Origin: Xylographa opegraphella
Lineage: Eukaryota
Assembly (NCBI GenBank): GCA_022813865.1
Contig: JALDZX010000017.1
Coordinates: forward strand, 62,001 to 126,000
Reading direction: 5' to 3'
Length of the DNA: 64,000 nucleotides
Shown in pieces: positions 1 to 64,000 of this stretch. Below the pieces are notes generated by a model that did not search any database, was not told the DNA's origin, and was given only the letters and a program-made list of their open reading frames with translations. Position numbers and translations under genes: made by a program. Every line of letters begins with the position of its first letter. Position 1 is the first letter of the stretch.

Positions 1-291
1 TCCTATCAAAGACGGCTGTGCTCATGTTGAATGCTACGTATTAGTAGCCTAGCTTATCGAGGATGATAATCCCTACATGGAACCAAGATTTGGTAAGATT
101 GCTGGTCGGCCAACACTATGGTCAAAGACTCTTTCGATCTTCAAGCTTCGAATGCAGTAGACCAGACATAATTGGAAATATAACGACAAGTTTTGGTCAT
201 CGAAGCATCGTAGTCGTGATTCCACGAACACCCGCCTCAAACGCCAGGCTAATCGTCGGTAAATTACTAGTGGAGGATTGAATGCACCTGG

Positions 292-3100
292 TCAGCCAGG
301 CCACGTTACTTTGGCTCCCTCAACATACTCTGCAGTGCAGTTGTCGTCATTGTCTTTCCTTCTTCTCACAGCTGTATGGAAGATGCGACTTGCCCTCCTA
401 TATGGGCTTACACATTTGTCCTCTGGTAACGTAGATTGCCGTTGAGGGCACAGAGTATCAACTTGCTTCCTTGCGGCTGGTATGAGGATAAGATAGATTG
501 GGTATATCGTGCCAAATACGGATGAAGCGACGTTCACGCAGAAAGAGTATTGGAGGCCAACAGCGTTTCTAACAGGGTACATGATGACCGGTAGGATCGC
601 TCCCCCGGATATGGCTGCTGTCAAATAGATGGAGCCTCTTTTGGTATGCGAGCCAAGGCCACGAAGAGAGATAGCAAAGAGAAGAGGGAAAATACCCGAC
701 TAAAATACTTAGTGTTATCATTGATCTTCCGAGCTTCTCCAGGACCTCAAGGATAGAAAAGAATCCACAAACCTCGAAGAATTGGCACAAGACAATCATG
801 GCGATACCAGCAGGACCCACAAGACTCATCGACAACGCCGATGTCACGATCATACCTATGAAAAGGAACAGGAGAATATGGCTCGGCTTGAAGAATACTT
901 CGACAAGAGCGCAGAGGAAGCGGCCGACTGCAAAAACTGTATGGCCAATAACAGAATAATTAAAGTATCCAATAGTAGATCTATAACCGATCAGCGATAT
1001 ACCTGTTCAAAAGCTGGTCATACTACTTTGGCGAAACAGTATCGATGTAATCCCCAAAAGCCCCAGCTACGGCTTCCTGAGTACCGACATAGCACCATAT
1101 CGAAAATACACCGAGACCTAGTGTGATGTAGACAACTGGAATGTTGAGTAGTTTTCGGGAGTTGATGTCCTGTCTCTTCTCGGCCATTTCATCGAAGTCC
1201 TCATCAGAAGCTTCCGGTATAGGCATGTAATAGAAAGCTACAGCGAGAATGACATCAAATAGCGCAATCCCTAAATATGCCCACTGAAAATCAACGAGAG
1301 ATGGTGCATCCAGTACGTTCTTGAATAGGACTTCTTTAGCGAGTAGTGGTGCTACAACTGTGCCAACAGCCTGTACTCCTTGTGATAGGTTGAGGCGCGT
1401 TTCCGCGTATTCCGGAGGACCGCAGAGGGCGACGAAGGGATTTGCGGCGACCTCCAATATGGAAACACCAAATCCAACCAGAAAGTTCGATACCAGGAAG
1501 GCGGGAAAAGAGGTCAGCACTCCAGAGGGCCAGAAAACCAATGTGCCAGTACTATATATACATAAACCTGTGATAAATGTAGCTCTGAAGCCCCAGCGCA
1601 AAAACACTAAGCGGCCGACGGTAAGCGGGCCAACAAGGTATGCCCCGTAATAAGCGGCGTGAAGTCCAAGTCCTTGGCCAGAAGTCGTACCAGCAACCAC
1701 TTGAAACTGCGAGTTCAAGACGCTGAGTAATCCATATGCGAATCCCCACATGAAAAATAAAATGGTAACAAGCGCTAACGGTACGAGGGATTCTTTATTG
1801 CTCAACTTGGTCATTGGCTTCTTCTCTTTCATATTATAAAAGTCAAGGTACGCAGTGCTAGGTCTTTCACTTCTTGTTGGAGTGTTCAATACACTATTCT
1901 GCATGTTCGTTGTACTCCACGATGTTTCAGGTGTCGTCAGAAAGTCCATCATATCCACGTCGTCTTCATTTCCATGTAGAGCCGACGGTAGAGGTTCTCG
2001 TGGGATACTCGGAGACAATTGTGCAGCGCCACTCGGAATGGTCTTCAGATTTTGTGGCGAGCTTTTAACATAGTCGAGGTGAGACGCATCGTTCGGGTCG
2101 CTGATATCACGTAGGATACTGGGGATAATCCTTGCGGCGAGCGGCTTTAGAGCTGGCACACATGCACAAATTATACCAGTATGAACCTCAATTGCAGACC
2201 ACATGAACGAAAGCGAGACATACCACGAAAAATCGTCTTGCTCTGAGATCCTCGATGTAGTGGCATCTTGCCTGCCGAGCTCCTGCAATCGTATCTGGAA
2301 GGCTGACTGCAAATATGAAATACGGACCACGTCAACAGCGGTAGCAAATGCGCCAAAACTGAAGGTAAGTATCAGGATGATGTGTTGGCGCCTGGGCAGG
2401 TGCATCGCAGTCAACATGGGCATCGGTAGAAAGAGAATTGCCAGATCGGTGACAATGTTCACCGGAGCAGACGAAAGATAGATTGTGACGATGTCGATAC
2501 ATGTTGCGGTTGGCGGTGCTACCTCCTTGAAGGCTGCTCCGACTGGACTGCACTGGAACACATTAAGTAACGTTAATGCTAATCCAGCGGCATTGACGGC
2601 GATCAGATTTGCCAAAGTCATCCATCGAAAGATCTGCCGGTTTCTCGACAACGTAAGATAAAAGAACAGTATTGAGGTCTTGGTAGCCATGAGAACAGGG
2701 TTCTGAGATGAGTATCAGTGATATGCCTCGGCCGAGGAAATTCCCATTCATACATATAGTACTGAAAAGGCATATTCCAACTTTCTGAGCGCAATTTGTG
2801 CCTCCACAGATATATCTGTTTCATGGTGACCGAGTCCATTATGAACACCCCAGCATATAGAAAAAGAGAAGCCGAATGCGAGAAACTGCCTCAAATCAGC
2901 GTGGGCCAATTGACTAACACAGGATTGAACGCAGCACATACCCACGCCAATACAATAAGATAGTCATCAAGGGTCACCTTCTTTACGATACCGATTCGAG
3001 ATACCAGCCTTAGAGCCACAAACAGAGTTGAAGCTCCTAGAAAAGCAACTGTGACCGCCAAAACCACGGGACCTCTGTCCTGAACCGCAGGCGTAGCCAT
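292..3100 (-). CDS. Fusion of an N-terminal PTH11-like rhodopsin (7-TM integral membrane) domain and a C-terminal FucP/glucose-galactose-type MFS permease; 5 exons
   Basis: Exon 1 (..VALRLVSRIGIVKKVTLDDYLIVLAW), then NIVTDLAILFLPMP and WSAIEVHTGIICACVPALKPL, are PTH11-family motifs. The same exon (ORF 1023-2690) continues into LFFMWGFAYGLL, LEVAANPFVALCGPPEYAETRLNLSQG and, after introns, SGIFPLLFAISLRGLG, which are FucP motifs. Introns at about 2886-2941, 2704-2755, 981-1026 and 700-772. Confidence 0.85.
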
Positions 3101-4006
3101 AACTAGACATTGGGTCCATACGAATCAATCTTCAATGTCATGAACCTTAGCAATACCTATACCGGTAGCCCTCCTCAATTCTAACGTATCCTAGACAGTC
3201 TGACTGACGGCATAGCACTCTGTGATGACGGCGCAACGAACATGGAGAAAGCAAGCCGCGGTGGGAGACCTCTTTCGGTACGGAGTAGGAGGCTCTCCAT
3301 CACTCCATGATCAGCGGCAGGCATCGCCCGGCTAGGGTGGCCGGACGTTCGGCAAGCTCGCTGTGACCCAACCACATGTGAGCTATCAGAGTCCTACCCC
3401 GCAATTACGTCGGTTGGAATGTTTGGAGGGTGGCTGGGATGCCAAGACATATATCAACGCCACGGTCGCTTGTGGCGCAGCACCCATAATTCCTCACATC
3501 AAAACATCTCGCATTCGTTGGTAATCCAGTGTGTCACTAAGATTGACGGCATCATGTGTTACAATGTGATCCAACCCAGATTCCATGGACAAACAATTCG
3601 AATACAAGCAGCCTGTGAGGCCCGAGAAGTATGACTGCCGACTCGGAAGGCTGCGACACGAAGGATGACCCTATTATGCCGCCTGATTGCGCAAAAGGCC
3701 CATGAGTCTTCCAAACGAGGAACCAGATCATTAAGGGAGCAACGTTTGACTCTCAGGCGTATGGCCGGTTTTGGAAAGCAATAGAAGGGACATCTTGATG
3801 ATACTATGGTCAATAACTAATAGGAGGCATAAAAGACCACAGAACAAAAATTAAAAGTATATTATCCAAGAAAAAATAGCAACGCAAGAGTAATCAGCCT
3901 AGAAGCAACAAAACTCCAGGGCATCCGCAGATGTGACAGATGGCAACGCTCATATGACCACAGAAACAAACCAGGCCGAGGCACAAAGCGAGGAAAGATA
4001 TGAGAG

Positions 4007-5837
4007 TCATACATATTGTGCTTGAGACTCCCATTCCTCATCGTCATTACCAGCCGCCGTCATCGTGTTCTGTTCCGGCTCCGAGGTCTCCAGCTCTTTT
4101 GCTGCTCCGCTGTCACTGGCAGCAGCTCCACTTTCTGCCCTTGCCGTGTCGTCCCTCACTGGGGCTGTCCAACAACTGCTCTGCCACGGCTTGACTCGCG
4201 CGACGTACATATTGTCCACTTCTTCCATTGTCCTGCCTTTGGGCTCTATAACAAAGAAATAGACCGTCGCTGCAGCAGTCGCGCAACAAGCCGCGAAGAG
4301 GTAGCCATATCGATAGTCGATGGCAGAGGTGACGAATGGCGTGAAGAAGGCAATCATGAAAACCCACGACCAGTTCGATGCGATAGCCAGCGACATGCAG
4401 ATAGCTCGGTAGCGAGCAGGGTAGAGGTCGGCCGTAACACCTTGAAAAAATAATTAGTCTGAACACGTTGCTGGATGGCCGTACTTACCCCACACCATTG
4501 GCCCCCATGTGCTTGCAAAAGCCGCGATGAAAAGACAAGCGAAGACGATCATGGCTGCACCTGCCTTGGGCGTTCTCTCCGGATCCTGCTGGTCGAGAGC
4601 AGAATGGCCAACACTGGCAAAGACCAAGAAGCACATACACATCCATGTAGCACCAATGATCAGGCACGGACGACGTCCGAACTTCTCAATCATCCACAGG
4701 CCAGGGAATGTACAAACCACGTTAACTGTTCCCAGGATGATCTGGATAACAAACGGGTTGTCCATTCCGGTGGCGCCGAAGATGACTGTTCCGTAGTAGA
4801 AAAAGAAGTTCGCACCTGTCAATTGCTGGAACGACATAAGAGCAATTCCAAGCAACGTCCTGTATGCCATGCGAGGACCAGTGAAGATCTCATACCATGG
4901 GCGATCGCCGCTGGCCTCCTCATCGTTGAGCTTCTGCTCCATCTCACGAAATTCCTTGGCCACCGTTGAATGATTCTGCGCAACGCCAAGGTAGCTGCAC
5001 ATGACCTCTCGTGCTTCCGTCTTTCGATTCTCGCGAAACATATATTTTGGGCTTTCGGGCATGAAGACCATGCCGATGCCCAAGATCAGAGGCCAGAGGA
5101 AGCTGATGCCCAAGGTGATGCGCCAGGAAGCAGAAGACTCGATGCGTTCCGTGCCAAAGTTAATGATATTGGCGACCAGAATTCCAAGCGTAATGAGCAG
5201 CTGGAAGCACCTTTTCTATCGTAAGCTCTGAGACGATACTATCACTGGTTGTTTACTTACGAAACTGCTGTCCCCCGGAAGTGTGTTGGTGCCGACTCAC
5301 TCACATACAATGGGACTAGTATTGATAAAGCCCCAATGCCGAGTCCTCCGATGAATCTGCCCACGACAATCTGATACCATCCGTCGTTTGAAGAGATCTG
5401 TATGATTACTCCAGCGATGGAAACAATGCACCAAGCGGATATCGATCGTCGTCTTCCAAACCTATTGGCTATCGGTGCTGCGATCAAAGCACCGAAGAGA
5501 TTTCCAATGGCCAGCTGTCAGACAGTCAGTCAAGTTCAATGGTGCAACATCACTAACTTACCAATCCTACGATCAACCCAGCGCGAACGTTGCTGAAGTA
5601 GTACAAGCCGGTAATGGCATCGTACTCTCCAAAGCGCTGTCTGAAATTATCCATGGCTAAGAAGCCAGAGATCTGACCCACATCAAAGCCGAAGATCAAG
5701 CCTCCCATCGATGCCAAGATAGTCATGATGAGGGTTCGCGTGGTATAATATGGGGGAGGGGACTCATCGTGTCCCCCATTCTCCACCACAACAGCCGCGT
5801 GCGGCATTTCCGTTGTGAAGTCGTTTGCGGTGCTCAT
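4007..5837 (-). CDS. MFS sugar porter (hexose transporter-like); 4 exons
   Basis: Motifs GGLIFGFDVGQISG, NRFGRR, YVSESAP, PESP, FQQLTGANFFFYYG, EKFGRR, WGPMVW and EPKGRTMEEVD lie in ORFs joined by GT-AG introns. Confidence 0.93.
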
Positions 5838-8727
5838 CTTCGATCTCGACGGCTATCGGAAGTTTTCAAGCGATTACTAAGATTGAAGGTGATAGTGGGA
5901 ATGCTGAAAACCGTCCACTCTTGATGTCAGCTTTGAGAATTTATCTCAAGGATAGAGAATATGCCAATGGAGCAGCGGTGTGGAAGACGAAAGCGAGTGG
6001 AAATTAGAAGTTATTTATTCTTGAAGAGTATTGATGGGTGTTGGGAATCGAGATGATACTGATCAGAAGTCGATAGGGAGAAAGAAGGTCATATATACTC
6101 AACAATCGAGGAGGACGCGAAGTCCAAAGCCAGCCAGCATGAGATCCACGTCGTAATTAAGCCACATATCGGATATTCGTCATGACATAGTACGGATACG
6201 GAGCCTCTCATGTTCTCTAACGGAAAGCAATCGTGGATACATGGTTGGCTACACTTAGGCTTCGTAGTGAGAAGATTTCGATGAGCAAGCATCACGTATC
6301 CATAGGAACAAAGACTATGTAAGAAGTCAAGACGTGCCATAATGATGCGCTCATGAGTCTAGACTACGAACTTTACAGGTTTTTTATGGAGCAGTGGCCA
6401 CCTCCTCTGGTATCCACTGCCATTTACGATCGATCGTGCTTGGTCCTGGCTTCCAGAAGCTGGATATCAGCGGTACGGAAAGGGCCGCAAGAGCCACCAG
6501 TCTGCCACGTAAGGCAGGAACAGCCATTAAAAGCTTAAGCCTCGACTAAATCGAACTGGTGTCCGAGCACACCAATTCGACATCACAGACAACTCGCCTC
6601 GGTCCCTCACAAATTCACAGTCCGAATTTGTTTGGAGAGTATTGCAACTTTCAAGCCACGTCGGAATTCGTATGTGATTTCTCTCCGGCGAGAACATGTG
6701 ACAACGATACAGTAGAGTACAAGAGGTCGAAGTTTGAGAATTTGAAGAGTGTCTTGCCAACATAATCCCAAGAGTCCTCAGTGGTGGAGTAGAGAGTGGG
6801 TCCCAGCCTTTGAGTACCCTTCATGGATATCTTCGATACCAAGAAGTGTAGGTAATCACTAGAAAATGTTTTGCGGGGGCAGCCACAGTTACGAAATTGA
6901 CAGAAATCGTCGGATCTAATATTGGAAAGGTGTACACTTGTCATCGATAGACTGGAGGCGGCCTCCTCGTCTTGTAATATGGGTCCAGCAGTGGCTAGGT
7001 GAATGGTCGCCGCACACGGTAGGTCTCCGCTCAATCGCGGAACGAAGATAAAGGTATAGTTCGAGCGCTCATCTTCAATCCTTGTTACTAAGCAAGTATC
7101 ACATGTCAGTAGTACCATCTTGTCTTGTGTGCGCAAGTGCTAGCCGTGACTTCCTGGAAAGCTTCAGATACTATAGTGTTCATTTTCTGCACATGTGCCA
7201 TGTACGGGGTCGTGGCTTGAGCAATGCGGCAAAGGCTTGAGCAGGCGTCTATACGAAAGCTGGCGAGAATATCTAGGCAGAGCATGCATCTTGCACGTAC
7301 CTGGATTTCATTCCGCTTCGAAGGGACGAAACATTATGGCTCTGTCTACAAGCCACGGCGGTCCTGGGGCGAATGCCAAGATCCAATCACTCCCTAAGCC
7401 TACCGCCAGATTGCAATATCGTATCGAGTGCCATCATACACCAGCACGAAATCGATATACGCTTCTCTGGAATATCTATGTTCTGATCATGCCAGCGGTT
7501 TACCTAACGCAGACCTTATGAACCACTCAATCGCTGTTGGCTATCGATTTCTTGCAAGGAAGGTGAAGACATCCGTGGATTCTCAAATGTGCCACCCGCA
7601 GACTCGACTTCACAACCCGTATGTGGCATAGTCCATCCAGGCACGAGTAGACTCGTGGTCGGAAGGGTTATGCAGTGCAGACTGAGAGAGGGTGAAGAAC
7701 TCATAACCTGATAATAGCTACAACTTGATCTGCAGAACTTCCGAGAAGCCATGTTATCACCAAAGATACCGTAACTATAGCGCTCGACACGATACAGTAC
7801 CTTGAGGACCGCATCCAGCAAACGTTTCATCTCGATATTTCCGTCGTCGACCTCCCCATCGGGCAAAAAATTCTGCCATTATGCAAACCAGCAACGCTAC
7901 ACCCCTCGCTCGCTCATGGCGCAAATGCCAGGCCCCCGAGTTATCTGAATCCCCGCATCGAACACACTTCCAGATCTATCGGCGACGTACTCTGTTATCG
8001 AGCCACACCCATTTCCGCTCAATGCCCCGAATTCTCTCCATCCCTGACCGGCATCCGCAGCACCTTCCCACAGCGCAAAATGGCACCCACCCATCTCTCT
8101 CGATTCCCGAGCAAGGGGACATCTGGGCCATCGCTACCTCAAATGCGAGCCACACGCACGGCAACGTGCTACCACAAAACCAGAGCAGGAGGTCCCTGCT
8201 TGGGAACGAGGAGGGGATTTCCGTCCGAGATCTGTGGGTCAAGGGAGCGCTGGTTCAGTAGGCATGAGAGACTCGTCTGCGCTCCTCACTCCGAGAGCCA
8301 ATAGTTGCCAGGATGGGAAGGTCAGATGGGAGTGGTGGGAGGGTTGGGGGCATAGTGTGCATGTGTCATGATCTCGAGACTGGTCGTTGATAATGCGGTG
8401 GTTGCAGCGGGTCTATGGTTGTTGTATCTGCGTATGCGCAAAAGAGGTTCTCGTTGAGCAAAAAGAAATATTGGGATGAGGGATGAAAGGTACGATGTTG
8501 TCAGATGCAGAGAAGCTCCAAGCTATGCGCTTGGAAGTGTAGTGCTCGAGCTGTATACAGTCGAAGATCATCAAAAGGTCTGGGGCTCCATATATAGGGA
8601 GGCACTCAGCACCAGATCCGGCAGCTCTATCGTCGCGAATATCCCGAATTATATCGATGGCTTACGGTCAATCGGACTGAATGCTCACAAACCTGTCTTA
8701 TTTAATTTCGTCCTATCAGGGCACTGT

Positions 8728-10425
8728 TTACCATGTACCTTTTTCCGGGGCTCCCACCGTCGTTTCGTTGGATTGTGTGGCGCCATATGCCGTCGGCACC
8801 GCTTTCTCCACATCCCGGCTGTTCTCCTCCTTCGCTCGCTTCGCATCCTGCTTTATCTTCTTCTCTGCCCTCCACCGTGGACCCCATATCATAGGCGCCC
8901 ACCACATCGCACTCGTCAGTATCCAGATAAGGGTCACCATCGTACCGGTCCAGCCGCTGCCGATGCTATCAAGCAGTGGTATCACGGCCGCCACGCCTCC
9001 TGCTCCGAGGAGGCAGCGCACTAGGTTCAGTGCGGCGGAAGCTGCGGCTGAGCTATCGGGATGACAGTCGACTACCAATACGTTCAATATTTGGAAGGAT
9101 CCGGAGAGCACGTAGGCATTGAGGAATAGCAGAACGACCACGGCCGCGAGTGGCGGGTTTGGCAATGACATGACCCACCCGTAAGGAAGGAAGGCCGCGC
9201 AGCCGAAATACACGAGTGGTAAGCCAATTTCCAGCCGGGCCCGTTCGACTGGAAAGTTTTCTATGCTCTGTTGCTTTCCTTTGACGATCTCTATACCCAG
9301 CTTGCGGCAGTGTCGCGAGAAGTTCCAGTCAATGGCGCGCCCAACGGTCGTACGAGCAACTATAGATCCGCAGCCGATGGGAAGGTAACAGAGGCCGATT
9401 TGGATAGAGTTGAAGCTGTAGGCCCTTGCGAGTTGTGCCGGAAGACCGGCCATGATAATGTAAAACCCGGCGAACAGTATACCCCCATACAACAGCAGAA
9501 GAAAGCTTTCTTTCTCGAGTAGGATTGGAAGAGACGATAATATGCCCGGTCTCCTCTTATTCTGTACTGTTTCCTGAGATAAAGCCACACCATCCTTGCG
9601 CTGTTTCCGGAGACGGAAATAGGCAATCAAAGATATGTTCCATTTCTGCGCAGCGACGGAGCCATTTCCCACAATGTTTCGGCAAGTTTCGGGTATGAAT
9701 ACAACGAAAACGGTCAACATGAATCCGGCGTAGATGGTCAGAAACCAGAAAATAGACCTCCAGCCAAGGAAATGTGCTAGAAGACCTCCGATGACTGGAC
9801 CGAGCGCGGGGCCTAGAGATGTGCCTAGTGCGGCATAACCGATATATTTGCCTCGTTCGGCACGGGTAGCAATGTCTGAGACGACTCCGCTAGAAAGAGC
9901 AACAGTGCCACTACTTCCACAACTCTGCAAACAGCGGAGCACTAATAGAGCCACAAAGTTGGACTGTATAGCAAGACCTACGTTGGCGCAGATATAAACA
10001 GTAAAGCAGATCAAATAGGCAGGTCGTCGACCGTATCGGTCGGAGATACCTCCCACTATAGTTGGTGCAAGACCTTGGAAGATCTGCATAATCGAGTTAG
10101 CGTACGACCGTACAAGAATAGACAGACAGCTTATCCTCACCATGTAAGTTGTGACAGTGAGATTAATATTCGCGAGTGTAGTATTCAGGTCTGAGGCGAT
10201 GATGTTTAAAGCAGGGTAGTAAATGCTAGAAGACACGGGTGACGCAAAAGCTGCACATGAAGCGATATAAACGTAGAGCTTTTTCTCGATACTAGGGAAA
10301 GTGGAGAATTGTGACTCTGTGTCATCTTTGTTCGCCTCCACAGCGAGTGCATTTGAAGATTGAGCTTCTTCAGTGACTGAAGTGCTTGCAGTTCGAGGTG
10401 TTTCCATCAACGCAATCATAGTCAT
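8728..10425 (-). CDS. MFS drug:H+ antiporter (DHA1, QDR-like)
   Basis: Motifs SSIYYPAL, SDRYGRRP, LRCLQSCGSS, GPALGPVIGG, GWRSIFW and PET. One in-frame 57-nt intron at 10084-10140 (GTGAGG..GCTAAC..CAG). Confidence 0.92.
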   Translation of the reverse strand: MTMIALMETPRTASTSVTEEAQSSNALAVEANKDDTESQFSTFPSIEKKLYVYIASCAAFASPVSSSIYYPALNIIASDLNTTLANINLTVTTYMVRISCLSILVRSYANSIMQIFQGLAPTIVGGISDRYGRRPAYLICFTVYICANVGLAIQSNFVALLVLRCLQSCGSSGTVALSSGVVSDIATRAERGKYIGYAALGTSLGPALGPVIGGLLAHFLGWRSIFWFLTIYAGFMLTVFVVFIPETCRNIVGNGSVAAQKWNISLIAYFRLRKQRKDGVALSQETVQNKRRPGILSSLPILLEKESFLLLLYGGILFAGFYIIMAGLPAQLARAYSFNSIQIGLCYLPIGCGSIVARTTVGRAIDWNFSRHCRKLGIEIVKGKQQSIENFPVERARLEIGLPLVYFGCAAFLPYGWVMSLPNPPLAAVVVLLFLNAYVLSGSFQILNVLVVDCHPDSSAAASAALNLVRCLLGAGGVAAVIPLLDSIGSGWTGTMVTLIWILTSAMWWAPMIWGPRWRAEKKIKQDAKRAKEENSRDVEKAVPTAYGATQSNETTVGAPEKGTW

Positions 10426-11861
10426 TCACCTAAACTTTTGCAAAAGTGCAAGAAAAAGAAACGACTCTCTATCCTCGAGAAGATAGTCAACCGGTAGCAG
10501 AGAACACCAAGCAACAAGCACTTAAGAAAGAGGGCCGGGGGCCGCATATATAAAAAGCATCATGGTCGTGCCTTGAACATACCCCAATGTAGTGTCACTG
10601 CATTCAAGGGAGGCAAATGCCTCTATACCCGCTTAAGTCCATTGATGTGCATTAGTGGACCGGTAGCACGCGAGGCACGTCACATCAGCCGCAACTCTCG
10701 GTCCGTTCGGCGGGCCGCAATCGGCATCATTGCACGTGCTCGTATGCGGATGTAGATACATCAGTTATCTGGCTGGAATGTAGCGTGCTGAATATTGTTC
10801 TTGCAACATTTCTTTTAGATAATACCTTATGAATCATAATAAGATGGATTAGAATGTGATATGGTGCCCTGTAATATAACTGGTGCATTCGATGCGCCTC
10901 AACAAACTCATAACGTCCCCTCGGGTCAAAAGATCATCAAATCTCCTCGCCCCTAGCCCTCTCTTCTGCCCTCTTTTGCCTCCGTCGCGTACCTCTCGTA
11001 GCCTCACTCCTTCCCCTATCGGCCTCTCCCTCATCCTGCGACATCTCTGCTTCTTGAGTCACCAGCGCCCCTGAGATCATCTTTGCAGGAACTCATTAGC
11101 AACAAAGATCTACATCTGGATGTGTAGAGCAGTGAAGTCCCCACATCACCCGCGTCAAAATCAGCCCAGATCGACGCAAGTCTCTCCGCTGTCGATGGAA
11201 GATCTACGAATTCAACCATAGGCCCCGCAATTCTCACTTCGTGATTCACAATGGGCGCCTGTGCTAGGTCTTCTGGGCTGTCAGGAGCTCTCTCGTCGAT
11301 ATCGACGAGATCTCGTCTATGATCGTTGCTAGAAGCAGGTTCGTCTGATGGCCGTGTGAAGAAAAATATAACGACTTCGTGCACGTAAGGTGGGAGTGTT
11401 GGGTTCCCAGTACCCGAGACTCATACAGTATCGTGCGCAGGGCCAGGGAAAGGAGTTGAAGGAGTAAGAAGGTATTCGATCTGACGAGTTGCATTGCCGT
11501 TAGACCGTCTTGATCTGAGATTTTTGCTATCTCTAGAGCGGTAGAGGCTGGTGTGTGACTGGGTGGAGGTTAAAAAAGGTCTGCAGGAAGTATTTAAGCC
11601 GACAACGAGAGATAACGCATTGTACTGCTGAATTAGGAAAGGCTAAGGTCTGATACCTGGACTTGAACTTTTTAATGGTCGCCGAAGCGTGCTCTTGTGA
11701 ACGAATTAGAGACATGTCCTGGGATATTTGACACTGAAACGTCTCCGTCCGTGCTAAAAGTTTCATGCAGAATTAAAGAGCGGAAAGAGGCCTCCAATAG
11801 GGGAGTGAAGAGAGGTACAGCCAAGCTTGATTATGTACAAGTTGTCATAAGAAAATATGGC

Positions 11862-12681
11862 TTATGTGGCCGATGGAGTTAGACCGGTGTCTTTCCGGTA
11901 GGAAATCTTCTCTACATTGACATTCTCTACGCCATTTGCGTCAGTCTTTAGTGTGTAGATATAGAGCATGAGGACATCTCCTTGAACCTGCTAGCAATCA
12001 GCCGACGTTGAGCTCGCTGTACCCGTGTTCTCCCCGACAATACACTGGATGAACACGATCCATAACTTACGTCCATCAAGCAGAAACTGGGTACCGGGTT
12101 CTCTCCCTCTGCCCACCATCCGCTTCCTACAGCCCCTGTGGCACTCCCTGGGTTCACGAAGAACTTCCCCTCAAGCTCGTAAGCCTCGAACCTATGCGTT
12201 CCACCCCATAGTAGCACATCAACGTCCATATGTCTAGCTGTGATCAATAGTGCGTCCCCATCTCCAGGCGGTATGATCGTATGGCCATGTGTAAAGCCTA
12301 CCCGGAGCGAGCCATGTGTAACGACTTTCTGTGGAGGTAGGTTCGGCGCTTCGACGTCAAAGTCACCTTTGACAATTTGAAGATCAGGTGCTATGCCTCG
12401 TAGGAAGTCGTAAGTTGTATTGTCGGTCAGGTTACCAAGACACAGTATTTGTCCGATCTTGCCAGGGGCTAGAAGCTTCTTGAACTGCAGATTCAATGTT
12501 CAGTTAGGTCATACATATAGGAGAGCGACTTCTGACAATGGCACATTAAGGGCGACGAACCTTGGCCGGTATGTCCTGCAGTTCGTCAGTGGGTATCAGG
12601 ATGGTCGATGAAGAAAGCACGTACGGGCGCTCGATCAGGTATGAAAAGATCGCCAAGTACGAGAACGAGTCGTGAAGCCAT
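11862..12681 (-). CDS. VPS29: Retromer subunit Vps29; 4 exons including a 15-nt exon at 12561-12575 (DIPAK)
   Basis: Spliced protein reads [70 protein letters not shown]. Confidence 0.96.
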
Positions 12682-13392
12682 CGTGGATCTGTTATGTGCT
12701 CATTGAAGGTAGACTACGATCTGGTGATATCAAACTCGAACCTGCTGCTTGCAAGAAACGGTTCTAGGCCAATTGTTCAAAGGAGAGACTCTTGGGCGAA
12801 CAGCAAGTCATATCATTGGCCGTCATACGTGTTGTACTGCACGAGAGTCTCTTGTACATTGGTTAGCACGCGAGTATCACAAACACATCCTTTCAGCTAG
12901 TTGGGCCCCTAAACCGGTGCTCGGTATGGGCAGCCCGCCCGCTTATTCGTGATCAGTCTCCAGGGGCTTATCCCCTCCGGAGCACTTTGGCCCCAGTCAG
13001 GAAGAATTCCATGCCGGCTGGGCTCAAGCCCTAATTAGCGGCAGTAAGGAACTAATCTAAACATAAGATACACATAACTCTGTCATTTATTATGCCTACT
13101 TTGCCAGTTTACTTTCTTCACTTTGCTCTGTTTGAAGATGCCAATCATACCATGTCAGATGCTCAGAGACAGATGCTTGTGCGACCAGATATTTCACTTT
13201 TGTTTCGCTATAACTTTACGCTACATCCATAAGCATGCATCCATCCTACCTTGCTTCGTAGTCTAGCAGCTCCAGAGCAAGAACAGCACTGTCTACTCAT
13301 GATTATCCTTGTGGGTCCATGGAGCGCTTCATCCACTTACTCTAACCTAACGCCTCGCTTTGGGATCAGATGAAGGAGTGTCCTTTCAACTT

Positions 13393-16300
13393 CTACATAT
13401 CAATCGTTTCGTTAAATCTGAGGATTCCATTGCCCTTTAACACTCCATCGACTCCTTCAAGCATGCGATACGACGATGTCGGGACTATTCTTCGCTCAGA
13501 GCACGCCAGATCCTCGGATGTGTCGGTCACAAGGACTAAGCCAGCGACCTTGATGAAATCAACAAGCGCAGGGACCATATTCTGCAACACTCGTCAGTTT
13601 TACGGACAGCATAGATTATTGATGGAAGAGATACCAGTAGACGCGAAGTGCAGACTAGCCCCATGAAGTTGTTGGATTGCGCAATCCGTACAGCCTCCTT
13701 TACCGACATGGAACCGCGTCCGTTCATTTCCACCGTGTCTGATGACGGGATCGAGATGTCTTGTTTGGCACCAAGATCGTTGCACAAGAGGACAGGATCT
13801 TGGATGTCGTCAGTCAGAACTGTTCAGGAAGCTTTAGCGACTTACAATTAGGTTGCTTCCAGTTCAACGCCGTACAGATACCCGAGTTGTAAGATGTAAA
13901 GACCACCGACCTCATGAAATCTGGGGTCTTCTCCCTCGTCAATCTTGCATGTTCAAAAACGTTGTCTAAAACTGCGTCGGCAGAGCTGTTGATATTTCCC
14001 GTAGGGCCTATTTCCATCACCCGTTCCTCCGTGAAAGAAGGATAAAGTACGTGAATGTTGAGATGTATACTGGTTTGCAGATTTGCCAGTACACCTGCAA
14101 GCGTGACAAATGACCTTGAGAGTTCGAGATGAATACCTGCGATGTCACCAACGGTCTTTTCTCTCAGGCCGGTTAGCACGGCATCTTCTTGCAGTTCTGG
14201 AGCACCTAATGATAGGAACTGAGCTGCACTCAGTCTGCTGATGGGAAAGTTGATACCATAGTGATTGATATGCCATCGAGGATAAAGTACTGGTACTCCA
14301 TCGCTTGTCAATTGAACATAAAGCCTGACGTAATCGCCCGATAGACTCGAGCCAGTGATTAGTGCAGTCGGATGTGTGTCTAATTGACTGGTAGCCTTCC
14401 AATAAGTCGCAAATTGCGTGATCTCGAGAGGAATACCATGAAACGGCTTGATGACCTGGAAGTTGAAGCTTATTTGACCGATCGCTCGCAGTCGAGGATC
14501 AAACAATGGTAGACAAACATGTCCCGAGCTGCTAGAGATAGCACGAAATATATTGGGTAGAGCAACGCTTTTGGCAATGACTTTCGAGCCGAACGTAGGG
14601 AAAATGTCAAAGTCAATAGCAAATGAGTCGAGGTTATCAATTTGGAAAGAAATGATCTTGAAATCTTCTTGAATAGGTAGCATCACATTTCTGGGTATCA
14701 AGTCCGAAAGTTTAGAAGATATGGTTAGACGAGCTGCTGGGTATTTGCTGTCGTGATAAAAGACGATAGCATCCGAACCGGCCTCTTCGAAGCTGATCTG
14801 AATGAAAGTCTTTGTGTCGAGGAAGTTATGGCCGTATCGACGCAGCGGCATGATTGGTGGAGGCAAAGAAAGGTCCGGAATACCATCCGCGTCCATGGTC
14901 ACCGGATCTGGCAGAGCATTTGAGGGGACCGACGCCAGAATAGTCTGCGATGTAGGTAACGACGGTCGAGTCAGACCAGATCCACTGCTCGTTGAGCTAA
15001 GCAGTTTCATACACTCCAAATGTCCTTCCCAAGTTGCATAATACATAGCTGAGAGCTTCTTCTCATCGAGAATATCAACATTCACCCCTTGGTCGAGTAG
15101 AACTTGCATACACCCTACGCAGCCTTCACTAGCAGCGTGGAAGAGTGGCGTCCACTGATACAACCGATCTTGTTGATTCAGGTCTGCTCCATATCGCTCC
15201 AACATCAAAAGGGTTTCCGGCATTCGGCCAGTACGCGCTACCAGGTGCTGAGGATACAGACCTTCCGTATCAGGAACAATTTTCGCTGATCGTTGGAGTA
15301 ACAACTCTATAATCGCCATAGAACCATGTTGACAAGCAAGATTCAGAGGAACGTGATCTGATTCTCCCTCTGGATCGATCCTAGCTCCATGAGCTAGAAG
15401 TTGCTTTACAGATTCAAGTTGATGCCGAACAATACCATGAATAAGGGGCGTAAAATTATCGTGATCCAAGATGTTAATCGTCTGAGGTCCATGTTGAAGG
15501 AGGGTATCCATCATTGTAACATGTCCATGCATTGAAGCATAATGAAGAGGAATTCTTCCGTATACATCCACACGAGCAACGTCAATCCCCCTCGATAGTC
15601 CGAGTTCCAGTATAGGCTTTCTACCGGAGATCGCCGCTTCGTGAAGGCAATTTCGCTCATTGATCTCATCCTCAGCATGGATATCGACCATGTTTGTCTC
15701 AAGTAAGACATCCAGCGCATCCACTGGGGCTTCTGAAATAGCTGACAAGAAGATTCGTGTAAATCTGTCCTTCGCGTCAGGGGACGCTTTGAGTCGTGAT
15801 ATGCATTCTCTCAGGAATCCAATATTTCCAGCAACAATAGCTTGGAGCAATTGCGAATCTGTATCGTCATCATCTGCACCCACTGACTGTCCAGTAGCGG
15901 CATGTCCGGCCGGTCTTATCGGTTCATACTGAACCTTTTCACCTTCCGCCCATGCGCCTAGCTCCAATAAACTTGTCGTCGCCTGATCAGAAAGATCACT
16001 GATAATATCTCTATTAAAACATGGTTGAACCTCGACAGCCCGAGATAGATAGAGCTCTTTGGTCCGTGACTATACGAAAGGTCAAACAGAGATCTGCAGC
16101 TACTACGGGTATTGCCTCTGACCTTGGATGTTTTATCCCACTGCTCCCTATCAGCGCTACTGCCAGTCGAGAAAGTTGTACATAATGCGCACCTTCTTGA
16201 GAATTTTCGAAAAAGCGGTTGCATTAACTTCTACGAATTGCTTTCAATTTGTCAGCAAGTCATGCTCAGAAACGGCCTGAACAAGATTCTACCTGTAGCT

Positions 16301-16951
16301 TATTGAGATCGTTTCCAAAACGCTGAAACCCTTCCTCGAGTGTAACGAAGCTCGCAGAGACTTTTGACGTCGTGGTACTCCTCGATTGCATCACCCGTTT
16401 CTTGTCAAGGAGTGTCTTAAGACGGAGCTTGAGCTAAAAATTGTATGAGCCGAAAAGTTCACAATGGCGGAATGAATGGCAAACCTCGGCTTCCTTTTGT
16501 AGATAAAATGCATTGACCTTCTCCAGCTCTCGTTCCTAAAATCCTATCAGTAATACGCTTAGAGCGAAAGCTAACCCCCCCATACCAGTCTAAAAAAGAA
16601 GGTCGCCTTGTTGGCTTGGAGTGACATTTGAGGGTCAAGGATTTCGAGTGGAGGATGGGATGCATTTTGAGCAAGGAGGGTTGGAGTGGCGCTTAGTTGC
16701 TTTATGAGCTACATGTGTATCAGCAAAACGACCTATAGACTTTGGTATCCGAGTTCGTACCTTTTTAAGCGCTTTATAATTGACAAAGCTGGCAGCGTAT
16801 TCTGGAATGTCTAGTTGACGCTTCTGGAGGTGTTTCCCAAACTTCCTGACCAAGAAAGAATTGTCAAAACTTGAACTTCTCCACAAGACCTGTAGGAAGA
16901 CGCACAAGCCGAGTGGCACCTTAATCAAGCAACGAAGAGCGCGACCTACAT
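13393..16951 (-). CDS. PHO81: SPX-ankyrin-GDPD-like phosphate-signalling CDK inhibitor (Pho81/NUC-2)
   Basis: SPX start MKFGK..FVNYKALKK and ERELEKVNAFY; ankyrin repeats (NCLHEAA, PLHYAS, TPLFHAA); PLRRYGHNFLD; a degenerate GDPD C-terminus (ALNWKQPNYPVLLCNDLG). Confidence 0.93.
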
Positions 16952-17221
16952 AGTTGAGGAAGATAAGATCGAGGGCCACAACCTCTCCGCTTAAATGATT
17001 GTAGGAAATTGTTATTGGTGTGGTCACGACTATAGTCGCGTACAAGCAGCTCAGGAAGATAGGAACTTCAAAAAGAACAGACGATCACATGCACAGTTTC
17101 CTCCATTTCATAGGGTTTTACGGTTGCCACGGCCTGGTACATGACTTGCATATGTAGGCGAACAGTCTCAATGTCAATTTGCAATTAGCTCAATTCCAAT
17201 TGGATGCGTGCATTCGTCTCG

Positions 17222-17331
17222 CACGTGGGGTAAGAAGTTTTGGAGCCGCAGTGCTCAAAACGAAGTCAAGACCCTTGGATTTATTCGTTCAGGGCAAGAG
17301 CACCAATCATCGACGGTATTCAGAACACGTT
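17222..17331. promoter_or_regulatory. Candidate Pho4/NUC-1 binding sites upstream of PHO81: CACGTGGG at 17222 and CACGTT at 17326
   Basis: Exact matches to the known high- and low-affinity Pho4 E-box variants, 270-380 bp upstream of the PHO81 start. PHO81/nuc-2 is a known target of this factor. Confidence 0.55.
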
Positions 17332-17890
17332 CACGGTTTCCGATCAGCCTCTGACGGGAGCTAGCACTGGCAGCGAGCACGGTACATGGCTACTTTACAC
17401 ACGGCGGTGCTGCGAGGTAAATGAAAGGCAAAATCAAAACTTTACCTGCACAGGACTCGAGAGCTGGGGAATATTACTACATAATGCAGTTGTACCTATG
17501 TAGCACACTGCATATCAATCAATTCATCACCTGAGTGCTCGGTACATAAAACATTTGCAGGCTAGCAGGACCAGTAAAAATCCTATCAACTCTGGTAAAA
17601 CGATGATATATACATTGGATATTCCCATTACATGTGACTTGGACGTTACGTTATGTCTGCCAACGAGGATTTCGCAGTCACTCCTCGACCAAAATTGTTG
17701 ATAACACATAGATATCTGCCTCCATTTTGTCTCCCGATTATCGATAAAGAATCAGCCGAGCGACTCGTTGATGCATCCAGCTGAGGTCAACATTAGTATG
17801 ATTTGATCTGCAATAAAACGAGGTGAGCAACGTGTGCGTGTGTGTGGTATATGTAACGAAAACAACAGTAAAAATATTTCGCTCCCGCCA

Positions 17891-19165
17891 TCAAAAGTTC
17901 TGGGCGATACCCGAATTCCCTTGTTGTGGGAAAACAGACGGGTTTTCTATCCTCGTGTTTCTTCTTGCTTGGACGTCTCGTATAACGGGTTGGCCACCAC
18001 CATAAGATCCGTCTCCATAAGGTCCATTTTGAGGGAGGGCCTCGTCGTAGTTCATACCATCATTGTAGTATTGTGGTGAGGACATAGCATGAGGCAGAGG
18101 TGTTTCGCCTGAGTTGTCTGATCTGTTGGCTCCCGAATAAGCAGATGAGGCATTCGACGGACCTCGATTGATTCCTCGTTCTTGGCGATTGCCCATCGCA
18201 GCAGGCGCAACACCAAGAGCACCGATCGTTTCCGAGTCGGTCGACAGAGGACGACTGTTTACCAATGGATCTCCAGAATGTCCGTCGGAATTAACAGCTG
18301 TTGTGGTACTGGGTGAGGCAGGCATATAAGGACTAGGCTGACTGCCACTGTCTGATCTTGCCATTCCTATACCGCCATTACCACTGGATAAAGTTGTTGA
18401 TGCTTTTCGATTGCTTGGGGCTGTGCCCCATCCCCTGTATCCCGTACCATCAGCTTCCCTCATCTCTGGAAGTTCATCCGCACCGCTCGCAGCACCAACG
18501 ACAGCTGGAAGTGTAGGATCGTTGTTAGGATTGAATCCGTATTCCTCCACTTCTTTTCGTCGCAATTCTTCTTCATCTTTTCGCTGCTTCCGCCGCCGCC
18601 AGAAGAAGATTAGGGCCAAAATGATAAGTGCCACCGCTGCCACCGGAACAACGACAGCAACAGCGATCTTCCCACTGGGAGTGAGACCACTGGATGAGCT
18701 CATTGTATTTGAGACGGAAAGCGGCGCCGCACCAGATGAAGTAGATGAGACTGTACTGGTTGTCGAACTTGAAATTATGGTGTTCGGCGGCGGAGTGACT
18801 GCCGCTGAGGCGTACGAAGTTAGAACTACTATTGAAGGCTGGCCATTTACCGAAGCTGTCTCGGTGACAACGGAGGTATATACAATGGGAGGTAGAGTTG
18901 ATACTGGTGGTGGCGAAGAAATTGTGGAAGGAACAGTGGTTGTGATAGTAATAGGGGTTGTAGTAGGTGCTGGTGTAAAGGTTGGTGTATATGTCGAGAT
19001 AGATGTGAACGTAGAAACATATGTCGAAGTAGATGGGGTGAAAGGAATTGGGGTTGTCGCGGTGGTCAAATCCAGCGGACTCGTTGACGCGATAGCTACA
19101 CAACTTGTAAATACTTCAGATATTACTCAAGACGCGTGCAATATACCTGTAGCGTTACCCGCCAT
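17891..19165 (-). CDS. Ser/Thr-rich single-pass membrane protein (Mid2/Skg6-like architecture)
   Basis: S/T/P-rich N-region, TM segment IAVAVVVPVAAVALIILALIFFW followed by RRRK, and a cytosolic tail ending QGNSGIAQNF. First in-frame ATG at 19165 with an intron at about 19096-19146; the true start is uncertain. Confidence 0.75.
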
Positions 19166-20579
19166 ATTATATGTGTACGGTCCAAAAGTTGACGGCACTG
19201 CTGACGCCAGGATTGCCCGGTAGGATGTGCTGTAGAGGTCGTAAAGTCGTTTTGCAAAAGAGAGCACACCTGACGAGTAATAGCGACGGATCACTTGAGC
19301 GTAGAAAGAGCGCAATTCAATGCGTCTTCCTGTAGAATTGGCCAAGGTTTGCAGAAGCGGAGTACTGTTGGCATTGACTGGGCATGAACTGTCGGCGAGT
19401 TGTTTCAAGATCCTGCAAACGACTCCTGCTCCAATCAAATCTCTACTCCGGGCACCATCGTTGAAAGATAGAACCACAAAAAGGAAACCTTGATCGATCT
19501 GGCTGCAGATCGATAGAATTAGGACAGAACAGGATGACCGGGCATAAGGGTGAAGTAGAAGGTCGTGGTGTTGCAGTTTTGTGGAGAAGTAAATGAGCTG
19601 AACACGGCGGAAAATTAGGAGACTGCTAAAGCTCGCTAGCGCCGCCAACGAAAGCTCCTAAAGCTCAACGTAGGTTAGCTTCGGAACCACGGGCTGTAGT
19701 TATCCCACGCGTTGCCTAATCCATCGCACACTCGTATATTTCAAGCTTTCTATCCTTAGGAACTACGCTCGATTCTTGTGTGTCTCGAGAGAGAGTTATC
19801 ACGGGCAGTACATGCAGATAGAGTACTTTGGCATACGCGTTTGGTCGGGCTTATCTGTCGGGAATGCAGAGTTCGCATTGATCCCTTAAGTGTTTCCTGC
19901 TGTATGAAAAAGCTTATCTGCAGATCACATAATTGCCGATCATGGACGTATAGGCTCTTAGAAGCATTGTCTAGTCCAGACGTGCTCGTAATAGATATGT
20001 TTGCCTCCAGATAGGAAGCAACCTCATCGACGAGGATGGAGAAAAGTACTTGGACGGCTGATTAATTTAGCTTCCAGCTGACCATGTAGGTAGGACTTAC
20101 CAGGCTTTTACTCTAGGCTGACAGAAATACTAAAAGTAATGCTTAAATGGGTCCTCCAGGGTAATTACATTTGGCGTCAAAACTTCTTGCCCGGGAATTT
20201 CCCCAATCGCAGCGTTTTCGAGAGTCAGCAAAATAAAGCACTGATATCAATCTTCCTAATGGCTCAGAAACTCGGGAAACTCCACATAACCAGACTCGCA
20301 AGGCTCTAAACTAATCGGCCGCCTGAGAACAACGATTTCCGTGTTATACATACGTGCGTAGAAAATGCCAAATGAACACTGTTGATTCAAGTGGCCAATG
20401 TCAGGGCGAAGAGGTGGGCCGGACCTTCCTGGACTCTGTGCGCTGCTTGTGATGCATTTGATTTGTTATGTAAAAAGCGTGTCGAGCATAAACCGAACCA
20501 CCTCGCCCATTTTCTGGCCCTATTCTTTTTTATGGAATTATACATCTAGTGAGCTGCTAGAGAAGGAACTGTTGTAATG

Positions 20580-21536
20580 TCAAACCATTGCCGATACGGT
20601 TGCTGCGGTAGCCCTAACGCTGGATGGCATGTCCGGCCATGGCTTCTTAACGGCATCCTGAATTTTCACAACACAACCATCCGGCCCTGCTATACAACCT
20701 GTGACAGTATATGATGAGCTCTAGTTGTTGGCTAGAAGACATTGAGACATACCGTTTAAAACCACTAGACCATTGATATCGTCCACCTTCAATACTTTTA
20801 CATTCTGTACTGTAACCTGCTGCCCTCCCATACGCCCAGCCATTTTCTTGCCGGGATACACCCGCGAGCCACCTCCTTGCGATTGTCCCGCTGACCCCAT
20901 CGCTCTATGGGTCAGTGACACACCGTGAGACGCTGGTTGACCACTGAATCCATGCCTCTTCATTCCTCCAGCAAATCCCATCCCCCGGCAGTTGGCCCTA
21001 GCATCAACAAATTGCCCTTCTTGAAACCAGGAAGCCTTAATCGTTTCCCCAATGCCCAGTAATCCGTTCTCGTCCCGGACCTTGAATTCCGCTAAATGTC
21101 TTTTCGGGCTCACGCCGTGCTCAGCATAATGTCCTAATAGTGGTCGGGTGACATTGCTTGGATGCTTCCATCCCGAGCCCACTTGAACGGCGAAGTACCC
21201 ATTCCTCTTCCGCGTCTTATGTGCCACGACTTGTACTCTATCCATTTGTACCACTGTACAAGCATATCGCCGTCCTGTCTCTGGATCGTATGTGGCTGTC
21301 ATACCCTTTTTGATGCCCAGAACTCCCGTGCGTAAAGGTATGGTGTAAGCTTTACGCTCTAAAGCCGATGCAGTTGTAGACTCAAGCAATGGTAGATCTT
21401 GAATGCGGTTGAAGCGGTTGGGTCTTGGGGGTGTGAGTGATCGAATACCACGATCTTGAACATGGTTGAGAGGAAGACGAGGTATCAGGAAAGAGGGTGG
21501 GAGCTGCAAGAGCGACACAGATGGCTTTGGAGGCAT
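20580..21536 (-). CDS. MRPL9: Mitochondrial ribosomal protein uL3m
   Basis: Motifs KKGMT, GFAGGMKRHGFSGQPASHGVSLTHRAMGS and PGKKMAGRMGG. Final exon GCIAGPDGCVVKIQDAVKKPW follows an intron at about 20699-20751. Confidence 0.95.
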
Positions 21537-21890
21537 ATTAACGCTTGTTCAGGTAGCTAAGGTAGGTTTGCCAGAATCAATGGAGCTCAAAATTGTATGT
21601 ATTGTCTAGCTCACTAAATTACCAGGAACTAACTAGCGTGGTGAATCTTCAGCCTTATAGAGAGGTTCATTTGCTGATCTGGTAGTCTACGGATCGACCT
21701 TATTCATTGCAGTACCTTACCTTACGCTGGTACCGTTGAACTGGCAGGATTGTACCGGCTTTTACAGGCACCAACGAAAAGAGGATCCTGATGGTGACAT
21801 TGATTGCCATACAGCAGTGCGCTTAGAAGAAATCCAGGACACTGACAACCAGGTCGTCCTTTAATGAGGATCGAATCCAGATGTGATTTC

Positions 21891-22572
21891 TCATTTGATT
21901 AATTGTGGATTGTCAAGCAATACTTCTCCTTTCACCTCCGCTTGCAGTGCGGTGTTTCTGAAAGGATCTTTACGCTCCTCCTCCAGTAGCTGAATAACCC
22001 TTCCATCCTCTGTTTCTAAACTCCATTCCTCTGTTTCGAACTACGAATTACCACGTCAGTATGTTTTCATACCAAATCAAGATCCTGAATGAGCTGCAAA
22101 TTGTCTGAAGACGCACATAACCCATCCTTGTTTTCCTAATGCTTCGGAACCTCATCAGCCCACTCCCTGCCTTGCCTTTAACCCCGAATTGAATATCGAT
22201 TTTTCCGTGGAGCTGATTCATCTCGCCCCATATCCAAGGAAATTTATCACGAAAGTATATCTCGTCTCCCAATACCTCTCTTGCCCTTGGTGAGGTGCGT
22301 AAAGCGTAAAGCGTAGAGTTGACTATTGATGACGAAGCTTTCTGGTAGTTGAAGATAGCGAGAGTTGACGCTCCTAGGATAACAAGAAACACAGGGAGTG
22401 TCTTGACCCAGCGAGCAGCGGAAGAGGATATGTCTGGTAGAGCACGATCGGGTCGACGGGACATAAGAGGGCCAGACTCTGGAGAAGGCGGAGCAATAAG
22501 CGTTCTTGTTCGATGGGGCCTAGAGAGCCAGACGAATTGGCTGACCGGTGGGCGGAGTACGGAGCGATACAT
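21891..22572 (-). CDS. COA1: Cytochrome c oxidase assembly factor Coa1
   Basis: Motifs IFNYQKASSSIVNSTLYALRTSP..LGDEIYF..PWIWGEMNQLHGKIDI; second exon FETEEWSLETEDG. Confidence 0.88.
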
Positions 22573-22745
22573 TTCGAAATCGTGTGATACTCGTAAGAGT
22601 TCTTGACTCTTATCATCGGTGTTTCGATGCGGAGAGTTTCCCATGACAGGGATATAACACATGCAGTTACGCTAGTGGTCTCGGCAACATCAAATGACCC
22701 CGGCTATTCAGTTGTCTATTCATTCTCCGGATTACGAAATTCAAG

Positions 22746-23489
22746 ATGGCAACTACGAAACAAAGGAGGATTTTTAAGTTCCGGATGGACAACAGCGATT
22801 TAGACGATACGCCCGATGCACTTGACGAAGAGGGTGAGGAGCTATCAGATCCTGGCATTCGGGCACTACAATCTTACTGACAAGTTTTCAGAGCAGGAGA
22901 AGCTGATTGCGAGAATGCGAGCAGAGAACCAAGAGCGGAACGACGAGTACTTGGTAATTTTCAAGCCAAGCCTTAGCATAGTCGACTGATGTAATTCTGA
23001 TAACGTAGAGACTCTTCCTCGCACTCCCGCTTGTCACACCAATGACATTTCTTCCTGCAATAGCAACGTCTTCACTATATCAAGTAAAATTTTTGTCGTT
23101 CATCTGTATCAGCTCCTTGCTTGCCACCGGATATATTCTTGTGTTTATATCTTTCAATCGGCCTAATAATCGAAGCCGGAAACCTCAAGATCCGGATCGT
23201 TTTGAGCCTGCTACAGGACCAGTTGCACAATATCTTCCGTATCTCAATGGCGCACTGAGCTTTCTTCTAGCTCTAAATGCAGTTGGTTGGAAGGGGAGAG
23301 GGGGCGTGCATCAAGGCTTCTGGATCCTTTGCTTACAACCCGCTCGTAAGTCATTTATCTTGTTCTTGATAATGGTTACTTACAGTAAGCCCAGTTGTGT
23401 TTTCTACCATTGTAGCTGCGAAAAGGATCATGCTGGAAGTAGATATTGACGAATTGGAAGACTTGAAATATGGATACAAAGGTGCATGA
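22746..23489 (+). CDS. Small fungal membrane protein of unknown function; 4 exons
   Basis: Spliced ORF MATTKQRRIFKF..ALDEEEQEKLI..hydrophobic segments..DIDELEDLKYGYKGA* with canonical introns. Confidence 0.75.
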
Positions 23490-23646
23490 GTTGCCGCTTG
23501 GCCAGTCAGGGAATAATGCAACACATAAGGTTGAGAATTTAGGTCATGGTACTAACGTCAATGTTTCCTGTACAAAACCGTTGTCTTGCACTACACCAGG
23601 AGTAAGTCGAGGCTCAAGAAGCTTCGGTACCTAAAGCGCGAGGGAT

Positions 23647-24079
23647 TTATCGGAGACAAAGGTTCATAGTTTTATTCAGCATTTGTAGAGTAAGCTCCAG
23701 GTGTTGGAAAGCGTCTTTCTCCAGGATGGCTACCTCAGGTTTGTGGCTTCTAGTCCTGAATGTATTCAGTAGTGTTATGCACTGACAATCGATTGACCAC
23801 ATACTCGGCTTTCCGTCTTCCTGAATGCTGCCACCAGCGCACATGCATAAGATTTTTTAGAATTCGATGTTCCAATCCTCTGAATTTTGCAGCATTCTCC
23901 AGAAATAGTTTTGTGTTCTGGATCTTCCTTACATTAAATACAGAAGGATGACTGCTACGAAAAGCATCTTTAAGTGTGTCTCTCACAATATAGCGGGCAG
24001 GCGTGGAATATTGTACTGCGTGAAGTGCACTTCGGTATAGAGTCCGATAAGCCAGAATTATTTGAGTATTGGCGATCAT
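23647..24079 (-). CDS. DUF1763-like (LYR-like) small protein; 2 exons
   Basis: AYRTLYRSALHAVQYSTPARYIVRDTLKDAFR..NTKLFLENAA..GLEHRILKNL; exon 2 ends MLNKTMNLCLR. Confidence 0.8.
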
Positions 24080-24504
24080 GGTTCATATTTTGCCTTCAGG
24101 TAATTCATCAATGTTCCATTATATGTACACCTGAGGTCAAATATTTAAAACTACCTTAGGTACCTATCTCTAGGGCGGCGAGGGCGGGAGAAACTTCACC
24201 ACGCTAGGGACTAGCACCAGTAGCCGCTAGAAACCACGCTAACACGAGTATGCTTGACCTCGATCTCTCGTTGTATCCTCCAGTCTTGCAAATAATGTCT
24301 ATCATACATAAACCCAATGATAGCTGACCTATAAGTAGGCTGCTTCCGTTGCAGACGATTCTAGAGGTCAACTTCTACAGATCAAGTGTAGGCCTGCGGG
24401 CGCACACGTCAACATGCATGAACAGTGCGATACAGCTATTAGCTAACATCATAATTGTGATCTATTGGAGCGCAGAAGCTCTAGATCAAGCACAAACTTT
24501 TAAG

Positions 24505-27500
24505 ATGCCTCGAGTGAGGCAGCATCGTGCTACATCGAGAGCACCAAGTGCTGCTCGGAGAATACTAACAAACAGGGATAAGCCAACATATAAAGTTGTG
24601 CTTGAAGAAGTCACCCAGAAGAAAAAAAAGTTGATAACTGTGGTTTGTCAAGCAGCTTTACTAGCCTGTGTCACTATTGCTTTACCTGACGACATGTGAA
24701 CTACAGGGATCATCCAAAATAAACCCTCCAGGAGGGTACACATTCATACCGGCAGGTGATCCACAAATTACCAATCGATGTAAAGATATTGCGAGAAAAG
24801 ATGGTGCTACTGTTTTTGCAGTCTCCGTAAGTCAGATTGTATGACATTCTTAGGCTTGAGCTGACTAAATAACGTCAAGACTACCAGACATAAACATAGT
24901 GATTTGTCGAAAGAAGTCCACCGTATTGGTTACCACTTCCCTAGCTCTACTGTAGATCGCGCTTGTCTGAGCTTAGGCGTCAGTCTATCTCGCGACGGTC
25001 GGGTTTTGCGACATCAGCATGATTGGATCGAGGACGCAGCGCGGTCCAGAGATCAGAATGGAACGAGGCTGAACCTGTCAGCTCATAACACTTCTAGCAC
25101 CAAGCTATCACAAGCTACAATTGATACCCAAGCTCGAGAAGCTATCAGAGACTTGTTCCCGAAGATACCCGACAAGGATCTTCGAGATATTGTGACCCAT
25201 GCTTTTGAATTGGTAAGTCAAATTGCATGCGAGATCCATGATACTAATTATGAATAGGGGAAGTCCCGGGTAGGGACTGCGCCAGAGCTGCCTCTTCCAA
25301 GGCGGGTTCAGCTCGCTGTCGTTGCCCATATTCGGCACACTTACACTGACTACGATAACCTGCTGAAGGAAGTTCCTTGGAATGCAGCGAGAGCGATGAT
25401 CGAGCAAGCATCCCTCAACAAATTAGCCCAATGGCGTGGTGATGACGATGACGAACCGGACGCTATGGAGGACATTCTGCGCGAGATTATTGTTATTCCG
25501 GACGATGACGAAGAAGATGCTAATGAAGCAGGCAATCGCATTGCCCAAGGTCACTACGACAATCCCCACGATAATGTAGAGATCATTACTACCCGACAGA
25601 TCGTGAATGATAAGGAAACACAATCAATCGACTATTTGCATTCCCCCAGAATGACTCACGGCGCCGAAAGTCCGAATACAGACGACGATCAAGAAGTAAT
25701 ATTTCTGGGCCATGGACAGTATGTTATCGACAGACCTGATCAAGCAAGAATCAAACGTAACAGAGATCATCGACATCGTGCCTGGGTAGAAGCTCGAGAC
25801 CGCTTTCGATATCCTGCAGCTCAACCACAGTCATCTATAATTCGACCACTAACTCAAGCAGTTAGTATTGCCAGTGGGCTTCGCGAAAGACGGGGATCAA
25901 ATGAGAACACCGAGAAGATTCCATTACAACAACACAGTGCAAATGATCAGAGAATTCTATACGAGCGCGAAGCACAGCCTCTTAGGAATCTATCCTTCGA
26001 CCATGCAACGCATCAGAGCATGGTAGATCATGAACAACTAGAAGTAGTTTATCCAGAACAGGTGAGTACCCCATTGTTGTTCCAAAGTGATCTAGAGATG
26101 ATAAAAGTCATGTGCCAGCTGCAACATGAGAGACGATTTACTGACTTCGATAGACACGTTTGTCTGCCCTCCCATCCAACACATTTGATTCTGTAGGAAG
26201 GCATGCGACAGATCGAGATATAGCTCGTAAGTATCAACATGTTCAGTGTGTCTCTAGTCAGCCCTCTGCCCCAATCAATCGCATCTATGCGGGAACCGAG
26301 ACAGTGGACCGTGTACAAACGCTCCGAATGAACCCACCTTTTCATGAGCTAGTTCGGCTGCCAAATCGCAGCAATCAACGTCCACCACAATCACCAACAT
26401 CCCGACGCGAGAATGTGTTACAATCTATAGAGCAACCATCCCATCCCATATCGCAAAATCAACAGGCCCTTCGACCACCCTCTGCATGTTCACCTGTGCA
26501 AATTCGTTATTTCAACACTTCTAAAACACAGAGAGGGCCAAATTCTTATCATGAGGATGAAAATATGAACGATGAGCAACAACTGTCAAAAAGAAGACGT
26601 ATCCACCAAGGTCATTATAATTTAAATGATCTGAATCCTCTACACAATGATCTGCAAAGATCGCTTTTGGTCCCGGTAGACCATACTCATGAGTATGAGT
26701 TTTGGGATGGGAAGCCTAATATGATCCAACGGATCAACTGTTTAGAGTCTTCTGTAAGGAACGAGCGTCCACAGGATGCTCGAGAACCCTACAGAATTAG
26801 TGAACTCGAACAGCGAGATGTCTCAGCTTACCAACCGATCCATCCTGAGCATGATTATCCAAGCGGGACAAAAGTCCCGCACCACGGTCAGATTCTTGTG
26901 ACCCAGAAACAACCATCCTCTCATATTTCCGTGAGATCGCCTGTTAAGCCTGTTGTCCAGAAAGCAGTTCCTGATTTTGATGAGCTTTTCCCTATTCAGA
27001 ATGTTTCATATCTCCCTCGCAGCTCACATATTTCCTTGCCGCGTCAAGATCTTCGTACTTCACACGCTATTGCATACGAATTAAATGATCCAACAGCTCA
27101 TGGTTCTCCACAATGGGACGAAAATCTACGAGTTCTACGACCAGTCTTCGATCAGACTTCTAAGGTAAACGGCTGTCAACCATCTCATAATGCTATTTCA
27201 CAAACGAAACCGCGAACCAGTGCCGAGCAATCCGGGATATATTTGGTTCGAGAATCACCTATGCAAATTCCGCTACGTAGATCGAGAAAGGCTTTACCTC
27301 TTGAGAGGTCGTTCGAACATCTTCGGCCTATTGAGAATCGTATCCCCAGAGGCGAGATGGACAGACCGGAAGGTTCACTTCAAGATAATGCTTTCGGTCA
27401 AGTTGTAACAATGAAATGCAACCGAGGATCACAAGTTGCATGGCCGGAAATACAGAAGCAGCAAGATTTAGCATTGGATAATTTACGCCACGGCGAGAAG

Positions 27501-27764
27501 CAGCAACTTTTCGATAAGTTTGTGGTTCAAGGAGATCGGTAGGTTTTCAATAGCAATCATCATTTGAGTATTGCTAAGCTCTCATGTAGTAGACACAGAA
27601 TATATCCATTGGATATTGAGCCGAGGCAGAACATGTACTCGGAGGGAAAATCGCAAGAGGCATCCGGAACTCGTCGACTAGCAGTGCCAATACCTTCGAT
27701 GAACAATTTGCAGCAACGAGTCCTCGACAAGCATAATGGAAGGGAAGTGATCGTTTTGGAATGA
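24505..27764 (+). CDS. DUF2293-domain protein with a long low-complexity C-terminus; about 6 exons
   Basis: PPGGYTFIPAGDPQITNRCK, HRIGYHFP, AIRDLFPKIP, RVQLAVVAHIRHTYTDYDNLL and WRGDDD. The 3' end at 27764 (REVIVLE*) assumes an intron at about 27539-27588. Confidence 0.8.
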
Positions 27765-29020
27765 CCCTTAACGTTACGGCTGTACTTCTTACATAGGTAT
27801 GAGTCTTCTGCGAAAGACGTCACGGCAAGACATTCATCACTACTTGTCGTTCTACGATGCGTTGGGCTTTATTCGTGTACAAAAATTCCTGTAAAGCACG
27901 ATGGTGTCTACGAACCGTTCTTGTGGTGCTTTACTATGAAGGGGACTTCAAACAATTCGTGCTTCATGTTGCTGGAGTTGCATTCTAGGTATGTTCGGGT
28001 TAGCGGCATTATGATGGCGCCTGAGCATGAATATTGTGTATATAGGTCTTGCTTTAGCAATTATCATCTCACTTTACTGTTTTCATACGAGTTCCTGAGG
28101 CCTTCGGGATAGCTACTAGCGCAGACCCAGGCCCAGGTTTAGGCACAAGCTGAAACTAAACATTTCTACATCTCTTGACCACACAGGGACGATCGTTTGT
28201 GACCCATTGCTTGGTCTTGCACTCGAATCAATGTTCGTAGGTCTACCGCGCTTCTGGTACTCCATTAGCACCGTTCATCATCTTAACATTGTTGAAAAAT
28301 GGCAATCGCCCTGTCTTGTGCAATTGCTAGTCTCGGACGACTGCATGGATCACAGGAAATCCACGAAAAGTGGAATCAACCAAATACCTTAGTCTCTCCG
28401 CAGCAGTCCGTAAGTCCGTGGTGTTGCGGTTCTCCTTGGATGCCAAGCATTGCGGTTAAGGCGTAAGCCAAACCGTTCGCGGGGAGGCAAGGCCACCTGC
28501 AGACTACCGAGACTACGTCAGTATAGACTGACACACGAGCACTACCAAGTCGACGACCATTTTTCCTGATCCACTGAGATACCACATTTGCCCACAGCCA
28601 GTCTTCTTGAAGTCTCCATAGCCATTCTGGTTTTGTCTCCTCCACTTCTTCTCTTTGTCGACGGGTAAACCTATCTCCCTACGTCGCAGGACTTTTGTGG
28701 ATACCTCCACCCCGCCTTTTGCTCGAGTTCAGAGACAACCCTACACTCCCTGAAACGATCAGAAAAACGTACATTAGTACACCTGTTATTCAAGTGGATA
28801 TCCTTCGCAGAGCTGACACCACCTGACGAACTGTGATCTGTGCCTGTCCGTATCCTCTTGCAGTGTATCGGATGCTCGTTTGCAGCAGTGTGGTTGATGG
28901 ATTACCCCTGGGTATCCATATGTCCGCGAGGGCTCTGAGAACGTTGCCTGGCTCGCCGCCGTTGGACTGTGCTCCGGCCCATTTTTCAATACGGGAAATA
29001 CGGAGAATACGGAGCTAGAC

Positions 29021-30702
29021 ATGTCACATATTAAACAACCAACGCTGAACCAAGATGACACCATAACCTCACATAACGAACCAACCATCATGGCCAGAAA
29101 CACATCTCTCACCCCGAGCTCAGAGCAGGCAAAGCACTGGGCCAAACGCTACAGGACAGCGATTGCTGCAAGTACAAGCACTCTTTTGGCTACAGCTGTC
29201 TCGGTATGTTCAAGCTACTTGACGTGACCCTCAACCTGAGTACACCACTTTTCAGCCAGTTCCGTGGAACTGACAAATATCTAGCATCCTATCGACACTG
29301 TCAAAATGCAGATGCAGATGTAAGTTGATTTCGCATCTCTTACAGTATGTTATAAAACCTAACTTGCAACAGAGGAGCCGGGAATCCGTTTGTTCGATCT
29401 GTTAGAGAGATGTACGCTGCTGGAGGCATAAGAATATTCTATAAAGGTTCGTGACTCAACCTGCGGAGAACATCGAGTACCGTGTGCTTCGCGGTAGGGC
29501 TGCGTTGCCTTACGTGGGCCGTTCGGTGTTGATCCCTGGTTCTCGAGACCTGCTCATCGAAGCCAAGCCTACGTTCTCGTCTGGATCTCACACCATCTTT
29601 TGTATTCCGGTACCGCTTTTATATATGAACATGCATATATGAATATATGTATATGGGAGATGCAAGACTAATTTTTGCGGTACTTGTCATACAGGATTCC
29701 TTGCACCACTGGCCACTTATACTATTGTCCGAACAGCAAACTTCGCGGTATACCAACGAGCGAAGTACGCTTTTTCCTCTGCAATCGGGACGGCCACAGG
29801 TAAAGAAGCACCTCTGGTGACGGTCAACCGACCTGGGAGCACCCCAACACCCGCCACAGTCCTGTGCTTTGGTGCCGCTGGTGCTCTGGCTGGTTGTTTG
29901 ACGACCTTTCTTGCGTGTAGGATCGACTCCTTAATATCCGTGGGTGGTGTGTTGACAAATTGACAGGTCCTTTCGAACTAATGAAGAACACTGCGCAAGT
30001 CGGGCACGAGATGGCGAAGAAAGACCCAACCAGGGCATTCAACACCGTGGGCCAGAAGTATGCGGGGAAAGGGACGATCAGGATCGCCAAGGAGATCGTC
30101 ACCCAGCATGGGCTTCTAGGCCTCTGGAAAGGAGTTCGCCTGCATATGGGTTCGGTTTGCCTTGCCACTGTTTTCTACAGTAGACAAAACACCGCTTGCT
30201 GATGACAATGAACCAGTACGCGATACTATCGGAACTTCGGTGTATTTCATGTCGTACGAAAGTCTCAAGCAGCTCATAGTCAAGTACGAAGGCTCATCGT
30301 CACCAACGTCACCTACGGCAGTGGCTATTGCGGGTGGAGCTTGTGGCATAATCAGCTGGCTCACGGTATGAACAGCAGCAGTCAACTAGGATGGTGCAAT
30401 TACTAATTTGATATGTAAGACCTACAATATCGACTACGTGAAGAACAACTATCAGCGTAACTGTCTCGAGACGGCCAAAGGCGAAAAGGTCATGATGCCG
30501 AGGATCAACTACTACGATCGCACCCAGCTTCGTGGTATGCCATTCTCTCTTGAACCAGTACTTCCTCTGGATCATGGCTAATAATGACAAAGGATTGAGC
30601 GTGACGCTTTTTCGCTCTTGTCTCACCAACGCCGTACTCTTTTCCTCGTTCGAATACGTGAAGAAGAGAATTAACAACCTCGACGACCCGATCACCGACT
30701 AA
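29021..30702 (+). CDS. Mitochondrial carrier family (SLC25) protein, YMC/carnitine-carrier-like; 8 exons
   Basis: Carrier signatures HPIDTVK and CPFELMK, plus GLWKG..HMVRDTIGTSVYFMSYESLKQ and RGLSVTLFRSC..FEYVKKRIN. Confidence 0.88.
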
Positions 30703-31285
30703 TCTCGCCACCTTACGACAATGCCATTCTTCCATTCTCTTCGGTGGTCATTTGGAAACTCATGCATAATGGCAAAGGCGTACAATTTTCACAATTTCTT
30801 GTTCCTTCAAACTTGCACTTCTTGTACATAGCCGGCTTCTCGGGGGGCAACATGCAATATGGCAATGTAATAGGCGACATGATGTTGCATTCAGACAAAC
30901 ATTCTCAGGTCCGACGATCTCTACGAACGACAGAAAACGACAAGGAGTTTTTCGGGCGAGGAAGCCATCTGATCGGCAAGAGGGGCTGAAAAACTCCGTG
31001 TTTTGCTTTTTTTTTCCCACGAGAATTTCGATAGAATAGGTCTTCATATTGGAGACAACGTTGTTGAGAATTTTGCATGGTACCTCTTACTCGAGGATTT
31101 CGGCATTTGTGAGACCATATCACGGTATCCCAATCACTGGTTCTAAACTCCGTGACAGAGGCACTCGACCACTCCACACACATGACATTGCCCTCACGCT
31201 TCTCCACTATCCGCTGCCCAATCGGCTTTCCCTACCATCCATCCTGTCGGCGCGAAGTTTGTCCAATCGTTTCTCAACCACCCGT

Positions 31286-32378
31286 CTACATAAAGTCATC
31301 CTCATCGAAACCGTCCTGATTATTAGCCCTACCTTCCCCATTCACGGCTTCCTCGCCATAGAGTTCCTCCCAGTCCCGCTCCTTCCGCGCCTTCTCCTCG
31401 CGCCGCTCTTTCGCCAGCCGAGCGTCCTCCTTCTTCCGTTTCTGCAGCTCCGCGTTTGTCGCTTTTCTCAGCTCGGCTAGATGGGCGTCTCGCTCGGCAA
31501 GGAGATGTTCGGAGGAAGCTGGTGGGGGTATCTCCGTACGGGTTTTTGTGAGGCGATTGATAATTGCGTTGATGCGGGTGGGAAGAAGAATGCGAATTGT
31601 CTAAGCGGAGAAGATGGTTAGGAGGAGTGAACATAACAGTGGGAAATGAGGCGAAGGATTACCTTTTTGGTGTCGTGGAAAGAGACTTGCCCGACGGCCA
31701 TGCTGCCATCCTTCTTGAGGTTTGACCAGGGTGTGTAGATGACCGTAACATTGTCGCGCTTGTTGCCTGTTCGTAGTGGGGCTTAGCTGGTATTCTGCGC
31801 AAGTCCATATAGTCCATGATAGCTCCTGAGGAGCAAATGAAGCTTAAGAACGGCGTCTTAAAATCATTGCCGTACCTTCAATCGAGTTTGCTTTCGTCAG
31901 CTGTGCGCAGTCCTCCACCAACGCGGCCGGGATGTCCTTCCATGACTGTCCAGGTGGAAGTCGTAGGTAGATGTGCGCGCTGGAGAGGTTGTCCACGTGA
32001 AACTACGATAATCTTTCCATCAGTCATGCTTCTCTACATACTTATTTCATTGCACATTGGAGTCTAAGTTTCTGTGGGCTTCGCTAGACTGGCGCTCTGC
32101 TGGGGGCAAGCATCGCGGGAAAACGTACCCTATCCGCTCAGATCAGTCACCTTGAGGTACATATCGGCAGAGCTAGCACTGATACCATACATCCTCTTCC
32201 CAGCCGTACTTGATCAGCTCTTCATCTGTATCGGCGCCATCATCAGCCAGGAAACTGGTGCCGCTAGGGTAGAATATGTATTGGAGTAGGTCGAGGTGAG
32301 CATACTTTCGAATTTATCTTTTCCGAGGTATAAAGTAAAGGGCGGGTCACTGACCGTGGAGGTAAAGTAGTAGACCAT
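31286..32378 (-). CDS. JLP2: CCDC25/Jlp2-like NFACT-R (DUF814) protein; 6 exons, one of them a single nucleotide
   Basis: [79 protein letters not shown]. Confidence 0.92.
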
Positions 32379-32530
32379 AGTTAACCAATTGGGTATTGCG
32401 TTGCACGGGGAGCCAAGGATTTCGGAGCTCGAGGTGAGATATTGGCAGAATGTCAGGGCGGTGAGTGAGCGATACCAAGGGCAAGAGACGCTAGCATCCC
32501 CCTGCATCCCCGAAGTCGGCTCTAAATTTG

Positions 32531-32536
32531 TGAGTC
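32531..32536. promoter_or_regulatory. Possible Gcn4/CpcA site (TGAGTC) in the JLP2-ILV6 divergent promoter
   Basis: TGASTC core about 115 bp upstream of the ILV6 ATG. ILV6 is a general-amino-acid-control target in yeast. A 6-mer could be chance. Confidence 0.3.
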
Positions 32537-32650
32537 GGAAAACATTAGAACAAAATCGCACATCGTAGCACCTCAAGCTTGATTGTAACCAAGCGATGAA
32601 GTTCCAGCAGCCTCAATAATCAATCAGTACTTCCGACAGCCTGGGCCACC

Positions 32651-33683
32651 ATGGCGGCCCGTCGTGCTCTCCTCCGTGTCCCCAAAAGCCTCACTTCTTC
32701 ACCTCATCACCCTCACGGCTTTCGTAGCCCTCAATTCCGCTCTCAACATAACAGCTCCTCCACCTCCGCCCTCGCCTACAAAGCGCTTCACCGACGTATC
32801 TCTCCCCTCCCCACCGCTGACTCGGCGTCGTCCTGGTCTGCCCCCGCTGCCGTCTCCTCCATTCTCTACGAAACGCCCCTCCCGTCCACTCTCCCCCCAA
32901 AACGACACATCCTTAATTGCCTCGTACAAAATGAGCCGGGCGTCCTCTCACGCGTCTCCGGTATCCTCGCTGCCCGTGGCTTCAACATTGACAGTCTTGT
33001 CGTCTGCAATACTGAGGTTGAAGACCTGTCACGCATGACGATCGTACTGTCAGGCCATGATGGCGTTGTTGAGCAAGCGCGCCGCCAGCTCGAAGACTTG
33101 GTTCCGGTGTGGGCAGTGCTGGACTATACAGCTGCGCCGCTAGTGCAGCGTGAGCTGCTCCTGGCGAAGGTATCGATCCTAGGGCCAGAATACTTTGAGG
33201 AGTTGCTGGCGCATCATAGGGAGATGACAGCGGCGGATGCGTCGAAATTCGAGGAGAGTGAAGAGGGATTCGAGGCCGAGAGGGCCATGAGGGAGGAAGG
33301 CGAGAGGGGGGATTTCCATCCGAGCAGGCTGGCCACGAGTCAGGCTTTGCGGCATAAGCACGAGCATCTAGAGGCAATCACGCATCTCACGCATCAATTT
33401 GGTGGGAAGGTGTTGGATATCAGTACGGACAATTGCATCGTGGAAGTGTAAGTTACATGGTTTGCTTCTGGTGCGGTACGCTGGCTGACTTCATCGGTGT
33501 CGCAGATCTGCAAAGCCTACGAGGATTGACTCGTTCATGAAGCTCATTTCTCCCTTCGGGATCATGGAATCTGCGCGAACTGGCCTGATGGCAATGCCAA
33601 GAAGTCCGCTGCATGGGTCAAGGGAGGAAATTGAGAAGGACGCCGGGGACGTCGTTGACGCAAGCTCTCTGCCCCCGGGATAG
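32651..33683 (+). CDS. ILV6: Acetolactate synthase small regulatory subunit, mitochondrial
   Basis: HILNCLVQNEPGVLSRVSGILAARGFNIDSLVV and RELLLAKVSILG; exon 2 SAKPTRID..ESARTGLMAMPR..LPPG*. Confidence 0.96.
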
Positions 33684-33992
33684 TTGCCCAGTTGGCTTTC
33701 GCGAGAATTTTTCCCTTGGCGCTATTGTACAGATCGTACCTGGCGTTCTTCATATGGCGGAGCTTCCTGCCGTTTCGAACTTTCTTAGGTGGTGATCAAC
33801 CTTGTTGGATTTTGGTCATCTGGAAAAAGTCGTTGATGTGATGACCGAAGTAGATTAATTAGGTCAAACTAAGAACTAAATATGTATACTATATACCACG
33901 TTACCCAATTATCATGATCCCGTTTTTGTTTACCATACTTTGCATTTACATAGATCCATGACTCCGATCATTGAGTATGTTAGTATAGCCCA

Positions 33993-36880
33993 CTATATCT
34001 TTATCCTCGCTCCAATCCCACCTCCAGTGAACCACACCCGCTCTTCCCACTCCCCCAGCCTAATTCCAACCGTCGCCTTTGCGTCCAACTTCAGCGTTCC
34101 CCCTAGAGCTTGCTTGACAGCTTGGTAGCCGACACTGTCAAGGCTCCAGTCTACAGGCAATCTGGGAGACGTAGTAGCACCTGGTGGCACTGCGAATGGA
34201 AGTTCGTATATGATCTCTCCCACGGGGTCGGTGTGGTTGTAATAGGCGGTGGCGTTGATGTGGGTGACAAAGATCGTCGAGTAGTGAAGTGGTGAGAGAA
34301 GCATAAATGTTGCGGTTGATGTGAAGAGATGCATCTAGGAGCGTGTAAGCATGTATAGGTACTCAACGTGCAAATGACCGCCTAGTAAGATGGCGGAACG
34401 CAGAGCCGTCAAGGTGAAAGAAGGTACCTACAGTAGCGTCGTCAATAAATCGTGGTGCCTTATCGTCCCGATCGTCCTCATCCCAGTCCGGATGATTGGG
34501 ATTCTTAGGTGGGTCGAGCTTGGGAGTAGGTATCTCGATCTCAATAGACGACAGTGCTTCTCCAAGGTTTGGGTGCATTGGAATTGTACCATTGTGGGTT
34601 CGAAGCGTTAGTGTCGTATTGTAGCCTGGGACCCCGTCAGCTTTCTCCGTTCGAGGCACAACATCTATAGCACTTACCAGAAATGTACTGCGATAGAAGT
34701 TCTCTCCCAACATCCAATCCTTTTTGGCCGCCCAAACGAGCAGGTTCCCAAGTCGCTATAACGAGAATATTATCATTTTGACCAGGAACAACCTTCACAT
34801 TTCGTGTTACAGCAAAACCCAAGATGGTCCCATTGCTCAACATATTGATGTTCACATATGGAACAGTCGCGGAATAATTTGTAGGATTGGTCATGTTGAC
34901 CTTCGCCTCTATAAGGAAGGTCGTTCTAGTCGTATCCAAAATTCTCAACTCCCCAACTTTGGGTGCAAAGCTGCTTATACCGTTTCCAGATAGAGCTGGA
35001 GGGCCCATCAGCACCATACGCCAGACATCCCGAAGAGCGACTAACGCTTTATTGGCACTTTTCCTTGCGCTGGTATCTCACGAATAATAAACTTCCCAAG
35101 TGTAGTCTCTGTCTCAACGTCGACCTTTGCCTTGACCCCAAGGACCACGTTTTTCCCGCCAAAGAGCAAGGCCTGCACAATTTCCGAAAATACATCATCA
35201 TCTGTAATGTTGAGCGGTGCTTTCTCAACAACAGATTCTACCATAAGTCCAGGCTGCCCATCACCATGAGCCTCGACTTGGGTGGAGTTAGCCTCCTGCC
35301 ATTTGTGTAGGTCCAGGAGACCAAGCTTTCGGTCGTGGTAGAAAACTTCCGCATCGGCCCGAACATGTGAGACACTAATGGGAAAATTCATCTCTTTCGG
35401 CAGATTCACAAGTGCTTTGACGGTGGCTGATATCTGCGGTTGCGCTTCAGGTGATCCAGGTTCCGCGAAAGGGTCCGGCAAGCTGAGATGCACGTTGGCC
35501 ATAGAAAAGTCACGCATGAGATTGTCGAATGGGTGGCCAGGGAATGGCAGTGGTACGATGACGCTCTTGATGAGCTCCGAGATCCAGCTTGGAGTGTCGC
35601 CTACCGGGCCTTCGGCACCGCGGACGAATATAGTACTATCAATCCCATGTATATAGTCCCCAAGAAGAACATCAAGAGGTGAAGTCTTCTTGTCTGGACA
35701 TACAGTAGTCAACGTGTCTGGTAATTGGCGTATAATTCCACTGACTGTGACGTTGAGGTCTTGATTCGGCGAGACTTGAATCTCTCCTGTTGTCGCATTT
35801 GCTAGAAGAATGAAGTCCCCCTCAGGCACACAGCCAGGAACTAAAATATCAAACCCTAGAGGTGGTACGGTGAACGTGACTGGATAATCATTATTCATAG
35901 TGATTGAGACATCGACGGCCATGCCTGTCTGTGAGTCTGGAAGGTTTACTTCATGGAAGTTGAGTCTGGTTATATTGTATTGTGGGATTGTAGGAATGTC
36001 TTTGGCTGTGAATTGAGAATGATTAGCCTTGCCGCACTCGACAGCCTCACACGACGACTCGACACCCTAGATCCTCACCTTTGAACTCCAGAGTTTCCGC
36101 AAATGTCTGCGTGCCTAAGCTGAATATGCCTGATTTAAGGACGACATCGGCTTTGCCCTGGACTCTAAGCTGATCGAGACGACCCTCAAGCCAATCATTT
36201 GCAATGTCTCGAATGCCATCTGCATCACCCGGTTCAAGATCGGCGGTAAAATCCACGTAAGTCGTATGCCCATCCCTGATATCAACAAGTAATGACGGGA
36301 CTAGGGCGGTTCCCAGCAGGATACCGTCGTATTCTGGCAGTGTCACCTTCACGTACGAAGGTCTGCTTTCTACAGCCCTTGCGATCCAGGTCCCTGCACG
36401 CCCAAGATCCCGGACGGGTTTCTTTTGAACTTTAGAAGCGTCCAGCTGAAAGTTTCCTCTTATTCGAGCTTTCACTCCGGATGTCGTGAAGGAATCGATA
36501 GACAAGTCTGTCGGCTCAAAAACAGCGGCTTCCTTTGCGTATTCCCGAACAACTGCTGGTGCAGCGAAACCCAGTCCCAAGATGACAAGGACAACAGCAC
36601 TAAGTATTGATAAGGCTACGATTGTTGGCCATGTTCTCTTTGGCTTCCCAGCATTAGGGCCTTCGTCTTGCAGAGACAGGAGTGATGATGCGGCTGGTGA
36701 AACGGGATCATGCTGGTTCTCCCTTCCATTTCTTGAGAGTAACGGAGTAGACTCGTCTGAATGGGCTGAAGTTCGTGAGCGTTGCGATTGCAAGGATGTC
36801 TTTGAGCGTTGAGCTCTGAGCCGCTCCTCGCTGTGATGCTCCGCGCCGCTCGGGAGGGGCGATGTGGGGTGGTCAGACAT
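33993..36880 (-). CDS. Tag1-like / DUF3712-type single-TM protein with repeated lumenal beta domains; 5 exons
   Basis: N-terminal ESTPLL dileucine sorting motif and a TM at WPTIVALSIL..GFAAP. Later motifs FEPTDLSIDSFT, LPFPGHPFD and a C-terminus GIGARIKI. Confidence 0.75.
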
Positions 36881-37223
36881 GGCCAAAGACAACGTAAATC
36901 TAAGGCTATATCATATCTAGCACCGGCATGTTGAACCAGACTGTCGACGGATACAGTCGAGGGTACGAATAATAATAGAGAGTGATGATGTGTATGAAGG
37001 GTTGCCTGCCATTCATTGTTGCAGCCTGCGGGCAAGGTTTCAGGACCAGCTGGGCGCTAAATTATGCACAACGCCGCCAAGACCTGTAAGTGCAGCTCCA
37101 TAATTGTGCTCCCGTTCTGAATGCAGCTTCCAGCTTGGTCAAGGTCACTGATTCGCCGCAACAACAATCACCCCAAGGTAAGTCACGATCCCGTTGAAGG
37201 TATACAAAGGCCAACAATGCTAG

Positions 37224-37563
37224 ATGCTTTCACGAACAGCACTGAGGATGGCGAACGCCCCGTCACTCGTCACCAAGCGCGACTTTCATGCCACTCGTGC
37301 ACGCCTCGCAAGTCCATTTCATTACCCGGAAGGTCCTCGGACAAACATACCGTTCAACCCCCTCACGAAGTATTTTGCCTTCCGGTACTGGGCGTTCATG
37401 GGTATAGCACTATTGGGAAATTCCTGAAAGCAGCGCATGCTAACGGGAGTTCAGCTGTTGGCTTTGGTCTTCCCTTCGGCATTGCAGGTGAGTCTTCGTA
37501 AATTGCAGAAGGATGACAAGGCACTGATTTGTTACAGTCTGGCAAACGAAGAAGAATAAGTAG
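37224..37563 (+). CDS. COX8: Cytochrome c oxidase subunit VIIc (yeast Cox8 family); 3 coding exons, with a 5'-UTR intron ending directly before the ATG
   Basis: HYPEGPRTNIPF..FRYWAFMAVGFGLPFGIAVWQTKKNK*. GTAAGT at 37178 ..TAG|ATG. Confidence 0.9.
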
Positions 37564-37950
37564 GTGCCGCAATTGGTCGCAAAGCGCAGGCAATTATGCA
37601 GAGTAGGAGTCACGCGCGATGGGTATTGTGGTCTGTACAGAAGAAGCCGGACAAGTTGTTCCTCACAGCATTGTCATATCCTACTCAGAGAGCAATGTGG
37701 TCTTAGAAATGGCCATTATCACGTTGTGCATGTATGATGTAGACTGCGCAAACACCGCCAAATACAAGATTTTACAGTATAGATATGTAAATCCTGCTTC
37801 AAATCGACAAGCATCGTCTTAGATTACATTTTTTCGAGGTTTTGCATTATGTCGCCGAAAATTAATGTCAGGCTGGCTCGAATGGCAGCATTATGATACT
37901 TCCACGGTTTTTCATTCACTTCTCGGCACAAACATCATAGTCTGCTTGAA

Positions 37951-40900
37951 ATGCGGAATTTGAGAAATACGCGTCGGGACCAGCTCCGGAGCCCTGGGGA
38001 TCTGGCTCTGAAAGCTTCCGGATGGGACATCGAAAACGAAAGTATTATTTGTGCTTACGGTCCAACTAAAGACAATTCCCTAATACAGCTCAAGCGCTGG
38101 CACTACGATCGAGAAGAGAATGAAGAAAATTTGAGAGATATTGCTTCATGGGATGCGCCATGTCCTCTACCGGATCTTGAATGTGACAATATACTGGATG
38201 TTCGTTACTTCTCTGAATCGTCCACTATTTGTATTGTACTTGCTGGTGGAGACATCATTGTTGTTCGAGAAGCTCCTTCCGATGGGCAAGAAAAAATCGA
38301 GATCGTTGGAACTGTTGATGTGGGCATTTCTGCTGCGGCTTGGTCACCAGATGAAGAACTTCTCACCTTATTAACTCGAGCAGATACATTGCTTTACATG
38401 ACCAAAGAATTTGACAACATATCATCTGTGACGCTGGCCGAAGATGATCTTAAGGCTTCGAAACATGTGTCTGTCGGCTGGGGTAAAAAGGAGACTCAAT
38501 TCAAAGGCAAAGGAGCAAAAGCACTCCGAGACCCCACGATGCCTGAAAAGGTTGACGAAGGCCTACCAAGTGCCCACGATGACAACTCTTCCACCATCAG
38601 CTGGAGAGGAGATGGAGCCTATTTAGCAGTGAACAGCAACCAAGCAAGTCCGCGTCGAGTGATCAGAGTCTATTCAAGAGAAGCCGATCTCGATGGTGTC
38701 AGTGAGCCTGTCGATGGCTTGGAAGGGGCACTCAGCTGGCGGCCTGATGGAAACCTTCTTGCCGGGATTCAGCGATTTGATGACCATGTTGACGTTGTAT
38801 TCTTCGAACGAAATGGGTTGCGACATGGCCAATTTCCTCTCAGAATAGCGGTTGACGAAATGACAGACGAGTGGGCGACGTCCATTATATTAGAATGGAA
38901 TGTAGGCTCATCCATATTGGCTGTGTGCTTTCGGGATAGGGTTCAGCTCTGGACAATGGGCAACTACTATTATTACTTAAAGCAGGAACTCTCATTCACG
39001 TACGCCTCCCCAAGCGGGCGGATTGGATTCCAGTGGAACCCGGAGCATCCACTTATGTGCACTGCGATGTCAGAAGGTATAACTCCTATGTTTCTCTAAA
39101 TTTCGCCTGCTTATCTTAGACAGACAGTATACATCGACTGGAGTATGTTCTCTCAGTAGACGCTGGATCAACAATATCCCCAGACGGTTATGGTATTGTA
39201 GCTGTGATTGACGGCAGTATGTTTGACTCGGTTTGCCTCGATCATAATCATACAACAAAGTTGACAATTAGCAGAAGAAGTCAAACTCACACCGTTCCGC
39301 CTTGCTAACGTCCCACCGCCTATGGCATTCCAAGAAGTTTCTGTGAAAAGTAATATAGTCCATGCCGCAATATATGGCGGAGGCTCAAACACAAAAGTTG
39401 CTGTCTTAGAACGTGATCGGCTTACGATCTACCGGTGGAACTTGAAATCAAGGCCTGTTCTGGCGCCGATTCTTCTTGCGTCCGCTGAAACTGCTGCATG
39501 TCAAAGATTTGTTCAGCAAGTTGTGTTTGTAGATGATGAGCAAGTTTTGGTGCTTGCAACCCATTACCCCGGTAGCACAGTCAGTCTCTTTCGCCTGACT
39601 GCTACGGACCTCAAGCATGTTAGAACTTCGCCATCTGTTCCATTTGCTCAAAGTATATGTTTAAGCTCCTCAAGGCTGAACTCTATACCTTGTTTACATT
39701 TCTCCTCATCGGGCCGCGTGGCTAGTTCTCATAAGATCTTGGAGTCAGGTTCGGATTCAGGCCAGAAATCTTTCTCGGACAATGGTTGGAACGACATCTG
39801 TGTCTTCCCGAAGCTGATACGTGAGGTAAAAATTATTGATCTTTGGAATAACAATTCCGAAACGACCGATGACGGGTCACTAACAATAGCCTTCGGCCTC
39901 ACGCCCAATGGCTCCTTATACGCAAATTCTCGTCGTCTAGCAAAAGATTGCACCTCGTTCCTAGTGACTCCCGCTCATCTTATCTTCACAACTACCCAGA
40001 ATCTGCTTAAGTTCGTTCACATGGTCCAAGTTGAAGGTTAGCCTCTGCGAACGGACGAGAGTACCTCGCTAACGATCACAAGAGCTGGAGGTGCCTCCTG
40101 ATACACCGGAAATTGATGAGCGATGTAGAAGTGTCGAGCGAGGAGCCAGGCTGGTCACAGTCATGCCATCAATATCCGCTCTTATTTTACAAATGCCAAG
40201 AGGGAATCTCGAGACAATTTACCCTAGGGCTCTCGTTCTGCCCGTTATCCGTCAGCACATTGATGAGAGGAAGTACAAGAAGGCATTCCTATCGTGTCGA
40301 AGCCACCGAGTGGATATGAACATCCTTCACGACCACGACCCGGAAAAATTTATCAAGAATGTAGACTTGTTCGTGGGTCAGGTTGGTAAAGTCGAACATA
40401 TCGACCTGTTCCTATCACAGCTTCGGTATCAGCTCTGATCTCAGTATTGTGGTATTTGCTTATTGAGTTAGGGAGGAAGACGTTTCGAAAACTATTTACA
40501 AAGACACTATTATACGAGGAAAGCCAGAGTCTGGTATGCAAAATCCGAGACCTGATGCGGGTGCTCCTAGGGACTCCGGAAAGCCGAAAATCAACATTAT
40601 CTGTGATGCTTTCCTCCAAGCTCTGCAACCGTGTGCTTCTACAAATCTCCAGAACATTATCACGGCTCACGTCTGTAAGAGTCCGCCGGATCTTGAAGCA
40701 GGACTGTTGGAGGTTGCTAAATTGCAAAGTGGGTCATCAGTTAGAGATGAAAAATACAAGCTAAAAATTGCAGGGCACAATTCCGAAGAGGCAGAGAAGG
40801 CTGTGGAACATATCTGTTTTCTGGTCGACGTCAACCGCCTGTATGACAATGCACTTGGACTTTATAATCTCGAATTAGCCTTGCTGGTAGCACAACAATC

Positions 40901-42268
40901 ACAGAAGGTTGGTAGAGTTCCTCTGCAATCCTAGAGCCTACTGACTATCCAGTAGGACCCGAGAGAATATCTTCCGTTTCTTCAACAGTTACAAGAACTG
41001 CCCCCTAATCGTAAAGAATATGCTATAGATGATTATCTTGGCCGCTATACAAAAGCACTGATGCATCTTCATGCTATCAATGACTTCGAGGAGTCTACAA
41101 TTTACATGACGAAGCATAAACTATATGAGGATGCTCTACGTATCTACCGGTGGCAAGACGATCGCATCCAAGGCGTCATGGGCCTATATGCAGAGTATCT
41201 GAGGAAAGAAGCAAATTTTAGAGAAGCTGGTATAGGTACGTACAGATCTATCATAATAGCAGTATCGGGCAAGGGCTGATCTGCTCAGCTTACGAGTTTG
41301 TCAAAAATTATGCTCATGCAGCCGAGGCCTACCAGCTTGCTCACTTATGGCAAGAAGCGCTCTCGTGCGCCGGATTCATCCCTTTAAAAGAAGCGCAATT
41401 ACAATCCTTTGCAAGCATCATTGCCGGCTCGCTACAGGAGCTCAAAGACTACCACTCTGCGGCAATCGTCCATCAAGACTATCTCCACGACCTCGAATCT
41501 GCAGCACGCCTCTTCTGCAAGGGCTACTTCTACGCCGATGCCATCCGCATTCTGAGCCTCAACAAGCGGCCCGACCTCGTAGATACCATCGTGGACGCCG
41601 GTCTCGTAGAGGGCATGGGAACAATGACCGAGCTCCTGGCTGAATGCAGAGCCCAATTCAATGCCCAGGTCCCTCGGCTTCGAGAACTCCGCATCAAAAA
41701 AGTGGAGGAACCGCTCGCTTTCTTCGAAGGAGACGCCAATAATGGGATGGACATCCCCGACAATGTCTCACTTGCGCCAACGGATGGTTCGACGACTGGT
41801 GGATCTCTTTTTACGCGGTATACAAATCGGACGGGTACGGTTGGCACTAATGCAACGCGGAGGACATCGAAAAACAAAAGGCGAGAGGAGAGGAAGCGGG
41901 CGAGGGGGAAGAAGGGAAGTGTATATGAGGAAGAGTATCTTGTGAATAGTATAGGCAGATTGATCGAGAGGGTCAACGCAGTTGGAGACGAGGTGGGGAG
42001 GCTGGTGGCTGGACTAATGAGAAGGGGAATGAGGGAGAGGGCGAAGGCCGTCGAGGGAGCGATGGTGGAAGTTGTGGGGCTGTGTCGAGATTGTGTAGGA
42101 GAAGTGTTCCAGAGTGAGAGCAAAGTTGTGCAGGAAGCGGACAGGCAGAAGGAGCAGGATGTTGACAGACCGACGGGCGGAGACGGGGTGCTCTGGGATA
42201 GCATGGAGGCAAAGAAGGAAGCTCCCGAGGTCAAGGCGTTCGAAAAGCTAGCGTTGTTCACCCGATAG
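37951..42268 (+). CDS. ELP1: Elongator complex subunit 1
   Basis: MRNL, AWSPDEE, VSVGWGKKETQF, ISWRGDG, FFERNGLRHGQF, LQMPRGNLETIYPRALVL, QKDPREYLPFL and RARGKKGSVYEEEYLVNS. Confidence 0.96.
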
Positions 42269-42355
42269 CGATTTGGAATAGTAGCTTAGTTGACAAAGTG
42301 TCCGCTGCAATTGACTATAGCAATAACCAAAATTGTTTGCTCATCCACGTTGAGG

Positions 42356-43598
42356 CTAAGTATCCACGGGGTTTGGCTTCCCTTGCTCATCGATTAGATG
42401 CTCCTGCACACTGATCGGCCCTTCCCCAATGCCCGTCAGGATCACCCTACTCACCCCATCCTTTAAGATCTGGGCAACTTTGTCATCGACAGACAATGCC
42501 CCTTCCATGGCAACAATAGCCTTACCTCGATTTCCATCCCAGCCCTGTTTCCCAGCCAATAAAAACTTGAAAGACCCGGCGACGAGATCCTCATCCTCCT
42601 CGAGATGATAGATCACTGCATTCGGCCCCGCATCGAACGTGTACGCTGCCACTATCTTGCCCGCCCTCGTATTCAATTCTTCCACCGCACGTATGGCGGC
42701 GCGGCTCACGTCGTTCAAGTAGAATATCGGGGGCTCGGTGTCCAGACACGTAGCATGGAAGGAATTGCTTTCCCGCATTGTGATCCGGCCGAAGGTCTCG
42801 AAGTCCCTGGCGTGTATCGCCTGCTCGATCTCGGCCATCTCCTTCGGCACGACGTGGTTCGTTCTTGTTTGGAACAGAGCAGATGTTTTGACCGTCGCTT
42901 GCATGCCTGTCGTGCTGCTGATGCCCTTCTTGTCTGCGCTGACCACCAGGATCAGCGCTCGCATCTCCGGCCAATGACTTCGCGGAGCTACAAGACGCGC
43001 GATACTATCTTTGCCGTCCGCGCGGGAACCTTTGTCCCACGCTACGTATCCGCCGAGAAGACTTCGACATGCGGAGCCAGATCCTTGCCTCGCTATGAGC
43101 GAGAGCTCCGTCGCTGTTTGTGGGAGAGCATAGAGATCAGCCACAGCGCGGACAAGGGCTGCAAACCCGGCGGCGGAAGATGCTAGACCAGCTGCAGTGG
43201 GAAAGTTGTTCACGGAAACGAGCCGGAGCGGGAAGGTAGAGAGTTTCGGAAGCTTAGGGTCAGCATCTTCAAGGGCGGCGCGTAGTGAGCGGAGAGCGGT
43301 GAGGCAGGCGGTCGGTCGGGCCGAGGATATTTCTTGCGGTGTGGAGTTGAGGATGAGAGTGTCTGGAGCGGAGAAGGTGGGAGAGCATGAGGCGGTTGTA
43401 TGCGTACGGAGGTCTGATTGGGCGAGAGTAACGGACAGGGAGGAGTTGGTGGGCAGGTTCAGAGAGGTATCGCGCTTGCCCCAGTATCTAGATACGGTAA
43501 TTAGTGGGAGAGCTATTGCATTCGAGCTGTGCACACTTGATGACTGCGATGTTAACTGGTGCGGTGGTACTCGCCCAGTAGATCTGTTCACCCGTCAT
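42356..43598 (-). CDS. MVD1: Diphosphomevalonate decarboxylase; 2 exons
   Basis: TAPVNIAVIK|YWGKRD..LPTNSSLSVTL, NNFPTAAGLASSAAG, GSGSACRS and YTFDAGPNAV. Confidence 0.96.
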
Positions 43599-43801
43599 GT
43601 TCTGAAAGACAATAATAATAGCTGAGCTTGTGTCGGTGAATGATTAAGGTAGGACTAATACTGTTGACTTTCGAGATTGGCGAGGGCGATCTCCCGCTGT
43701 GGAACAGGGGCCATCCATGTCTTTTTTTTTGATGCGCATCATGCATGGTCTTGCATCGAGCAGTGTAATTTTGCAACAATTTTGCTGTTCTGCTCCCAAC
43801 G

Positions 43802-44560
43802 ATGGCCAAATCCACAGACGACTGCTCAAAATCATGCCCAATAGATCAAGCTGCTCGCGAAGCATGGCTCGAAAAAGCCCGCCAAGCAGGACAAGCTTCG
43901 TCTGCACCGACCTCCGTTCCACAAACACCCATTCCCATACCTCAACAAGACCGACCGAAGAAGACCCGACCACTGGCGTTGGACAGAGAAATTAGTACCA
44001 TCCCACGCGCAGACCCAGCAGTGTCCACCACAACACCCAATCCTTCCTCTACCAAAGTTGCCAACAATGAGCAAGAAACAGGCTCCGATGCGAAATCTGG
44101 AAACTGGGTCTATCCCTCGGAAAGGATGTTCTTCGATGCGATGAAACGCAAAAACTACGACCCGGTAGCCACCGACATGACGGCCATTGTTCCTATCCAT
44201 AATGCGGTCAATGAGCGGGCGTGGAAGGAGATCATGGACTGGGAGAATCGATTCGCGTGGTCACGAGACGAGAATAAGAGTTGTGGAGGCCCAAGGTTAC
44301 ACAGCTTCTCTGGCGACAGTCAAAAGCTGAGTCCGCGGGCGAGGTGGAACAGCTTTTTGGGCTACCAGGAGCCTTTTGATCGACATGATTGGGTGGTGGA
44401 GCGATGTCCAGGCCACGGGACTATTGAATATGTGATTGATTTCTATGCTGGAAAAGACGACGGAAAGGGTAAAGGGTTGAGCTTCTACTTGGATGTAAGG
44501 CCGAAGTTGAATAGTTGGGAAGGATGGAAGATGAGGACATGGAGACTTATGGGACTTTAA
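43802..44560 (+). CDS. CYT2: Holocytochrome c-type synthase (most like cytochrome c1 heme lyase)
   Basis: N-terminal CP heme motif, WVYPS..FFDAMKRK, HNAVNERAW, PFDRHDW, YVIDFY and LDVRP. CYT2 versus CYC3 is a judgement call. Confidence 0.85.
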   Translation: MAKSTDDCSKSCPIDQAAREAWLEKARQAGQASSAPTSVPQTPIPIPQQDRPKKTRPLALDREISTIPRADPAVSTTTPNPSSTKVANNEQETGSDAKSGNWVYPSERMFFDAMKRKNYDPVATDMTAIVPIHNAVNERAWKEIMDWENRFAWSRDENKSCGGPRLHSFSGDSQKLSPRARWNSFLGYQEPFDRHDWVVERCPGHGTIEYVIDFYAGKDDGKGKGLSFYLDVRPKLNSWEGWKMRTWRLMGL

Positions 44561-44812
44561 ATGGATCATTTCTATACCTAGCTTGGCGTTGCATTGCATT
44601 GCGTACGGTGTACCGGAACGCATGATGGATCGATGGGGTTCAGAAACTGTATATAGATGTACGATAGCGCAAGTTATCACTTATTCCACCCCAAAGACAA
44701 TTCTTTGACAGACTTTATCTTCCCTGAAACGTAAACGCCCTTGCGCCAAATGCTGGATGCTGGATGCACTCTCTCGCTGAGAAAATGGACGACAGTTACA
44801 ATGCTTGTACAA

Positions 44813-45691
44813 TCAACCCAGAGTGGCAACCAAGATGATAACCACAAGCACAACCGCCAAAATCAGCAAGAGACAGCATGCCTTGCCTCTTGCCTGTCTC
44901 TGGTAGCGGTTCGCAGATCTCAACTCAACATCCGCCTGCCGAGTGTCTGTTGCGGTGTTTTGTACGTTGACTTCTATGGTATCGAGGACGGTGCCTTGTT
45001 CGCGTACGATGTGAGCGACATCTCGGAATAGTTCGTTCAATTCCCCAACGCTCTGCTCAATGTTTCTGATCTCCGATTCCCGCTCCACAATTAAAGACTC
45101 CTGAAAGTCGACTTCATCTTGAGAGGCTAAGCGTAGTTGGTCCTGCTCTTGTACTTGCGTTTGCTTTGGATCATCGCTGTAACGAGGTAGACTGGAAGAG
45201 TCACCACTGTCTATCGCAGTTCGTGTCGCAGAAGCCGATGCTCTTTGCTTTTCAAGTGCGAGCCGTTGTATTGACTGGAACTCCGTCCCAGATGCTTGGA
45301 ACTCTCGCGAGAGCTTTTGCTGTGTATATTTTTGGGACGGCTACGAAAATAGTATTAGTATTGCACCATGTGATACAATGGACGTGTCGCTCACACTAAG
45401 ATCTTCCCAAGATGTGAGTCTCTTGATGCCTTCACCAACGTCCTTGAATACGTCTCGACTCTCTTCCAGTAGGTCGTGCACCCTTTCGCGAACTCTCTCG
45501 GTATCGCGTTTTGTGCCCAGCAGACTGATTTGTGAGGAGAGACGGGATATATTCGATGTGAGGGAGAACAGCTTGACAGAAAGATCCTCCGAGAATTTGT
45601 CGAACTCCGGGTCGTCTCGATACTCTGGATCTTCGTTGCGGCGCATTGTGGTAGGTTGCCCCTCCAGCGCAGGCAGTTGGTCGAATGACAT
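44813..45691 (-). CDS. PEP12: Qa-SNARE syntaxin, Pep12/Vam3-like; 2 exons
   Basis: Habc region (LLGTKRDTERVRERV), SNARE motif ERESEIRNIEQSVGELNELFRDVAHIVREQG and a C-terminal TM. Confidence 0.88.
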
Positions 45692-46038
45692 TGTCCCGCG
45701 ATACAGTCAACGAAAGTTTAGATATTCAGACTTGCAGTATCAGATTGATCTGAGACTTCCTGGAATACCGTGATAGTGCTTTGCGATATATACTGTTACA
45801 GAAGGACGAAGCTGCTGGCTGACGTCGACCTTCATAGCAGGTGCCTGACTGGGCGGCTCGCTAGGATAGCCGCCTTGGCTGACAGGGATCAGGCTCACCT
45901 TTTGTTGACTTGGAGATTCACACTCAGCACTCATTCATATGCGTTTCCTTCGCGATCCTAGGTATTTGTTGTATCTCCACTGCAACTGATACTCGAGTAG
46001 TGTCAATACGATGAATTAAAGCTGGTCTTCAAACCATA

Positions 46039-48087
46039 ATGCCTTCGCAGGCGCGTGTCCGCTTCTACAGAGAATTTCTTACTCCAGCTCTGCATCGGAG
46101 TTTCACCCATGCCGCTTTTCTGACCTTGCTGCTATGCTATGTTGAAGCGATATTGATTGGGGACAAAATATCATGTGTGCAACTAATGCCGTTTCAGATC
46201 CTTTGCTAACGGCTTTTTTTACAGTTTTATGGTCATGGTTTCCAATCGGGCCAGCCGGTGCACGAGCCTTCCTTCTTTTCATCTCAGGCCTCATAGTTTT
46301 TGTCCTGAGAGTCGCTCAGCTTCATATCGGGGACAGAACCTCCGATTTCCCATTCGAGACCTTCCAGCACTACCTTCTTCGATTTGAACCACTCCAAACA
46401 CTAGGGTGTTATTTCTTCTCCGCATGGCTCTTTTGCGAAGTCTATATGTGGTCGGTACCAGCAAGTGCTGACCTGGGCTGGGTGGCAGAGGGAAAGTTCG
46501 TGGTCACAACACAACCAAGCTGAGGGCTATAGCTGAACTATTTCAGGTCATATGAACGGCAACGCTTGAACGAGAGGCCGATTTACCTTCGAAGTGTGTT
46601 TTATATGTTGGCAACTACCCAAGCACTAATTCATCTATACTATGATTATGACAGGATCCTTCTACCTATCGGCCTACCCGGACCTGTAGTGGGTACTGAT
46701 GGGGCCTCGAATAATAAGAAGTCACCCCTTGACCAATTGAAACGGACAGCTCGAAGGCGTATTATAAATGTTACCACAAGAGCTGTCGCTATCAGCATTT
46801 TGGGGCCATTTCTCTACGCCTTGTGTATCCGCTGGATTGCATGGCCATGGACTGTGCGCATAGCTCGTGTGATTTGGAATATCCAGAGAGATTCTGCACC
46901 ACCGAGATTTCCTCCTTATCATATTGGGCTGATTCTCCGGTCTTTGACAGCTGGTCTGATGCTTCTGTGTCTATGGGAATTTTCAAATGCTGCATTCAGC
47001 GCTTATGTCGGTCAGGCACCCTTGAAAAATGGTCAACCTCTTACAACAGATTCTCGAGATCCCAATGGAAGTTTGATAAATGGCCTAAAGGCAAAAAAAG
47101 AAATTACAAGGGTGTGTTGTGCTCAGTCGAGTCAGGACGCCTACTGACAATGATAAATAGACATTCGCCTTCTGGGAACTTCTATATATCACCCAACGCC
47201 TCATTGCAAGGAAGAATAGTATATTTTCTGAAATCGACCGTGCCGGAGGTGCTACCTGGGCTCAGGTACTGAACATTTCTCTGGTCACGATACAGGCTAT
47301 TAGTTCTCGTATTGGTGATTTCGAGCATCCCAGAACTTCCGAATCTTTGCCGGGTCAACTGCCACAAATGAAGGTCGAGGAACTTCCAAGGCTAGTGCCC
47401 CCAATCAGAAACGAAAATGTACTCTCCAGTCCTAATCGGCCGAGAGGTGGCCGTGAAAAACTGGAGTCAACTGTTGGTTCGATGGCCAAGGCTTATGGAC
47501 AGTCTGGACAAGCATCAAGCCCTTTCAGCCCAAGAGCGAAGCAGGCAATCGTTTTTGCTCGAGACAAGCTGCTTACGAGTGACCAGAAAAATGCAATCAA
47601 TCCCGCGAGCCTCAAGTCGTTATGTTTCGGTTATATCAATCAATTTCTTCGCACACCTTTCATAGGCGCCCCATTTCGTCAGACTTTCAAACGCCGGATT
47701 TGTAGGATAGTGCTTGGATCTCCTTACAGCCAACTGAACCTTATTCTTAGCGCCGTTGATTCCGTTACAAATCTAGCATTGGCCAGTTTGAGGGAAGACC
47801 AATTTGGAACGGTCAACAAGGATCTGCCACTCATAATACGCACCTTTGCGAATGCCATTCGGAATGTCGAACGGATCGTCCAGCAGTTGCCAATACACTG
47901 GACGGACACGGAATTCCGAGAAAGCGACGGGCAAGGTCGCAGGGTCGAAGAGGTCGAGCTCGTACTGGAGCATTTGCGGTGGGGCCTGAGGCAGCTTCTT
48001 GAAGACTTTGGGCCTTACCTTCTCGACTTGGGGCTGGGCCCAGGGGAGCTGCAGGCCTGTCGTGGGATTGTAGGCATTCCGAGCTGA
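46039..48087 (+). CDS. NDC1: Nuclear envelope/pore membrane protein Ndc1; 4 exons
   Basis: YREFLTPALHR, WSWFPIGPAG, LNERPIY, DPNGSLINGL, FAFWEL and SLREDQFGTV. Confidence 0.88.
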
Positions 48088-48520
48088 AAACGAAAGAGCC
48101 ATTTTGGTGTTTCATCCGTGCATAAGTGATACCCCAATATTCGTGTCGATCTCTGAGCCCAGAGATTTGGGATTCTCTCTGTACATTTTCATCCGTTCTC
48201 GTTGTCGAGAATCACGTCCCGGAGCTGCATGCTGCATTCGTCCCCGGTTGTGCAGAGATTGACATGGATGGAGCATTGATCGGTTTCGAGCTGGATAGGG
48301 GTTCTCGCTACCAAGCTCTCTGGGCTTCCTGCCTTTCTCTCCTGCGAAACCCACTTTTCCTTCTCTGTCCGTGCCGATGCTCTACGCGCTGTATCCGAGG
48401 GTGCGGCACGAGGGGAATAGCTCGTCCGTACATACTTCGTCGACGGCCTCATCGTGTCTTGTATCCCTGGTACTGTTCCCTTCGCTCGCTGTGACTACTC
48501 CGGTAACCCTGATACGCATG

Positions 48521-48945
48521 CCCCCCCCCCCCCCTTCTGTAGGGGTGTAGTATCTTATTCAGTGACTAATGGGGAATTGGACGCTCTTGGTGACTGGCCT
48601 GTTATTTTGCGCTTTCTGTTATATGCCGTTCGGAAGGGAGGAGAGGAGGTAGAGCAATAGGGGGCGGGTGGTAGAGGGGATACGCTTACGGGGGCGTGGT
48701 GGTCGTGTTTTTGGTGGGAAGGGGAGTTTTCTTGCTGGGGCTTGGGATGTTTGTTTGGTGGTGGGGTGGTGTGTGTGTCAGGGCATGGTGGAAGGTTATG
48801 GTGTGGTGAGGGGGGTGAGCGGTGAGGCTGTATATACATGTCTGTGTGTACGTGTGTGTACATGTATGTAATAACTAAAACCTAGCTGATTCCAAGTCTC
48901 TCGATCTGAATCTCCCAAGGGGGGAAAAAAAAGGGGGGGGAAAGT
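48521..48945. repeat. Low-complexity tract: C14, G/T-rich stretch, G and A homopolymers
   Basis: Directly visible. Confidence 0.7.
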
Positions 48946-51900
48946 TGTAAACAAACAGCAAGGTTCGGACGTGCTATAGCTCTAAAGACGCCTCAACGGA
49001 GTGATACAGTAGACTTCTAAATGGATACGAAAGACTTGAACCTTCAACTCCACAGCGCTGCATGCCCTTCCATCACGAGCCCACGTTCAGCTGCATCGCT
49101 CGCTACTCCACAAAGCGAGACCATCCTCCGTGTCCCCCAAAAATTTGGGCCAATCTGCCACGACTAGGGCTTGAGAATGGGCTCGATGGGCAGAACACAG
49201 GCAGGCCAATCTGAGGAAGCCCCCGGGTCTGAGAGAGAGAGGGAAGTCGACGTTCGAGGATTGTGAGATTATCCAGGCAGGGAAACATGACTGGGACCCT
49301 GAGCGGTCGAAGACAGGTTGTGGTGAAAGCTGAGGAAAGCCCGGTGGAAGTTACGAATCCGGGGAGGTCGACGAGCTTAGGCATCAGTGCCAATTTGGAG
49401 GTATGATTGCTACATCGATAGCCGAGAGAGCTCCGCGCACGGCATCTCGTAAGGTAGCTGGGAGATATCCAGCCCCGAAGAGCAGCCAAGCCCTGAACTG
49501 CTCCAGAGAGACGATCCTCTCTCACAAGCGCCGGATACGGGCCGAACGAAAGCGTGCGAGCCTTGAAATCCAAAAGGATACGAATACTCACTTGCACATG
49601 TGCCATTCGAAGAAAAAAAATGATGACAAGAAAGGGCAGAAGGAACGAACAGCAGAAGAACCCGCTCCCAACCGGCCCGGGCCTCCGGTTCTTCGAATAC
49701 GGGGGGAGTGCAGACAGTGAAAAGCTTCAGGTATCAAAGACCGGGGTACTGTGACAAAGTACGAACAATGATAACGAAAAACCAACAAGCTATGCCTCCC
49801 AGAAGCTTGTCTGCCCCCGCTGGAGTCAGAAAGTATGTCGAGGAACGAGGCTGACGCACCGGTCAAAAGCCACGGTACGAAGTAAGCCGGCGGAACATTC
49901 GACGACGGCCTTTCTGGCGTGATTTCGCCCCGCCCACCGTCTCTCTCTCTCAGTCTATCTCTCACTCTCGCTGGCCCATCATCCTGCAGCTCTAGAAAGC
50001 CGACACCACGAATCCGTTAAGGCCTCCCACCGTGCATCGTCCGATCTGTGACCAACGCCGCTCGTCGCCGATCGCAGCCTGAAACCAGAAACAGGAATGC
50101 GTCGGGGATGAGGCTTCGCGAGCAGGCGTGCAAGGGGGACTTACGAGGTACATCGGTGCGGTTTTGGGGCGAGGAGATGAGAAAGCTCGGATCCTGCGAG
50201 ACGCATTGGCCATTGTTTTTTTGCTTCGCCGTCAGCACATAATCCGTCATTATTGCTGTGGCTAGCCTTTTCCCCCCTCTCTCCCACACACACACCCCCC
50301 TGGCTCCTTCTTAAAACGCCCGTGCATAAGCACTACGCAGATAGGTAAGCTCACGTTCATTGCTCGCTCGCTCGCGAAAAGATTCCGTCTTGTCGAGCAT
50401 GCAAGTACTCCCCGTCCGTACAGCGAAGCAGCAACAGCGCGCTGCTGCACAGGCAGAGCCAACTCACGGCTAGCTGCACAGAGAGAGGAGAGGGCCAAAT
50501 CCACTCCTGATCCTTCCTCTCCTCCTTCTGCATCCCTCCGCATTCAAACATATCCAATCCGACGGTGTTGTCCGACGCCGGTGCCTTACCCACCCGCACC
50601 GAGGTCCTTCTATCCTACCGAAACCCATCACCATCACCGTCCGGTCTGTCGTCTGAAATACCTAGGCAACCTCGGTACTCGTACCTCCGCAGCCTACCCT
50701 GTGCTGAATATCGCCGGCTGGTTGCCCCCCCGGAGCTCGCCCTGGGCCGTAGCAACACCGCAGGCGTGGACGAAAGCACCCCACCTCCCAGCCGCACACC
50801 ATCCACAAGAGGCAAAGACCACCCGCTCGATCTCACGGGCCAGGATGTCAATCCTTCGGCCGTCCTTGATGGGCTGCTGTCCCCCCCCATAAAGCCGCTT
50901 CCGACTCGACAGCTCGGGGACTAGGCTAACGAAGTCGGGCAAGCATTGCGTCCCTTGGAGCGACGGTGCCACGCGCATAAGTGCCTGCGGCATTCCGACC
51001 AGGACTGTCCTCGAAAGGGAAAAATTGGAGGAAGGACATTCCAACTCATCCTAGCCGCAGCGAACGACCCCAGGAGTCCCCGTTGCAATCGGGGTCCAGC
51101 ACCACCGCGACGCTTCCAGGGACAGACTCGGTGAATCCGAAGGCCTTGATGGCCGCCGTCTCGGACCGCGCATCGGTGCAGCCAGGGTCGAGCTTGTTCG
51201 CTCCAGATCCTGAGGGGGGACGAGAGGGAAGGAGCCAACAGCGGTGTCCCCAGCACGTTGTGGCTTCCCTCGGACGTGACGGGGTATCGTTCATGTCGGA
51301 CAGTGGACGAGATGGGGTTGGGTGCAAAAGGATGTTCACGACGATCGGTGTCGGACGTGGCACAAGGCTCGGAGCGGTGCGAGCCCGGGAGCCGCTGGTG
51401 CACGGGTACAAAAGGCGAAGGGAGATTTCAGTGCCATGGATGGAACAAGGGCATTTGATGGATGGGAAAGGTGAGAGTCCGTGGCAGGATGGGGACACGA
51501 CACGGGCCCCGACTCGCGAAGAGTGGATGATGGGACGACGTCCCGATCGGGTGGAGGACGGCTATCTACGTGATGCAAAGGTTGATGTCGCACAGCCAAG
51601 GATCCATCCCCGCCATGGTGTGAAACGTGACGCCTCATCTCCGCCGATGCAGCCGCCGCCAAAAGGGAAACGGCCACGGGAGAAGGTATGGCTCGAGAGT
51701 GCACGTGTGACGCCGACCGGGCGCTTGTTCACCACAGCCAAAAGCAGTCGGATCAGGCAACTGAGCTTAGAGCCCGTCTCCTCTACCGTTCTAAATCCAG
51801 GAAGCTCTCTACCTAGAGGCCGCCTTCCCAATGCCCGTTCCGTCATCATCGTCTTTTGCACCCAAGCGTCTCCGCTGCCAACACACAGCCGCCGCAAGGC

Positions 51901-51992
51901 ACACTGCCGCTCCATCGTAGATACACGGAAGCGATTTCAGCGATAGCAACAAGCCACCAGAAACACGCGAAAGAGCACCCGGTTCCCCTCGC

Positions 51993-52013
51993 GAGAGAGA
52001 GAGAGAGAGAGAG
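51993..52013. repeat. (GA)n microsatellite
   Basis: About 10 GA units, directly visible. Confidence 0.9.
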
Positions 52014-52123
52014 GCCATACACACCCCACATCACCTGAGTCCAGCCTCTACCGTGTTCATTCTCCTCCTAGCCAGCGATTGCAAGCCACGGAGCGTCAGC
52101 CATTCCCATGATAGTGAAAGTCG

Positions 52124-54732
52124 TTACATTTCCGGCGGCATTTCCTCCTCGATCTTCGTGTGTTGCATCTCGTTCCCGCCAGGCATGCCCATGCTCATAA
52201 CGCCATACATGCCTTGCCTCATTCCCGTTCCTCCCATCATGTTCGCCACCGGCGCTCCCTGCATCAGTTGCTCGTGTTGCTGCTGCTGACGGAGCTGTTC
52301 TTGGTTCTGTGCGTCGGACGTCAACGGTGGTGCTTCGTCCTTCATGCATGAATTCTCCAGCATGTTGGTCCATTTGCCACTCGTGCCCCCGTGACTGTGT
52401 TTGAGATGTTGCCTGAAATGATCTGCGCGGAAGAACTTTTTGCTTTGGTTGCATTCACCAAACTTGTGGATCGTAGTCAGGTGGTTGCTGCGAGCCACCC
52501 AATCCTGGATTGGGAAGTTGGGGAATTGTTCACCGCAGTATCCGCACACATCGTATTCTGCCGGCATGCCAGGCTGCTGTGGTGGAGCGTGGTTGGCATT
52601 CGTGTTCGGAGGGATAGCATTGCAAGGATGGAAGGCGGCTTGGTAGTCTCGGTCGAGGGTAGCACAGGACCACGAGTGCCGCCGGAGATGGAGCGAGTTT
52701 TGATGGCGCTCAGCCTCGTTCTTGTTTTTGAAACGGTTGTGACACCACTGGCAGGCGTACTGCTTCTCGTTCTGATGATGTCTGTTTGGATGGATTAGCC
52801 CACGTACGTCGAAACAACGAGGTGTCTGTTGTGATCCCTACCGAAGCGCTTCCAAAGTGTCAAACTTCTTCGGTTTTTTGGGGCAGCAGTTACAGATGTG
52901 CAGGTCTGCCTGCAATTTGGGCGCGTTGGACGATGCGTTGCGGGACGCGTTTTCGGCCGACATTTGTTGGGCCAGAGCGGCAGTGGTCTGAATGTCCGCA
53001 TTAATGTGGTGTGGATGGGACATCGGATCTTGAGGGACGGAGTTGAGCGGCGGCGATTTCACGTAATGCAATTCACGACCGTCGTGTTGTTCGGATAGTG
53101 GTGACAGTCCGCTGGGCGAAGAACGCTCGTGTGACGACAGGCTGGTGATGCTGCTGCTGCCGCCAAACGACAATGCAGCGGAGGACGCGTACGAACCGTT
53201 GAGTAATCCCCCCGATGAGGCTGGCGAGACAGAGCCGTGAGATGGGTGGTATCGATGAACGGGGGAAGCGCGGGTTGCTGAGAGGTGGCCCGAGGTGCGA
53301 CGCTGGTAAAGCTCGCTACTCGTGCCGCCAACAGTCTGCAGCGGGGTTTTGCTCTCGTGAGTGGCGTCTCGTGGTGGCGACGAAGCCCTGCGTTTCATTC
53401 CTGATCGTGAATTCGGTGAGTGCACATCTATACTTGGGGGTGACCGATCATCGAGGTGGAGTTGTCGCATTCCACCAGTTTCTTCGATGGGAAAATCCAG
53501 GTCGAGGTCCGGCTCGTTAGTCAAAAAGCCTGAGTCGGAGCTTTCGCCTCGCTTAGACCTGCCCGCCCCGCTAGCGCGCCCATCCTCGAATGCACCGGTG
53601 ATGATACTGCCGCTGCTGTCGGCGCGCCGGTTGGGAATTCGCACTCGTGCAAAGTGCTCGCCGTCGGAAGCAGAGGATGGCGACTGCACGCCTTCCAGGA
53701 TGGGAGGGTTGCGGTACTCCTTGAAACTCTTCGCATTTGCCGCGTGGGGGATGAGACTGGGAGAAACGATGGCGGATTTGGGGCTACTGATCCACTTACT
53801 ACCAAACGGTGATCCCACCTTGAACGGGGAGTCGGACGATAAGCTGAACGATCGGTCGGAGAAGGACAGCGAACTGGGCGGTGGTGGGGCTGGCTTGGAC
53901 GATGGACGATATGGTCCTTCTGGTATGGGTGACATGTCCGCGCTCCCTGACGTCGATGACCGTGGTGGTGTTCTGGGCTTGCCGGCAAACTTGGTGAGTA
54001 GATGCTTGTCATAGGCGTGGGATGAGTCGGTGCGATTTTGTCTCTCGAGGGGCCGTTCGCCATGAAGACTGGAATCAAGGGTTCTAAAGTCAGTATTCTT
54101 ATCTGACACCGTCCCACATTGTGATGCTTGCGGCTGACTCTTCGAAACAAAACATTCGCAGCGAAGACCCACGCCCGATGTTATTCTTCTAGAGCCATAC
54201 CGAACCCCCGACAGCTCTCCAAACGAACAAAAGCATGAGCAGTGGTAGGGAGAGATTATACTGACTGGTACGCAATACTTGTGCCCGAGAGACTGTGATA
54301 TCCTTCGTCGATATCGCTTCTGGAAGGCGATCGGATCGTGGAGGTCGAGCTATCACGCCGTGCTCCGCCAAGATCATCCAATCCCATTTCCACCTCTTTG
54401 CGCATAACCCAGCTACCCTGCGATATGCTTGACCGCGGACTCGTAGGCCCGAATTTATTCCCAAACTCCCCCGGTCCACCACTATTCCCCCACTGCCATC
54501 CTGGATCTCTTCCCAGTGCAATATCTTCGATGTATCGGGGTGGAGGAAGCGGTGGAGGAACGGAGCTCCCCCGGGAATTAGGGATGCAGACCGGCGCCGC
54601 CGAAGTCGAGAACGGTTGCGAGGCATTCGACGAGGAGTATGAGGACGCTCGACTGGAGAAATGATGCGGACCATACGCATGGTGATTGTCCGGGCCTGAG
54701 ACCCGTGGCGACGAAACGCGAGGATTTGCCAT
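52124..54732 (-). CDS. C2H2 zinc-finger protein (putative transcription factor); 3 exons
   Basis: Ser/Pro-rich N-terminus (PPPLPPPRY..DPGWQWGN). Zinc-finger region CNCCPKKPKKF, CQWCHNRFKNKNEAERHQNSLH, CGYCGEQF and CNQSKKFFRADHFRQHLKHSH. Confidence 0.88.
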
Positions 54733-55120
54733 GGCGGCTTGAGGTCGCCACGAGCTGAAACGCAAGGAGCAAGCAGTAGAAACAATTGCGCCAGCGCTAC
54801 ATGCAAAACGGAGTCAACAGACTTTGCGGTGGCAAGAGAAAGGAGCACTACAGCGTCAGCGCAGCGGCGACGGAACGGCCGCGAAACAACGTGCGGAAGC
54901 AGATGGCGGAAATGTGGGCACCAAAGAAGCGGATTGCTGCGTAACGGTCGTTAAGGCTGAAGCGGGTTTTTCGTCAATTAATTTGGGGTCGGCCGTGGAG
55001 AAGAAGAAAAGAAAAACAATTGGCGACAGGGTCGATGCAAGTCAACCCTACGGGGACGAGCAAATGTCGGACTCGACAAATTTAAGGGATTTTCTTCCAG
55101 GGTTTTTGAAGGGGGGGGGG

Positions 55121-55135
55121 NNNNNNNNNNNNNNN
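55121..55135. other. Assembly gap (15 N) after a poly-G run
   Basis: N characters in the sequence. Confidence 1.
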
Positions 55136-58100
55136 GTGGTTTGGTTAGGTTAAGGAAACGTGGGTACAGCTGGACACTTTATCACTCCGTTACATGGGAC
55201 GAATAGGTTCGACTTTGTCGCTACCAGCGTTCGACCTTCCCTCACTGCTTCGCGTTGTTCGTAGTTACCGTTCGTAGGCGTGCGTGGTGTGGTGCTGACC
55301 GGCCTTAGAAGCTCCCTACCGTAGACTACCGTAGGAGCGTTCGAGGAAGGTACCTTATTAGGTGCTTGGAGGTGGGGTTGCGCCGAGCAGGGGCTCGTGG
55401 CTGGTCAGCCCTATGGCACCATCAGGATTCTGGCTTTTGTTTGGCGCAGACACCCCCCGGCCGGAAAGGAAAAAAAGAAGGTCTCACCGTTTGTTCGAGA
55501 AGTCAAAAGGCTGCTTTCCTTACCTGGCCTGAACCTGACCTTAACTGCTCCTCCACCACGCTTCCGCTCGCGGCACACTAGGGATGCGGCACGGGTGTCC
55601 GAATTGGGATCCCGTCGGCCTGCCTTATGCTGGGAGTCGATACTATGAATAAAGTCCGCTCACGGCCGTTCCGAAGTCCTTGCCCGTCGTGGCCAACGCA
55701 GATTCTGTTGAAGGAAATACCTCGCTCGATTCCTCCGGTGCGGGTGGAACGGCGACGTGGACGTAACGCCAGACTGTCACTCGCAGGGTTTTGGGCCAAC
55801 GCCGTCGCAAGATACCCTACCTGGGTGCGATGATCCGATGCACAGATGAATCCGGCACCGACCACGCTCCTTCGTCCTATCCTGATCCCGGCGCCCACAC
55901 AATTCCCGCGGACCGTAACGGTTTGAAAGGGGGGGGAAGTGCTCCGTCACCGACACCCAGATCGCCAATGCAGGTTCCTCGAGGGAGTCGTGTCTTTCTT
56001 CACTTTTCTTAGGTTGCGGCCTGGCCGTGCATGGAAAAGTCGAACTCTTTTGGCAGGAGGATGGATGGTGTGCGATCAAGGCTTCAACAGTGCAGGCTTG
56101 TGATCCGATGCCCTAATGACAACATGGGTCGCCGTTGAAGCTGTGTCCCCGCGGCGCAGCGGGTTGGCCTTAAGATGCTTTAGGGCAAAGCCCACGCGCT
56201 AACGGAAGGCGAGGGCGACGACCCCTGATAGTCTGCCCGTCCGAGCAAGGATCAGCTTCGTGGGAAGGGGGGGGGTTTCCTTCAGTCCGTCGCTCTTGGC
56301 GTGGCTTGGCGCTCTGGCTGTAAGGATGAGATTAGCCACCAGAAGGAAAATCAAGAGTTGGATGTACGGATAACGTGCTGCACTGTAAAGTAGATTTGCC
56401 CCGCGATGTACGGAGCCAAACGCTCTCCTATCGGCTTTTCCAGGTCCCTTCGCTACACTCTCGGCCAGCGGCACTCGGATCCCGCACCGAGGACTAACTC
56501 CGTGCTCTTGGTGCAGATATGAGGGGCCAATGGCTCGTTCGAAAAACAAGCGATCTCGCTCCGAGAGGATCTTGCTACGGAGTGGTGGCGAAGACGTCGG
56601 TCGTGCTGGGTGGGACGGAGCAAGCCGGGCGAAACATGGTCGTTTGGCGAAGATGTGCGAGAGGTCTTATAGTCATCGCTTCCTGAAGGATTCCTGAAAG
56701 CGCCGTCCGTTGTGTACCTCAGGTGCCCAGCTAGCCCGTACGGAAACAGGCTGATCAGAATTCGGGTCCGGTAAGGTAGTCTAGCGAATCTTTCGCCTTT
56801 GCCTTGCCTTACCTTACCGCCTGATTGAGATCATGACCATCAGCCCTCCGAGGCCGAGGAGGCTTAAAGCAATTCAAAACTCTCTTTGAGTACCTTAATC
56901 ACGTCCTCGGGCCTCTCTCGCGTACCCTTCCCAGGCGACGGCGATTCGTTCCCAGTAGCCGGTGCATGGACCCACGGACACATTCTCCCACGTCTGGATC
57001 CACCGGTGTCTCAATTTGGCCCCATTATGCCTGTTGAATCCCCTTTCCCCCTCGTCCTACAGCCGTAAGCCAACAGCCCTTCGTTTGCCCGCGTAAGCAC
57101 TATGGAAGATCTCAGTCACGGGCCTTTTCCTGTTTATGTCTCTACTCCGTTCGGTCAGCCATCCTGCATGACTGCGGTGGGAAATCCTGTAAACATCGTG
57201 TACGGCGAACATGGACCTTGCTGGGCACCACCGACTCACCATCCGTCAGCCTAAAACCAGCGTCGACCCTGTACGGCAAAACCAAGATACCCACGCTTAC
57301 ACGGATTAGATAATACTCGCTGCATAAGGTAGGCTACGGGTGGTGGAGTGTACGGGTCCATGACAGACTTTGGACTAGGGGGAAGCAAGAGGTCGATCAA
57401 GCTCATAATTTCAAGAAACCCCAAAAACCAATACCATAATCAATGCGCGTCTTGCATTAGGATGCCCACCCGATCAGAAACCGGAGCACGCTTGTGCATA
57501 GATCTGAGCGGTGGGCAAGGACCCATTTGCCAATCGACCCGGGCAGCGCTGGCACTCTTCAGCTGGTGACGGCGAGCCACGTGGGACATGAGACCTGTCG
57601 CACGCACGCCGCACGAACGAGGTGGACTCAACAACTGGGGGGCAGCTCCCAATATTATCTTATTAAAAGCTTTGAAAGCCTGCATCTCCGCCAGCCACAT
57701 CCCCAGGACCGGGAGCGAGCTTCTCGCGGGCAAGGGCTAGAACGAGCGAGTGAGTCCCTGGAGGGTCCAGGGCTGGAGCACGATGTCGTCGAGAGCCATC
57801 ACTTTCTCAGCTCTCGTCGGCAAGGTCGCACCGGGCATGATAAGTAAGGAATCTGACGGTGCGAGCCTCGAGAGACTAAAATAGACAGAATCGACGCGAA
57901 AGGGAGCGAGGGGGAGGGAAAAAGAAGGTTAGACGGATACCGTAGGGCCGGTAAGGCTGTGAGCCAGTGGTTGGCTGGCTGCGGGGGGATTATTGTTTAG
58001 GGGGGGTAAGGAGGGCTGGATCGCTGGACGGCGGCGGCTGTGTCGAACAAAGGGTGCGGGAGGGTCAGCGGCAAACCATGCCGGTGGAAAGAAATGCGGA

Positions 58101-58454
58101 TGACGAGACGGGGTCACGCAACATGATGTCTCGACGCCTGACCCAATCGCTGCACGCACCACGCAAACAGCATCCAGCAGCCTTTCGAACAACTGCGCAC
58201 ACGCTGCAGAAGGTAAGCCGGAGGCAAAACACGGCACTACCTTCACCGGAGGACTACTACCTTACCTTACCTTAGCTACCTACCTTATCCTCCTATCCGG
58301 CGGTGGGGTCGAGATCCGCGTGTCTCTCAGGCGGGCAAGGGTTCCCTCCCAAACCCCCAGAACAAAATCTACTCGGTAGACCAAAACTCAGCAGAACCAA
58401 GATCCCACACACGCTGCATCATCACCCGTCCAAGAATACATGTCAACAACGAGC

Positions 58455-59833
58455 ATGGCGCTGGATCGCATCCCAGGCGACGCCGAACTGTACATCGGAG
58501 GGTGAGTTGACACACACACACACACACTCACGGGGCAAGAAAGAGAAAAAACACTCTCCCTTCAGCCCCGCCAGGTCGACAACGCCCTAACCTTGAACAA
58601 ACCCCCAAAACAGCCTGTTCTCGCTACGCCGCTCCCAAGCCCTAAAGAACGCCCGCATCACTCACGTCGTCTCCGCGCTGCGGCTGCCCTTGGACGAGAG
58701 CCTCTTCCAGCCTTACCGCCATCTGGTCGTCGAGCTGGACGACGTCGACGACGAGGACGTCCTCCAGCATTTCGCCACCAGCAATGCGTTCATCCGCGAC
58801 GGGCTCGCGGGTGGCGGGGGCGTCTTGGTTCATTGGTGAGTTGTGCTCTTCGCCACACGGGGGTACTGCTGTACCACCCACCTTTTCTGGCGCGCGGCCG
58901 GAGCAAAATCTGAGAGGGAAAAGAAAAAAAAATTAAATTAAAATTAAATTTGCAAACTCCAATCTCAGTCGCCGAAACCCCGTTTGCAAGTTGAATGTGC
59001 TATATTTAGAACACGCAGCTCCAATTTCGCCTCCCATCTTGCTTTTGCCACCATGAACGACACCAGAGAATCACGAGAGACTAACATTCTCGCATAACAG
59101 CGCAATGGGCAAATCCCGCTCCACGACGCTGATAATCGCCCACCTCCTCAGCCTCTCCCCCTCGACCACGACGCCCGCGTCCGCGCTGGCCACCGTCCGC
59201 GCGTGCCGACCGATGGCGGAGCCGAACGCCGGCTTCATGCAACAGCTGGAACTCTACCACCGCATCGGCTGTCCCGCCGACGTCGCCGCGCACCCGCTCT
59301 ACCAGCGCTGGCTCTACCAGCGCGAAGTCGAGCGCAGCATCGCGTGCGGCCGCGCCCCGGACAGCATCCGCTTCGGCGACGAAGAAGAAGGAGGAGCCGC
59401 CCCCGCTGACGACAAAGGTGCAGACGAGGTCGAGTACCGCTGTCGCAAATGCCGACGCGGCCTCGCCACATCCGCTTACATCATCGCACACACCCCCAAA
59501 GCGGCGGCTGGCACGAGCCGAAGCCGCGACAGCGGGCCCATCGCCACGTTGCAAAGCCCAGCGGCCACACCGGCCGCTGCTGCCCAGTGCGCGCACCTCT
59601 TCCTCGACCCACTGTCCTGGATGCGGCCGGAGCTGGAGCTGGGCAAGCTGGACGGCCGGCTCGAGTGCCCGAACCCGAAGTGCAGGACCAACGTGGGCAA
59701 GTATGCGTGGCAGGGGATGAGGTGTAGCTGCGGGGGCTGGGTCGTGCCGGGCATCAGTCTCGCGCGCGGCAGAGTGGATGAGATCAAATCGAGGACGAAA
59801 GGCCTGGGGGAGAGACCGGGAGGGAAGATGTGA
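58455..59833 (+). CDS. YVH1: Dual-specificity phosphatase Yvh1; 3 exons
   Basis: LYIGG, ITHVVS, catalytic VHC|AMGKSRS spanning intron 2 (58837-59100), EPNAGFMQQL, and a zinc-binding domain RCRKCRR..CAHLF..WQGMRCSCG. Confidence 0.95.
58510..58527. repeat. (AC)n microsatellite in YVH1 intron 1
   Basis: About 9 AC units, directly visible. Confidence 0.85.
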
Positions 59834-61652
59834 CGCCTTTCCTTTCATCTTTCGAAAGATCTTGGACTCGCACGAACGTGCATGAAGATACATTTGATCG
59901 GGTGTTTTTTCGGCGGAAGATCATGTTCATAACGATGAGGCGACTGGAACACCCAGAACGTTTGCACGCTCACTCAATTCAGATGAAGAATATCCCCAGC
60001 CCGACGTCCATACGAGTATGTCCACCAACCCCCGTGTTGCTAGCTGACATCAAACACGTACGCGGAATATGCCGGCGACAACAAGTGGCGAATGCTCTTG
60101 TGAGTCACGGAGAGGTAAAGAAGCACGGTGAGACACGATATCCAGGAAAAATAATGGATATAAAAGCGTGTTTGATGCATCGACAATTGATACCATGAAT
60201 ACATGCAGGCTGGAACCGTTGACCCAAACACGTAGGCCCTCCAAACAATCTCTCGTAGCTCCACCACACACCCCCTCATCCAATAAGAAAATTTGCGCTT
60301 CGGTGTTCTCCCGTATCGGCGTTTTACCTCTCTAGTCACCCCTCCACCGAACCAGCCGGTCACAAAGTGAACGACTGCGCGCGTGTGGGGGCTGCATTCA
60401 GGGCATTCGCCATTTATTGTGATTCATGTCCGGCTGAGAGGCTTGATAGAGCGCAAGGAATAGTGGTTGATAGGACCGCAGGAAGCGGACGCGCACACAC
60501 CCTCGGTTTCGCTTCCACCTAAGGCCCAGCCTATCAAGTGCTCTGACCCAGCTATTTTTTTCAAGCCGTAGTCTAAACCGCAAGTTGCCTCTCTATGAGC
60601 TGTAGAGAGCCACAAGCTTTGTATGGAGCCGATCGATGTGTTGTGTATCAGAGCGTCGAGGAATCTAACCGGAAAAGATACTGCTCCGAAGATCCTAATG
60701 GCCATGAGTGGACGAACGGCTGTCTCGCACACCTCGTAGTGGAGCTTTTATAGTTCGGTGCTCAAGCAAGGATGATCTCCACTTCAATGCTCACTGCAGA
60801 ATAAGGCCTGTACCAGAGAATCGTCGTCCGGCTACAGCTATGACTGGCTGTTTCGAAACCTTGGCAGGCCTTTTGACCTACACAACAAGCATCCGAAAAT
60901 CACACGAGGCGCCAGTAAAAACCGATGACGAGTATTGAGTTTGGAAGATAATTGTGTATGCCCACAATTGAATTGAGGCAAATCAAAAGTCGAGATGAAG
61001 CCCAAGCGCCATAACCGAATCAACAGGCTGGCAGAGGCAACCTACCATAGCAAACATACAGCTTGCTGGATGTCGGTAATCCGCGAGTTTTGAAATTGCG
61101 GATTTCTAAGCCATCTCTCATGCCAGGACCTATAAGATATACCAAAAGCCCCTGTTAGGATTTCGCCATTAATTTCCTATTGTGTGGAGGCGGGGTGGAC
61201 TTCTTCGGAAGATATCCTTTCATGTGTCGAGAGTGGAACAAGGTCCAGCTTCACATCTCTGGAGCCACTTAACTATCGAGGGTTTGGGCCGGGACTATAT
61301 CCTCGTGATCCCAGATGTCCAATAAAGTTAGACAACCACAGCTTCGAAACGAAGAATGCCAGGGTGTCCTTTGTAAGCCTTAGTCTGTATTGTGATTAGT
61401 CTGCGCCACCCTTTTTCGAGAAAAAGCTGAGAAGAAGCAAATATTGCGTCCGGAATGGCCATTGATAGGAACTCGCGCCCTATAAAGATGGCCCCCAAGC
61501 TCTCACCGTCATGTTCGGCCAAAGGAGAAAGAGGCGCTTAGCATCGTAAGCAGTAACTAATGGCTTCGTGGCAGCTGGCCAATGACGAGCCATAGTTTTA
61601 GAATACTCTGCCCAACTATATAGAACAATCTGAAACGCTTGCTGCAGATTGT

Positions 61653-62352
61653 TCACAGGCCTCCACTTGGCACGGAAGGGAAGGCGCTCGGGTTCTTGAG
61701 TCGCTCCCGATTTCTCTTCGAGATCTCAGCATTACGTATACGGTCAAGACGCATCTGGAAGAAGTTCCTAGAAATAGTTAGAACATTTGAGGTTTGTCGT
61801 GTAGACCCTGCAGTTACGTACTTGTGGAGCGTGTATATGCGCGGGATGTCATCTGCAACCGAAGAAGTCTCTCTGCTAGAAATTTCTTTAATCTAATGTC
61901 TCACTGGTCAGATGTGCCATCTCTCTTTGCGAAGCAGGTGCCAGCACATGCCTTGTCGTCCTTTTCCTTCTCGGCTTCCTTCTGAGCGGCAGCTTCCTTC
62001 GTTTTCTCCTCTTGATCTCCCTCCTTCGGGTCTTTTTTGTCCTTTGATTTTTTCTTCTTTGCCAGCTTTTCCTCGTATTCTTTCTTCACGATTTCAATCT
62101 CTCTGTTCAATTCTTCCTTCTTCTTCGCAGCTTCATCAACGACAGGAGAGCAGAAGCCTCGGTCTTTCAGGTGACCTCGACAGGCGTAGAAAAAATCCTT
62201 GGCCATGTCAGCTTACATGCATAACTCGTGAAAGATAGTACCTTGTTGTCAGGCGTGATCAAAACAGATACGGTTGGTTTGTAACAGACATAACATGGCT
62301 TTGATGAGCTCTCTGCCACAGTGCGCAAATGCCAAACATTCGATAGCGCCAT
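61653..62352 (-). CDS. VFA1: Vps4-associated protein 1-like (DUF1742); 4 exons
   Basis: NVWHLRTVA..KPCYVCYKPT..LITPDNK|DFFYACRGHLKDRGF, a Lys/Glu-rich middle, PRIYTLHK|NFFQMR and FPSVP. Confidence 0.85.
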
Positions 62353-63224
62353 AGTGAAGATAGTCTGCAAGTAGTCCTCCTTCAGCTTGTGCGTGAGATA
62401 TTGAGAATGGCTAACTTCAAGCCGAAGACAGTCTCGAGATACTACGAGAAGAGGCACAACAATCGACGTCTTCGAAAAGTTTGAAGCAATATCTCCTAAG
62501 CTACGGATTAGACTGATGCTAACAGGTGTTGATTCACAACCAATGATGTTCCTCGTATAGAGCGATGATACGGCGGCTCGACGGTTCCGATGCTTAGTCA
62601 CGGACAATCAACAGATCATCGCATTCAGCAATCAGTGTGACATTGAGTTATAAGATTGCCGATGCCTTGTACTCTTCCAAGGAGGCAGATTGAGTACATA
62701 GTCGTCCTCAGTCGTCGATAGACGTAGGACCAGATACATAGTAGCAAGGGTGGTAGACCAGGAGACCAGGTGGAGGAAGGCTAGAGTCGGACCATCTTTG
62801 ACCCGTAAGGCCTTCGGATAGTATGATCAGCAACCGAAGACAGGTCCGAGGACGCTCACCAATCAGACTCGACATTACAGGGTCATTTTACCTTATATTT
62901 TCAATTATTACAGGAAATGCCATTAACAGCTAAGACCATGTCTCTACAGTCTTAGATTGTTGAGGAACTAGAGCCTTCGTGTTAGAAAGTGAGGTCACTT
63001 GGGGCATGGAATATTGACTATTACGGAGTAATTAACTTGTTGCAAACACCCATTCTCATGTATCACGTCAACTTGAACATCTCATTCAATATGTCTATCA
63101 TATTTGTTGTGCTCATTTCAAAAACCTATTAGAGGCTGCGCTACTTCGTACACATTTCATGTCCTGATCGAAGTGTTTCAAACCATGAATTGTGAGCATC
63201 GGGTCAGTGAACCCAGACGATTCT

Positions 63225-64000
63225 TTACTCGGTTATGCCATGCTTCGCGTCACGAGTGGCTACATGGTTTCCTCCGGTGACCTCGGAATCATCCATGACA
63301 GCAGCCACTCTTTCAACCCTGCGCCGTGCATCTACCCAGATCATGAACTCACTGTAGGTTCGAGGCATTACTTTGATACTCTTTTCAAGCAAGAATGTGT
63401 AGTTGAATTGACCGGTGGGCTTCGTATGCCCATGCTCAATGTCTCTAACCTTAGAATCAACTCTGATTTGTACCTTTGTGAATGGGCTTTCCTTGTGGTC
63501 GACACCGGGGCTGGTACACACGTCAACGAGAGGTGGGTCTGTGTAAGCGACTGTAGCTGTGAGATACAAAACTGATCCCACAGGTACCGGATTGTCAAAC
63601 GTGCTCGGATCGAGGCTGAGAAAAGCTGGTCGCGAGTGCGAGAAGGATGCAGCACAGCAGAACGCCAATTCGAAGGTCGCCTTCAAAAGAAACCCACCAA
63701 AAATCATAAAGTTATGACGATTTCGGTATTGCGGTTGCATAATCTGTGACGAGTATAATCTTGTACTATCCATGTATACAACGTTATCAGGCTTATGCAC
63801 GGAAATGTTGGCATCTATTGGTAGTGGTAAGCTTTGGTCCGACGAGCGTGACTGTTTGTAAGAGACATGGCTGAAAAGCAGAGCCTACCGTGGTACTCGA
63901 GCTGCTTCAGCCACATGGCATGTATCAAGTCACTCTCCTCATCATTAGGTGTCTGCTTGCGCAGAGTTGTCTTTGAAAGCTCTTTTTTAGCATTGTAATT
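63225..64000 (-). CDS. Hotdog-fold acyl-CoA thioesterase (ACOT9-like), 5' part outside the window
   Basis: PNDEESDLIH..MQPQYRNRHNFMIFGGFLLKATFELAF..STFDNPVPVGSVL..TGQFNYTF..VMPRTYSE. Confidence 0.88.

Follow-up and report, generated by a model that had tools for sequence, protein, structure and literature searches.

A probable one-nucleotide exon completing a conserved tryptophan codon in the CCDC25/Jlp2 gene of Xylographa opegraphella

The question raised by this locus is whether a single G, enclosed by two introns, acts as an exon of its own. A CCDC25/Jlp2-type protein (NFACT-R_1) is encoded on the minus strand at positions 31286-32378 of the window, the 64-kb stretch of Xylographa opegraphella DNA that was analyzed; by taxonomy look-up, X. 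opegraphella belongs to the Lecanoromycetes, order Baeomycetales. Within the conserved sequence DVWFHVD, the coding sequence is interrupted in such a way that the upstream exon ends in phase 2 and the downstream exon starts in phase 0, so that the two exons do not match in phase. A first-pass annotation of the same DNA had proposed that two complete introns abut at this point, separated only by the G at position 32129. The coordinates, donors, branch motifs, and acceptors of this layout were all confirmed (Table 1). The G also had the coding role ascribed to it: joining of the six exons, with the G included, yielded a 219-aa protein in which this base completes the Trp codon of DVWFHVD. A single base is thus located between two introns that each have a GT, a branch motif, and an AG. 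The putative branch A, in both cases within the motif CTGAT, preceded the 3' end by 13 nt in intron A and by 17 nt in intron B.

Table 1. Features of the CCDC25/Jlp2-type gene of X. opegraphella, in transcript order; positions refer to the window.
Feature	Position	Strand	Remarks
Exon 1	32306..32378	-	ATG at 32378; MVYYF...KDKFE and first base of Asn codon; same as P0001
Intron 1, 80 nt	32226..32305	-	Donor GTATGC, CTGAT branch motif, acceptor CAG
Exon 2	32186..32225	-	Ends with the Asp and Val codons plus TG of the Trp codon (GAT GTA TG)
Competing donor GTATGG	32185..32190	-	Spans the Val codon, the Trp bases of exon 2, and the initial base of intron A
Intron A, 56 nt, phase 2	32130..32185	-	Donor GTATCA, branch motif CTGAT, acceptor TAG (GTATCA...GGATAG); old phase-2 position in this gene
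Probable one-nucleotide exon, G	32129..32129	-	Third base of Trp codon in DVWFHVD
Intron B, 126 nt, phase 0	32003..32128	-	Consensus donor GTACGT, branch motif CTGAT, acceptor TAG (GTACGT...ATCGTAG)
Exon 4	31876..32002	-	Begins TTT CAC GTG GAC (FHVD); His equivalent to catalytic His of yeast Jlp2
Intron 4, 109 nt	31767..31875	-	Donor GTACGG
Exon 5	31663..31766	-	
Intron 5, 62 nt	31601..31662	-	Weak donor GTAATC, CTAAC branch
Exon 6, including stop codon	31286..31600	-	Coiled-coil tail, C-terminal end DEDDFM

All single introns with GT-AG or GC-AG boundaries, together with every pair of introns enclosing a micro-exon of 1-12 nt, were enumerated around the junction. Removal of positions 32185-32003 as one intron shifted the frame, as had been claimed, and led to a stop at codon 73. 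The accompanying implication that no single intron could preserve the frame was not upheld, since an in-frame intron of 188 nt (32190-32003) exists. Among the solutions enumerated, only two left FHVD contiguous with exon 2 without introducing foreign residues. One consisted of 56 nt, the G, and 126 nt, and gave DVWFHVD; the other was the 188-nt intron, running from the GT of the Val codon to the acceptor of intron B, and gave D-FHVD, in which V and W are deleted. The remaining in-frame candidates, some with a single intron and others with a micro-exon of 7, 10, or 12 nt, were rejected, as they inserted unrelated residues into DVWFHVD or deleted FHVDNLSS.

The product of the 188-nt intron is exactly the annotation that has been deposited for X. 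opegraphella (P0001), which matches the 219-aa model letter for letter once V and W are removed from the latter. As the deposited annotation corresponds to an in-frame intron, the choice to be made is between a one-nucleotide exon and the loss of V and W, rather than between a one-nucleotide exon and a frameshift. The absence of the two residues from P0001 also agrees with the expectation, expressed in the first-pass annotation, that gene predictors would mis-model this gene.

At +5, the donor of intron A (GTATCA) does not have the G that is usual there; it is found 5 nt downstream of GTATGG, the donor of the 188-nt intron. With its G at +5, GTATGG appears closer to the fungal donor consensus than GTATCA. 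In view of the weakness of donor A, some or most transcripts could use the upstream GTATGG. A weak donor also occurs in intron 5 of the same gene (GTAATC). An intron training set derived from the window by chaining long ORFs was discarded; it comprised 23 candidates, most of them false, and misplaced the known intron 5.

The motif AGGGTRNGT, which describes the junction of the two introns around the G, occurred five times in the 64-kb window when both strands were counted, versus 2.6 occurrences expected from shuffled sequence. By our own arithmetic, it would be found by chance in a given 183-nt stretch in approximately 0.7% of cases, a figure that precedes the extra demands of a branch motif and of a donor that coincides with an established intron position. 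No further copy of intron A or intron B was detected in the window, and the only sequence shared by the two introns was an 8-mer at the branch motif. An introner-like origin of these introns was rejected, as no other copy was present within the window.

P0001 scored 107.1 bits against the Pfam domain NFACT-R_1 (PF05670; cut-off 29.8 bits), with the domain at its N-terminus, and CCDC25 chains in the PDB matched its relative P0023 with an E-value of 5e-63. The conserved His of FHVD, residue 40 of the model derived from the window, aligned with residue 41 of human CCDC25 (PDB 7eof_B). In yeast Jlp2, release of the peptide from peptidyl-tRNA on stalled ribosomes is reported to require H44, which is described as orthologous to H41 of CCDC25 (preprint 10.1101/2025.09.04.673968). 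Such release, on stalled 60S subunits, has been reported for Jlp2 only at the preprint stage. Judged by homology, the protein encoded in the window is a CCDC25/Jlp2 orthologue and a predicted ribosome-rescue factor. Inclusion of V and W raised the NFACT-R_1 score by 10.4 bits (119.1 versus 108.7 bits, and 118.6 versus 108.2 bits). In a 32-row alignment, W38 was retained in all rows except two V,W-less annotations that had been added, and conservation of this Trp was 90% or higher. In the structure predicted by AF2 for P0023 (mean pLDDT 75), V37-W38-F39-H40-V41 formed part of one strand. The model suggests that V and W open the β-strand bearing the His that has been reported as catalytic in yeast Jlp2.

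To what extent the V,W-less form occurs in other sequences was apparent from a set of 308 proteins, obtained in three protein searches and consisting of 161 proteins with an NCBI record and 147 unnamed ORFs. V and W were missing from 87 of the 161 NCBI gene models versus none of the 147 unnamed ORFs, and 28 more of the NCBI models were otherwise aberrant at the junction; since the query of the third search was itself V,W-less and may have enriched for such hits, these fractions describe a query-biased sample rather than a census. All 13 full-length, uninterrupted unnamed ORFs contained xW-FH. One of these sequences, P0023 (212 aa, on a 980-nt contig), differed from P0022, the annotation of Exophiala dermatitidis (210 aa), solely by the additional V and W. 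Since the genome of E. dermatitidis must have intervening DNA at this site, the uninterrupted P0023 is best read as cDNA. Based on their lack of introns, a cDNA origin is inferred for the unnamed uninterrupted ORFs in general.

The four uninterrupted ORFs that were nearest to Lecanoromycetes (P0042, P0219, P0241, and P0261) all retained [VI]W. Three of these were full length, while P0042 covered only the first 93 residues and was 85% identical to the model from the window. Among annotations of named lecanoromycetes, a clean DVWFH was found in none of 31, nor in any of 10 further ones, with genera placed in classes by their general classification and, for Xylographa, by look-up. Such an absence would be expected if no canonical single intron yields DVWFH.

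Additional information on the junction was obtained from 138 unnamed ORFs that had been called on raw contigs in public collections. In 80 of these, [VIL]W directly preceded FH, while the other 58 started inside, or passed through, intervening sequence. For 20 of these 58, the end of exon 2 (..AY RTN TGG) could be located. For 14 of the 20, a phase-0 donor was impossible and a phase-2 donor fitted, while the acceptor was in phase 0 (CAG or AAG directly before TTT); these ORFs thus showed the same clash of phases as the gene in the window. Their nearest named relatives were Exophiala, Aspergillus, Cladonia, and some Dothideomycetes. Other placements revealed different arrangements. P0009 and P0027, whose exon 4 was 100% and 95% identical to that of Aureobasidium, respectively, fitted one 61-nt phase-0 intron (TGG|GTAYGA), and V and W were present in annotations of Aureobasidium. 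P0132 was compatible with one phase-2 intron. In P0119, just 34 nt separated the codons, and two of the 20 placements were rejected as spurious pattern matches.

Back-translation was used to examine whether the 14 ORFs with clashing phases could accommodate AG|G|GT. In all 14, this arrangement was possible with both introns at least 40 nt long (48-61 and 44-85 nt), versus 2.8 of 14 expected from residue shuffles. Both CTRAY branch motifs could also be fitted in 6 of the 14, versus 0.46 expected. As several of these ORFs are interrelated, clearly so for P0103 and P0116, the product of the shuffle probabilities overstates the significance. For AG-N-GT in orthologues, these 14 of 14 cases indicate compatibility at the level of back-translated amino acids, not the actual bases. 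Ophidiomyces ophidiicola is represented by two annotations, with W-YVFLG... at the junction in one and W-VREM... in the other. From their sequences, these would be reconcilable only if a phase-2 intron ends in ...AG before G GTN CGN.

A scan of metagenomes with P0001 as query returned 26 loci, of which 18 contained the FH..SAH motif. In 13 of these 18, [VI]W and FH were contiguous. The remaining five (L016, L017, and L020-22) had a canonical phase-2 intron within the Trp codon (tg|gt...ag|G TTC CAC). In all five intron-bearing loci, the position of the donor was that of intron A in the window. These loci represent three kinds of eukaryotes, L020-22 being near-identical to each other. The loci closest to X. 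opegraphella, L024 (90% identity) and L025 (86%), began downstream of the junction, at residues 76 and 74, respectively. A search with a degenerate DNA pattern identified a fungal contig (L027) that lacks an intron here and encodes an uninterrupted DVWFHVD; the same pattern gave no match in viral contigs. No relative was confirmed in a protein scan of genome contigs. In the annotation of Lasallia pustulata (P0233), 63 nt between W and F had been read through. These 63 nt fit one phase-2 intron with donor GTAYCAY, CTRAY 15 nt from its end, and acceptor AG|G. The donor suggests that another lecanoromycete also has a weak, GTATCA-type donor at this position. Judged from these comparisons of sequence, intron A is at an old phase-2 intron position that is common to distant eukaryotes.

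If the one-nucleotide exon is constitutive, removal of both introns would give GTA TGG TTT CAC, encoding V W F H. Each intron could be recognized by intron definition, the usual mode for short fungal introns, through its own donor, branch motif, and AG. With a 3' and a 5' splice site only 1 nt apart, two spliceosomes could hardly assemble at once; simultaneous assembly on both introns is unlikely, so that their removal would be successive. A fixed order of splicing, which the first-pass annotation had considered to be required, is not demanded by the sequence, as GT, branch motif, and AG remain intact in either order. If intron B were removed first, intron A would subsequently face ...TAG|G TTT CAC, and if intron A were removed first, intron B would face GTA TGG|GTACGT; both are normal contexts. 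The predicted products of mis-splicing have a premature stop when the G is skipped (codon 73), when intron A is retained (codon 42), or when intron B is retained (codon 53). Splicing from the donor in the Val codon to the acceptor of intron B is predicted to give the in-frame, V,W-less protein.

Two complete introns around a single G, which completes the conserved Trp codon, very probably explain the locus best. Its competitor at the protein level would be a single, ordinary intron of 188 nt, with the V,W-less product as the real protein and the internal AG-G-GT as a product of chance. Such an intron is in frame and has canonical GT-AG boundaries, its donor has the G at +5 that is missing from GTATCA, and its product matches P0001 exactly and shares its form with the 87 of 161 NCBI gene models mentioned above, which come from many fungi. 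This agreement among gene models did not extend to unnamed ORFs: the V,W-less form was found in 0 of the 147 unnamed ORFs and 0 of the 13 uninterrupted full-length ORFs, and the annotation from E. dermatitidis is contradicted by the uninterrupted P0023. Moreover, Trp was present in every sequence that is intronless at the site (13 of 13 metagenome loci, L027, and the 80 ORFs in which the codons are adjacent). Loss of the two residues would remove the start of the strand that bears the catalytic His and lower the Pfam score by 10.4 bits, and a 188-nt intron would leave unexplained both the branch motifs and the compatibility of 14 of 14 related ORFs with AG|G|GT. It is considered distinctly improbable. 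A mixed outcome, in which the mRNA with the one-nucleotide exon is functional while G-skipped (frameshifted) or V,W-less forms arise at a regulated rate and tune the level of the protein via nonsense-mediated decay, follows a suggestion of the first-pass annotation; it is speculative and regarded as unlikely. The stops at codons 73, 42, and 53 and the competing donor, located 5 nt before the weak donor A, would be consistent with such tuning, although premature stops result from mis-splicing of intron-containing genes in general and, by themselves, are uninformative on regulation.

Two further readings dispense with the second intron. If the assembly had dropped a G from a GGG run that follows TG, the true gene would read TGG and then have just one canonical 183-nt intron, in phase 0, and a homopolymer error of one base would produce exactly the phase mismatch observed. 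However, the combination of a phase-2 donor with a phase-0 acceptor was also found in the 14 ORFs, which originate from other projects, and 41 of 41 annotations from Lecanoromycetes fail at the junction. An assembly error would, in addition, leave the internal AGGGTACGT and the branch motif upstream of it as an unexplained coincidence, and it is very hard to reconcile with these data. Alternatively, a single intron with non-canonical boundaries, either GT...TA (32185-32004) or TA...AG (32184-32003), would give TGG TTT without a micro-exon, since a shift of the boundary by one base in either direction results in the right mRNA. Boundaries of this kind, which do not conform to GT-AG, are very rare, which counts against this solution; a canonical solution with two introns is available, and its internal signals recur in relatives. 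The probability assigned to a non-canonical intron is very small. We infer that the G is retained in the mRNA of X. opegraphella, that splicing is successive, and that the introns were gained in the order outlined below.

Intron A would be the old phase-2 intron, with intron B gained one base downstream within the Pezizomycotina. As the phase-2 intron is common to distant eukaryotes and the phase-0 acceptor was found only in Pezizomycotina-like sequences, intron B was probably gained next to intron A. Intron A appeared to occur alone in Lasallia and P0132, intron B alone in Aureobasidium-like sequences, and neither intron in L027 and others; later losses of introns would account for these three states. 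The one-nucleotide exon may then be an ancient feature of CCDC25/Jlp2 genes, created when a new phase-0 intron arose one base past an older phase-2 intron and kept since near the origin of the Pezizomycotina in Lecanoromycetes and Eurotiomycetes, and probably also in Sordariomycetes, Leotiomycetes, some Dothideomycetes, and Pezizomycetes. This broader reading is tentative and is given slightly less than an even chance of being correct.

If the exon is indeed ancient, it would be the most widely conserved one-nucleotide exon known, and over half of the sampled public gene models would be without two residues next to the catalytic His. Lineages that lost either of the introns would mimic a 'slide' of one nucleotide, which would represent a second route to such shifts, besides stwintrons. 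With four apparent states (no intron, phase-2 intron only, phase-0 intron only, and both), intron sliding can be tested against neighbouring gain and loss on one gene. Structural or functional work based on V,W-less models would start from a wrong sequence. With respect to splicing, 3' and 5' splice sites that are 1 nt apart would have to be used accurately despite a competing donor 5 nt upstream. The gene is also present in genetically tractable fungi.

Literature searches yielded no paper on the intron layout of CCDC25/Jlp2 or on a one-nucleotide exon in this gene, nor any that links CCDC25, Jlp2, DUF814, or NFACT to stwintrons. The first-pass annotation had described one-nucleotide exons as rarely reported and had named APC11 of Arabidopsis. 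This precedent stands, while their rarity has to be qualified by fungal cases in print, in Fusarium CYP621A (PMC12940212) and in 13 genes of Coprinopsis (PMC12230235). In Arabidopsis APC11, a single-nucleotide exon was shown with GFP fusions in protoplasts (PMC4674806). Like the exon proposed here, that of APC11 is described as a constitutive exon of 1 nt between two spliceosomal introns that was mis-annotated at first. APC11 is, however, a plant gene, and its account, as consulted, does not relate the exon to an old and a new intron at neighbouring positions. The long-read annotation of Coprinopsis cinerea lists 13 one-nucleotide exons, distributed over 13 genes (PMC12230235). These cases indicate that fungal spliceosomes handle exons of 1 nt and that gene models break without them, although Coprinopsis is a basidiomycete and the accessible part of that report gives genome-wide counts only.

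In Pezizomycotina, loss of one intron has been described as the source of canonical introns that, in orthologues, are located one nucleotide apart, as part of work on [D1,2] and [A2,3] stwintrons (PMC5587772). The similarity to those stwintrons, as reported, is that two short introns meet at a G within a conserved coding stretch. Unlike stwintrons, the introns in X. opegraphella are complete and neither overlap nor are nested, and the G would stay in the mRNA. The first-pass annotation had rightly distinguished two abutting introns from a nested stwintron, both GT and AG being intact. A stwintron reading was rejected, as no donor, branch motif, or acceptor is interrupted and neither intron is located inside the other. 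At ratchet points, which occur in long animal introns, a 3' splice site is directly followed by a 5' splice site and the two are used in successive steps. Ratchet points involve an exon of zero length and very long introns, whereas in the gene studied here one G would be kept between short introns. The junction in X. opegraphella is not a recursive splice site with a zero-length exon, as the G at 32129 separates AG from GT and is needed for the frame.

The single-nucleotide exon of the CYP621A P450 genes of Fusarium, which has the sequence AGGGT and was confirmed by SRA reads (PMC12940212), offers a further comparison. In both systems, an exonic G is located between AG and GT inside a conserved motif of a fungal nuclear gene, the exons on either side differ in phase, the DNA between them has approximately twice the usual length of an intron, and automatic annotation misses the exon. 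Within its codon, the G takes the middle position in CYP621A (Gly) and the third position in CCDC25/Jlp2 (Trp). The exon in CYP621A is described from one genus, whereas a layout compatible with the exon proposed here was found in several classes of Pezizomycotina. A further difference from CYP621A, as described, is that the upstream intron in the CCDC25/Jlp2 gene occupies an old position common to distant eukaryotes. One-nucleotide exons are thus already known as a kind, to which CCDC25/Jlp2 adds a case that is apparently widespread.

Gene models of CCDC25/Jlp2 that lack Val and Trp before Phe-His were found well beyond the lichen-forming relatives of the gene in the window. In the third protein search, whose query itself lacked these two residues and may have enriched such matches, V and W were absent from 57 of the 91 new proteins (P0224-P0308). 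These sequences came mainly from Sordariomycetes (Sporothrix, Thermothelomyces, Chaetomium, Verticillium, and Xylaria) and from Pseudogymnoascus; close relatives such as Hypoxylon and Biscogniauxia retained both residues. The same junction problem therefore probably reaches the Sordariomycetes and the class of Pseudogymnoascus. No unspliced ORFs from these classes were seen among the proteins of the searches.

Two Lecanorales-like uninterrupted ORFs (P0241 and P0261) read GWDCD-IW-FHAD at the junction, and annotated proteins of Cladonia, Lepraria, Puttea, and Psora (P0091, P0051, P0223, and P0306) read GWDCD-FHAD. If Ile (ATH) is also encoded in the genomes of the latter four, its codon does not contain a GT, and the junction in the annotations would have to be explained in some other way, such as by a micro-exon arranged differently. 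In a raw ORF, P0119, apparently only 34 nt separated the Trp and Phe codons. Such a gap is too short for an intron, and P0119 falls outside all four intron states of the junction (none, phase-2 only, phase-0 only, or both).

Within the CCDC25 gene of the window, intron 5 has a non-consensus donor, GTAATC, without G at +5, which indicates that weak donors are tolerated in this gene. The ATG of a divergent ORF lies approximately 270 nt away from that of CCDC25, an arrangement in which a single short promoter region would serve both genes. Base composition also varied, with a GC content of 0.55-0.60 in one segment versus approximately 0.45-0.50 across most of the window.

Positions of features in the window and of an additional fungal locus
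Feature	Sequence	Position	Strand
CCDC25 intron 5	window	31601-31662	minus
CCDC25 start codon	window	32378	minus
Divergent ORF	window	32651 onward (ATG at 32651)	plus
GC-rich segment	window	50001-60000	
Locus with fungal CCDC25 gene	L027	1-3035	minus (of locus)

A degenerate DNA pattern located an intron-containing fungal CCDC25 gene on a 1.15-Mb contig (L027) filed as a Bryobacterales bacterium MAG. The gene starts with MVYYF, carries an intron after KDKVE, and encodes DVWFHVD without interruption; the contig probably belongs to a fungus and was sorted into a bacterial bin.
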